This document shows, piece after piece, positions 1 to 64,000 of a stretch of DNA of 64,000 nt (position 1 is the stretch's first letter; the number at the start of each line of letters is the position of its first letter). The translations under genes were made by a program, and so were the position numbers. Location of the stretch: assembly GCA_965649825.1 (NCBI GenBank), contig OZ287705.1, positions 984,865-1,048,864 of the forward strand, given 5' to 3'. A model generated the notes under the pieces. It made no database searches and was not told the origin of the DNA. It was given only the letters and a program-made list of their open reading frames with translations. The stretch is from Penicillus capitatus (lineage: Eukaryota; Plantae; Chlorophyta).

Positions 1-2466
1 GATAGAATCCGCTTCCAGGTGCTTGGAAGATCGGGATCTTGTAGTCTAGTGTACGGATCTCTCTTCGGTACACGACATCCCAGATTCTGACGTGATGCAT
101 ATTGGTCATGAGCACGGCAATCTTGCCGTCTTTTGAAAAACTGCAGCTTCTGTTGCTCCGCGTTTCTCTCCGATCCACGATCATCGCACTCGACAGATCG
201 ATCCACACAAGGATACCTTGATCTTGGCAGACCACGACCATGGAACGGCCGCTGGCATCGACAGAGAAGCAGATGTCCAGACATGGACAGTAATAGGAGG
301 TAAGGGTGGCAATGTGACGGTAGACACAGACATTCTCGAGCTTCCAATGCAGCACGGACAAGTCTCCCATGCAGGTCACGATGCTGAGGCCATCCTCTGA
401 GAGAGCAAAGTGACAGAAGCGATTCTTGGCGCTCTCAACCTTGAAGTAATTGGACGGTTCTGTCTGCCATAGACTTCTGCCTTCCTGTCGTGCGTTCATA
501 CGGTTCAGGACATACTGACGTTGTTGAAACAGTTTCCAGACAGTCGTGCATTCGGAGTTGAAACGCATGACTGCGATGGTACTGCCATCGATTGAGAATT
601 TAGAAATGCTCTTTCCGATGTGGATATCATCATCTGCAGCTTTGAGGATGTAATGCGATCGAAGGGCGGCATTGAATCCCCTCAGAACGGAGGGAGACCA
701 CAGAGACATGAGACTCTTGCCAACAAAGAGCAGTTTGGTGGCTTGCGTGCTAAAGCAGAAATCCATCCCCGAGAACTGCTCGACCTTGTCTTCCGGTATC
801 TTGATACGCAAGACCTCCACGCCTTCACAGACATTCCAGATCACACCATTACGACAGGCCGATGCGTAAACCCCCAGCCACTGGCCATTTTTCGACACCG
901 AAATCGCCTCAACTCCATGAACGCTGTCGATTTGCTTCACATCGTCGCTCATCATTCTCATGGCACTAGGACAAATGTCTCGTCCGACGAATCCTGTATT
1001 CAGGACATGAATCGGCGTCTGCGTCTTGAGCTGCCAGACAATGACTTTGAGGGTATCGGTAACACAGCACGACACCAATCCCAACTGATCTCTCAGTCGA
1101 ATGAAGTCGCAGGTATGGATGTTGCCTTCGTTGGGATCGCCAAGAATTATGGGCTCTGGCGACTGATAGTAAGGATGGTTCCATCTGGACCTTCCCGGGT
1201 CAATGGGCGTTCTCCCCAAATTGTCCAAGTCCCATACGTAACAGTTGCTGTCGTTGAATTGCTCTCCCGAGGCCAACAGGCCGTGCCATGTGACAAGGAA
1301 TCCATCTCCCTGGCTGAAACGACCTCTGGTGCCCTGAAGCTGATAGCTGGCGACATCGCCTTCCTCAAGAGAGGGCCACAAAACCACATATCCTTGCACC
1401 AGCTCGTACACCGTCAGCAGCAGACATCGCGATGTACGACTAAACAGAATCAAATCCACCAGTCGTTCGGCGCCGACCCAAGGTTCGTCGATCTGAACCG
1501 GCAACACCAGCATGGGATCGACTTTGCGTGTGACATCGTTAACAACGGCGTCTGTTTCAAAGATAAAGATAATGGAATAGAGCTTGAACGCACCGGAGCG
1601 TTCCTGTTGATGGCGGCTGGGCGAAAAGATATCTGCATTGTCAGGTTCGACATAAGTATAGATGGGGAATCCCAGATAACGCCCATCCGATGAGAGACGC
1701 GGCACGGCCAGTTCCTTCCCAACATAACTGCAATCGTCCCACGATGGGGCACAGTGCGATTCGGTGTAGCGCACGGGGTAGGTGTTGAGATTCCACTTGA
1801 CACAGTGGCCGTCCAGATCCACCGAAACCAGGATGGGAGGATTGTTCTGCAAGAAGGCCACATCCGCAATGCGAAATTCGTGAGGTCCCTTGAGTGTCAT
1901 GGCCAGAGATCCACGAATTGCATCCCATACCAGTAGACTGCCATTTGACATTCCGCACACGATATAACGATCATCGTGTGAGAAAGTGTAACATGTCGTT
2001 TTGAGTTTCTCGATTTTGAAGCTCATGAGACGCTGAGGCGCCAGTTGACGGTTGTTGAGTATAGGAGGATCTGCCACATCTTTTGACCACACTTTGCGAA
2101 TGCTCAACCCTGGATGTCCCGATTCTTGTGAGATTTGTGCCCCGACGGTGTCTAATATGAAGACTGGACAACCATTGATGATCTCATAATCATCGCAGAA
2201 ATAAAGAGTTGTGTCCAAAGGAAGCTTCGCCTCGTAGTCTGCAGAAAATGAGAAGGGCATGTATGATCATAAAGTGCACTACCTGGTCTTCTTCGTTGTG
2301 TCTCGGCGGCCAAGCTGTGGTTGATGCGTCTCCTGTACATTCTGTTGACTTCTCGACGAAGCATCGTCCATAACTGCTCGATGTAGTAGCTGGCTTCCAC
2401 ACGAGCGGCATCGTAACGTTCATTGGCGTAGTCCAAAGCTGCGCCCAGTTTGCGCAGAGTCGCCAT
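1..2466 (-). CDS. WD40 beta-propeller protein, N-terminal part, running off the window; paralog of the WD40-TRP-like channel at 58124-62772
   Basis: ATG at 2466, then a 44-nt GT-AG intron at 2239-2282, then an open minus-strand frame to position 1. It is absent from the ORF track because no stop lies inside the window. The translation has FSHDDRYIVCGMSNGSLLVWD, ACMGDLSVLHWKL, DICFSVDASGRSMVVVCQDQG and VRIWDVV, which match the paralog motif by motif. Confidence 0.85.
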
Positions 2467-2657
2467 GGGATTCTACTACCGCACTGTAGAAACACGCTGC
2501 GAGTTTCTATTTGCAAACAGACAGGGCCTATTGCGAAACTGGGATCGTCTGTGAGGTAACACGATGGCGCAAAACCAGCGAAACGTGGGAAAGGAGTTTG
2601 TTCGTAACAGACAGAGACTGATATTCTGTTGCAGACGGAGCGCACAGCGAAAAGGAC

Positions 2658-2665
2658 ATATATAG
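2658..2665. promoter_or_regulatory. TATA-like element in the divergent WD40/SET spacer
   Basis: CATATATA lies about 190-210 bp from both start codons. Function is unverified. Confidence 0.3.
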
Positions 2666-2874
2666 GGGACGTAGAATCTGTGAGAACAGGTTTCGTGGCA
2701 GTTTCCAAAGGTGGAACTATGCGTCAGACAACGCCTCTTTGGTGATGACGTCCCCCTACTTCCCCGACTTGACAGTGAGAAAATGAGGTGTGGGAGTGTG
2801 TTGGCTCAGGTTCGCTGTCGCGTGTTTTGCAAATAAACCAAACGTCCCATCAATACGAACCCTGCAAGCAGGTA

Positions 2875-4623
2875 ATGGAGAAGGGGCTCATCGCCTGGAT
2901 CCAGGGTGAAGGTGGATATGTCCACCCGGCGATTGACCTTTTTGCCGAGAAGGCAGAGCGTCGAGATCGCGGTGTCGTTGCTCGTCAAAAGATAGAGAAG
3001 GACGAGCAGCTGCTTCTGATACCCGAGAAATGCGCCCTGTACTTTCCCGACCGTCTCTCGCTGTTTCACACGGTTTTGAGTATAAAAACGTGCGCTGTAG
3101 TTAAGGGAATGACCAGAGGGAAGACGCGTGTTGGATGCGAGGGCGAAGTCATGAAAGTTTTGGACGAGGAAGGATCCACACTTACACCCTTCCTCCTGAC
3201 GCTTCTTCTGTTTCTAAGAGAAACGGCACAGGGATCGCCTTCCCATTTTGGCGCCTATATCCAGACACTACCTACCGAACCTCCTCCATCGCTCATAACC
3301 TGGTCCATCAATGAGCGCAAACTGCTCCGTGGTTCATGCACCAAAAAACTGCTCATGGCTTGATAAGGCATACAGGGACAAGTTTGGAGAGAAATGCAGA
3401 TCGTCAGCTTCTGGAAGAAGCCTTCGACAGTCAATTGTTGCCCCTGATGAAGAGACATCCTGATCTGTGGCCCTCCGATATCTGCGATATGGATCGGATG
3501 CGATCGGCAGCCGCAATGATTCAGTCGCGGGTCTTTCACATGAAAGAAGAGAACTGGATCACCAATACCGTACAATGACCTGCCTGATGTGCAGCACTCA
3601 ACATGAGTCGTGATCAGGTGCATGAAGGCACGACCCTCTATCTCATTCCCGGAATCGATATGATCAATCACTCACACGACGACGACGCCATCAACACAGA
3701 ACTGATGAAGTGCAAGGACTGCACTTCGGTGGAGTTGGGAGACGGACGTCGAGTCGACGTCGAAGGCTATTTCGCCATGAAAGCAGGTGAATACATGCGA
3801 TCTCTGCACAGGTCGTGCTCATCCCACTGTGCGCTATAGACCGTGCGATCGAAGCAGGAGAAGAAATTTTGCACAGTTATGGAGATCTGAGTCGTGCTGC
3901 TTTGCTCAGGATCTATGGTTTCGTCCCCGACGAGGACACCCCTAACCGTCACGATTTCCTTGTCGTTACCTATCCGCTGATCAAGGCCGCAGCCGAGGCC
4001 GTTATCCAAAAGTGCTCACAGATAATCTAGGCATCTATCAACGCAGTGCCGTTTGGCATTAGACAGCAGTGGTCCATACAGGACATGACTGTACGCGAGG
4101 CCTTTCTCTCAAAGCAATGGCAGGAAGACATCGGCACCGTAGAGGATATCGAGTTTCATGTCACACTGGAAGATATCCTGCCCGCGAAGCTCTTGACGAT
4201 TATCCAAGTCCTCCTTCTCCCAGACGAGGACTTTCAGGCAATGCAGGAGGAGCAAGAAGCAGAAGAGAGCATGGAAATGCATCCCTTTGAACTCGGGCTC
4301 GACTATGTCGACGATTCTGCATGGTCCGATATGGTCATGCTCAGTCTTATCGAGGTTGGTCTTCCTGAAGACACTCGTTCGATTCGACTGCTGTGTAGAT
4401 CATCGAACGGCTCAAGAACAGGGCTCCTTCGTTCTTGGATGTCGACCAGGAAGTCGAAAAGGGTATGTTACGTCAACCTTGTGTCTGCCTGGCGAGGTCT
4501 CTAGCCAACAGTGAGAAAGATCTGCTGACGGCACAGTGGAGATCGATCGTGGCGCTCATGCAGAGGGACGACGACGGCGACGAGCTTTCCAGCGATGCAT
4601 CTCGTAGTTCTTCCCCTCCGTAA
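2875..4623 (+). CDS. SET-domain protein-lysine methyltransferase (SETD6/Rubisco-LSMT-like)
   Basis: Motifs RGVVARQKIEKDEQLLLIP, LIPGIDMINHS and AGEEILHSYG. Inferred introns include 3053-3100, 3332-3375, 3570-3617, 3787-3839 and 4012-4062. The start codon is approximate. Confidence 0.85.
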
Positions 4624-5345
4624 ACGCGCTCGACGGATTTGGATAACCGACGATCGTATGCGTCCTCGTCAGAGTGCTCATTGTGTTGCTATAATGCTAT
4701 GAGAAGTCATTGAATTTTTGTTAAAGCCAGCGCGGACAAACGTCACATCATATACAACAGCCACGGATACGTTCTTTTGCTAAGTGTTCACGTTTCTCGT
4801 GTGAGTCCCCGAGAAAACTCACAGCGTTTTGTGTGAGCAATCAGAGCGTGTGAGAATTGATCTTTCTGAGAAGGTAGAAAGAACATGACCGTCGGAAAAC
4901 AGTCGCATCATTTTGACCTACCGTTTCGCCCCTCCCGCGTATCGTTCGCATCGGCGTCGTGTCAATCTTTCGCCAAAAACCTCGGTGCTGAGTACAATCG
5001 CCGCGAATTCTTGCCGAGACGCTGTTCATGCGCCTTCGTTTTGACTCTGCGATGCGATGGCCCATTAAAATGATGCATGCTCAACCCTGTGTTCGGTGAC
5101 GGCGCTGTCTCCATGCCTTGAGCGGTGACATTCAATTCCGCGGCGGCGTTCGTTGCGCGACAATGCGTTGAAAAATGTCGCCGTGCAGCTTTGGCGGACA
5201 CGCGGCAACATGCCCCCGCTGAGCTGTCCTGTCGAAATCGATCCTTCACAGTGCTGTACGCGGCGGTTCCTCTGTGCGCCCGTCTTCTTTCATGTTTTCG
5301 CAGAAACTCCGACTGCTAAGAAGGAATACGTTGTTCTAGAGTGCC

Positions 5346-6382
5346 ATGACTGAGATAATAGAAGTCTGCTCCCTTGTGGAAGGAGCGTGGTTCGACGTCG
5401 TCTCTGGGGAATGCTCCATCGCCTGGGTCCTTGGAAAACCACATGTTCGCATTAAATTCATGTTCGGACCGAATGAACACGCGGCCTGTGACTCGGTCGT
5501 TGTACTCTAGGGCGTTTGCTTACAACGAGTGCGAGTATTTTGGTTTCCACCACCTCTTTCAAAAGCGTTTTCGGCATCCTCTAACGTAGAAGGACGACGG
5601 TAAAAGAACGAAGGACGGTATTCCATTTGTTTGTGCGTTTCAGGCTTGTCGAGTTAGACACCCCTTTGGAAATTGGCCAAAAGGTCGTGGGCCTCGCAAA
5701 ATCCGAAAATGAACAAAAGTGGTGAGCGACACCGTTGTCTTGGCCAGTCGCCCGCCTTACGTCTCGTGTACAATTAGGTTTGACGCGTCGATAGAGAAAA
5801 TCGTTCAACGAGATGGTAACGTGCCTTCGGGAGAGCATACATATCAAACTATTGGGCTGTAATACAGGAGACGTTCTCGTTACGGTGGATTGGTGCTTGG
5901 GAATGTACGTTTACGTGTTTGGTACGCCAATTGGAAGAGTCTTATCAGTGGTGAACGGTGATATCGGGTTGCCTTCTGAACCCCTTGATCCTTATACGCA
6001 CCCCGTTATCAGTCAATGGACGCAAGCGTTGTCGGAGCTTTCTGGATTGCAAGAGAAATTCGAGAACAGAGAAGATCGAATTCCTCTCGAGCCTCAACCG
6101 CAACCCGTTTCCAAGATTGCAATGGAACCGATCGAGAAATGGACTCCTGCTTCTCTCTCGGTACGCAAAAGGGCAAGTTTGCGTACAGGAGAGAAAAAAA
6201 CTAAGAAACCGAAGAATAATAAGAATTCTGTACGCGACGAACAATCGGAATCGGTAATGGAACAAAACAGTGCGAGCAAAGATAGTTTTATGGCCTCTGG
6301 AAGTGGTTCCGTGGGCCTTGAATCTGCACAAGTTGGTGATATGCCCATGGGCGACATCGAAAGACTCGAAGTCGTCCCATAA
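5346..6382 (+). CDS. SAWADEE-like tandem-Tudor domain protein with a low-complexity C-terminal tail
   Basis: Splicing GT-AG introns 5462-5510, 5586-5643, 5722-5777 and 5816-5867 gives MTEIIEVCSLVEGAWFDV...VRIKFMAFAYNECEY...KRFR...LEIGQKVVG...KWFDASIEKI...VLVTVDW. This follows the order of SAWADEE motifs (E.R...DGAWYDV, VRVRF.GF..E.DE, GD.V, YDA.V..I). Confidence 0.65.
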
Positions 6383-7160
6383 ATTATCAAACATTTAACC
6401 GCAAGTCTTCTCTCAGTACAGTTCTTTTACGGTTAAGAACAGCAATTCATTTTTTTTTTCTTTTCTTTAGTCGAACTATTGATGGAAGTAAACACTTGTG
6501 GGTATGCATTACGCTTACAACATAAGTAAGATTGACAGTACAAAGCTTTCTGTGGGCAAAGATCCCAACTTGCCGTCGCCCGTTATATAATCGATTCTTT
6601 CTGAAATTAAAAAGTATTCTTTACACGCTGGTTAGTCGTACAGCTCCCGCGAAACCCAATTTCTAATCCAGTGCTTGTTGCCTTTTTATTACTCGAAGCT
6701 CGAGACGCGGCACAATTGGGGTGTTGATGATGTGACCGCCTCCCATTTCCTATGTCTAGTTTTTGACGATTCACAAAAAGCTTTAATCAGTCCTTTGTCT
6801 TTTCAAGCGCCACTGGATTGCAGTCAGTGGATTTTTAAACAGGGCCATTATCATTATCCATCCATACACTATGAGTTCTTGTATCGTCTAACCGATCACG
6901 TATCGTGTCTTTTAGCAAACCTCAACGAAGTTAACAAAAACTCCACGTGTACGTTTTAAGTCGTTGAGAGCCGTAGAAAAATATCAATCTCAAACTTTAG
7001 AGGAACGGAATGGTTGCGAAGGTCGAGTGCGCTCAAGGGTGTGAAGTAATCGTAAGGAAACCTAGGTTTTGTTATCTTAGTCACTTAGCCTTCACTTGAG
7101 TTCAGCGGCGGTCTTACGATTATCGAACACGAAATCAAAGATATTGGAAACGGTGTTACT

Positions 7161-7176
7161 TTGATTTGATTTGATT
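7161..7176. repeat. Short (TTGAT)3 tandem repeat
   Basis: TTGATTTGATTTGATT read directly from the sequence. Confidence 0.8.
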
Positions 7177-7398
7177 AAACAGCCCGATCGACGTCAGCGT
7201 TACCAAGACGGCTCAGTTTATCCGATTCGTCGATCGGCAGCGAAAACGCTTAGAAAAGCCGATGGAGCAAAATGATAAAACCGCAGACGTTACGGCGCAT
7301 GACGATGAGAACGTCGCTGTCACTCTTACACGACCACGGACGCGACACATTAGTCAGACAGAGGATCGCTTAAGCTCGCGTCCGCGGAAAGAAGGCGT

Positions 7399-8877
7399 TC
7401 ATCGTCCAAACTTCGCATCTCTTCGGTTTTGGCTATAGTACTTGCGCGAAGTGACACTATCTTCCAACTTGCGTTCTCCTTTGCTAACCCACTTGGCAAC
7501 AGCACTTGCCATTTCATGTGCTGCACCCCGACCATCATTATCCATTCTCTTCATTTTCTCCTTTAAAGCGTCCAATTCTGCCTGATCTCTTTTCTCTGCC
7601 CGTGCGATCTTCTCCGTGGCATGTTGATGACGAGAAGCGGCATCGTGTGTCATCTGAGCCAATCGTGCAGCTTTTTCATCTTCGGAGAGTCGACCGACAC
7701 GATGCGTACGTCGATGATACCTGATGAACATGAGGCTCATTCAAAAACGGCATGGCTGAGGGAAAGGGACCTTTCAGACTCTTCCTTCTGCCTTTTCGCT
7801 GCGTTACGTTCTTCCGCTTCTCTGATGCGCCTCTTCGTCTCCTCTGCTCGTTTCGTAAGCGTCGCTTCGTTGTCTGCGTGGAAGGAAGAGACTTTGAGAC
7901 CATATCTGCCGTCGCATGCGTGATCAGATTGTGTAGGAGACGAAGCATTCTTTCTATACCCTTCTCGATGTCTGGGACGGGTAGGTGAAAGGGAACGCTC
8001 CGGTCGTTTTCGTTTGGATCCAGATTCAAACTCTGTGTGATGAGGAGACCGTGTCCTCTCTTCTCTTATACGACTCTGGCGTTTTTGCAGTTCCTTGATT
8101 TCTTTCTTCAGCTTCTTCTTCTCCCTCTTCATCTCTTTCACCTTCTTCACCTGCTCTCACATCCGATGTGACGTTCAAAGCCATGCCGTCCATCACACCA
8201 ATCGCCCTACCTCTTTCTTAATGCGCTCCATCTGAACTGGATTCTGTCTTATTCTTTTGATCGCCTCTTGCTCTTGTCTCCTGATCTGCACAAACAGTTC
8301 CGAATCTCAGCGGCCTATCGTGCCGTATCCTCCGTTTCACCATCATCAACGGGTCATTGTTGAGCCGAGACCATGCTTCATTCGCAGAATGTGGGGTGTC
8401 ATCCACATAGAAAGAAGGCAAAACGGCTGCACGCTCCACCTGCCAATCGCATTTCTCATCGCATCACTAGCCAGCACATTCATTGCCGGACTCTAGAGAT
8501 GGTTTCGTGTGGTGTGTCCAGCACAGCGGGTTTGGACATCTCGTCTGCTTCGTCCTTCTTACGCTGGGCCTCGGTCTTCTCTACCACACCGCCCCCATAC
8601 ATCCAGTCCAATCGATCTTGTGGTCTACACATGAGCATCTTTTCGTTAGGGGAGGAAGGAAGTACATAACGTCATGCCTGGCATGTCCTGCCTTCTCTGC
8701 CACTTGTTCAAGCTCCTCCAGCTGGCGTTCTTGAGCTATCTGTTTCTGCAGCTCTTCGAGTCGCGCCTCCTCGCGGGCCGCTTTCTGTTCCCGTTTCCAC
8801 ACTTCCTCGACATTTCGTATAGAACCGGTGTGAAAATGCTTCTTGTTGAGAAAAGCGAGGGGTCCACCTTTGCCCAT
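7399..8877 (-). CDS. CWC25: Pre-mRNA splicing factor CWC25 (CCDC49)
   Basis: N-terminus MGKGGPLAFLNKKHFHTGSIRNVEEVWKREQ, then RLDWMY and NDPLMMIRRQEQ, and a charged C-terminus. Five inferred introns, the first being GC-AG (8625-8677). Confidence 0.92.
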
Positions 8878-9054
8878 TGCACAGTACGATGAACAGGTCA
8901 CATCAGCCGCGTCGCTTGTGCTTGGTAAATCGGTTCCGCGGACGTTAACACATTCGAAGCCCAAATTCTCTCAGCAAAAATACTCATCACTGCCCAGACT
9001 TGCAATACCACAGCCACATTCTCATCGAATTCTTGTATTTGGCGCAAAGAAACG

Positions 9055-11375
9055 ATGGCGGATGGAGACGTAGAGGTAAGCTCCTTCTCCACAGCTCCGA
9101 ACGAGACGGAGTGGTTTTGGCCAAGTCACAACGGAGCATAACGCGTGTTTAACTTCTTAGGTCGTCGCGACGGAAAGCGGTGGGATTTCGGAAGAACCCA
9201 GTCGAAAGGGGTTCTTTGGGCACTCCATAAAGGACCGAACGCAAGGAAGATTGCAACGTTTGAAAAAGTTCCTTCAACATAAAAGACAGGAGGAGTTCAG
9301 GACGCCGGTGAATACCGTCCTATCGCTCGTTTGCGATTTGGGCTGTCTGTCATTCCGAGCATACAACGACCCGAGCAACCCAGGCTTCAACGAACTGACG
9401 ACAACAGGATGTAGAGTCAGACATCTCAATTAGTAAAGCTCCCCTTATCTACAGTGTGAGAAGTGTGACATTATTACAGCGACATTTTGAATGCGTCTGT
9501 GGAAGGCGTGTTGAAGATTCACCTAGAAAGAGCGGACAACGTCCTTGACGCAGACGTCGAACGCCATGAGATCTTACTGTGATGTGACTTGTGTATGCGT
9601 GCGTAGTTCGGCCCCGGGCGCAGTGATCCCTACGTCGTTTTCTCGACAGGCTGGTCCCAAGCTGCGAGTACGACTGTGCAGAACACAGACAACCCTGTCT
9701 GGAACTCGACGCATTACCTGCTCATTCGGTTTGCTCTCCTTCGTTCTCCCCTCTGTTCATGTTGCCTTGCTGCATGGACAGAAAACCAGGGGCCGTTAAC
9801 AGAGATGATAGTCAGTTGAGAATTCGACTCTTTGATTCGGATATTTCGTGGGGAGACAATGCAGAGCGCGATTTTCGGCAGTTTCTGATTCGTGACGATT
9901 TCTTGGGTTCCGCTTTCGTCAATCTCGAAGAACTGATGCAGCCGGGTGTTCAGTCGCAAGATGTCGTATTACACCTGGAAGGAGATCACAGAGAACAGAA
10001 AACGGTTGTTCACTTTACCACCGAGTTCATGTCCTTTGCCAGTGACCCAACCCCGTTCCCATCGTGCCCCTGTCATGTTTTGTACAGATGCCTGTGCTGA
10101 GCTTGGCAAAGAAGAACATAGTCATGGTACTTGGGCCGAAAGGGTGGATGACGATGGGACGTACAGATGGTCCGAGCTTCCGGTTGATACACATGTGGGT
10201 CACATCACCTTTCGGCCTGTCGCTTTCATCAACTGCATGCGGACGGGAACGCAGGTAGTCCCCTCGCGCGTCGCCCCTCATCGGAGCGCATCCTGTGTTC
10301 AGGTGTGGATACATTGTAATACCAGTGAAAGGGCATTGGCGGTTGCTTTCAGAGGCACCGAAGCAAATCGGTTGAAAGATTTAATAACAGATCTGAATTT
10401 TTTTCCGAGGCGGCTGCAATGGAAGAATGATGGGACATGCACACTCAGATTAACAGAGACAGCAATGCTTAGGGGGATTCGTGTCCATTCTGGCTTTCGT
10501 GGGGCATACCAATCGATCTGGTCGACACTCTTAACTATTGTGGAGAATATCACACACTGGCGACAAAACTGGACCATCTGTTTGACAGGACACTCCTTGG
10601 GCGGCGCATTAGCAACACTATGTGCATTTGAATACGCCAATCGACAGTGAGTGTCCTTCCTTCGCCATCGGCCATGATTTGAAGAGGTCACGTCTGGCTA
10701 TCACAGAAATGACAGAGGAGAGACGCCACATATCGTCATGATGAATTTCGGAGCGCCGCGTGTCGGCAACTGCGAATTTGCTCAAAACTATCGAATCACT
10801 GTTCCGGAATCTTATCGCATCGTCAATCGTCTCGACATCATTCACAAGATTCCTATTTTCTTGAAGCATGTATCACGCGAGATCGCCTTTGAAGAAGATG
10901 GCGAAGTGATCGTTGACAAGAGACTGTCCATCAAACTGTTTTCCAAAGTCTACGATGACGTACGAGTAGATACACCAAGCCCTCTCCCACGCAACCCATC
11001 ATGCATGTGCTGTAGGATGCGGTCCCTGGTAGCAATGGGTCAGAGGACGAGGAGGAGATGCCGAAGGCCGAGAAGTTGACAAAAAGAGGTCTCTTCAGGA
11101 CGCCTGGGTTCAAAGGACACTTTGAGAACTACTACTTCGATGTCGTTACCCGTGCCATCGGATCTCTCTTTGAAGAGCAGAAAGAACATCTCCAATACCT
11201 GTTGAACGGGATGAAGCAAACGAAGGAACGCAAAGAACAGGCTGACAAAGACGAAGGCGAATCCTCAGAAGCACATAAACTCTCGACGGTTCAGACCACC
11301 ACTCCCGAGAGCAGTAATAATCCAGCACCTAACGCTGCCAAGACGTCACAGGAAACAAAGGAAAAAAACGTTTGA
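9055..11375 (+). CDS. C2-domain-containing class 3 lipase (HIL1-like architecture)
   Basis: C2 motifs VLKIHLERADNV, SDPYVVF and NTDNPVWN. Lipase motifs VAFRGTE, VHSGF, LTGHSLGGALA, NFGAPRVGN and RIVNRLDII, plus a C-terminal His in GHFENYY. The 5' exon boundaries are approximate. Confidence 0.85.
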
Positions 11376-11619
11376 GAAGTTTCTTTTATTGTCGAGTGTT
11401 GAAGAGCATATTTCATTGAGGTGTGATTTCGAAGAAACTTTTACTTGCCTTTATACACCTTGTCATTTTGAGTGGCTTTGTTTTCGATTTCTGTCGCATA
11501 TGATCATGTCTTCCAAAAGGACGAACATTGGCAGCTTCTTAATATCCACCGCATGGTTGTATCTGGAACTAGGTTAGCTGTGACATGACAGCCCTTCAGG
11601 TGTGACGCGACGCAAAGAA

Positions 11620-12859
11620 ATGTCCTTCTCTGCTGTAACGCGAATTCTGACCCGAAAAGATGTGGCTCAGCGCCTCGTCGAAAAGACGGCGAACCAACGA
11701 TCGCCTTATTTAGCCTTTTTCAGTTCGATTCTTGGAGGCATCGTGCGCGATGTCGATCTCATGACAGTGCCGATCGATGATCACCTGGTCCACAGGGGCC
11801 ACGCTGTTTTTGACACCGCTCTCGGTATCTCACGCTTCTCATTTTCGCATAGCATCGTTCGGCAGTTCGCCAAGGGAATGTGTATCAATTGGATCAGCAT
11901 CTGGAAAGATTTCGGAAATCTGCTACGAGATGCCATTTGTGGAGAGAATCGGAATTTCCGGATTTTGTGACTAAGTCCCATCTGAAGTCCATTATCTTGG
12001 ACACCATACGTGCCGCAGACAAGAAGGATCAGTCTGTGCGTTACTGGCTGGGGGCTGGCCCTGGAGGATTCGATATTTCGAACCAAGAGTGCCAACGACC
12101 TTCCTTCTATGTTGTCTGTCAGCCTCAAAGGTAGCATCACACCCTCAGCCATGACTTCTGTTTGCTCTTGGCTGTTATCAGAACAATTCCTTCAGCAATG
12201 TATGAGAAAGGTGTCACCGTCATAACAACGACGGTGCCGATGAAAGCGCCTCCCTTCACAAGCATCAAATCGACAAACTATTTGCCAAATGCCATGACGG
12301 TGATCGAGGCCAATAGCAAAGGTCCGATGCAAGACCACTCACTCCCTTGAGGTTTCACTGTGGTCGCAGGGGCGTATATGGGTGTGTGGGTGACGGAAGA
12401 AGGCCTCATTGCTGAATGTGCGACATCCAACATCGGTCATGCCGAGTTCTGTTTGTTAAGGGGTCTCTCACTCTTTTGGCAGGATTTGTCAAGGACGATG
12501 TGTTTCTGGTGCCGTCCTTCGATCAGACACTTGCTGGCATCAGCATACAGCGCATGATGCATTTGGTCAAAACAGAGCTTAAAATGAACGTCATACAACG
12601 AGATATGCACATCAGAGAAGGTCTTTCCCATTTCTGCGGCGCTGCGCAACGCATGTTTCCAGGGAAGGCAGCAGATGAGGCATTCTTATTCGGCGGAAAC
12701 ATGGGCGCCTTGCCCATTACGCAATGGGATGATCAAATCATTGGAACAGGCAGAGTGGGGAAACGTGCTCGTGAATTTTTGCACCTCTATCATGAAGACA
12801 TGCGTCACGGACATGGGAACTCAGATCAGCTGATTCACGTCGAAGGTTTGTCTCCCTAG
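11620..12859 (+). CDS. Class IV aminotransferase (D-amino-acid transaminase / aminodeoxychorismate lyase-like)
   Basis: Motifs VPIDDHLVHRGHAVFDTA, YQLDQHLERF, IKSTNYLPNA and ECATSNIG. Five introns of 41-51 nt. An extra upstream exon is possible. Confidence 0.88.
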
Positions 12860-13125
12860 AGACACATTCTTCACAGTTACAAATTGCACACGTTGTCGAC
12901 TCCATAGATTCTCAGAACAAAAGCACATGTTGAGTAAGAGTGATGGGTGAGTGGACAAGTAGGATGCATGCCGTGTCATTGACAGTTATCCCAAGAAAGG
13001 TCTGATGCTGAGAACGGATGATGGATCGATTCACCTAACAAATGTGCTAAGGCGTTTTCATCGTCACCAGTACAGCTGCGAGAAAGAAACAAACAAAGTG
13101 CTAGGCCATGCACGGAGGTGTGATC

Positions 13126-16100
13126 TTATGGGGCAACAACGCTCATATTCCGAACACCAATCAGCATATTCAATGTCATCTTTGCCGAGACGACACACGG
13201 ACGTGACATCTGACCCATCTTGATCATGCCTGCAGACAAGACCGTTGGATAACAGGTCATAGGGATCGAGGTGATCGGCGGCTTACTCTGGGTTCTGCTA
13301 ATCAGATAGTCCAAAACTCCCATCGTCAGTGTTCCCACTCTAGGACTGGCAGGAGTTGCATCTAGGTGGGTCACAGCCCCGCGAATCCATTCCAGTTTCG
13401 TTTCGGTATCCGTCACCAGATCGCACCCTGTTAGAAAACATCACTCAACGAGTGGGCGTATATGAGAGAGATGTACCGATTTGGTTAAGAAGTGAGAGAA
13501 GGACACTCTGTGACAGCGGACAGGGCTCTGTCGCAAATAGGGCGGAGTAGTCCACAAAACTTATGATTCTGTTAAGCACATCAATCCGGGAAAGAGATAA
13601 CGCCTTGTTAAATGCAGATTCGTAATCTTCATCTTTTAATAGCGTAAAGATTTCTGAGATCACGACATCTGGAGTGGCACGAGCCACGGAGGGCAATCCA
13701 CCCGGCGTTGGCAGCGTCTGAGAAGTGGAGGCTGTCAAAAGGGTTTGAATGTCTTGTTTCATGGACTGAACGTCGCTGGATAGAGTGGCAATAGATGATT
13801 TCAGCGTTGCAATGTCGGTCACAGCCGTCTCGCCAAAATCTGCCAATTTGTTGATGCCACTTTGTAGAATCGTATGCGTCTGGGGTCCCAACATCGAATG
13901 CTGTCCAGCTACAGAACCAACGATCACGGGATGAACAGAAGACGCGTCAAACAAAGGCAGATTACCTAGATGTTCATTGAGACCGGCAGAGAATGCGTTT
14001 TGGATTTGGCCAAACATGTTCTGCACGGCCAATTCGAAAGCTGGCACGATGCTGTCAGAGAAGCTCTCTCTGAAATTGGACTGAAGACCTTGGTTCACAG
14101 CAGCAGACAACGATGTAGAAATGGCACTTTCGACACAACGGCTGAGCAATCCTGATAACTGTCGGCTCAGAAATTCAGCAAACACACGTTGAACGGCTCC
14201 CCCGACGGCTGCCCTGAGGGGATTCTTGATCTCTGTCTGGATCGTGCTCTGAATCACATCCAGCATTCCTTGCATAGCAACAGTGGCGTGCTCCCGCATA
14301 CGCATATCCATATCTTCATGTCCTCCTCGATTGCTTGGATGTTGTAGACTGTCTAGTCTTGTCAAGGTATCTTGAAAATTCACATCCAAGCGTTTGTTGA
14401 CCGAATGGAAAGCGCGACCGAGTTTGTGTTCCAGCACTTGAATCATACGCTTGACATTTGAGATGGAACGCTCGAGGGTCTCCACCAAGTCTGAGAGATC
14501 TGGATTCAGTGGCAGGGCGCTGCTGTCCATCATAGAGAGATTCTGGAGATGATGCATTTCTTTCTCCATTCTCTCGGATGCAACGAGTCCTGGCTCATCA
14601 GAATCGGTATCGGGTTTCTCGGGGCACGTTTCTGGAAGACGCTCTGCTTGAGAGACCATCAAGAGGTGCATGGCCGCAGCAGTAACGCTCTGAGAGACGG
14701 AAGAAGGCGGCTCAGGATTTGTCCCATCCAAGTTCGTCGAAATCCCATCTGTTCTGTCCGAACGATTGCGACTGTGCAAAGAGGCTGGGGGAGAAATCAC
14801 TGAACCCGATGCTTGCTGTCCTTCGCTCAATGGCGTTCCAGAAGTGCTACTCTTTGGTGTGCTGACGGTTCGTGGGAGAGGCAGGATTTGTGCTTCCGTC
14901 TCAGGAGGCAAAGGAGGTGGTCCCTGCTCGACAGGAGCGTTCAAAACAGGGGGTATAGGAATGGCCAATTCCAGATCGCTTTCTGGCACAGGAATGGGCA
15001 TTGCTGCCGGCTTGGCGGCGGCCTCTGCTTGGAGTCCTGTTCCGAGTTGATGCAAAACGTCTGGGTGCGTCAACGGTGTCTCGTGGATGATATATGGGAA
15101 GAAGGCAGTGTCCTGTCCAGCTGGGGATTGAGCCGGATGCGTTTCGCCTTCTGGGTGGGCAGGATTCGGCTCAGGGATGGACTCAGCGACAGGCTCCACA
15201 TCTTCTTCTTTCTATCACACAACTGTCACATCACGCAAGAGTGAGAGAGAAACGACGCTTGCCATGACTTCGGGGAGGCAGAGGTCTGGATCGAGGATAT
15301 ATTGCTGAACGATCATCGGTTGAATGCAGTAGACATCAATTCCTTTCTCCACACCATCTTCTTCGCTAATCTTTTCAGAGCACTCCATGCTCACGATCTC
15401 CTGAACGAGAGGGAACTTCGTAATGCATTCAAATTGCAATTCGTCTTCTTGATGACAACGAATGGCTAACATCCATGTCCAGTGTCGTTCTGCCATCAAA
15501 AGTAGACCTTCACGTCTACTGTAATCCACAGACAATGAAGTGCATTCATTGATTGGCGGAACGGATAAATTGAGGAGCTGAACAGGGCATGCCTGGAACT
15601 CTGCACTGCTATCTATCTTACTGCACTTCCAGCTCTTAAGCAGAATGATATTGGGATCGGATTCCGTAGCGTAGTTCACTGTCAAGAAGTTAAAAGATTC
15701 GGCAGAAGAACCCTCCTTGAAAACCTCGTCATCGACCAGTTCCACATGACGCACGGGAATGCCGTCCGTGACCTGTCACATCATCACGTCATGCAGCTCA
15801 GTCTTCGTGCCTGTCTTTGATGTGACGTGCTGTACCTTGAGCTTGATGATCGGGTCAGAGATTTCTGGGTTTTCATCTGCAAAGAGCATTGCCAAGACAT
15901 CAGAAGTCGAATTCCAAATCTGCAGCATTCCGTCGGACGTGCCCACAATCAAAGCATTATGATGGCAACGAAGAAAGGTGACATCTGCATCGAACTTCAA
16001 AAATCGAGCGGTCCGCGTCGCTCCTTCTTCGCATTTGATATCAAATTGTGCTTCTTCTTCGCGTCCCTCCACAACCTACAATTTGTATATGTGTTATTTG

Positions 16101-17026
16101 AACGCAAACATGTCGCATTTGTGTGACCTTTGCCCATTGGACAAAGACAACCCACGTTTGAACCGAGAAGACGAAAACTTGGTCATTGTTCGGACCCCAT
16201 GCCACACGAATGGGGCCATTCAAATCCACTTGTGCACACATCATCACTCTGAACTCTATTTCTTCATCTTTATCCCATACCTACACCAAAACGTCTCACT
16301 CTTTCACCTTCACACTTCTCACTCTTTTTACCTCCATCAAACTTATTTTTCGATCCATACTCGCCACCAGAAGGCGGTTCGAATCCGCTCCCAAGAAATG
16401 CACAGACATGATATCATCTTGATGCGTCTTCACCAAGACACGCGCATTGGAAAGACGATTGATAATGCGCAAGTCTCCTGACTTGAGTGCATAGCAGAGA
16501 AACCTAAACCGCTTATAACTTCGGGCACTTCATCCTCATGCCTTACGTGTTATTCGCGGCTATTTGTTTCGCGTAGGGCAAGTCAGAATTCGCAGCGTTG
16601 TCGGCCCTGAGGTGCGTTACGGTTCGCACGAGTAACTGCGGCAACGACTCTTCTTCTTCCGACTGGAACAGCTCCTCGACGTCACACTCGAGACGTCTGC
16701 TCTCATCGAATGTCAAGCGACGACCAGCATAAGACTTGCGCACAATTGCCGGAACCTCCTCTACATTGTGACACAGCACGTCGCCTCATATCGACCAAGT
16801 GATCGCGTTTCGCCCTGGACCCAACGTTGCTGCCTCGTACGACCTTCGGCGGGATCGATTCTGAACTTGGCGGGCGTTGCGCGACGAGGCGGAGATGGAG
16901 GAAAGACGAGAACGAGGAAAGTGTTATGGTACCTTTCGGGGTGTGTTGTTGTTCGTCTGTCTCATCCGCGGCGCCGCTACCAGGAGCAATGGAAGCTAAG
17001 AACGACGAAAAGTCGAATTCAGACAT
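13126..17026 (-). CDS. EDC4: Enhancer of mRNA decapping 4 / VARICOSE
   Basis: N-terminal WD40 region (GRRL...PQLLVRTVT...KQIAANNTFLCYALK), a central coiled coil (FRESFSDSIVPAFELAVQNMFGQI) and the C-terminal CPLSQSVLLSLLNQIG motif. Confidence 0.9.
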
Positions 17027-17115
17027 CCCGAACAAAAACGAGTGTCATCAACGCCTCCACCAAAACGCCGTTTAATGTGGCAAAAATGCGACGCATTAAA
17101 AGCGGACGGGAGAGA
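17027..17115. promoter_or_regulatory. Minimal bidirectional promoter/5'UTR region between EDC4 and ATG7
   Basis: Only 89 bp separate two divergent ATGs, each anchored by conserved N-terminal sequence. Confidence 0.7.
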
Positions 17116-19717
17116 ATGCAAGAAGAGGATACCTTGAAATTTGCGCCCTTGCAAGTGTCGTTCTCGATGTAGAGGGCTCGAGAGGGAGATACCGAATGTA
17201 GAGTCATGTGGATATCAGTTTCTGGTCGGAATTGGGACGAAGGAAGCTCGAAATCTATCGACTGTCCGAAGAGGCCGTATCCATCTGGGGTAGAGCAGCA
17301 ATGTAGAGAAGGAGGTGATGTAGTGTGATTGTGTGACCAAGGATACTGCTCTGTGTCTCGACGCAGCGATGCAGCCTCGTCCGTTTTGTTGGATAGAACG
17401 TCGTTCGATCAACATCACGAACGCAAAGTGCATCTCGCCCACTGTGTAGAAATAAAAGGCGAGTGGAATTGGATGTCGTGGAGCAGGGATCGTTTAAGCT
17501 CCTGGGAGAAGTGTACGTCATGAACAACATCGAAGATTTCAAAAATTTCGACAGAAAAGCTGCTGTGGAGAAAGTGTGATCATTGCTCGATGCAAAAAGT
17601 GTGAGAAGGGAGTAATGTCGATGAAACAAGGCGGTTGAAGAAATGAAGAAGAGTATGAATGAAACGGAAGTTTATGATTGCGAGACACCAGCGGCTTACA
17701 TGCTACAGAGATTTGTACTGCTGACCTATCCAGACCTGAAGAATTATGAGTATCGCTATTGGTGAGATTCTCCGCTTTGGCAAAGCGTGACAGTAAAGAG
17801 TGACCAGGTTTGCGTTTCCAGCCATCACCCCACGTACCCCCTACACAGCAGCACCTCCTCAAACACTGAGCGCCGTCTGCAGATCTGCAGATCAGGTACA
17901 GGACGCGCTTCGAAAGAGTGCTTTTCTATTTCTCTCTGGCAGTTCTGCAGAGGACTGGATGCCTGGCTTGGTCAAACAGACGGCTTTTCACGTCCTCTGT
18001 TTCGTTGTCACACATCTTTGCAGCACGACGAAGGGGGAGAGACCTTCAAAGGGATCGAAGGTTTTGCCGACCTGCAAGATTCCGAGACTGTTCTCTGCTT
18101 GCTGGATCCATGTCATCTCCCCCATAATCCAAGTTGGATCTTGCGCAATGTTCTTGCTCTGCTGTCATCTTCAGCCACGGAATACAAAGTACTGCTGCCC
18201 GCTGTCAGTAGAGAGACAGCTCTCGAGTACAGGTTGTCTGTTTGCGCCAACGAAACGGCAAAATCTCGTCGTTGGCATCTCTTGTGTTCACTGTGCACAT
18301 CGCCAAAGAAGCCTGGGAGGACATACGTTCTGTTTCGGGTTGGGAGGCCAATCATCTGAACAAAGTCGCATCACGGTTGTCCTTCCTCACACATTTTATG
18401 CAGTACATCTCATCTCACTCAATTTCTTCCTGTACTTAGAAAAATCAACCTTCGAAGTCAGTTCGATCCAAAGATGTTGGCAGAGGAAGCCATTGGACTG
18501 AACATTCAGCTGATGTTGTGGAGAGCTGCTCCTTCGCTCGATCTCGACACCTTAGTGAACACGAAATGCGCGCTCATCGGTGCACATCTGTACAGATGGT
18601 ATACAGTTGACATTTGTTCGTGACAGGGATGGGGACGCTGGGATGTCACATTGCTCGTTGTTTGCTCGGATGGGGCGTTCGGTATCTTTCTGTGATCGAC
18701 TGCGGCCGCGTTTCTTTCTCGAATCCTGTTCGGCAATGCCTCTATGAATTTGAAGATTGCCTGGAAGATGGCAAACCCAAGGCCGCTTGTGCAGCAGAGC
18801 ATCTTCGCCGCATTCACCCTTCTGCCGAGATACAGAGCTATACACTGAAGGTTCCAATGCCTGGCCACCCTCCTCTTAATGCACAGGATCAGACATCAAT
18901 GCAACAAGTGTGATAGATGAGATCGATCAGAGCAGCCATAAATGTGTGACTTCAGGATACGGAACAGTTGCACTCTGTCATTGAATCCAACGACGTCGTC
19001 TTTCTTTTGACAGACAATCGAGAGAGTCGATGGTTGCCAACCGTCATCGGATCCGCTCTGCAAAAAATTGTCATCTGTGTTGCTTTGGGCTATGACTCCT
19101 ATCTCATTATGCGACACGGCATGTGTGAAGAGGAGGACAATGCAGCATCAGCTTTGCGACTTGGCTGCTATTTCTGTAATGACATTCAGGCTCCGACAGA
19201 GACCACAGCACACTTGGCTCTGGACCAGCAATGCACTGTGGCACGTCCGGGACTGGCACCAATTGCATCTGCCTTAGCCGTTGAGTTATTGGTCTCGCTG
19301 TTGCATCATCCATCCAAAGCGCTTGCTGCACATGGACTGCCAGATGAGCACGGTGGCGCAGCGATGGCATCGAGCTCAGTAGCTGCTGGTGCTTTGGGCG
19401 GCGTGCCGCACATGATAAAGGGATCCGTGTTTCATTTTTCGATGGCCTGTGCACACGGTCCTGCTTTCTACCAATGCACCGCCTGCTCAGAGGCCGTCAA
19501 AGCAGCCTATCTACAAGATCGTTGGCCCTTTGTCCTCTCCGCTATTACCGTAACACCATTCCGCTATCCGATCGGTCTCATGGACTGTGTTGTGTTCCCT
19601 GTACAGAACGACACCTTCCTGCAAGACTTGACAGGTCTAACAGAGCTCCTAGAGAAAGCAGAGGCGCTCATCGAGGCAGCAGCCAGCGATGCCGATTCTG
19701 AATTTGAAGTCTTCTAA
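17116..19717 (+). CDS. ATG7: Autophagy E1-like enzyme ATG7
   Basis: LKFAPLQSHVDISFWSEL, DLKNYEYRYWFAFPA, GLNIQLMLWRAAP, GMGTLGCHIAR, VSFSNPVRQ, RLGCYFCND and LDQQCTVARPG (catalytic Cys). About nine short introns. Confidence 0.96.
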
Positions 19718-19732
19718 AGAGTTGTGGCCTCC

Positions 19733-22322
19733 TTAAAACGATTTCTCTTTGATCGGACGCATGAGTCTCAATACCCACAGAGTCACAGCCATAGCGACAC
19801 CCGCACCCGTACAGATCCAGAAATTCAGTCTTCCTCTCTTCAGGAGACAGACCAATGTCGGTTGTGGTCCCGAAACGCGGAGCGCTTCCAAAAGCTGCTG
19901 CAACGCTGCAAGTTCGTGTCGACACGACTGGATATAGAAAAAGGCAACATCAAATTCGGCTCTGCCTGAATGCAGCAGCCCAACGGCCATTTTGGACCGG
20001 AAAAGATTGCTCCGGCGATAAAACTCCACACTCTCCTGCTCTTGAAACACTTCCTACAACAGTGCATCCATATGAGATGCTTTCTCAGGGTGGCTGGTGG
20101 CTTACAGATGGTTGGCCTGTTGTGGACAGCCTCTCCATCAGAGTATACAGATCCAGGACCTGCTGCATCAACTGCGAGGCCTGCGAAAGAATTACGTTGC
20201 GCTTTGCTGAGCGTTGCAGAGAATTGGACAGCATCTGCATCGTTGACATCTCTCCGAAAGGTGTCGGTCCAACATTCCATCGATAGTCATGCATACGTCC
20301 CTGTGCCGGTGACCAAAACTCCGACGTCTCTGCCGCAGCCCACACTGCAGAGGACGCCGTCAGGCAGCAGACGATCAGTTTTTGGGCAGACCTGTTTGGA
20401 GTAGAGACGCCATGAGGGGTCGACTAATGTTGGTCGCCGAGATGGAGATGATCTGACCGCCACACGACATTTCGGAAAGGTATGTCCCTTCGTGTGTCCG
20501 TACGCCCAACACAAGATCCGAGAACCCAATGGACTGGGCTCCGTTTTCGAAGGACAAGGGAGAGATTTTGGCCAATTCCAGCACAAAGACGGGTACGATG
20601 CGCACATCGGGATTGGCAGAGGACAAAGGTATCTGCACATAACGATCGTCTCGCATCATCGACTGCACTTCGGGATCTGAGAACCACTTATGCAGAATCA
20701 ACGAATCCAGGAACTCCGTTTCTTCCACCACTAACCCCGGCCCTGGTCTGCGTCCAGTCCGTGTCGAGAGAGCCCTAGAAGCAGAGAATAGAACAAGAAA
20801 GAGGAAGGACTGAACGCACTGAGCGTAGGCAGCTGTGCAGCTGTCACATTGGCCAAGAGCCACATAGTAATGAAAGATCTCGATGCTCTGTCCTTTGAGA
20901 TTGAGACGATTGAGCTGCTGCAAAATCTCATCCATCTCGGCCGAATGCATCGTTTCGGTATCGGGAATGAAAGCATCGTGGATGTGCACCACCGGAAGGA
21001 TCAGTTTCTTCCATGCTGGCAGCGACAGACTCAACGTCTGGGGTACCATGAGATGCTAAACAGCACACAGGACCTGTCGAGTCATGGCTGGAAAGGGCCA
21101 GGGGTGGACTTGGATGGCGGACTGGATCATGGCAGCCAGATCGGGGACAATGGCTTTGTTCTGTAGTCGCTTTGGATAGTTGCCCACTTTTGGAAAACTG
21201 TGCTCCATGACTTGACCAGATCCCTCACGCAAGGGTCCGTATCTAAAGGGACCTACTCACACATCACACTTTTGCCTATCCATCCATACACACAAGCAGA
21301 CCGGCAGAAAGGTCCACCCACATGTAATGGGCAGCTTCGGAACCGTCTGATGACATCCAGTAATTGCCAGGACAGCTCGACTCCCTTACACACGACAGCA
21401 CTTTTCCCTCGTTTCAGATGCCAATGCAAACGATACCTGTCATCGTAGCGATAGACATATGGTATATCGACTTGGACATTGGGGTTCAGTATGTAAAGAG
21501 AAGGAAGCATGCGAGATAACTGGTACTCTGAATGCACCACAGCATCCACCGCTTCGTAAGGAATCGATGCCATCGTGGGAACTGCACACAGACACCCATC
21601 TCACTCTTTTACCCTGCCCATAACAGTCCGACATGACAGAGGCGAGTCTATCTGTCTGGATTGCATGCGGATGGCGTTTGCAATCGCATCTTCTGTTCGC
21701 TTTGCCGTCGTCGTCTTGGCCGAAACGGCACCATAGGTCACCTGGACTGGAATACGCTGCGCCAAACACATGCATGACCATCACACATGGTCACTCTTTC
21801 TGATATACGGCATCGTTGGAGTGGACCCTGTCATCGGCTGGATATCCCAACGGACGGATTTCGAATGCCGTATAGAGATTTCGCAGATGTTGCATCAACA
21901 TGCTTCGATCCAGTGTGACCTGCGATGCCCTAAACGGCATAGGAAGGTCAGAATACAGCACAGCGTTGTCTCTGTCTTCACCCATCCCCGTCCCATCCCA
22001 CCAGGATGACGTCAATGTGGACACTCATCTTCGTGTCTCTCAGTTTCGATCGCAGCGCTGCGAAAGAGAACGCATGATGGCTATCCCAAATGCGCTGTAC
22101 GTTTTGAGGCAGCTGCACAAAAGTGTCCACCCGTGCTTCGGGATCTTCTCCCACCTTAACCCGCATGCATCTAAGCGAGGCAGTACACGCATACGAACGC
22201 ACCCGGAATAGATTGCGGACGGCATTGAGTTGATGGTACTCCTCCCGCCCGTCTTCCGCGGCCCATACCACAACCAGCGCCGCCAGCCACAGTACTGCGT
22301 GGATAAACGCGTCGCGACGCAT
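19733..22322 (-). CDS. Secreted / single-pass membrane protein resembling the plant At5g58100/At3g28720 uncharacterised family
   Basis: Signal peptide MRRDAFIHAVLWLAALVVVWA, then VHIDVILVGWDG, SLYILNP and IVPVFVLEL, and a C-terminal hydrophobic segment followed by basic residues. The family assignment is from recognition only. Confidence 0.65.
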
Positions 22323-22342
22323 CGTACGACAAACAGCATCCA

Positions 22343-23281
22343 TCATCCGTCATCTTTCTTCTTCTTAACTCTGATCTTTAGTGACGTCCCAAAGAGTCCT
22401 TTCTTGCGTTCCTTGGCCTTGGAAGACCCCTTAGACGAAGGCTTCGCCTCTGGAAGGGACGGCTTCGGCAGTTTGGCTTTTGCAGGACTCTCCTTGTCGC
22501 TCTCTGGCCGATCCGTTTTCTGTAGTTTAGCACGTTGTTGGTAGAAGAGGGTACGGATGGTTTCTTCGTCATCGGGATCGAGTTCTTCAGAGAGGAGTCG
22601 TTTCTTTGTCTCTTTCTCCTCCTCTTCTTTTTCACTCTTTTTCAGTGCTGACAGCACTTGGTCAAAACTCAGCTTCTGTTTTCGAGCATTGAGACTCCGC
22701 AGCTCATCCAAAGCAGACAACACATCCATCTCACGTTTGCTATCCAACTGACGATTCTCCAATGCCTTGATCGCATTGCCACGTTCCTAAACAACCATCT
22801 TTGCTACGGACGTGCCATCCAATATCTGTCTGCGAAGGACCTCCTCTTCACGCTCTTTCTGTGAGAGCTTCTTCGACTCTTCCTCCTCTCTCCATGGCTC
22901 GTAGTTCCGAGAGGCACCGGACTCCACTGTGTAATCCGAGTTCTTAGGATCTGTCAGAATCGTATACTCTGCCGAGCAGTTGGAGCAGCGAAAGTAGAAG
23001 CGATAGATCTGGATGCCGAGATAGTTCTTCCCATGGACGTCCTCCTTTCTCGAATTGAACTTTGTTCCCTTGTACATAAAGTTCCCACATGTCTTGCATC
23101 TGAGACACCCATCAGCATTCATGCGTCTGGAGATATGTGTGAGATGTGTTGCTTGCCTGACGGACATCGGCAACATCATTCGGATCTTCATTTGATGGTC
23201 CTTTGCCATTTTGACTTTGGGTATGAGTGCCGGATCGAAATCCGGTGGGAAGTATTTGTTCAGTACTTTGCGCTCTCCCAT
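22343..23281 (-). CDS. YJU2: Splicing factor YJU2 (CCDC94/CWC16)
   Basis: MGERKVLNKYFPPDFDP, MLPMSVR|CKTCGNFMYKGTKFN, YLGIQIYRFYFRCSNC and TDPKNSDY. One GC-AG intron (23100-23156) and one GT-AG intron. Confidence 0.95.
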
Positions 23282-23329
23282 CCTGTCGCGTTCACGTTCA
23301 ACGACGAGCCCTTCAGGCGAAAAAGATAG

Positions 23330-24224
23330 ATGGCTGTCGCTGTCACCCCCATGAAGGCATTAAATGAAGACATCGGACGCAGGACAGGTTGCATTCCGCC
23401 GCCGCTGGTCGCCAGCGCAGAGCCGACCTTGAGAGATGATGTGACGTTATAAGCCGCGACGACGCCGCGAGCGTCCCATACGTGCCAGTATAAACACCAC
23501 ATGCGGGTCGATTCTTCCTGGGGCCTCGCCGTTCTTGGTAATCACACACAGAACTCTCCGCCTTGTCGTCATGGTCATATCATCTCCAGGCTATCTCTTC
23601 ACATACTACCATACGAAGGTCTCAGATGAGAGAAAACAACGAATTGACCGCATAAACGAACAGGTGTGATGGCTGTCTGTCACCGACTGACCACCATCGA
23701 CTGTGCTGTTTGCTGTGTCTGTCAGTTGCGTGAGTTCTATGGACCCTTGTTGTCGTGTGTCTCGGCATCAAAGTCATCATACGATGCCATGGTTCGGCAA
23801 CACAGCCCCGACGGGACGGTTGCTGGATTTCAGCGCGCTGTCTTGGCAGACCCCGAGGGAAAAGAAGGACAAGTATATCGTACGTGGATGCTGGAAGTGC
23901 TGCAGCCGCTCAATGAGAAGGCGTCGAATATTGTGGTCGAGCACATCGATTTACTCGACTCGCCAAGAATTGAGCCGTTACTGTTGCAGCTGGTATCCCA
24001 CGTCGCGGCATACAAAGTCATTCTCTCGAGGTGAGTGAGAATGGAGGAAAGTACTAGACGGGTGATGTGACGTTTGTATGGTGTCTAGATGGAAAGAAGG
24101 CGACGTGAAGACAGAAATCGTGGTGCTGTCTTATCCAGACCGTCTTGTCGAATACATACGATCCGAATTTGCACGATTGAAGAAATTACAGGCGCAGCTC
24201 ATTGGACGCCGATCTCGTCTTTGA
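23330..24224 (+). CDS. Conserved hypothetical protein with an N-terminal hydrophobic segment
   Basis: The spliced frame reads LAVLGYLFTYYHTKVSDERKQRIDRINEQLREFYGPL...WMLEVLQPLNEKASNIVVEHIDLL. Clean GT-AG introns. The start is either 23330 or 23501. Confidence 0.7.
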
Positions 24225-24574
24225 CACGATCCTATCCGGATGCAAGCGAACGATGTGACTGAGATGTTTCTGGGAGCATCGGGGAATTTCTTCTTTGCTC
24301 TTAAGTACTGACGCCATCGGAGCACCACCACCATTGTCATTGGAATTTAAAGACCTCGGACCTACAAGGAACCAGCAGCGGACGGGGCCAGTTTTTGAGA
24401 GTTCTTAGAAAAGGGTGGCCAAGTTTCATGGGATCGATGAGAAGGGCTTCAAACGAGTTGACGTTGTTTAACACACGGACACTCAACAGGACAGAATTAT
24501 GTGGCTGTGGCCTGACAGAGCATCTCATTAGATTTCTGTGAAAAAGCACCAGACAGTAACAAGGGTTTGTTTCT

Positions 24575-27500
24575 TCATATCCAAGGCATCCATCCTTCGT
24601 ACATTCTGCACAAATTGCGCATATCTGTGGCCTGTGAAATGAGCTGATCTGTAAGGTCTTGGGCTGTACATGCTTCGTTGAGAGAGTCATCCTCCGTCCA
24701 TCCGTTCAATCGACGACGAAAATCGTGCATGACCGTATTGGCATAGTCCAATTGCTCAGATCTCAGTGCCTTGGTCAGCCTGGGAGCGTCGAGAGAAGGG
24801 GACCAGACGAGCGATGACGTATTGGCATCGCCGTGCATGTGTGTCTCCACGAGATCGTTCTCTTCCGACAAGATCTCTGTCTCGACCACTCTGGGCTCCA
24901 ATGAGAAATCCTCCTGCAGATCTGTCTGCGAGAAATGCTCTGTCAGGGCAACCCACGTCTTTTCTTCCCTTGATTCCTGCATCCAGTCCACGCTGCACTG
25001 GAAAACAGAAATGAGGTGTTGGCAAGTGCACTTGAGGCTTGGACAGACATGGGCCCGTCAGAACATGCGGCTCTGCTGTATCGATCAGATCATGCATGCT
25101 TTCCGTGAGCTGATTGAGCGCGTCGACTAGACCTTCCAGCTCACCGACCCTCTGTACAGAGCGTATGCTCAACATGGCAGCGGTGTGCATAGGGAGGCAT
25201 CTTTACTTGAGTGATGACTGTCTGGAAGCACTCGGTCGATGTATCTTGATCCATCAGTCCTTCCAATAGCTTCATTTCGTTGATTTCATCAAGATCTTGA
25301 TGCTCTGTGTCTTTCCATGCTGTCTGGAGCTCCACAGAGATGTCCAAAAACGATTCAGCCGTCAGCCGGGAGTCTTGCAAGACACTCTCGAGCGTCGATT
25401 GCGCATAGCGTGCCCTTCTGTGCAACTCCTCTGTCTGCTTATGACTGTTCATCATCTTCAGCATCTCTTGCAGCCATGGACCTGAGAGATACCACATCGA
25501 AAGGGCTCATCTCCGAGGCATCGCTCACAGATTTTTTCGTTAAGACATGTCAATGCCTGGGTATGCTGTTCACTGGCTTCTTCTGTCAGCTGTACAAGTT
25601 TCTGTGCACTCTCTTGGAGCACGGGGATGTCTTCAGAAAACTGGCGTTTCCATCTTGTCCATTCCATCGACTGCTGTTCCCGTTGCAGATGAAACTCCCT
25701 GATTGCTGCTTCGCGTGAAATGAGTTGATGTTGACAGCTAGATGTCACATCTTCTGCACATGTCAAGCTCTGCTGCTCTCGATCGTAAGCATTCAGCCAC
25801 ATCTCAAAATTCACAAAAGACTCGTTCTTTGGATGCTCTCCTACAAAACAGGTCGCCTTCATCTCAATGTCTCCACTCCTGCTGGTCTTGCCTGGGTTCC
25901 ATGTGTATCCCAGTCTAGACAGTTCGAACTGTATGATGATCTGTACAGTGTTGAGCATTCCAGAGATGTGCTGCGTTGCCCCTTGCCTCCATGTCTGACG
26001 CCCATCGATCATCATCTGCATCGCCTGTACAAGTTCCATAGATGCCTCTTCATCTGCACACCCCTGTAGTTGAGATATGAGATGCTGCTGTAGCTGATAA
26101 GCAGCCTCTTTGCCAAGGTTGTCACACTCCTCCACAGATGCCTGCATCTTCAGTAGATTCTCAAGGGGCTCCTTCATTTCGTCAATGAGTGTCCTGCGCT
26201 GAGGGACAGCGACATCTGCAAAGTCGCCACGCTGTCTGAGGTAGAGCTCCAGATGTGGATGTTCTCCATCCAGTTCTTCTTCATGGCACCATTCTAGGGC
26301 TGCCAAGTGATGCAGTCGGGTCTCCTGATCTGGATGATCGCCGTTTGCCCAAGACAGCAGACTCTGATGTCGCAATGCAGCACAAACATAGGAACCATGC
26401 GACACCAGACACTCCCACACTTTATTCACCTCCAGTTCAAGCAGATATCCCTCTCCTGTGAAGCTGCCGCATAAAATTTCTGCCTTGCTTCGTAGGGGAC
26501 GCACCTAACATTCCGTTGACGATGGGGGACATGTTTAGGTCCGTTATGGACACCAGTCGCGTCAAATGATCCACCAGAACTGGCCTGATTTTCTGTTCAA
26601 AGATTGCCGTATAGTGCTGATCGATCAGAGATTCCATTCGAGTACTATCTACTGTGATATCTGTCATGGCATTGTACGCAAACTGCGTCAATGTCTGCAA
26701 TAGCGTGGTATTGTCGAGAAGCTCTTCCAAAGTGTATGTCGAATTTGGCAGTTGCCCAGAAGTTACCCCATGGTCGAGATGACCCCGCGGCGATCGAAAT
26801 GTCCACAGATCCTTCTCTGCTGCCTTCTGTGACTCAAACACCTGTCATCGCACACCTCCTTCACACTCAGTCGGTGCTCATCGCGCATAAACCTTGAAAA
26901 AGGCATGGAGGATGGGGAAATGTGTGTTGCCCCATTCTCTGGACGAGAGATTCAGTTCGATCGGAGGATCTTCTTCGTTTTCGATTCGGACAGATCGAGA
27001 TGGAGATCCACAGAGGTGCTGCATGAATCTCTGGGTGAGAATTTCCAATTCCCCTTCCAGAAGGGCAATTCTCTGGTTCTTGAAATCCTGGTCCTTCTCT
27101 GCGCTTGTATCCCATCGACTCTGCAGTATCTGCAATTTAGAAGTGAGATGCTGTTGATGCTGAGCCATAGACTGAATCTCTGTCTGTGTCAAATCCACTT
27201 CCACAGCCATGCGTTCATTCAGCTTCTCCAATTCTGCCTTAGCCTTCAGCCTCTGGCCTTCATATCCTCCAACAAATTCCACGAGATCCTGATGCTGAGC
27301 TTCCAGCTCTTGATTCTTTTGATTCAGAAGGCAACACTGCTGTTGATGATGCGCAAACCTCTCGGCCATTTCTCCTGCCTTTTCCTGCAATCCTGTCATC
27401 CAAAGAAACGAAATCAGATGCTCAGCACTGGCCTCGATCTGCCCAACCCGATTCCATGAAGCAGTGTAGATCGATGAGGGCGCCGTTGTGTATGTCTTGA

Positions 27501-30500
27501 ACGATGATAGAGATCTGTGAGATGTATCGTTGGACGGCATCGAGCCAGCGACATCCTGACCCGATAGCATCACCATCCATCACCTCCATATCCCACACTC
27601 TCATTAAGAATTCCTAAAGGCAACCAAGAGTGCTCGTGCATGTGCTGTCGCTGTGCCGAGACAAACATGGTGTGAATGTGACCGACGGAAGAGAGTGAAG
27701 ACTTGAGCGAGTCCAGCGACATGCTCCACCCAATCGGACACTGTCCACGAATTCCTGGCTTCGTTGGATGTCAAGAGATTCAGGAATCGTTGACAGATGC
27801 CATGGAAGATTCTTTCAAAGGCATCTCGCTTCCATCCATTGGCCATACCGCTCTGTACAGGGGCGCTCTTCAGCACGGCTTCTTTCTTGACGCGTGGCAA
27901 TATCTCTGGCTCCGCCTTGCACAACATGGATTCAATGCGCTCTTGTACATAACGATATGCCGTGCTCAGTGTCCCATACATCTGCTGTACATCCTGTTGG
28001 GGCAGGCACAGGGTCATTTGATCTTCAGCGGTGTGTGTGGTGAGGGACAGAGCGTGCTCAAATGCGACCATCCATTTGAAATGATGACTGCTGCGGAGGT
28101 ACTCGACAGAGAAGAGCACTCTCACAATACCGACGTACTTATACATCGCGTCCAGCATCGCCATGAACTGAATCTCTCTTGCCTGATCCACCAAGGCACG
28201 TTGTTGATCGACGGCAAGACATTCATCGATGATCTCTTTTGGCAGTAGGGTTGCTGGGGAATGCTCGCCAAACAGATGGCCCAGAATCGAATCCCGAGCA
28301 GTGGGTGTCACGAAATCCATTCGGTATGGAGCACAGGCCGAATTCCATTGATCCTTTGAAAGAAGAAGCAACTCGTCGGACTGGTAGAATAGAACCAAGA
28401 GCAGATGGCCATGACGATAGCACCAGTTTTGAGTGAGTTTCAGAATCTGTTCCAGTGTCTCGTGCGCTTCGAAAAGGGACTGGCGATGCTCGTGGCTCAG
28501 GATCTCCTGTTTCTGGATCTCTGATCGGCACACGTCCTCTGCAGATATCTCAACTTCCAACAGGTTTCCAATTTCGGATTCCTTTTGCTGCAGGCAGTGT
28601 TGTTCATTCAACAATCGCCGGCAGGCGGCAACGGCACAGAGAAACTGATGTGACGTGTCCTTGATGTTGTGCAGTGCGGCGATGTAGTCTTCGATGACTT
28701 CTGCCTCGAGGCGATGCAGCAGGAGCCGGAGTTGCAGAGAGAGCTCCAAATTCTGATGGAAGGCACGTCTGCTGCGTTCGGATGTCCAATCCATGACTGG
28801 ATCTTTGAGCATGGCTTCCAGAAAGACCATGAGGATTCGCTCATGCTGGCGTAGAATCTTCAGTCCTTCAGAAAAGACACTTCGAAACACGCCTTGCAAT
28901 CCACCACACCCCATGGCCACCTAAATCACACTTCTCACACATCTGTCCCATCATCACCGCAGCAATGACCACCTCAATTGCACGGGTCATTCTGAAAGGA
29001 ACAATTTCGGGTACTCTGAGCTTCTCCCCACTGCCAAAGCAGAGGTTGAAGTCGATGTTGACCACTTCAGCCGTGTTCATGTCGAACAACATGTTATCCA
29101 AATGACGATCTCCGATGCCCAGGAGATAGCACAGCATGTTGCCCAGAGCAACAGACTCGGCAAATCGCTGCGTCTTCTTCCACTGTACAGCAGGACTGGC
29201 TGAAATGCCACGAATCTCATTGAACAAGAAATCAGGAGACGCCTCAGATTGCAGCTTCTCAAACACCTAAACACATTCCTGCAGCAGCACGCCATCGTCC
29301 ATCTCTCACACCTTTTCCAGAATCTCAGGGGCAATGGAGGTCCTGGATGCTGTTCGTGGGAGATTTGCTTCGCGGAGAGTCGTATTCAGAGCTTTCTGAA
29401 AAGCGTCTTTCGGATGATGCGTGACAAGCATAGAGATCGGTTTCGCTTCGGACAGTGATGCATTCATCTCCTTCAGTTTCTTCAGCTGACGGTGTTGCCA
29501 CTGACGAAACAATGCGTAGAAAGAGACCGTCTTATCGACCCATTCGATCAGACCGATATGGTTGCCCAGTGGTGTCACACTGTAGACACGGGGTTCCTGA
29601 AAACGGTGGGCCACCATGAGTGTGTTCATCACACGAATGAACTGCAACAGGCGTTGATCAATGTGCAGATCTTCTTTACCCTTCAGCAGAAAGCAATAGG
29701 ATTTTCCATTCGAACCGATCAGGGAGAGTTTCTTCGGACGTGTCTTCGTCGAGAGAATTTCAATCTTCTGTCCAAAACGCGCGACTGTCACACTTTTGTC
29801 GTCCACACCTGATCCATAGGTCACACATAATTGCTGGGAGTAGAGGGATGTCACCAGGCATAGGGATCTGCGTGTCTTTGAGGCTTGCGAGTCTGGGGGA
29901 GATCTGATCGAAAGGCGGCAGCGGTAGTTTCACTTCCTCCGCCGCTTCCTTCAACAGCGTCTTCAATTGAGCCCATTTCTTCTGAATCTCTCGCGGATCG
30001 AAGTCCTCCAGTGGCGCTTCTAGAGATGCGATGACTGCTTCGCATCTGGTTTGATGCTTTGCCCAGTAATGCCGTTCGAATGGCGTTTCGCAGCACTGTG
30101 ACTGTTTCTCACGGAAGCCCCTTCTGAGTGACTCTGCCAACGGTTGCATCACGAGTGCGTAGCTGGTCTTCAGGATGTCCGGCCATTCGGATGTTTCCGT
30201 CTGAGAACGGATCCGTTTTATCTCTTCATTGAGGACAGCCAGACGCACTTGGCTCTCAAGCTGTGCATCCGATATGAAAGCGAGCCATTCCTCCGAGAGC
30301 AATGCATGAACGCGCTGCAGTTCTTCCATAAAGAGCGAGACATCGTGGAGCAGCTGTGGATTCTGCTGTCGGAAGCTATCCATCAGTTCCTCAATTTCTT
30401 CCAGAATGGCATCGTCTCCAGCCTTCTCTTTGTTCCATTCGTCCATGAGGGCATACAGGATACGAGAGGGCGCTACGGCAGTAATGTCTTTAAGTATGCG

Positions 30501-33500
30501 CACCAGACATCGACGGACGTTTCGGTTTGTGTGATTCAGAATAGAGAAGAGCTGACTGGAGAGCTGCTTCCAGATGTGTGGCGAGATGGTGCAGATGTCT
30601 TCCATCAGATCTTCATCCAGAAAGACGGATCCATGATTCTTCAGAAGATCAAAAAGCTCAATGAGGATCTCCACATCCACTTCTGTCACATCACAGAGAT
30701 GCAGACATTTGGCCATCGCTTTGGCAGCGTTTTGCAGAAGGGAAATCTGATCGATGACATTGTCTCTGTTCGACAAAAGCATCTGACTAAATTGCTTCCA
30801 GGCCCAAAAGTGCTTCGGACAGCGTTCCAGTGCATGGGCCATGCAATAGGCTTGAATCTGGGAAACGGAACCCAGAGTGCTGGGTCTTCTCACGGGAGAT
30901 CTGTGACCTTCGGTCAGCTGCTGATAGTACTGGCTTTGAAAGATGTGCGTCACATCAGGAACGTGAACAGAGGCCAGAGCTTCATCAAGAAGGGGTCTAT
31001 CTACATAACGATTTAGGATTTGTGCAAAGCGTCCTAGCCAAAGGGAGAGGAATTCAGATGTTGATGGATCAACATCAGGTTCTGCCGTTTCTGCTGCTTT
31101 CACATGTCGAATAAGCACATTCCAGAAATGCACGAGCATCAGATGCGCTTGTTTATCATTGGTGCCGTCCATAAGTGCCAATTTGCATTTGACAGCAGCA
31201 AAGGCAAACTGCAGACGGAGGTCCTCGTTGCCAATGTCTTCTTGAATGGATTTGATCAGACGTGCAGCGTGGTCAGCGTTGTCACGTTCAGTGGCAATGT
31301 GGGCCAAGATCAAAGCAATGGCACATCTTGCTTCTGTACTGCCCATTGCAGACGCCAATCGATGGATATTCATCAGCCATGCAACATCCAGACCACGGCT
31401 GCTCAACAATTTGCCACGCCCCATTCTTTCCACCTCTTTGGGAAAGAGGTACATCAGCACGAAATCAGGGGTGTGCATTTGGGCGACAAAGCACAGCGGT
31501 TCCAGGAGAGAAGTGGCATCATCTGTCAGCATCGCATGCATCGCCCTGAGGATCTCCGCCTGCTGATCACATGCATTATTCATCAGCAGATGACGTCGTT
31601 GCAGTATACTATTCCAGATAGTATCGGACATCTTGTCCTCCTCCACATGTACACCGTGTTGCTTGAGACAGCGGTGGACGGTCAGGACAGAATGGGCCGT
31701 TGAGAGATTCTGCATATCTGTATCGAACGTCTGCGATTGCCACGTCACCAATCGCTCGACGACACTGTCAAGGCTTCCACGATCCACAAGCATTTCAAGC
31801 TCCATGCATTCCGCATCGACCATGATGACGTCTGTCATCTCAGGGAGTTCTTTTGCCTTGGCAAGTGCCTCCCAGTCCGCCACTCGACGATGGCACACAC
31901 AGAGACGTTTGAGCAGAAAGAGCTGGAGAAGACGGATTCCGGGGAGAAGAGATGACTGGATCTCTGTCGAGACGCCCTCTGTCAATTCCTCGTAGACATG
32001 TCGCACGAGACTGTACTGTTGCTGGTAGTGTTCTTGAGCATGTTCGAATTTTCCTTTCGCTTCCAAAGACATCCCTTCCATCCACAGCAGCAGTCCTCTC
32101 CCATCCATCTCTGCAAGGCACTGCATCCAGTCATCTGCAAAGGGCTTTAGCTCTCGTTGCAATCCCAGAATGGATGCAGGGGAGGAGAGATGGATCAGTG
32201 CCAGACATGTCATCTGGATCCCCTCTATAAACTGTTGGAAGAAATGCGTGAGCTCGTCGATGAACTCTTTCGATGGTTCTTGCCGAACTTTGAGGACGGT
32301 CTGCTTAGGCACCGTGCATTGCTGCAGTTCGGAGAGATACGATTTCGTCTTCTGGCATTGCTGCTGAAGGAATACGGTGCCCAATTGTGCCGCAAGGTGA
32401 TGGAAACCACATTTCTGACTGACAAAGAGCTGCTTAAAGATCAGTCGACTGAAGCCCTTTTCAAAAACGGCTTTGTTGGCAGAATAGTAGGCCCATGTCG
32501 ATTGCGGAGGAGATCGAGTGAAATGCGCTCCATCGTAGCCACAGAACGTCTGTTGCTGAAGTCCCGAGACAAATTCCAACAGCAGCCAGACATGAAAGAG
32601 ATCGACAGGCTTTCGATCCTGAATATGCTGCTTGAGATCAGATAGACACTCTTCTGCAATCTTCAGCAGTTTCGACGGTCCGGATTCGATGGAGCGAAAT
32701 CGACTGGCCACGATAAACTTCGCCGCTTCGTGCACCAGCAGATGCGATTTCTCAGCCAGTGTTGACACTTCGTCCATTTTCAGAATGGATGTTTTGGTTT
32801 CGTCTGCGAGACTGGGAGACAGTCCTTGGCCAAAAGACTCGATCCAGTCCGTGGAAGTGATCTCCAATTTGCTGGGCATTGTCCCGGACATCATTTTTTT
32901 CAAGAGGGATGCAAGTTGGGAGGATTTAAAGGTGTAGATCTGGGGTTGGAGAACGACCGTCAGAAGACGATGTGCGTTTTGACGGGAGAGATTCTGAAGA
33001 TCGAGCAAGCTGAAATACCCACAGCCTTTCAGGACCTCCAACGTCTTTTCAAAGAGCTCTGTGTTATGACTCGAGGCAAAACGATAGACATGGTACAACA
33101 GATTCTCCGCCGTTGTGAAATGCAGCCGTTTCTCAATAACGACCTGCAGCACCGACAAGAGAGCCTTCTTCTGCATCACTGTTGTCGAGCTTCGAATCTT
33201 TTCCACCAAAAGGTTTTCCAGCTCGATTGGCAGATCTCTATGCGAAGCCATGCTCCGCAGCACTTCGGAGAGCCACTCAAGGAGGAGAAGCAGAAGTTTT
33301 GGCTGCTCTCGTGATGCCGGATTTCTCAATGCAGCCATCAGGGCGTCCAGAACAGGCAAGGGTGTGGATGAGACTTTCCACGCTTTCCTTATCAACCTGA
33401 CAGAATGCAGGAGGACTAACGGATGTAACTCCCTCGGACCTCGATGCAGATCCGAGACAGCTTCCCATACAGGATCCGAAAGATCTTGATGCTTCTCGTC

Positions 33501-35115
33501 ACTCAGACACCGAAAAAACAGTGTCATGGCAAACAGCTGTCGCCTCAGCACTGTCGAATCTGTCGACAGAGGGTGATTCAAGAGACTACTGCTGCCTGAG
33601 TGGACAGCTTGATGCGTGCTATTCAATTGTGTCTGACCTCCAGAAGTGACATGTTGATCTTTTTGATCCCGACCCTGTGTCTGATCGCTGCATGACAGGT
33701 CTTGTAAGAACAGCTGAGTGAAGAAGAGGTGAAGTGATGGGGGTGATGTACACAGGAGGATTTGATAGACGTCAGCGATGGCTTCGACCACCGGCTTCCA
33801 ATGACTGAGGCGCAGTTGATGTAGGCAACTTCCTGTTCCGTATACAGCATGGCACAATCCCTGCATTTCGACCGTGTGCATGAGTTTTTCGGCGAGGACG
33901 CGATGCAGTTGAATAATGGCGGTGGCAACTTCTGGCTGCAACCGCACGGTTTCCAACCCCTCTGCAATGATCTTTGTCACGTGCACAACGGCATTGGGGA
34001 CGCTTCGCTGGATCAAGATCTCGACGGAGATCGCCAATTGCGAGGCCATTCTGTTTGAGTACTCTTTGACGTCGAGACCTCCTCTGCCGATCGAAGGAAT
34101 GAGCTTCAGGGCACGGATCATGCAGCGAACATGTGCCAGGATCTGTGCAAACATTGAAGACGGCAGAAAGGCCGCACAAGATTCGAAGATGGCCAGCAGA
34201 CATGCCGAAGCGTTGAGGAAGACCAGAGCCGCTTCCGATTCTTCAAATTTTGTGTCCAGTTGATTGCACAGGTCTTTCATGATCGTCACAATGAGCCTCG
34301 ATCCGTGTTCAGCATTGTCTTGCCAGTGAGAACGTAGTGAGGAGAAGAAGCTTCGAACCTTGGGTGCGATCTCGCTCGAGACTTCGGGAGCAAATCCCCA
34401 TCCGATCACAAAATCCACCACCTCAATGAACTGATCTCTCACGGCTGATGGAACTTTACACAGCTGCTGCATGACGTCCAGAATGGCACCGAAGACGGAG
34501 ATGGGGCTATCGGATTGGGCAAGGAGTCGACAACACAGTGCAAGCAAAGAAGGGGCCACCGATTTAAAGGCCGTGCCTTCGAGCTCTGCTAAGCACAGCG
34601 TCAAACCTTGAAGGAGTCTCTCGAGGTGATGCAGAGGGAGGCCTTTTCTGCAGATGTGCTGCTGGACCCATGCCACGTAGATGAAGGGATTGATCGATGA
34701 TCCAGAGAAACGCCCGTAGAGGATGGCCACGGTGCCGGTCTTGGCCAGAAATGTTGACAACTGTCCCATCACCTCATCATCCCTAAACCCACAACGCACG
34801 TCACATCAATGACTAGTATTAGAGTGAGGATGCCGCGCACGCACTTTTCTTCGAAGAACAGGTCCGTCAGTCTTTTCCATTTAAAATGCACCGCGTCCAA
34901 TGTATCGCGCAACCTAGACGTCACACTTTTCTCATACATTTTTTTGTTCGCTTTGTCACCTGTCGCGTTGTTCCAAGACACTTTGCAAAGTCGAGAGCGT
35001 CGTTAAACGCAGTTCCTAGGCCGTACGGTCTGTACTGGAGCATCACTTGTGTGCTCTGTACTTTGGGGTGTGCGATGTCGAGCACGTCGGACAACGCTTT
35101 CGATACTTCGGCCAT
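24575..35115 (-). CDS. SMG1: PIKK-family NMD kinase SMG1
   Basis: KTRPKKLSLIGSNGKSYCFLLKGKEDLHIDQRLLQF, YLLGIGDRHLDNML, KLRVPEIVPFRMT, a long post-kinase insertion and the FATC end NLCRMYEGWMPWI*. The 5' end is approximate. Confidence 0.93.
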
Positions 35116-35372
35116 TCGGAGGCGTCGACACGCACTTCTGGAGGTCTTGACAGCACTGAGTCCGTTTGCACTATCTTACTCACTCATAACCGAGACACAC
35201 GATCCAAAACGTTAAGCTCAAGAACGACGTCGGCAAAAAGGAGCACACGATTTCGGAGCGCGTCGCGTCGAAGGGAAGAGATGAAGATAGATTCAGAACG
35301 ACGGCCATCATCATCGCGACTACGCGAACGTACCAACATCGATCCACAGACGCCAGTCGTTTCGCTAAGCAG

Positions 35373-37028
35373 ATGGCGCCTCTTCCCCGGTGGACATACG
35401 AAGAAATTGCCACACATAACAAAGCGACGGACTGTTGGGTGGTCATCGATGACAACGTCTATGACGTCACGCAGTTTGTCCCGCGTCACCCTGGCGGGAA
35501 TATGATCTACCTGAACGCGGGCCGAGAATCGACCCGTCTCTTCGAATCCTATCACAAACGCAGTGTCAAGTAGAGAGATGGCGACATTCGAGATAGACGT
35601 CACATCACGATGGTGCTAGGTCCCTCTTGGCAAAGTACCGAATCGGTACAGTCAAAGATGCCAATCTCTTTAGAATCCAGTTTGCGGACGATGAGAAGGA
35701 TCGCGCGATCTTTGATCGCATTAAAGAAAGAGTGATGCTGCATCTTAAGCAAAAGAAGGTGTACAGGAATGCAGCATCATGGGTTGCCTGCCCCTAATCA
35801 CGTGCGTTTGTGCGGGTGGACAGATCCATCCCCGATTCAGTGTAGCCATGTACGTCAAGACGCTCTTGATCTTGACCAGCTACGCGCTTGCATCCTATCT
35901 CACGCATTTCTGTTTCCTTAACTTCTGGGTAAGTTCCATGCAGAAGGTGCGATGAAGCTATGAGATGTGGTGTTAGCTGTCAGCCCTAGCAGCAGCGATG
36001 ATGGGATTCTTAGCAGCAGAGGTCGGCGTTTCGATACAGCATGATGCCAATCACGGTGCCTATCACTCAAATCCTGCCGTCAACAAGTGGGTAGGCGCTA
36101 CTCTTGACATGGCTGGTAGCTCCTCTTTCATCTGGAAACAGCAGCATGTCTTCGGACATCATGTCTTCACCAACATCGACGGTGTCGATCCAGATATCCG
36201 TGTCAAAGATCCCGATATCCGAAGGGTTACGCAGACTCAACCGTGGCATCGCTATCAGGCAAGAGGGAATTGTCGATGGCGGTATCTGTAGCAATGGACG
36301 GTTGGTTTGTGCAGAGATATCAGCATCTCTATCTGGGTTGGCTCTATGGGTTGTTGGCCATCAAGAGTATCTTCGTTGATGATTTCGTGATGTTGGCAAC
36401 GGGAGTGATCGGTCAGATCCCTGTCAATCACATCCATTTGGAAGAGAAGCTCGTCTTCTTTGGCGGAAAGATCTTCTATGCATGCCATTTCATTCTCCTT
36501 CCACTGCTCTACAGTCACCAATCGTTAACAGAGTTGCTAAAACTGTGGCTCATTGCACAACTGGTCACGGGATGGACACTGGCCTTCATGTTCCAAGTGC
36601 ATCCGCCTCTGCTGTCCTCTCCTCTCTTATGACTCCCTTGCAGGTCAATCATGTCACAGAGGGCGCCGATTTCTATAAAAAGACAGAAGATCGTATGTCT
36701 GTGGGATGGACCCGTTCGCAGATTGAAGGGAGTTCTGATTTTGCCCATGACTCGTGGTTCTGGACACACATCTCGGGAGGACTCAACTATCAAGTACGCC
36801 CATGAGCTGCGAGGGCTTTGCTCTTTTGAAATGGAGTCCGCGTAGATTGTGCATCATCTGTTTCCTTGGATCTGTCATGTCCATTACCCTGAGATCGCCC
36901 CCATCATCAAAGATGTGTGTCGGGAAGAGGGGATCAGATACGTGGTCTATCCGACATTCCTTACTGCCCTTCGAGCACATTTCGGCCACATGAAGACAAC
37001 AGGAAAGGGCACGAAGAAGGATAATTAA
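35373..37028 (+). CDS. Front-end (delta-5-like) fatty acid desaturase with an N-terminal cytochrome b5 domain
   Basis: HPGG heme motif and His boxes QHDANH, QHVFGHH and NYQIVHHLFP. Six introns, one of them GC-AG (from 36259). Regiospecificity is not provable from sequence. Confidence 0.9.
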
Positions 37029-37264
37029 CGGAATCTCTTCAAACGTCTTTTCTTTCATCAAAGACCACCAAATCTGTTAAACTTAACATAACGCTTGTTC
37101 AAACCATTGTCGACAGAACGCCATTCTGCATGGGTGTGTCTTGTCGCGAAGCTGCCAAGAATTGCAACAATCAGATAAGGAAAACGGTTAAGAATGGTGA
37201 GGCGCCATGGGATATCGAAATCAGCAGCGACGGGGAGATATGTCCAGTCAGGTACGGGAATCGA

Positions 37265-39505
37265 TCATGTCTGTGATTGATAGAGGTCAGTAATGATTGT
37301 TTGATACTTTCGCTTCAATTGAGGTCTCTTTAGCTTAAACGTGGGCGTCAATAGATCGTTGTCCACACTGAACTGTTCACTTTCTAGTGCCAGTTTCTTC
37401 ACCTTCTCAAACCTAAAGCCCATAGCCATCGCATCATCGACATGCGATGGGATGGAGGTGAGGTAACAGACCCTTTGAGTTTCTTCTCTTCGGCCTTCCC
37501 AGCGAGAATGGTGTGCATCTCTTCCACCAGTTCGGCATCTTTACACAGGGCAGCGTAATCGTAGGTCTTGCCCTTTGTCGCAGCCCACTGCTGAACAAAT
37601 GCCTCAGTCGGGACCACGATAGCAACAAGGAAATTCTGGAAGGAATCTCCGTGCACCCAGATCTGCTCAATAGCTGTCGAGTCCTTATACGCCCCTTCCA
37701 CTTTCTCCACGGCAACATACTCTCCTTGTGAAAGCTTCAAGATGTTCTTTTTTCGATCGACGAGCTTCAGAGCACCTTCCGGTGTGATCATACCCACATC
37801 CCCTACGACACGAAGCTGCATAGGCATTGAATGAGATGTCACGTCTTGCCTGTGTGGAACCAGCCATCAGCATCCAGCACTTCGTCCGTGAGATTCTGTT
37901 GTTTGTAGTATCCACTGAAAGATGACGTAGCCTTGATACAGACTTCGCCAGTTGGTGGGTTGGCATTGACATCATAGTTCATATCGGGGACAGATTCCAG
38001 GCAAAACTGCACGAGGGGAAAGGGTGGGCCGACGGTTCCGTTCATGGTCGGATCGTCCGGCAGAGAAACGAACGAACCGGCACAGGTCTCTGTCAGACCG
38101 TATCCTTGCACAACGTCTGTGCAGAAGCAGACTTTGAGAAACTCCTCTGTGTGTGGAGCAATGGGAGCGCCGCCGGAAATGATCAAACGCACATTGCCTC
38201 CAAGTCTCTCCTTTACTTTGCTGAAGACCAGTTTGTCGAAGAAGGGACTCGCCTGGACATACCATTCCTTCTTATTTTGTCACTATGGTCGCATTCGTGT
38301 GGCACCTTAGCTTGGGGGATTCCGTCCTTGAGTGCCTGAGATTTTCGGTTGAATCCCCACTTGAAGAGAAACTTCTTTAGGAAGCTGGCATTCTCCACAC
38401 CATGCATCACACGCGTGTAAATACGATCGAAAACGCGAGGGACTCCGATGAAGAGCGTTGGCTTCAGCTCCGCAATGTCCATCACGAGCTTCTGAATCTC
38501 TCCCTGACACAGCAGTCTCTTATATGAAGCTACGAGGAAGTTAACCTCTCCGGCTCACCTGCCAGTATCCAATGGAAGCTCCAAGCTCGATCATCAACTC
38601 CTCGCCCATTCGATCGAAGATGTGAGCAAGGGGCAGATAAGATATATAGCGATCTCCTGGCCCTTGTGGACAGACCGAATCCACAAAAACCTTCATTGAC
38701 CGCACACCGGATGCCACCGCCTTATGTGTGAGCACCACTCCTTTCGGATCACCTAATCTCCAGAAGAGTGAGATCATCAAGAGAAGCATCACACTATCTC
38801 ACCTGTCGTTCCGCTTGTGTACATGATCGTGCAGATGTCTGCGGCGTTCGGCGGATCTGCTGGAACGATTTTTCCTTCGCCCATTTTACTGAATGCCTCA
38901 AAAGAGTGCACGTTCACATTCTCTTCTTGGATGCCACGGATCGACTCTTCATCTTCTTTCCCCCAATAGACAACATTACGGACGTTTGCCTTCATCTTCG
39001 CCATTGCTTTCTGAAGCTTCGTCAGATGAACCCCGTCCGCAAAAATAATGTTCGTTTCTGAGTGATTGACAATAAATTCGACAGCATCTTCGCCAAAGGT
39101 GTCGTAAATGGGCACACAGACGAAGCTCATGCGATTACATGCTTGCATCGCCAACATCCACTCGCGACAGTTGACACCGAAGACGCCAACCTTGGCACCA
39201 CGCTTAACGCCGGCGGCATTCATCGCTGAGGCGATTTTCTCAACGCGCTGTGCCGTTTCGTTATAGCTCCAGAATTGATACGGGCCAGCTTCGCCATCCT
39301 CGCCGATTTTTCGTGCACCCAGACAATCTAAGTCGCCATACTTTTCGACCGCGGTCACGAAGATGCGGTATAACGTCCCTTCGTCCTCCGTCACTGGCGT
39401 CGTTTTGAGAAACTGAGTGGCGGCATAGACGGGCGAACGCGATGGGCGCCCTTCGACCGCACGTGCTTCCTCGACCACACTTAACAACTTATACTGAGGA
39501 GCCAT
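37265..39505 (-). CDS. LACS: Long-chain acyl-CoA synthetase
   Basis: TIMYTSGTTGDPKGV, YISYLPLAHIFDR, VVQGYGLTET, GWFHTGDVG, DRKKNILKLSQGEYVA and LLTPTFKLKRPQL. Confidence 0.95.
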
Positions 39506-39636
39506 GACTTCAACGTTTGACACGACGTTAAGATCTCAAACGGAACACCACGAATCATTGCCGAGCGAACGAACACACATTTTAGCGGATAGATGCTCGT
39601 TCATGCGTTTGATCTCACCGTCGTTGTCGTCGTACT

Positions 39637-42600
39637 ATGAGCTTCCGTCCACCACGTGGTCAGGTACTGTTGTTCCTCTGTGTTTCTGTTCGATGGCGAT
39701 GGTGTCGTTGTTTGTGTAGGAGCGTGGGATTCCGATTGTTTCTTCGGCCGTTGTTCAGTCGCCTTTGAGTGGTGCCACATTTGCGGGGAGCTATCCACCC
39801 GCGCCGCAACTTGTCTCGCGCTATCCGCCAAACTATGGACAACAGAGTTATGCGCATCCCTTGACGACATTCCCGGAAGATTCCCGGCGACCTGTCACAT
39901 CACAGAGCAGCTACCCACGCCTGCCTCCGAGACTGCACCACCCAATACTCCCAACACAGCAGGCGAGCATTCATGACCATCCGTCATTCAGAATTGATGT
40001 GACGTTGCTCGGTTTAGGCTCTTCTGTCGCAGCGACAACAGCCTGAACTTCAGCTGAATTTGCAGGAGGCAGTGGGACCTGGTGTGATGCCTGGTGATGT
40101 GACAGCTACCAGTATTGGTCGGCCTCCTGTGCCAGTTGTGAAGCGGCCTCCTCAGATACCGCCCGTTCTGCAGTCACCCATCGGTTTTACACCAGATCAG
40201 CTGACGGTCCTGCGTCAACAGATTCTCGTCTTTCGTCGAATGAAGAAGGGAGACTACGCCATTGAGCAAAAAGTACTGGATCAGACAAAGCCACTTCCCC
40301 TGTCACACCCAACTGGCCGAGTTCAGTCCATGAGTCATAACGATGATGTGACAGGTGGTTGTGTAGAACGAAGAATCAAACGGATCTTCGATTAACAAAG
40401 ATGTCGCGCTCTTTCGTCTGGATCACGGTCACGAAGGCGCTCTCGCCCTAAGAATGAACGCCGCTATGCTGTTGAGACGTGAATACCATGAACGCATGAC
40501 TCAACGCCTGACCGAAGAGATCTGGAAAGTCAGAGACGTCCATTCCATCATGTACGATGCCATCCACGTGTGATGTGACTAGATCGAGCAAGCATTGAAG
40601 GGACCGACACAACCAGGGTTCCCCCCACGTGGATGCAGAGGATCGTCCTCGAGCATTCCTTACAGAGGCGAACTCATGACGCGTTTGCGAAAGCTGAAGC
40701 TCTGGGCGTTGCAAAAAAGGATGAGACGAGAAGTGGAAGAGAATCAGATGGAAGTGATGAAACTCAATGACCGAACGTACCGAAGATTTGTACGCGACTG
40801 TAATCGAACGCGCTTCGAGATGTTCAAAGCTGGAGAGAAGGCGAAATCGGATCGTGCACAGGAGCGAGCTCAAGCAGCAAAGCGCATGAAGGTCTGCGCA
40901 CGCATTGCTCAAGGTGTTCTGATCTTTTTTCTCACTCTTAGATGTCACTCTTTGATCGTGCATCTACCTTTCGAGATTTTCGCACGCTGCATAATAAAGG
41001 CGTTTTGAGAATCCATGAACGACAGGCACGAACACATCACAAGCAGAAAGATGACGATCAGCAGCGGAGAATGGAAGCGCTGAAGGCCAATGATTTTGAA
41101 GCCTATCAGGAACTCTTGCTCCAGCAACAGCAATCCTCTTCTGGTCCTAAAGACGCCGGAGATCGTTATGAGGAGATTTCGCGTTTTCTGACGGGCACTG
41201 AAGAGTATCTGAACAGATTGGCTGCCAAGGTCGCATCGGTGAAGATATCGCAAGAGGCGTCCGAGGCAGCCGCCAAGGCCATTTCGGAAGCCAGAGCTCA
41301 AGGACTGTCAGAAGAGGAGGTCCAGATTGCAGCTAGAGAGGCTGCGCAGGAAGTTGCCTCGACAACAGAACTGACGAAACGGTCACTCAATTTTGGAGAA
41401 GATGCGCAGAGTCGTTACTACTCCTTGGCACATTCGGTGGATGAAGAGATCCGTCGAGAGCCATCTTATCTCAATCCTCCAACAGGGGCATTTCTACGAC
41501 CCTATCAGATCGTGGGCCTTCAGTGGATGGTCTCACTCTACAATAATCGCCTGAACGGCATCTTGGCAGACGAAATGGGATTGGGCAAGACCGTCCAAGT
41601 CATGGCACTCATTGCTTATCTGATGGAGCACAAGAGTGACTATGGACCGCATCTCATTATCGTTCCCAATGCAGTGATGGTTAATTGGAAGGCAGAGTTC
41701 ATGCAATGGCTGCCGAATCTGAGGGTCGTTTACTACGTCGGGCAGAAAGAAGAACGAAGCAAGAAGTACCATCAAGAAGTGCAAGCCATGCAATTCAATG
41801 TCTTGGTGACCACCTACGAGTTCATCATGAGAGATCGAGCAAAGCTCTGTCGTGTTCAATGGCATTACATTGTGATTGACGAGGCACAGAGAATGAAAGA
41901 TCGTCAGAGTAAACTGGCCCAAGATCTCAACCGATTCTCCGCCATGCGTCGTCTGCTGCTCACTGGAACGCCTTTGCAGAACGATCTGCAGGAGCTCTGG
42001 AGTTTACTCAATCTTCTTCTGCCCGAAGTCTTTGACGACAGAAAAGGCTTTACCGAGTGGTTTGGTGAGGCATTGGGCGGAACGAGTGTAGCAGATGACA
42101 AGACGCGGCAAGATCAGACGGAGTGGTTAGAGAAGGAGAAACGTGTGGTCGTCATTCATCGACTGCATCAGATCTTGGAGCCGTTCATGTTGAGACGACA
42201 GGTTCAAGACGTCGAACGCAAGCTTCCAAACAAAGTCTGTTCATGCCATGCAAAAGTGTGACCAGAGATCATCACACAATGGATGTTTGCTTGTTAGATA
42301 CCAGTGGTGCTCAAAGTGGCAATGACTCCCTATCAAAGCCGAGTGTACAATTGGGTGAAGGCCACAGGGACACTGCGTCTGGATCCTCAGGGTCCTATGT
42401 ACGGCCAGAGACGTCATCCCTTTGCTCCGTTGAATAACAAAGTCATGGAATTGCGCAAAGTCTGCAACCATCCCTTACTCAGCTACGCACACCAAGAATA
42501 CACACTGGAGTCCCTCGTCCGGCAGTGTGGCAAACTGAGTCTACTCGACCGGATTCTGATCAAGCTTTACAAAGCGGGACATCGTGTTCTGCTGTTTTCC

Positions 42601-44086
42601 ACCATGACAAAGCTTCTGGACTTGATGGAGATATACATGAAGTGGAGACGGATGGATGACGGAAGGATGTTTAACTACAGGCGCATTGATGGAGGTTATA
42701 TGCGGTTCGCATTGTGGATGATGCTTCTATGGAATGGAAATGTGATTCAGGGACATCTCTAGAAGAACGTGAGGTGGCGATCCGCGACTTCAATCAACCG
42801 GGATCCGATGTTTTCCTGTTCCTCCTGAGCATTCGAGCTGCCGGTAGGGGACTCAATCTGCAAACGGCTGATACGGTGATCATCTTCGACCCGGATGCCA
42901 ATCCCAAGAACGAAGAACAGGTCCTGTCACATCATGTCACGTCACGTCGGATCCATGCTCGCCCTACAGGCAGTGGCACGTGCTTATCGAATCGGCCAGA
43001 CAAAAGATGTGCTGGTCATTTACCTCGAAACTGTGGCAGATCCATTAAACTATGAAGCGCCTGTCGACGTCAGGCTCTCTCCTCTGCCCATTGCATCCTT
43101 TTTTGATGTGACGTCTCGTTGCAGACTGGCGTTTCATCGGGGAAGATGTATGTCGATTCGATCGAGAGCCTGGTGAGGAAGACGATTCAGAAACAGAAGA
43201 TCGAAATGGCAAACGAAGTCATCGATGCCGGACGGTGCTTAACCATCTCACCGACCATAGCCCTCCACCATCTCCCTTTCTGCCTAGATTCGACATGAAC
43301 ACGACAAACGCTCAGCGAAGACAGACGTTAGAAAACCTGCTGGCAGACGAAGAGCGATTCAAGGTGGCAACCAATCAAGTTCCAGAGCTCAAAGAGATCA
43401 ATCAGCTCATTTCCCGTTCCCCTCAAGAAGTGGAGCTCTTCAATGCGTTGGACGAAAGCGAATGCTGGCCGTACGATCCATTGCTGGAGTGTCCAGAGTG
43501 GATGTTCTTTGACGACGATGACATCATGGAGGCACTCAAAACAACCAGTCGCCATCACATCAAGCGAGAACTGAAGAAACGCGAAGAGGCCGGATGGACA
43601 CCTGTACGCAAACAGGTCACTGTGGATCGCACAGCCGCCAAAGCTCCAGCTGAAAATCTGCGTCTCTTATCTGTGCTTAGATGAAAAGGATGGAAACAAG
43701 TAGTTCGTTGATGGATGCGGAGTCAAAGGATCAGAGCTCCTCACTCGGAGCTGAGGCGATGGACGGGAGAACTATAGAGGACGATGAGGTCGAAGAGATT
43801 TTCACGGCAGAGAATATTAGTGTCGACGAAGCAGGTGGGTGAACAATAGCATCCATAGCATCCTTCCTTACGCACTCTATGTCAAGATTTCAAAGATGAG
43901 GGTGCAAAATTCAGAGGTCCCACAGATGCCGAGGTTCCACAGAAGCCACGATCTCGACTGGATCGTCGGCGTCGCTCAGATATGAGTGTGTTCTATCAAG
44001 CTTCCTGTCTGAAGTACCAAGAGAAAGATTCCAGATCCGGTCTCAAGATACGCATCAAGGGCTTCAAGGGCTTGAAGCGCAGCTAA
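39637..44086 (+). CDS. BRM: SWI2/SNF2 chromatin-remodelling ATPase, BRAHMA-like
   Basis: QLQ domain (FTPDQLTVLRQQILVFRRMK), an HSA-like region, LRPYQIVGLQWMVSLYNNRLNGILADEMGLGKTVQ, DEAQRMK, LLLTGTPLQN and FLLSIRAAGRGLNLQTADTV. Confidence 0.92.
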
Positions 44087-44474
44087 GAGAATTCCTCTAC
44101 CATTCAGAATCTTAAATGAAAGAATGTTATGTGTTCTCCGGACGGTTGTAGATCTGTTTGTACAAGAGCAGGCAGAAATAACAGACAGACAGACAGTTCT
44201 GTGACGGTGTTACAACTGAGTGACGGCTCATGTACATATGCCCACCACCAAGGAAACCATTTCTTCAGCGACAACATCTCTCTTCAGGCCAATTTAGCTT
44301 TACAACCAGCTCTTATCCTCGATCAGATACACAGGCATAATATACAGCTCTCACTTACATCAACATCATAAGTTCACAGGAAGGAGCAACAAAGCTTGTG
44401 TAGGCTGCTAAGATTCTAAACACCACAGTACACGAGCTGACATATGATGTGACAGGTGATGACGGTTTACCTTG

Positions 44475-45485
44475 TTATGAACTGTCGTTGTCTGAGCCGT
44501 CATCTGAGCTGGAAGATAAGAAGGTGTCGTCCTCATCTTCGGAGGGTGCTTTGTTGCTTGTGTCTTCAGACTTTTCAGTTTTCTTTGTCTTTGTTGATGT
44601 CTTTGACTTGCTACTGCCTTGCTTCGCATTGGAGGGATAAAACACGACGTCTTCCTCCTTAGCAAATCGCTGGACGTAATCTACACATCCATACCATCTT
44701 CGCACATACACACGGACGCCGGTAATCCCATACCTTTGACTTTTCCGTTGTACGTCTCGGGCTCTCGCATCAGCAATGAAGCGGCCTCTCCGTTCAATGG
44801 GTCAGTTGGATTGGGATATAGCAGAAGTTGAGGGAGGAACACTTCGAAGACATTTATCAGATCTAGATACCCAAGAAGAGCACATATCGCCCTCGTTCTT
44901 TGATGTGACGTGGATGGGGGCTTACCGAACATAGGGCTCCATGTTTGATTGATAACATCCAGGCAAACAGACCCAGCCCTGCACAAACATACCCTCCATA
45001 CACCAACGCGCGACCATCCACCGTCCTCTCACATTTCATCCACATTCGGATGATAGATCTTGTTGACAAATCCAATGGAGGGCGACTTGTATGGATAGCT
45101 CTCTGGCAATTCCACGTGCACTTTCCAGAACCCTCCCTCGTATGGACCTGATACACAGACACTCTCCTTATTCTGTCTCACATATCGTACGAAACGCGTT
45201 CGATTACTATCGTGGGGTCCTTGAAATAGGACATAGAATTCATTTATGTTGTCTTCCACGATTTCCACTTTCCAGTCCGTCATCATCCTGCAGTCACAAC
45301 AACGTCACCTCGAGTCTCACGCCCGTCGACGTGGCGCGGCGTCGTGTTCGGAGGGTCCACCGAGACGGAGAGAAGTGCATTCGTGTGTTAATGTATGTGT
45401 TCGCGTATGTGGATGAGGGTTACAGTCGCATAACGTCCATTTGGCGTCGTTTGCTCGAGGTCGTGGAGGCAGTGGCACTCGACAT
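44475..45485 (-). CDS. UBC8: Ubiquitin-conjugating enzyme E2, UBC8/UBE2H type
   Basis: [70 protein letters not shown] and an acidic tail. Confidence 0.95.
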
Positions 45486-45699
45486 CTTTGTTCCGGCTCA
45501 ACAGGGAAGAATTGACAGGCACGTCCGCGTGTGTTCGTGCACTTGCTACTCGTGAGAATCGATAAATCTCAATCCACAGCTGACGGTGAAGCCGCTCGGA
45601 AAAATGAAAATGCACGGAATATGTGCTCAATGAAGCGACAGATGATTTGGCCTCGTGATGTGACGCCTGTCGTTCTGGACCTCGTTTTTCCACTTCATC

Positions 45700-46329
45700 A
45701 TGCGCTGCACAACGACACTGCGTCCTTCTTTCAGAGCGTCAACGACGCATGGTTCTTTGCTCTCGCGGCGGCCACGTCCCATCACGCACAGGGAGCGTCT
45801 CTTTGGCGTGATGACGGTGGCAGGCGTGGGCAGCTACATCTTCGAGGCTTTTACGCAGATCTTTTCGGTGAGCGATGATGAAGAAGTGGACTGGGAAAGA
45901 ATTTCGATGCCGTTTACGGGACGCATCACACATCACGAAGAGACACAGCTTCGTCGCCTCTATGATGTCGTGCAGGCTGTTAAAGGGTGCACCGATACCT
46001 CGGCCACGAATTTCAATCCCGATGCCAATATCGATGACGGCAGCTGCGTCTACGATCCGAAATCGGAGCCGATGGAACTGAAAAACTACTTGCAAGGTGC
46101 CCTCAACGGCGTTTTCAACAATCAGATCAAAGCAGAAGACACCGAGCCGAAATGGGTCATGACACCGTTCTCCGGCGAGATCAAAAGTCAACGGGAGATC
46201 GAAAAAATGGTTCGGCGATAAAAGTGTGAGAAGTGTGATAATTGACATGTTTTCTTCGTGTAGCTCTGGTTCGAAAAAGTGGTGAGCAAGACATTGAAGG
46301 AAGGAGACATCGAAAGCAAGCCTGAGTAG
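45700..46329 (+). CDS. Small predicted plastid-targeted protein of unknown function with a GCTD...DDGSC motif
   Basis: Ser/Thr/Arg-rich N-terminus, two W...PF[TS]G.I motifs and GCTDTSATNFNPDANIDDGSCVY. An inferred intron at 46210-46263 extends the CDS to TAG at 46327-46329. Confidence 0.7.
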
Positions 46330-46464
46330 GAGATCTCCTAACGATTTTCGCCTTTGCCGATCCAACAGATGAAGAAAATTCAACGCCTTGTTCATTGTTG
46401 CCCCCTTCTCATTGTTTCTCACTGCTGTCCCGATGTCAATCCGAAGCTAACGAGACGCTATCGT

Positions 46465-47407
46465 ATGGACGAAGCCAACGTCATCGATGATGATAACATT
46501 TGCGCTATGTCGACCGCCTGGCTCCAACCCGTCATCCTGCTCGAAAAGATTCGCGATGGGTTCTTCAAACTCAACGACCGTCAGCGTCGTTTTGTCACGG
46601 ACAGGCACGTGTTCACGGACCGTCCGCTGTCACCTGAGCCTCTCGTAACGCAGTTGGGCGTTTTGGAATGATGTCGAATGTCCAAAGACATTGCAGAATG
46701 TTTATTCGGATGCCTATCGTATACGGACATTTGCGTGTCTCTTTGACGACGTGGTGCCGGAGGCACCCCTCCTCGAACAGAGGCCCCTTGTGGCCATACA
46801 GCTGACGTTTGAGAGCGTCGAAGATCCGACAGAAGTGGTCGTTGCGCCCGTCAATGGGGTTAAACCACCGCAGAAGGAATGGACTTATAAACTCGAGCTC
46901 GAACCTGGGAAGACGCTCGTTGGCATGCGACAGTACAGTGGGTCCGGTGGTCTGGTGGTCAAGACAAGTGCCGGCGAAGTACACCTCGCATTCTCACTCT
47001 TTGAATAGTCTCCAAAAGTGTGATAGGTGATCGATATGAGAACGGGCGAGGAGATGACAGGTATGGATGTCTGGACATTGCCTCCGGGATTTCGAATCTA
47101 TGGATTTCACGGAGCCTTCTACCGTTCGATTCTTTTCTTGGGTCCCGTTTTCAAAGCCATGGAGTTGAATCAATGGGATCAGTCTCTGTACAGAGAGTTA
47201 CCTAAAAAATTCAAGATGGCTTTTCAGATGATGGTGCTGATGAAGCATCGCCATCGACATCAACATGTCGCCGACCCACCCCCCTTTGACTTCTGGCAAC
47301 TGCCCGAAGTAGTTTGGGACAAAATTGTCCATATGTTGCTCTACGAGACGTATTATGATATGGACGAATATGTGTTCTTCAAAGGCATTGACAGATTTTA
47401 TGCCTAG
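46465..47407 (+). CDS. Jacalin-like lectin-fold protein with a C-terminal F-box-like motif
   Basis: LELEPGKTLVGMRQYSG...VVKTSAGE and PPGFRIYGFHGAFYRSILFLGPVF resemble jacalin strands. The C-terminus is WDQSLYRELPKKFK...FWQLPEVVWDKIVHML. An alternative in-frame ATG lies at 46370. Confidence 0.55.
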
Positions 47408-47790
47408 TCTAAAGTCTGATGTCCTTTCCAGTTGGAAAGACGACGTCATTCTTTGAGGATCGTGATAGTGGAGGTGCATTGTTGTGGTGGTATAGGATTG
47501 TTACATCCTAACGAGCGACAAATGTTGGCCAAACCCTTTCGCCATCTATGTCTGGGTGGGCATCATTATGTCATTATCGAACATTCCACACACATTCACA
47601 ATGCAGTTAATCCCACCGTGGACGCTATCGACCGCCAGCTATGAAATGCGTCGACCATATAGCAAAGAATGTTTCAGATAGCGGTAAACAAACTGAGAGA
47701 AAGAAAGAGACGACATATGAAAACCAAATGTCCATTCCCGCTACAGAAATGGATGAAACAAAACGATTTCTCCGCTGCCATTTGCGAGCG

Positions 47791-49575
47791 TCAGCCCAAA
47801 TCTGTCGAACTACTGGCACCATTGGTCATCATTTCTGTCCTTATTTCACGATTAAACGCTTCAGATTCCGAATAGAAACGGTGCAATGTACTAGCCGGAA
47901 TTGTGGACCCTTCTCTCGACAGAAGAGGCAGGTACGGTTTCCCCTGATGATTCACAACGGGTTGTTCGACCACAGCTTCGATCGTCAAGAGATCCGATCG
48001 GTATTGTTGCGTTTTGATAAACTCAAACGGCATGGTGATAAAAAAAGATATCAGCGCCGTGCACAGGATAGGAGGCAGTATTTCCAGATGACCAGAGAGT
48101 GATGTGAGAATGAGGCTCGTTGCAAAAGGGGTACGGGTGATGGAGGCGTTCAGTCCAGCGGCACCGGCCATAGTCATGAGAGCAATGGACTGATCGGAAA
48201 GGACTGGAAAGTGGGGAATGCTCAAAACGGCACGAGCAAAAGCGGAACCGGCAAACATGAGAGGAAAAATGAATCCGCCTCGAAGGCCAGACAGAACGGT
48301 AATGCTGATCGCTGCGAGTTTGAAAATACCGATCAAGAGAAAGAGCCATCCTTCGTACTGACCTCCGCGCATAAGCTCTAGTCCCCAGACACCTCCTTGT
48401 GGCCAAACATGTGTCAAAGCATGGGACGAGTTGGCCATGTTGCTGATCTCGAATTCCGACCAGAAAAGCGTCGGTGGTAAGAGAAGTCCAATCAGACCGA
48501 TCAGAAGTCCTCCAACGAATCCTGATTTGACAGGCGTTCGATGTTCCTACGATGCGACGTGTGAGAAAAAGAGTGACCTCACTCACTGTTTCGGTACTTG
48601 AAGGTTTGCTGCGAGCAGCATTTTGTTGATCAATCGATGTTGTTTGATGAAGAAAATCGCGACGACTGCCATGACGATGCCCATAACGATGCAAGCAAAA
48701 AAATGCTGCAGTTCTGTCTCTGTCGTCCCATTCTCTGCAAATTCCCAGATGGGACCAAACTTGAGTCCCAATAATCCTCTGAACACCAACAGTGTCACCA
48801 TTCCTGCGCTCACGCCAAAGGGCAACGCTTCGAAGAACTGCAGTCCTGTGCGATGGGCAACTTCAAAAGCAAAGAGCGCTCCACCTAATCCGACACCAAA
48901 GAAAGCAGCCAGTCCAGAAGCCATTCCAATCAGGGTACAGTCGCGCAGCAGTCGTCCTCTGTGTCCCAGGACCTTTTGTGAAATCCACCCCGTCGTCGAG
49001 GCACACATAGCCAGCAGTGGTGCTTCTGGTCCCAGACTGCCACCGGAAACGATGGTGCAGATAGAACAGAAAAACATCGATTTCAATTGCTGAATCGGAA
49101 CCGCCTCCATCTTATGCACATGACCCACGGTGTTCGGTAGGTCTCCCGGAAATCCCATGTACTTCTGGATCAGTCCAGCGCACGTTGCGAAGAAGGTCGT
49201 GAAGAAGAGGATATTGAGCCAGGCGACGTCTTTCAGCGATACCGACAACTTCTTGGCAATTTCTTCGAGGAGAGGTCGGGAGACGGAGGTCGACAGCGTC
49301 GGCAGGTCCATCATCCATTCCTCGAACCATCCATGAGGCTCTTCACCCTTCGTACCCCAAACCAGTTGTAAGGCAGTTTGGAAGCTTGCGTTATAGAACG
49401 CCGCGAGGAGTCCAGTTACGCAGCCGAAGAAAATGGTGACGAAGAGATAGGTTCGGAGCGTCGGCTGTCCAAAACGATGACGTAGCCAGATGGACAGGTC
49501 GTCCATACATACATCGTTGCTGTCATAGAGCAGCGGGATTTCGACGGACGCGCTTCGTTGAGTTCTCGACTGCAT
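47791..49575 (-). CDS. CLC-family chloride channel/transporter, bacterial YfeO-like, without CBS domains
   Basis: Signature motifs GGSLGPEAP and LRGGFIFP, GMASGLAAFFG and TRTPFATSLIL, with many hydrophobic helices. Only one intron is apparent (about 48540-48595). Confidence 0.85.
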
Positions 49576-50040
49576 TGCAAAGTGAAATGTGAAACAGAGC
49601 GTCGATCCGTGTTTAAAAGCAGCGACGCTGCTGTAGGGGAGCTGACCGCTTCTGTGGACGTGTCTCTTCAGAAAAAAGTGACTCCTCGTGACTTCTGCCT
49701 CTGCCGAGGTATGTGTCTACTCGCAAGTGCCTCTTCGCCGTTAACTGAACGCTTATCGCCGCACTCTGACGCGACGTCAGCAGTTAGATATGGCACGTGA
49801 GGGGATAGTCTGACGAGGACAGAACGAGTAGCGGTAATGAAATCAACAGACGAATGTCAAACAGCAATAGGGTCACAAAAAGATCTGCATTCCCCAAAGG
49901 CGATGCATGCAAATGTGTGAGAATGCGCAAGCCGCACTCTTTATACCCAAGAAGGTAATGTCTACTTCAAAATAACTGAGTTCGTCTTCAAATAAGTGGT
50001 CATTTGTTGAGAGGGTGCAATACGTCAGTTGATGGGTCTG

Positions 50041-51627
50041 TCATTGAAGAGAGCAGCAACACGTTGCTGGTCCTTTCTCCTGGACGATCCATTGCATTTC
50101 CCGCATTCTGTCGGAACAGGAGATGGAAAGGGGGAGATGATGACGGTGGTTACTCTTTGAGATGTGTGAGGATGGTGGTCATGGAAGGACGATCGAGTGG
50201 ATTCTGAGCCCAGCATTGACGCACGAGGGATTTGACGGCGTCGGGCCATCCATCTGGCACAGCAGGTCTTCCACCGCATGCCACTCGGTGAGCGTACTGT
50301 TCGATCTCGTCCGGCTCTCCGGTGCACGAGACAAAACACAACAATATACTCTTGCTTAACAACTACCAGAGGATCAACTGGATCGGCAGAGAACAGTCGA
50401 ACAGCGATCGGTGTCACCTCATACATGATCAACGCGAAGGAAAACACGTCTGCTTTTTCGTTGTAAGGCTGGCACAAGAGAACCTCAGGTGCCATGTACA
50501 TAAAGGACCCTGTCTTTCCAGAGAGGGCATAGGATGCTTTGATCGAAGACGTTTTTTGTTTCTAAAACGTACGAGTCGCCAAATGTCAGACAGAGATGCA
50601 GAATGGCCATTACTCTCGTTCTGCTTTCAGTGGATGATGGGATCTCGTTGAGCACAACCTCATCTGTTTCTGTATAGGTCCATTTTGGTTTCTTCAGTAC
50701 AGCGTGCAATCCAAAGTCCCCTAACTTGGCCACGACTTTTTCGCACTCCAATGTCAACATGATGTTTTCTGGTTTTAAGTCACGATGAATGATTCTTGGA
50801 TTCGCTTTGTGCAAATATCTACGGCATCTCATATCGTCTCGCTCTATTCAGTTGCCTTTACTTTAAGCCTTGAGCAATCTGTATGAGCCACTCCAGAGCT
50901 TGTTCCCTTGTGTAGATCATCTTAAAGGCATGCTCCATTTGGTGCAGTATCATCGATTTAAGAGTACCCCTTGTCATGTATTCTTGAATAATCATTGCTT
51001 TCTTTATGGGACACGACAATCCTTCTGTCGATGCGGCATCAGATTTGTCCTCCTCATACGATCCCTTCTTCGTTACTGGATTCCCCACAGCGGATTTCGC
51101 CCTCTTGAGTCGTATGGCGCTTAAGAGAACGTCCGCTGCTCTTTGCCCGGCCGAATACGATTTCTGTAATGTCTTCGGCTGCGAGGTCGATCCGCTCTCA
51201 TCTGGAACGGCAGGTTCGATCGCCACGCCCACAAAATCGACAATGGATGAATGACGCAGTTTTTTCAGCAGAGCAGCCTCGGAGAGAAAACACTTGAGAT
51301 CTTCATCAGACTGCAAGAGACATGTCTTCAAATACTTAACTGCCACGAGCGTGCCTCGATACTCACAGAGGCACACCGATGCAAACGCCCCTGAGACCAA
51401 ACGGCACATATGCGTCCTGCAAAGAGGGAGTGATCTTTACCCTCTCCCAGAAGCTTAACGATGCGGAGGGCACCAGATTCGACATGTGCTTCCTGGACCA
51501 TGTCGCGCAATGTTCGAAAACATTGAGAGAATCGAACACTGTTGGTCGCCACGAAAGAAGCCCTTTCCCACAGCCTCTGTGATTTGGATGAAGATCCACT
51601 CTGCTGCTGCGAATCGATGCTCGTCAT
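50041..51627 (-). CDS. TKL/Raf-like Ser/Thr/Tyr protein kinase ending in CCCSLQ
   Basis: LLGEGAFASV, VAVKYLK, IHRDLKPEN, LGDFG, TGSFMYMAPEV and KADVFSFA. A final inferred intron near 50110-50155 gives the terminal exon ...GPATCCCSLQ*. Confidence 0.9.
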
Positions 51628-51740
51628 GACGTCGGTTAATGCTTGACAGCACGGAAACGAAACGACGACCACAACCACAGCATATCGCAAACGTCACATC
51701 GCTAAGGTCCATTCTATTGACGGTATACCACATAAGCGCA

Positions 51741-53175
51741 ATGTCATGCTCAATGACGGCCGGAAGGTGAATTCTGTCCTCACGGTGTATCGGGAAGGAT
51801 GTCTGGCAATACAGGCCACTAGGGAGGGCGTTACGTCTGCTCTGTCGTTCCTTTGCATCGAACGAAATGGTCAACGATCGCCGTCTCGTACTTGACCAGA
51901 TACTGGACATGGTGTGTGATCACTAGTCGAATGGACCTGCTGTATTTGTGGACAAAAATACCAAAGTGATCTGTCAGGGAATCACAGGGAACAACGGAAC
52001 CTTTCATACACAACAGGCACGTCCCATCATGTCACGACCCAATACACTGAGCCAGGGATGCAGGCCATTGAGTATGGAACACAGATGGTCGGTGGCGTGA
52101 CCCCCAAGAAGGGTGGACAAATGCATCTCGGCCTGCCTGTCTTTAACAAGGTCCAAGAGGCTAAAGCGGCAACAGGTCAGACACAGGATCGACACAGCAA
52201 GCATCTGTCGGCGCATCTGCATAGGATGTCATGCATCGGTGATCTATGTACCGCCTAAGTTTGCCGCATCTGCCATTCTGGAAAGCGTCGAAGCCGAACT
52301 GGACTTAGTTGTATGTATCACGGAAGGCATTCCTCAACACGATATGGTATGACATGGGTACTGGATTCATCGACGTGTGAGATGGAGTGTGTTTAGATAC
52401 GTGTGAAACGAGAGATGGCAGGACAGACGAAGACACGGCTCATTGGACCCAACTGTCCCGGTATTATCAAACCGGCCGAGTGCAAAATTGGCATCATGCC
52501 TGTGGGTATTGATCACATGCTGTCTCCATTTGATGCAGGTTCTCCACAGGGCTACATTCATCAGCCGGGAAAAATTGGTATTGTCTCACGTTCGGGCACC
52601 CTCACTTACGAAGTGTGACATCACTCTTTTCCTTTGCTGTCCTTTTCATTTTTCGTGCATGCATACACAGGCGGTGTTTCAGACAACGGCGGAGGGTCTA
52701 GGTCAGTCAACAGTCGTTGGCATCGGTGGCGATCCTTTCAACGGAACGAATTTTGTCGACTGCATCGAACGATTCATCCACGATCCACAAGTCCTCTCCC
52801 CTGTCGACTCTCCCCTCGACCCATGTCCTGTGCAGACGGAAGGGATCATCATGATCGGCGAGATCGGAGGCGTAGCCGAAGAACAAGCAGCCGAGTATAT
52901 TAAACAGTCCGGGACAACGAAACCGGTCGTCTCATTCATTGCTGGTCTAACAGCGCCACCTGGTCGTCGGATGGGACATGCAGGTGCCATTATTTCCGGA
53001 GGCAAAGGGGCTGCAGGAGACAAGATCCAGGCACTTGAAGAAGCAGGTAAACAGGATGCATACAATCCTCTTGACGGTCAACTATCCCCTCTGCAAAGGT
53101 GTCCGAATTGCCCGGTCTCCTGCCCAGATGGGTCGCGTCATGAAGGAATTCATGCAAGAAAGAAACCTACTATAG
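51741..53175 (+). CDS. SUCLG1: Succinyl-CoA ligase alpha subunit, mitochondrial
   Basis: [58 protein letters not shown] and RRMGHAGAI. Nine introns of 45-58 nt, one GC-AG (52017-52063). Confidence 0.97.
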
Positions 53176-53274
53176 AAACCCCTACTGCTCTCTTCTGTCG
53201 TCTCATACAGACAAAAACAATGAAATGTGTCTTTCACTCACATACGCACCATGTTTGCTAAACAGGGCCAGTCG

Positions 53275-53695
53275 TCAATCGTTCGACTGTCGGTACTGAG
53301 ACGTATCTAACACTTGCTTTCCGCACATGGCGCAGATTCCTGAGGATAATGTTGTTTATGAGAAAAGAGTGAGAGATGTGACCTTTCTTGTAGGCACAGG
53401 TGTGGCAGTAGTACGCTTCTTGATGCAGCGGAGCTTTGCATGTCCGGCATTTGGCCTTCTCTCCATAGGGTGCCCATCTAGGTCACACTTTTGACGACCC
53501 GGCAGACCACATCGTATCACACCTCTGCCTCTTCGTCAGCAATTTGTTCTCATTGATCTTTCGAGAAGACCCGCTACTTGTGCTCCCCTTCTTATAAGGC
53601 TCCGGGCAGGCGACCTACGTACAAAGCATGGGGTATGTTGGGTGCACACTTAAGTGAACCTTCGTCAATTTCTTCTCGCATTTTGAACAGACCAT
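53275..53695 (-). CDS. CRIPT: Cysteine-rich PDZ-binding protein CRIPT
   Basis: The four-exon splice gives MVCSKCEKKLTKVACPEPY...RKINENKLL...KCRTCK...YYCHTCAYKKGICAMCGKQVLDTSQYRQSND*. The ORF track does not recover it. Confidence 0.93.
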
Positions 53696-53767
53696 TTTCC
53701 GAGGTCCACCCAAAAGACTTGTCTATGTAATGGTCGGACTCTGGACGGATGTGACGTATCACTCGGA
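53696..53767. promoter_or_regulatory. Minimal bidirectional promoter/5'UTR region between CRIPT and ispF
   Basis: 72 bp between the CRIPT ATG (firm) and the inferred ispF ATG. Confidence 0.55.
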
Positions 53768-54798
<1,031 letters not shown>

Positions 54799-55217
54799 AA
54801 AGACATCTCATTCTTTCTTTTTTGTGACTTTATGTGTGAGAACATCTGGGCACAGAGATGACTTCGATGCCGTCTTCAATCTTCAAATGATCAAATGGCG
54901 ATTTATATGTCTACGATCGATTTTAACAAGTCATGCTGGACTCATTCATTTCTCGTGAGGCGTCCAAACACTCTAGAAAAGAAACGAGTGCCATGATGAG
55001 ACATCATCAGTGTTCATGATTCGTGTTTGAAATGGATGGACAAGGTCGGATGTCGGATACATAAGTTTATGAAATGTCAGGAACGAGTTCCGTTATTTGA
55101 AAGCACCTCTCACACAAAGATAGACTTACAAGCAATCCTGGAACTGCTTATTGGTTATTTCAACGACTGACTGACTGAAGTTGGAATTGTGTTGAAAGTG
55201 GACTCTTAAGTTCCATT

Positions 55218-55239
55218 CGCCGCCGCCGCCGCCGCCGCC
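55218..55239. repeat. (CGC)7 microsatellite
   Basis: CGCCGCCGCCGCCGCCGCCGCC in the convergent ispF/LRR spacer. Confidence 0.9.
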
Positions 55240-55437
55240 TCAATCGAGTTTCTTAGGAATCTTGATGGACGGCTGCGGCTCCGAAATTCTGAAATCTCCA
55301 GCCAGTCCTCGACGATTTCTGCGGCGAAATGTTCGCACGCGGCGACGTCGATGCCTATTTTTCTACATCATGCCAAACAGTCTGTCAAATCAACCACTCT
55401 TTCTCAAAGATGATCCATACCGGCCTGGAAGTCGGCG

Positions 55438-57154
55438 TCAGTTCCACAGCCATCTTCGCAGACTTTCTGGATTCGATAAAACTCCGGGAAACTTTCTTCT
55501 GCGAAGATCCTGAAAGATGGTGAAAATGCATTCAGTAGACGAAGGTGTGCATGTATGGGGCATAACCTTCGAGGGCACTCTTGGATCTACGTGGTTTGAC
55601 ACCTGAAGAGTTCGATCGTCCGTCCAGATCCGAAGCGTATCCCTCCGGTCGAATTTCGCTCGGTCCTGCGACAGGTCTGAGTATTGGACAGCTGGCGGCG
55701 AAAGTCGCATCTCACCTGCCAATTCTTCACTCCAGGCCCTTTCCGCCAGAGCCAACATTGGTGTTTTCTTGTAGAGAAAGGCCAGGGCTTTGGGATCGAT
55801 GGATTTTGAGTCGTTGAACGAGGAGTACTCTGAACTATCGCCTTCAGAGATGCTCTCGCTCGTGTAATCCTCTTCCGGTTCGGATTCTGTATGCGATGTC
55901 TCAACAACGGGGCAACAGATGCACACGTCTTGATCCGGATTGATAACGATCGTTGGATTCTCTTGCGGCTTTCTTGGCATCATCGGCGGCATCATCGCCG
56001 TCACTAAGAGCAAGCCATCCACATGGATGCGAGGATGGCATAGAGAGTGTGCGATCAGACCTGGGAGCTGCTGAGTCGGTTCCTCTTTCCTTAAACATCT
56101 CCAAATAAAGCAGCCACAAAAGATGACAAACAAGAACATAATGGACAGGAAGACATTGGTCAAGACGAATTTGAGCTTGCCGCGTTTGCACTCACACCCG
56201 TCGCACCTTGAGCAGTCTGTGTTGAGATTCGTGCCGTTGCCGTAGATGGCAAATGCGTCGTTCTCGGGCACTTCTCCACACATTCCACAGTTTCCAGAGA
56301 CATCCAGCAAAACCAGAGCAGGTAAGTGAAACCAGGCAGCAGGAATCTGCCATTCAAGAGCATTCTGAGCAAGTTGGATGAATTGGACAGCGATTAATGA
56401 GGTCCACTCCTCTGGCAGTACACCGGTCAGCCGATTGTTCGATAGTTCGATTCGGCTGAGATGAATCTTCTCACTCCATGATGACGGCAACGTGCCGTTT
56501 ATGCGATTGTTGGAGAGTTGAATATTCTCTAATCTGTGCAGCGTCTTCCATTGTGGCAATCGTCCCTCCAATTCATTGCCTTTAAGATTCACGGTAGTTA
56601 ACTCTTTGTTTTGCCACCAGATGTCTTGGCAAGCATACTCAGCGCCGCACTCGGGGTCAAACAAGTTGCCATGCAAAGCGTTGTTTGGCAAGGCGATCGA
56701 ACGTAGATTTGATGGTAATGTCGTTGGAAGTCGTCCCTTTAACTGATGATGTGGCGCATTCCCTCTAATCTCTCTAAGACACACACCACCATCCACATCT
56801 TCAACCAATGCGTGTGTGTAACCGCCGTTGCTTACATTCCCGCTATGATGTTCATGTTATCCGCATCGGTGACGCAAGCAATGCCTTCCCAATCGCATTC
56901 TGGAAGATGGTTGATGCCGCATGGGACATTCGCACCGCAAGGATCGGTCCCATGTTTCCAACCACGAAGCTTCAGATTGCTTTTGGACACCAATTCCTGC
57001 ATGTCTGATAGATCAGCCACTGCCATACAAGTTCCCCTTCTGCATGATTATGAAACAGCGGGTAGGGCGCACCGTCCTGTTGAAGAGTTTGTGATTCCGT
57101 CCGTAATGCTGCGAAAATTCCAACGAGAAAAAAAATCCGAAAAAAACGCTGCAT
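55438..57154 (-). CDS. Leucine-rich-repeat receptor-like protein (signal peptide, LRRNT, LRRs, TM, acidic cytosolic tail, no kinase)
   Basis: MQRFFRIFFLVGIFAA signal peptide, an LRRNT cap (W..GTDPC...CDWEGIAC), plant-type LRRs (L.L.NN.L.G.LP..W), a hydrophobic helix (VFLSIMFLFVIFCGCFIW) and a tail with PTIVINPD. Confidence 0.85.
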
Positions 57155-58123
57155 AAGGAAGAATCTTATCTGCACGGATAACAGACCGTTGGCTGATGTC
57201 TGATAAGTGCGGAGGACCTACTGACGTCTTTCTGGAAGCTAGCTTCGCTATTCAGGAACACGCACGCTCTCTCCCTTCAAGGAAGATTTGGCCAACAGAG
57301 GCGTGCGTCTCGCCGAAAGGCAGGTTTGTCTTTCCTTAAACGATGCTGCGTTGCGGGCGCGTCTAATTGAGAGGCTTCAGTGATAAACAACGAAGCATCG
57401 CCGTCGAAATTCGACGAACGCGGAAGCGAACGTAGCGCCACGCGACAAAGATGTTGTACAAACAAAAGCAAAACGCGCCGTATACGGTGGTTAACCGACA
57501 AGAAGAATCGGAGAGTAATTCGCTATTCAACGTTGCTCAGGACCAACACGGACAGCCTGATATTGTCCCGGGGTCCGTACAAGCTTCGTATCAGATGTAC
57601 ATCTGATGTACCTAAGTCGCTCGGAGCCGCTGACGGGTCCGATCTTACGTTGGGGAGCGGAAGGAAAAATGGCCACAGGATTAAAAATGGCATGTTCCTC
57701 GGAGCTTCTGACATGGAAGCACCCTCGTTAGTCATGAACAGTCGGATGTATCTTCACATTGTTTTCGCGTGATATATTTGGAGAGGGCGACGCCGAAAAG
57801 ACCAGGATTCTGTACGATTCTGTGCGTTTTTGTTTTCTTTTGTTGCTTGTGTTGGCTTAGTAAACTGTCCCATCCAGCAAACCGTGCGGATATCTCGCGG
57901 ATGCTATCCGTCTTCTGACCTCTGTTTTCACCTACCGGCAGCGTTCTTGGAAATCTTGGATCGTGTTGTCGCTGCACTTGTAGCGCATACTCGTTTTCTT
58001 TGGGAAACGATTCTCCTTATCAACCGTAGCCATCATTTGCCGAGCGTTTTTTCAGCAACGAATAAGGCTGCGGGAGTCGACGCCCGTCGTAAAGCTCGTG
58101 CTCTTTCAGAAACGCATACGCGC

Positions 58124-61100
58124 ATGTCTTCTCAGGCTTCGAATCTCCCTCTCTCCTTTCCCAGAGATCGGCCTCCCTCTTTCTTTCATAACTTTCGCAT
58201 ACGGCATGGCATGCCTTCCATGGAGATCCGCTTTCCACATCCGATAGCACCCGAGAAGCATCACTTGATTCAAGGAGTACGTTCCATTCTGTTTTTCGCT
58301 GGATCATCAGATAATGGTTCTGCAGATCGATGAAAATTGTTGTTTGTCTTGTGCATTCTCCACCGACGATGCCCTTGTGGCTTTCGGCATGCAAAATGGC
58401 ACAGTACTTGTCTACGATACCGAATCTGGTGGACTGATGTGGACACTCGATGAAGATCGAGAGACGCCCATTCGAGAACTGGCGTTCGTGGATGATCAGG
58501 ATTTGCTTGTCTCTGTAAATGAGGAGAGGCGTTGTGCCGTCTGGGATCTAAGAAACGAACCTGTATGTCTATGCGAAACAGATTTTGCTCCCAGAAGGGG
58601 GATCTCACACATTCTCTCTTCAGAAATGCCATGCCTGTCGGAGAATGGCCGTTTCCTTGCCTTACCTGTCCTCCGAGACACCGCATCTTCATCGTCCTCA
58701 TCATCTTGGCGAATCTCCACTGGCTCCCCGAACATTAAAGCACTCATGGCTCCGAGGGCAACGCAGTCCATGCATGTGCATATCTATTCCACGCTGGATC
58801 GTGACAAAAAGAGTGACTCAAAGCACCCAACTCCACTTGTCACTCTTTCTGTGCGGATGGACGTCGGCGGCGCAACCATGGAGAACATGGATATTGTTCA
58901 ATTCAGTCCATCTGCGTCGCGCATTTTGCTCTTGGCATGCGAGGGAGAGTCTTTCTATCTCGTCCTGTGGCCGTCGATCAGCAACAAAGACATCAGTTTC
59001 AAACTCCGAGGCAACAGAGGGACCTTCAGCTCCGATGATCGATACCTGGCAACATGGTTTGATCCCAGTCCATCATCGGCTGACCACACATGCCTGGTGT
59101 GGGACATGAAGCACCTGGAAGCTGCAGATATCAGTTCGCAGAGCCAGAGCTATCAGCATCCAAGATTTCGCACCTTTGACTGCGTCCGTCTGCGAGATGA
59201 GCGTTTCGAAAATATCCTTGCATGCGGTTTCGTCTCTGTCCATTCTGAACCGTCCATCGCAATGTGCTATTCGACAGAGAAAATCCAGATTGTAATCTTG
59301 TCGCTGTCCATGCAGACGCCGATGTGCATCATCGATACATGCCTTGATGTGACCACACATGCCATCAGCTTTTCTGTCTCCTCTGACCAGCACTGGATTT
59401 GTTTAAACTCCCCGATGACGGGCGATGTTACCGTCTGGAGTGCCGAGCAAGGCATCGAGGTCTTCCGGACGCACCAGAGCCATCCAGAGAAGCCATCGCA
59501 ACATTTCTGGTCGGATGTATCTCTTAGTCACACATCGAGGTACATGCTCCTTGCGGAAAATCACCAAGCAGATCTCCTGAACCTCACACCACTCCATTCC
59601 ATGTGTCCATCACCGTACACCGTTCTAACGGGGTCCGAGACCGAAACGATAGAGAGACAACCGATCTTTAAGTTCTCGCTCGATGGACGGTTCATTGGAC
59701 TGTTGATGGCTCCAGGAAATTGCCTGGATGTGTGGTCTCTTCAGAATAAACGGCATTTGAAGTTGGACTGGAAAGGAATCGTCCAAGCGCATCGTTCTCG
59801 ACCGAAAGCAAATCGCACAACATCATTCGAGATCGATCTCATGCTTCATCAATTTGCCTTGTCTCGGAATGGCGACTATGCAGCCAGTTGCATGGGAGAC
59901 AGCTCTGTTTTGCTATGGCAACTCACGACATCTATCGAATGCCGTTTTGTGGCAAAGTTGCCATCAGACTGCTTTCTGCCTCGAGACATCTGTTTTTCCC
60001 ACGACCCGAATGGAACGTGGCGTCTGGTCGTCTGTCAAGACCAAGGAGATCTCATCTGGTTGGATCCAGATCAGGGTCAGATTATCAAGATCGTGCCGGC
60101 AGAGGGCAGTAGAGTTTGTCGGTTTTCGCTCGATGGCACCAGAGCCGTCATGATGTCGGATTTGTTCACCGTTCATATCTGGGATTTGGTACAGCAGACA
60201 GCGTTACACTCCATGACCTACCAAATTCCGCTGCTTTCTCTTCAGAGCTCTCTGATGGAGACGAACATTTTCATGGACGGTCGTTTCTTAGCCGGCTTCG
60301 ACGAGAACATGAAACCCATTGTCTACGAGCACCATCTGACAGAGGAGATGCGCATGGATGAAGTATGTAGCGTTGCCTTTGGGGTATCAGACAACGGCGA
60401 GTGGGGTGTGATGATGCATCGCGTCTCCGATCATACTGAGCCACTAAAGGCAGATGACAGATCGAGAGCCTCCTTCTATCAGAAAAGGTGTCGTACATTC
60501 ACTCCGCGAAACGTCGGTGTCCGTGTCAAGAAAAGTCGCACATCCACTCCGAGTCTCATTCCTTTGACAGGCAAGAAAACACAGTTACCTATCCGTATGG
60601 TGATTGGATCATTAGGTGATGGTGTTGTCAAGCGCATGCAGCTTCCAGACAGTCTATCGGTCGAGAGCCATGTCATTTTTTCCGCAGACGGCAAACAGTG
60701 CGCTGCTCTGGATACTTCACAACGTCTGGTCGTGTGGAATGCACACATGACGAAAGGAAATCTCGTCCAGGAATGTGTATGTCTGCAACATGCCTTCCGC
60801 GCAAAAGAACACCCACCTCATCTCATCGATCTCTTACAGACACATCGCAGCGCTTTGCTAAACAGTCGTGATGAGAATGGAATGACTGTGGTGATGCATA
60901 GTGTTTACTACCAAAATCCAGAAATGCTGAAAGAGCTTTTAAGTTGGGCACTGGCAGAAGAATGTAACGTCACACTTGGCGGTCCCATCTGCATTCCGGA
61001 GACAAACAGCACGGCCAAGAATATCATCGATCTTTCGCTCCATATCAACAATCCCGAAATCACAAAGGTCTTTGCTACTGTCTGTGCCCAGGTCTGTATC

Positions 61101-62772
61101 GAGTTGCTCTCTCTGTGACAGATGTTGTTGTTCTTTATTGTGGACGGGGCGACGACAGAGATGAGCACGGCTCAGATTTTCGAAGAATCCCTTATGGATG
61201 TCGCCTCCGTTTACCCCAGCCTCTTCACAGAGCTCTTGGAACAGCCCAAGCTCATGCGACCGCTCCACACCGTCCGCATTCCTGGAAAATGGGTGCGCGA
61301 TGCCAGACATGTGGCCATCACAACGCACAACAACCTTCTGCCCAGTGCAGAAGCGACGAGCCAGATATGGAATAGCAAAGAGACGAAGCACATCAATCGC
61401 CGCGTTGGAAGACTCTGTGGATACATCTCTGCCGAAGCTTCAGTGCGTATTCCTGTCTGATCCCCATATGAGGAGTGAGTCCCGTTCTAGGTGATTCCCA
61501 TCCCCTGCCTGACACACATCACCACAGGATCTGTGCTGCATCGTCTGAACACCTCACATCTGCACGACTCTGTCTATGGATCCGATTTTGTTCGAGCCCT
61601 GGTCGAGTTCAAGTTTAATGCCTATGGTCGAAAGATCGTGCAGAGAGAGTTCTGTGTGCATCTCGTCCTTCTCACCAGCTTCACTTTCGTGGCGATGACC
61701 TTGGCGTGTCGTGGAGTGGAACACAGGACAGGTCTCACGTATATTTTGGCGTTTCTCTCGGCCGTCATTTCAGCAGGCAATCTGTTGCATTACTGCAGGA
61801 CGGCATACGATATGTTGGTCCAGCATGGACTCTATGGGCTGTCCATACTCCAAGAGTTGTATGTACCATGCATGACACTAAAGTGTTTCGTAACATACTT
61901 CTTGGTCGCCTCCGTCATTCCTATTTGTCTCATCTGGTTTCCAGCGTCTCCATTTCTTGGCACATCTATTGGCATATGTTCTTTGGTCCTCTGGATGCGA
62001 TTGGTTCAGTTTTTCGAGACGTCCGATTCTATTGGATCGTTGATCGTTGCTATCGAAGAAGTGGTAAAGGACATTTCGTGGTTTCTGATTCTATTGCTGA
62101 TGTGTGTCATCGGATTCGGTATCTCTCTATTCTATATCATCAACATTTCTCCCGATCCGATCGAGGGACAACATGAGATGGTCCAGTTCGATAGCAAGAA
62201 TCCTTTTCATTCGATCCTTGTTGCCATTATGTTGATGCTGAGCGATGTCGGCAATATCTTTGAAGCCATTCTCAAGAAAGAGGCCGGCATCCGTCAGTAC
62301 ATTATCATGGGCTTCGTTATTTTCTATGTGAATTTGGTGGCCATCATTTTGTTAAATGTGATGATTGCGATGATGGGAGACAGTTACGATCGGGTTCGAA
62401 ACAGTGAGGGGTCCCTCTTTACGAAACGAAAGGCACAAATCATGCACGGCATCGAACTGCGGCTCTCACGGAGGGAGAAGCGCGACATCAAGTAACCCAT
62501 ATCACTCTCATGCGTGAGCGGTCTCTTCTTTATCATGTTCTTTCTTTAGCATGCGCATGGGGCGTTATCTTCATGTGACAAGACTTAGGGATGTTGCCAT
62601 GGCACCGATGGCGCCATGGACGGGACGTCTGAATGCCATCGGCGAGAATATTAGACAAGAGAATCGAGAACTCGAAAGAAGCTTCACAACTCAATTATCA
62701 GATCTGGATGCACGTTTCACACGCATGGAGCAACAATTGTCGAAATACCCGTTACACCAAACAACAACATAG
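58124..62772 (+). CDS. Multidomain protein: WD40 repeats, an ankyrin-like repeat and a TRP-like six-TM ion channel
   Basis: WD motifs (AFSTDDALVAFGMQNGTVLVYD, VHIWDL), RDENGMTVVMHSVYYQNPEMLKELL (ankyrin-like), VRALVEFKFNAYG, six hydrophobic helices and the S6/TRP-type LLNVMIAMMGDSYDRV. Four inferred introns. The start at 58124 is inferred. Confidence 0.82.
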
Positions 62773-62964
62773 GACCTAACCAACAATTGCCAACTTATAG
62801 AGATACCACACTGCTCATCTTGTTGATAAGGACCCTGGGAGATACAGCCAAATGGCCTTTATTAGTTGCATCGACAGATTCGCCTGTCAAAATCGGATGG
62901 AGACGGATTCTGTGGTACGGAAAAGTGGGAGCTAATGCGAAATGAGAACCCGATACCGAAGAAT

Positions 62965-64000
62965 CTAACTCAGTGTACAGCATCTCTTCTGCTGGTGTTT
63001 TGCATTTGGTTCTTCTTCATGTAACAGCCCCTTCTCTTGGATGTCCAACAAACTCTCTAAGATTGTGTCCATGGACGGTCTGTCACTGAGATTGCTTGAC
63101 CAGCATTTAGTCAGTAAGGTTTTCACTTCTGCTGGCCAGTCGCTTGGAAGGTATGGCCTGAAACCGCTCAATACGCTTTCTATGTACTGCTCTACTTCAG
63201 CCGGTATACCACGCAACGAAACAAAGGCCAAAAGCATGCACTTCTGCAGCACCTCATACATCACGATAGCAAACGAATAGACGTCTGCTTTCTCATTGTA
63301 GTTCTCGCTTTTGAGAACCTCCGGTGCCATGTACATGAGGGATCCCGTTCTTCCTGAAAGACGAAAAACATCATCCGTTACTGGCGCCATCCCTCTCTTC
63401 TTGATCGTTTTGGCCTGTTCCGCAAACCTCTTACTGGTTTGTTTAAATGACTTCTTCGATCCCGATTGAGGAATGTTTTCAGCTTTGGGTGGAACCAGTG
63501 CGTGGAGACCAAAGTCGCCAATCTTTGCCACTGTATGCCCTTGACTATCTGACGTCAGCATCACATTCTCAATCTTCAAATCTCGATGGATCACACGCGG
63601 ATTCGAATTGTGAAGATATCTAACAGCCCAAACAACGCATTGCCTTTTGCTCTTGGCTGCTTGCCATCTTACTTCATTCCTTTAGCTATGTTGATGAGCC
63701 ATCGGAGACCTTCCTGTAATGTATAAACGGTGCGGGACGCTTTCATTTGGCTGACAATTTTGGAGTACAGAGTGCCTCTGTTCATAAACTCCGTCACCAC
63801 AAAAATACATTCAGGAGTAACGCTGTCATGCGAAACGCCTGCTTGCTCCACATCCGTCCCCAGTCCAATAAAATCCACAATGTTCGGATGACTGAGTTTC
63901 TTCAGCAGCTGCGCTTCGAGAACAAAATCGTGCAAATCCAGTTCGGATTTAAAAACCTGTCACATTAGGGCATGAGAAACAAGGGGAAGGAATAGATGTC
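62965..64000 (-). CDS. TKL/Raf-like protein kinase, 5' part outside the window, ending in RCCTLS; paralog of 50041-51627
   Basis: IHRDLKIEN, IGDFG, GRTGSLMYMAPEV and KADVYSFA. It shares the K|YLH intron position with the other kinase. Confidence 0.92.

Follow-up and report, generated by a model that had tools for sequence, protein, structure and literature searches.

How can two unrelated genes be expressed when the stop codon of the first shares its bases with possible start codons of the second? The question is raised by the minus strand of the window, as we call the whole 64,000-nucleotide stretch of Penicillus capitatus DNA analysed here, in which a gene for the splicing factor YJU2/CWC16 is followed by one for a DUF7906 type-I membrane protein (gene B in the following; for coordinates see Table 1). 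The two are unrelated, intact nuclear genes, arranged head to tail and essentially without intergenic DNA. A sequence-only reading of the window had taken the overlap for a candidate signal of translational coupling and had left two explanations, namely one transcript carrying both ORFs or a promoter of the downstream gene inside the YJU2 coding sequence. This either/or stands, since it follows from the geometry of the junction, and it is reinforced by the tight junction found in a sister genome; we treat the locus as a candidate for one shared transcription unit or for nested ones, and do not take a coupling signal as proven.

Geometry of the junction

On direct reading of the minus strand, the 3' end of YJU2 runs ...AAG AAA GAT GAC GGA TGA, and the bases of the stop codon can alternatively be read as ATGATG. 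The ATGs at 22346-22344, 22343-22341 and 22322-22320 all fall into the frame of ORF 21978..22346, which belongs to gene B, just as the sequence-only reading had it; a TGA in the same frame at 22352-22350, 2 codons upstream of ATG 22346, precludes any further upstream extension of this ORF. Depending on the ATG considered, the distance from stop to start in the window is -4 to +20 nt, and the 20 nt given earlier for the signal-peptide ATG is exact. The second of the three ATGs has an A at -3 and a G at +4. The 60-codon ORF opened by the out-of-frame ATG 22353 overlaps the gene B start, and this ATG is kept, in a stronger context, in the sister contig L013; a transcript of gene B alone would have to have its 5' end downstream of it or to tolerate it.

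The bare pattern is not rare: for 13 of the 192 long ORFs in the window, an ATG that starts an ORF of 100 codons or more lies no farther than 30 nt past the stop, and most of these 13 cases sit at exon/intron boundaries. The peculiarity of the present pair is that its ORFs come from two different genes.

Table 1. Features of the YJU2/gene B locus in window coordinates
Feature	Position	Strand	Evidence or remark
YJU2/CWC16 splicing-factor gene	22343..23281	-	Pfam PF04502, E=4.1e-72
Conserved non-coding region, YJU2 ATG to opposite-strand gene ATG	23282..23571	.	7.6% divergence, against 20-35% in neutral classes (L013 comparison)
TGGGA pentamer, 46 nt 5' of stop, like motif 1 of viral TURBS	22387..22391	-	lead only
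Out-of-frame ATG, 7 nt 5' of ATG 22346, opening a 60-codon ORF	22351..22353	-	
AUGA-type ATG overlapping the YJU2 stop	22344..22346	-	context cggATGa
YJU2 stop codon TGA	22343..22345	-	direct reading and ORF list; TGA kept in L013 and L014
In-frame ATG sharing its A with the TGA, 21 nt 5' of signal-peptide ATG	22341..22343	-	
Spacer, YJU2 stop to signal-peptide ATG, 20 nt	22323..22342	-	unconstrained by L013 alignment
Probable gene B start, ATG of MRRDAFIHAVLWLAALVVVWA followed by AEDG	22320..22322	-	context A at -3, C at +4
Gene B, DUF7906 type-I membrane protein	19733..22322	-	Pfam PF25483, E=5.1e-34 on spliced model
ATG7 gene stop codon, convergent, 15 nt from gene B stop	19715..19717	+	ORF reading

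The two genes

In the spliced model, YJU2 consists of exons 23281-23157, 23099-22841 and 22786-22343 (275 codons plus stop; coding sequence 828 nt), separated by introns 23156-23100 (57 nt, GC-AG) and 22840-22787 (54 nt, GT-AG). Both introns were confirmed against L013 by raised divergence and non-triplet indels, and the coding exons differ from that contig by 41 synonymous and 7 non-synonymous codons. The identification given by the sequence-only reading is upheld by the Saf4_Yju2 profile PF04502, which the product matches up to position 262 of 332 with 244 bits, far above the gathering cut-off of 27.8. Homologs are numerous (3185 at E<=1e-10), the top full-length matches being green-algal with up to ~60% identity, which bears out the presumed green-lineage origin; a near-identical full-length protein was absent among the protein-search matches, and the exact ORF of the window occurs in one contig only. 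The start codon of YJU2 lies in the context gacaggATGgga (A at -3, G at +4), strong by the general eukaryotic rule, a consensus that is not species-specific. Including this start, the 848 nt upstream of ATG 22322 hold 21 ATGs, an observed/expected ratio of 1.49. To judge by its divergence, the conserved region upstream of YJU2 is probably a bidirectional promoter with the 5' UTRs of both flanking genes, and no other obvious promoter region lies upstream of the two genes. Were ORF 23330-23452 the first exon of the gene on the opposite strand, the two starts would stand 48 nt apart; this reading was rejected because all 3 differences of the ORF from L013 are non-synonymous.

Gene B was modelled as a protein of ~680 aa with ~10 introns of 47-57 nt, in a genome whose introns are uniformly ~47-58 nt long; its first coding exon (22322-22203) is followed by an intron at 22202-22155, supported by a net +1 indel in L013, and it ends at TAA 19735-19733. 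The acceptors of its observed introns are of the TTTAG/GCAG kind. The product covers positions 2-215 of the 215 of PF25483 at residues 100-330 (118 bits, cut-off 27), with the DUF7906 matches colinear across three frames, and shows the architecture of the family, an N-terminal signal peptide, a luminal domain and a C-terminal transmembrane helix; the earlier call of a membrane protein whose signal peptide begins at 22322 was thus correct. An exhaustive HMMER search of a representative library returned 323 homologs, and the full-length ones of Chara and Mesostigma measure 630-730 aa. Fragments of gene B homologs with 45-57% identity also came to light (P0125, P0146, P0147, P0162, P0166, P0168). 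The domain lies behind signal peptides at 88-293 in a transcriptome-derived homolog (P0123) and at 103-313 in one from Chara (P0133), both ending in a transmembrane helix and a basic tail. A crude 509-aa query gave no match in a word-indexed protein search, and scans of metagenomes with YJU2 and gene B detected no close relative of the former and no match to the latter. ATG 22322 is the probable start: a hydrophobic core follows it directly, the offset of the domain is then the same as in the full-length homologs, the codon and its flanks are identical in the sister contigs L013 and L014, and a relative's gene call (P0218) begins at its equivalent. Both genes are complete at their junction end.

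Comparison with a sister genome and with distant loci

The sister genome is represented by contigs L013 (757 kb) and L014 (601 kb), both from another assembly, which show 88% nucleotide identity to the window over 20 kb and the same gene order. The gene order and the tight junction are thus shared by three contigs belonging to two assemblies, which argues against an accident of assembly. In L013 and L014 the distance from stop to start is +6 to +27 nt: an in-frame ATG again stands at -21, its context weaker than in the window and its distance from the stop 6 nt, the signal-peptide ATG lies 27 nt past that stop, and the equivalent of ATG 22344..22346, which is in the gene B frame in the window only, is out of frame. 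Against L013, 12 of the 30 alignment columns of the spacer differ (40%), including a 7-nt indel, compared with 20-35% of columns in introns and 5-15% in exons; the alignment suggests that the spacer evolves at least as fast as introns and is unconstrained and neutral, and no stretch nearby changes faster. The ATGATG overlap of the window is owed to this indel; between the two close relatives the abutment is kept and the overlap is not. Judged from these two taxa, the literal overlap of stop and start would be an accident of a 7-nt deletion and only the tight abutment a constrained feature, and the reading of ATGATG/AUGA as a coupling signal thereby loses its support.

Farther away, at 11-12 YJU2 loci of more distant eukaryotes, including that of the green alga Bryopsis, no adjoining relative of gene B was detectable by tblastn, a search that is insensitive for a gene evolving as fast as gene B and that ran here over several short contigs; five of the loci came from a search for encoding contigs and six from JGI metagenomes. 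Conservation of the junction in related algae, proposed by the sequence-only reading as a check, is accordingly found for the abutment in L013/L014, not for the overlap there and not for the adjacency at the distant loci examined.

On its other side, gene B converges on ATG7, and the gap between the two stops is 16 nt in L013; a spacing of 15-16 nt shows that RNA-processing signals and 3' ends inside neighbouring genes are tolerated in this genome. The other 5' regions that could be delimited in the window and L013 measure ~290-600 nt, so that a gene without upstream non-coding DNA is an outlier. As the genome is only moderately compact, the junction is a local exception and not a genome-wide habit. 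A second tight tandem pair, suspected at 61115-61491, turned out to reflect in-frame introns within a single WD40-ankyrin-channel gene.

Likeness to known green-algal bicistrons

The bicistrons of Chlamydomonas, Chromochloris and Auxenochlorella resemble the present locus in several respects: they too consist of two complete same-strand ORFs in the nuclear genome of a green-lineage organism, spaced too tightly to fit an ordinary poly(A) site and promoter between them, with the larger protein encoded by ORF2 and, at some Auxenochlorella loci, with overlapping stop and start codons (PMC7896298, PMC11291117). In such polycistronic loci the inter-ORF medians are 40-260 nt, ORF1 has a median of 291-357 nt in the refined and 444-600 nt in the first sets and a weak Kozak-like context, and ATGs are depleted upstream of ORF2 (observed/expected ~0.43-0.49; Gallaher 2021; PMC11291117). 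Here, in contrast, ORF1 is a long, conserved housekeeping gene whose start has an A at -3 and a G at +4, the upstream ATGs are undepleted, and the colinearity was seen in a sister taxon diverged by ~12% but not in Bryopsis or at the other loci examined. The finding as it stands is a positional candidate.

How gene B may be expressed

We tentatively prefer, at somewhat less than an even chance, a nested promoter with overlapping transcripts, and rank it above a bicistronic mRNA with termination-reinitiation. Transcription of gene B would start in the spacer or in the extreme 3' end of the last YJU2 exon, which would place its promoter inside the YJU2 coding sequence; the leader would be very short (less than ~30 nt), because ATG 22353 would otherwise intervene, and translation would begin conventionally at ATG 22343 or 22322. 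YJU2 transcripts, beginning in the conserved region upstream of 23281, would necessarily run into gene B, so that structurally bicistronic YJU2-B RNAs probably exist, although these would not be the main template for the gene B protein. The argument proceeds by elimination: given the 20 further ATGs before ATG 22322 and the A at -3 and G at +4 of the YJU2 start, leaky scanning cannot reach gene B, and we infer that gene B needs a cap-proximal start of its own. Overlapping or nested transcription units are found in microsporidia, in nucleomorphs and in tightly packed tandem genes of yeast, where, as here, promoter and 3'-end signals must sit in neighbouring coding sequence; the convergent stops of gene B and ATG7 add to this likeness, whereas the moderate compactness of the present genome, with its far longer 5' regions elsewhere, sets it apart.

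Several observations weigh against the nested promoter. A YJU2 poly(A) site within gene B would also threaten the transcripts of gene B itself. No promoter or transcription-start signal was identified in the last YJU2 exon, and significant synonymous constraint is absent from the 3' end, the last 40 codons showing 2 synonymous differences where ~6 are expected (P ~0.07 by a Poisson estimate, not significant). A gene devoid of upstream non-coding DNA is, moreover, the outlier described above, and where green algae have been studied well, colinear ORFs at such a short distance usually share one transcript (PMC7896298, PMC11291117).

The strongest rival, possible even if on balance unlikely, is a single capped YJU2-gene B mRNA, on which some 40S subunits would stay after UGA 22345-22343 and restart at AUG 22343 or 22322, or in the sister taxon at the corresponding AUGs 6 or 27 nt past the stop. 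The spacing of these AUGs, -1 to +20 nt in the window and +6 to +27 nt in L013/L014, is within the range of highest reinitiation efficiency, and upstream non-coding DNA for a gene B promoter is missing, unlike at the other genes examined. That green algae make nuclear polycistronic mRNAs, some with overlapping stop and start codons in Auxenochlorella, also speaks for it (PMC7896298, PMC11291117), as do bicistronic transgenes of Chlamydomonas with long ORF1s and 6-10 nt spacers, from which, as PMC11291117 relates of the work of Onishi and Pringle, enough ORF2 product was obtained to select on. On the other hand, the competence to reinitiate normally wanes once a few tens of codons have been translated (PMC11291117), far fewer than the 275 of this ORF1, and a direct experiment in Auxenochlorella, in which one AUG was restored in a GFP-sized ORF1 ahead of a 14-nt spacer, left ORF2 at background, indicating that, in a green alga, ribosomes do not efficiently reinitiate once they have translated a long ORF (PMC11291117). 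The lack of conservation of the overlap, whose AUGA-type AUG is out of frame in the relative, tells against it as well, and so does the adjacency not having been detected at any of the more distant YJU2 loci examined. More doubtful still is the full claim of a natural cellular bicistron in a green alga, with a secretory-pathway protein made by reinitiation at a start -1 to +27 nt from the stop of a 275-codon, AUG-rich housekeeping ORF, YJU2.

Termination-reinitiation through TURBS couples VP1/VP2 in caliciviruses and M1/BM2 in influenza B, and UAAUG/AUGA overlaps occur in fungal viruses; the UGGGA motif of TURBS is complementary to helix 26 of the 18S rRNA. The present junction shares with these systems a long upstream ORF, a stop that overlaps the next AUG or stands a few nt from it at most, and a UGGGA pentamer 46 nt upstream of that stop. 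It differs in being a cellular gene pair, in its overlap not being conserved in the sister genome and in the secondary structure, none being predicted around UGGGA. The pentamer has a chance probability of ~0.10 for at least one copy in 90 nt, and it is kept in L013/L014, as is the whole surrounding exon. In folds of 131-138 nt, no structure beyond shuffled controls appeared at the junction (z=+1.1 and +1.4), and the pairings predicted for the one taxon are not those predicted for the other, with neither a conserved structure nor a TURBS-like stem. A junction less structured than its shuffles would leave the gene B start accessible, which is favourable to reinitiation.

Alternative processing of one primary transcript is improbable. 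An upstream non-coding exon could be spliced to an acceptor just 5' of the gene B ATG, skipping YJU2, or a dicistronic precursor could be cleaved or trans-spliced; the location of the sole conserved promoter-like region upstream of YJU2 and several AGs 5' of the ATGs, including a CAG at ~22371, agree with this. The splicing variant would, however, demand an intron of ~900 nt amid uniformly short ones, and the candidate acceptors lie in a purine-rich tract, unlike the TTTAG/GCAG acceptors. In green algae, spliced-leader trans-splicing is not known to occur, which also counts against processing.

An artefact, be it a mis-assembly, a gene B start located elsewhere or a gene B decaying into a pseudogene, might be suspected in a window from a metagenome assembly; it is very improbable, since the same junction is present in the two contigs of the other assembly, the gene B frame is open through ~10 introns with the domain offset of full-length homologs, and the signal-peptide ATG and its flanks are kept. 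Least credible is a canonical green-algal bicistron read by leaky scanning (Gallaher 2021; 2024 preprint PMC11291117), which the shared strand, the very short inter-ORF distance and the green-lineage host would suit, and which the sequence features already contradict, namely an ORF1 more than twice the refined medians, its start with A at -3 and G at +4 and an upstream ATG ratio of 1.49 against ~0.45 at real loci.

Significance

Should a YJU2-gene B mRNA be the template for gene B, a cellular eukaryotic gene would offer a case of efficient reinitiation behind a long ORF. Green-algal polycistrons would then have a second translation mechanism besides leaky scanning, the one demonstrated at every green-algal bicistron tested to date, with consequences for annotation and for the design of bicistronic transgenes in algae; the output of a membrane protein could then be coupled to that of a spliceosome factor. 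If the promoter lies inside YJU2, nature would here provide a clear case of a promoter housed in an exon of an essential gene, in a moderately compact genome. Either way, gene callers requiring intergenic space would mis-handle the pair.

Other candidate signals

Several signals suggested by the junction were followed and set aside. The 219 nt before the junction are free of ATGs, as a hidden 5' UTR might be; 76% of same-codon shuffles are ATG-free too, and amino-acid composition accounts for the lack. The poly(A) signal of the Chlamydomonas type, TGTAA, does not mark the YJU2 3' end, as it is not depleted in the window (55 observed, 67±8 expected), takes no consistent position after stop codons and first occurs 953 nt downstream of the YJU2 stop. 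A stop created by polyadenylation as in Blastocystis, brought to mind by the TGTTTGT after the stop, was rejected because TGTTTGTT is not enriched (2 observed, 2.7 expected) and because the best matches of YJU2 are green-algal. ACGTCAC (22381-22387), 2.5-fold enriched in the window, was considered as a promoter motif in the 3' end of YJU2 and dismissed because the junction copy has neither the extension nor the orientation of GATGTGACGT, the 10-mer on the other strand to which the enrichment is due. Of this 10-mer, 5 of the 13 copies stand 10-18 nt before an AG resembling a 3' splice site.

The junction between YJU2 and gene B

On the minus strand, the junction between the splicing-factor gene YJU2 and the next gene (gene B, a DUF7906 type-I membrane protein) reads directly as ...AAG AAA GAT GAC GGA TGA TGG ATG CTG TTT GTC GTA CGA TGC GTC..., with 20 bases between the YJU2 stop and the ATG at 22322; re-reading the strand showed the coordinates and junction description of the sequence-only reading to be exact. 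A TGA at 22352-22350 in the gene B frame precludes any further upstream extension of that ORF. Of the 192 long ORFs in the window, 13 have a stop with the ATG of a further long ORF no more than 30 nt behind it, mostly at exon/intron boundaries, and because the bare pattern is so common it matters that the junction is the meeting point of two different, complete genes.

YJU2/CWC16 is recognised by its Pfam match (PF04502, E=4.1e-72), and its best full-length matches are green algal (Ostreobium, Bryopsis, Myrmecia, Tetraselmis, Picochlorum and others), with at most about 60% identity; the G+C content of the window is about 50%. The window falls within a 274-kb contig of ENA metagenome assembly ERZ25074695, and the YJU2 and gene B matches together point to a green alga that has no close sequenced relative among the named database entries. 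Of its two introns, a 54-nt GT-AG and a 57-nt in-frame GC-AG, splicing out the latter regains the universal ...MxPxxxRCKTCG... sequence, and both are confirmed by their raised divergence from the relative described below (22-26%, exons 5-8%) and by non-triplet indels. The GC-AG intron (23100-23156, minus strand; CAG|GCAAGC...CTCAG|A) is stop-free, measures 58 nt with 26% divergence in the relative, and would be taken by ORF-based callers for a 19-aa insertion.

Residues 100-330 of the spliced gene B protein cover the full DUF7906 profile (PF25483, E=5.1e-34). An exhaustive HMMER search gave 323 relatives; those of full length (630-730 aa) come from Chara braunii, Mesostigma viride and transcriptomes, the named ones being restricted to streptophyte green algae (Chara and Mesostigma). 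They begin with a signal peptide, carry the domain from residue ~88-103 onward and have a transmembrane helix plus a basic tail at the C terminus. Started at MRRDAFIHAVLWLAALVVVWA|AEDG, gene B has the same layout by hydropathy, and no upstream exon is missing. Its intron 1 (22155-22202, minus strand; 48 nt, GTGCGT...GTTAAG) keeps the frame and has no stop codon, and a 122-aa ORF reads straight across it; its intron status is shown by a net +1 indel in the relative and by homolog alignment (LFKLIGEDP vs LFR|VGEDP). The sequence and metagenome searches returned no transcript-derived copy of either protein.

Coordinates of features in the window
Feature	Position	Strand	Remark
YJU2 exon 1	23281-23157	-	spliced model
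YJU2 exon 2	23099-22841	-	spliced model
YJU2 exon 3	22786-22343	-	spliced model
YJU2 stop TGA	22345-22343	-	direct reading
In-frame ATGs of ORF 21978..22346 (gene B frame)	22346-22344, 22343-22341, 22322-22320	-	ORF reading
Gene B	22322 to TAA 19735-19733	-	~10 introns of 47-57 nt
YJU2 ATG to opposite-strand gene ATG	23282-23571		~290 nt; strongly conserved non-coding block, 7.6% diverged
Kinase stop to CLC channel ATG	50150 to 49575		~575 nt; promoter-containing region
ATG7 start to EDC4 start			~600 nt; gene calls in L013
GATGTGACGT sites	4749(-), 8165, 15819, 23438, 24064, 28647, 34807(-), 35606(-), 39996, 43105, 44902, 51700(-), 53748

Comparison with a sister genome

The only close match of gene B exon 1 is P0218, a relative from the protein search (81% identity), carried by L013 and L014, contigs 757 and 601 kb long in another ENA assembly, ERZ26696514. 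These share 99.4% identity across the 20 kb compared, and could represent either co-occurring strains or the two haplotypes of one diploid alga. L013 is 88.2% identical to the window along its entire 20 kb, with the same gene order (ATR-like PIKK, small opposite-strand gene, YJU2, gene B, convergent ATG7, EDC4, aminotransferase). In the junction alignment A1, both contigs read GGA TGA CGATCG ATG TGT GTT GTC TGT CGT ACG ATG CGT; the TGA is conserved there, as are the signal-peptide ATG and, 21 nt 5' of that ATG, an in-frame one. Seven extra bases right behind the YJU2 stop place these two ATGs 27 nt and 6 nt past the stop, respectively. The stop-overlapping ATG (AUGA) is out of the gene B frame in both, and 12 of 30 alignment columns of the spacer differ between window and L013, divergence elsewhere being 20-35% in introns, 20% in a 3' intergenic region and 5-15% in exons.

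Conservation of the junction in a related alga, named earlier as a check, was thus found in part: the tight abutment is common to two taxa about 12% diverged, whereas the overlap is absent from the relative. The ATGATG overlap, earlier regarded as a coupling signal, is incidental; with the spacer unconstrained and the AUGA ATG out of frame in the relatives, it is a lineage-specific by-product of the 7-nt indel and not a conserved signal. At 11 other YJU2 loci (five obtained via protein identity, six from JGI metagenomes) tblastn, which is insensitive for a fast-evolving protein, detected no gene B relative, several of the contigs being short; in Bryopsis, one of the five, a histone gene lies 1.5 kb downstream of YJU2.

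Expression of gene B

We tentatively rank first, mainly by elimination and because experiments in a green alga speak against reinitiation, that gene B would have a transcription start of its own, placed in the spacer or where the last YJU2 exon ends. Such a start would put the promoter within the YJU2 coding sequence and make the leader very short, since the ATG at 22353, conserved but out of frame, starts an overlapping ORF of 60 codons. No positive evidence for a promoter at the YJU2 3' end was found; synonymous differences in the last 40 YJU2 codons (2 vs ~6 expected) are fewer than elsewhere, though not significantly. Two candidate signs were rejected: the ATG-free 219 nt 5' of the junction, as promoter or leader, are accounted for by composition, and the enriched heptamer ACGTCAC (22381-22387) is part of a 10-mer family that is unrelated and has the opposite orientation.

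Termination-reinitiation on a bicistronic YJU2-gene B mRNA, as first suggested for this locus, ranks second and is rather doubtful. The stop-to-start distance is very short in both taxa, leaving no room for a promoter, yet the overlap is not conserved and ORF1 has 275 codons; Chlamydomonas bicistronic transgenes with 6-10-nt spacers give some ORF2 product, but in Auxenochlorella one AUG restored in a GFP-sized ORF1 with a 14-nt spacer left ORF2 at background (PMC11291117), so that in that alga ribosomes past a long ORF1 do not appreciably reinitiate. A TGGGA pentamer 46 nt 5' of the YJU2 stop resembles viral TURBS motif 1 (chance probability ~0.1). That the locus is a cellular bicistron translated by reinitiation after a long ORF1 is graded as unlikely. 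Under either an own start or reinitiation, YJU2 transcripts must reach into gene B, whose intron 1 begins only 141 nt past the YJU2 stop, so that an RNA bicistronic in structure, YJU2-B, is likely in any case.

Alternative splicing or RNA processing is improbable. The abutment is real and reproducible in the second genome, and an artefact is very improbable. Leaky scanning, the mechanism demonstrated for green-algal bicistrons, goes with short ORF1s (medians 291-357 nt) that start in weak contexts and with about two-fold ATG depletion 5' of ORF2 (PMC11291117). It is the least credible here, given an ORF1 of 828 nt and 20 more ATGs ahead of ATG 22322 (observed/expected 1.49); the ORF1 start has A at -3 and G at +4, which would count as strong by the general eukaryotic rule. 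In both taxa the predicted folding of the junction is no more stable than that of shuffled controls, and gives no sign of a structured element of the IRES type.

YJU2-gene B resembles the green-algal polycistronic loci in geometry only, lacking their short ORF1 and ATG depletion. With viral termination-reinitiation sites it shares the stop/start overlap and possibly motif 1, but neither a conserved overlap nor a supporting structure, and it is similar to the nested transcription units of compact genomes, although its host genome is only moderately compact. We regard the pair as tightly abutting tandem genes and a candidate shared or nested transcription unit.

Intergenic spacing and other features of the window

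The other promoter-containing regions that could be delimited are much longer (about 290-600 nt, listed in the table), and no gene apart from gene B was seen to lack non-coding DNA upstream. Its stop and that of convergent ATG7 (TAA 19715-19717, plus strand) are separated by 15 nt (16 in L013), so RNA 3'-end signals here can sit within the neighbouring gene; with this spacing, the 3' UTRs of both genes are necessarily antisense to each other's coding sequence.

The block between YJU2 and the opposite-strand gene is far less diverged than introns and 3' intergenic DNA (20-35%). Within it, 23330-23437 shows 3 differences in 108 nt vs L013, all non-synonymous in the local ORF, so conservation there is not coding. 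The block, which has no Rfam match, probably holds a bidirectional promoter together with 5' UTRs, or else an RNA that is not annotated. A 100-nt block close to the 5' portion of the EDC4-like gene (16401-16500) has zero differences vs L013 (background 12%).

The 10-mer GATGTGACGT occurs in 13 copies in 64 kb (naive expectation ~0.1), at five sites 10-18 nt 5' of a 3' splice-site-like YAG; three copies fall within the 20 kb that L013 shares, and each of them is conserved. The 10-mer may be an element resembling a branch site or a regulatory one, or a piece of a small repeat.

At 58269-62492 (plus strand), WD40 and ankyrin repeats and an Ion_trans channel domain share one reading frame, in which the only breaks are short introns that keep the frame but carry stop codons, apparently a single large, unusual WD40-ankyrin-cation-channel gene. 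The very large ATR-like PIKK gene (24575 to ~35500, minus strand) has FATC, PI3_PI4_kinase and faint HEAT_ATR domain matches and one exon of 1681 codons (29763-34805).
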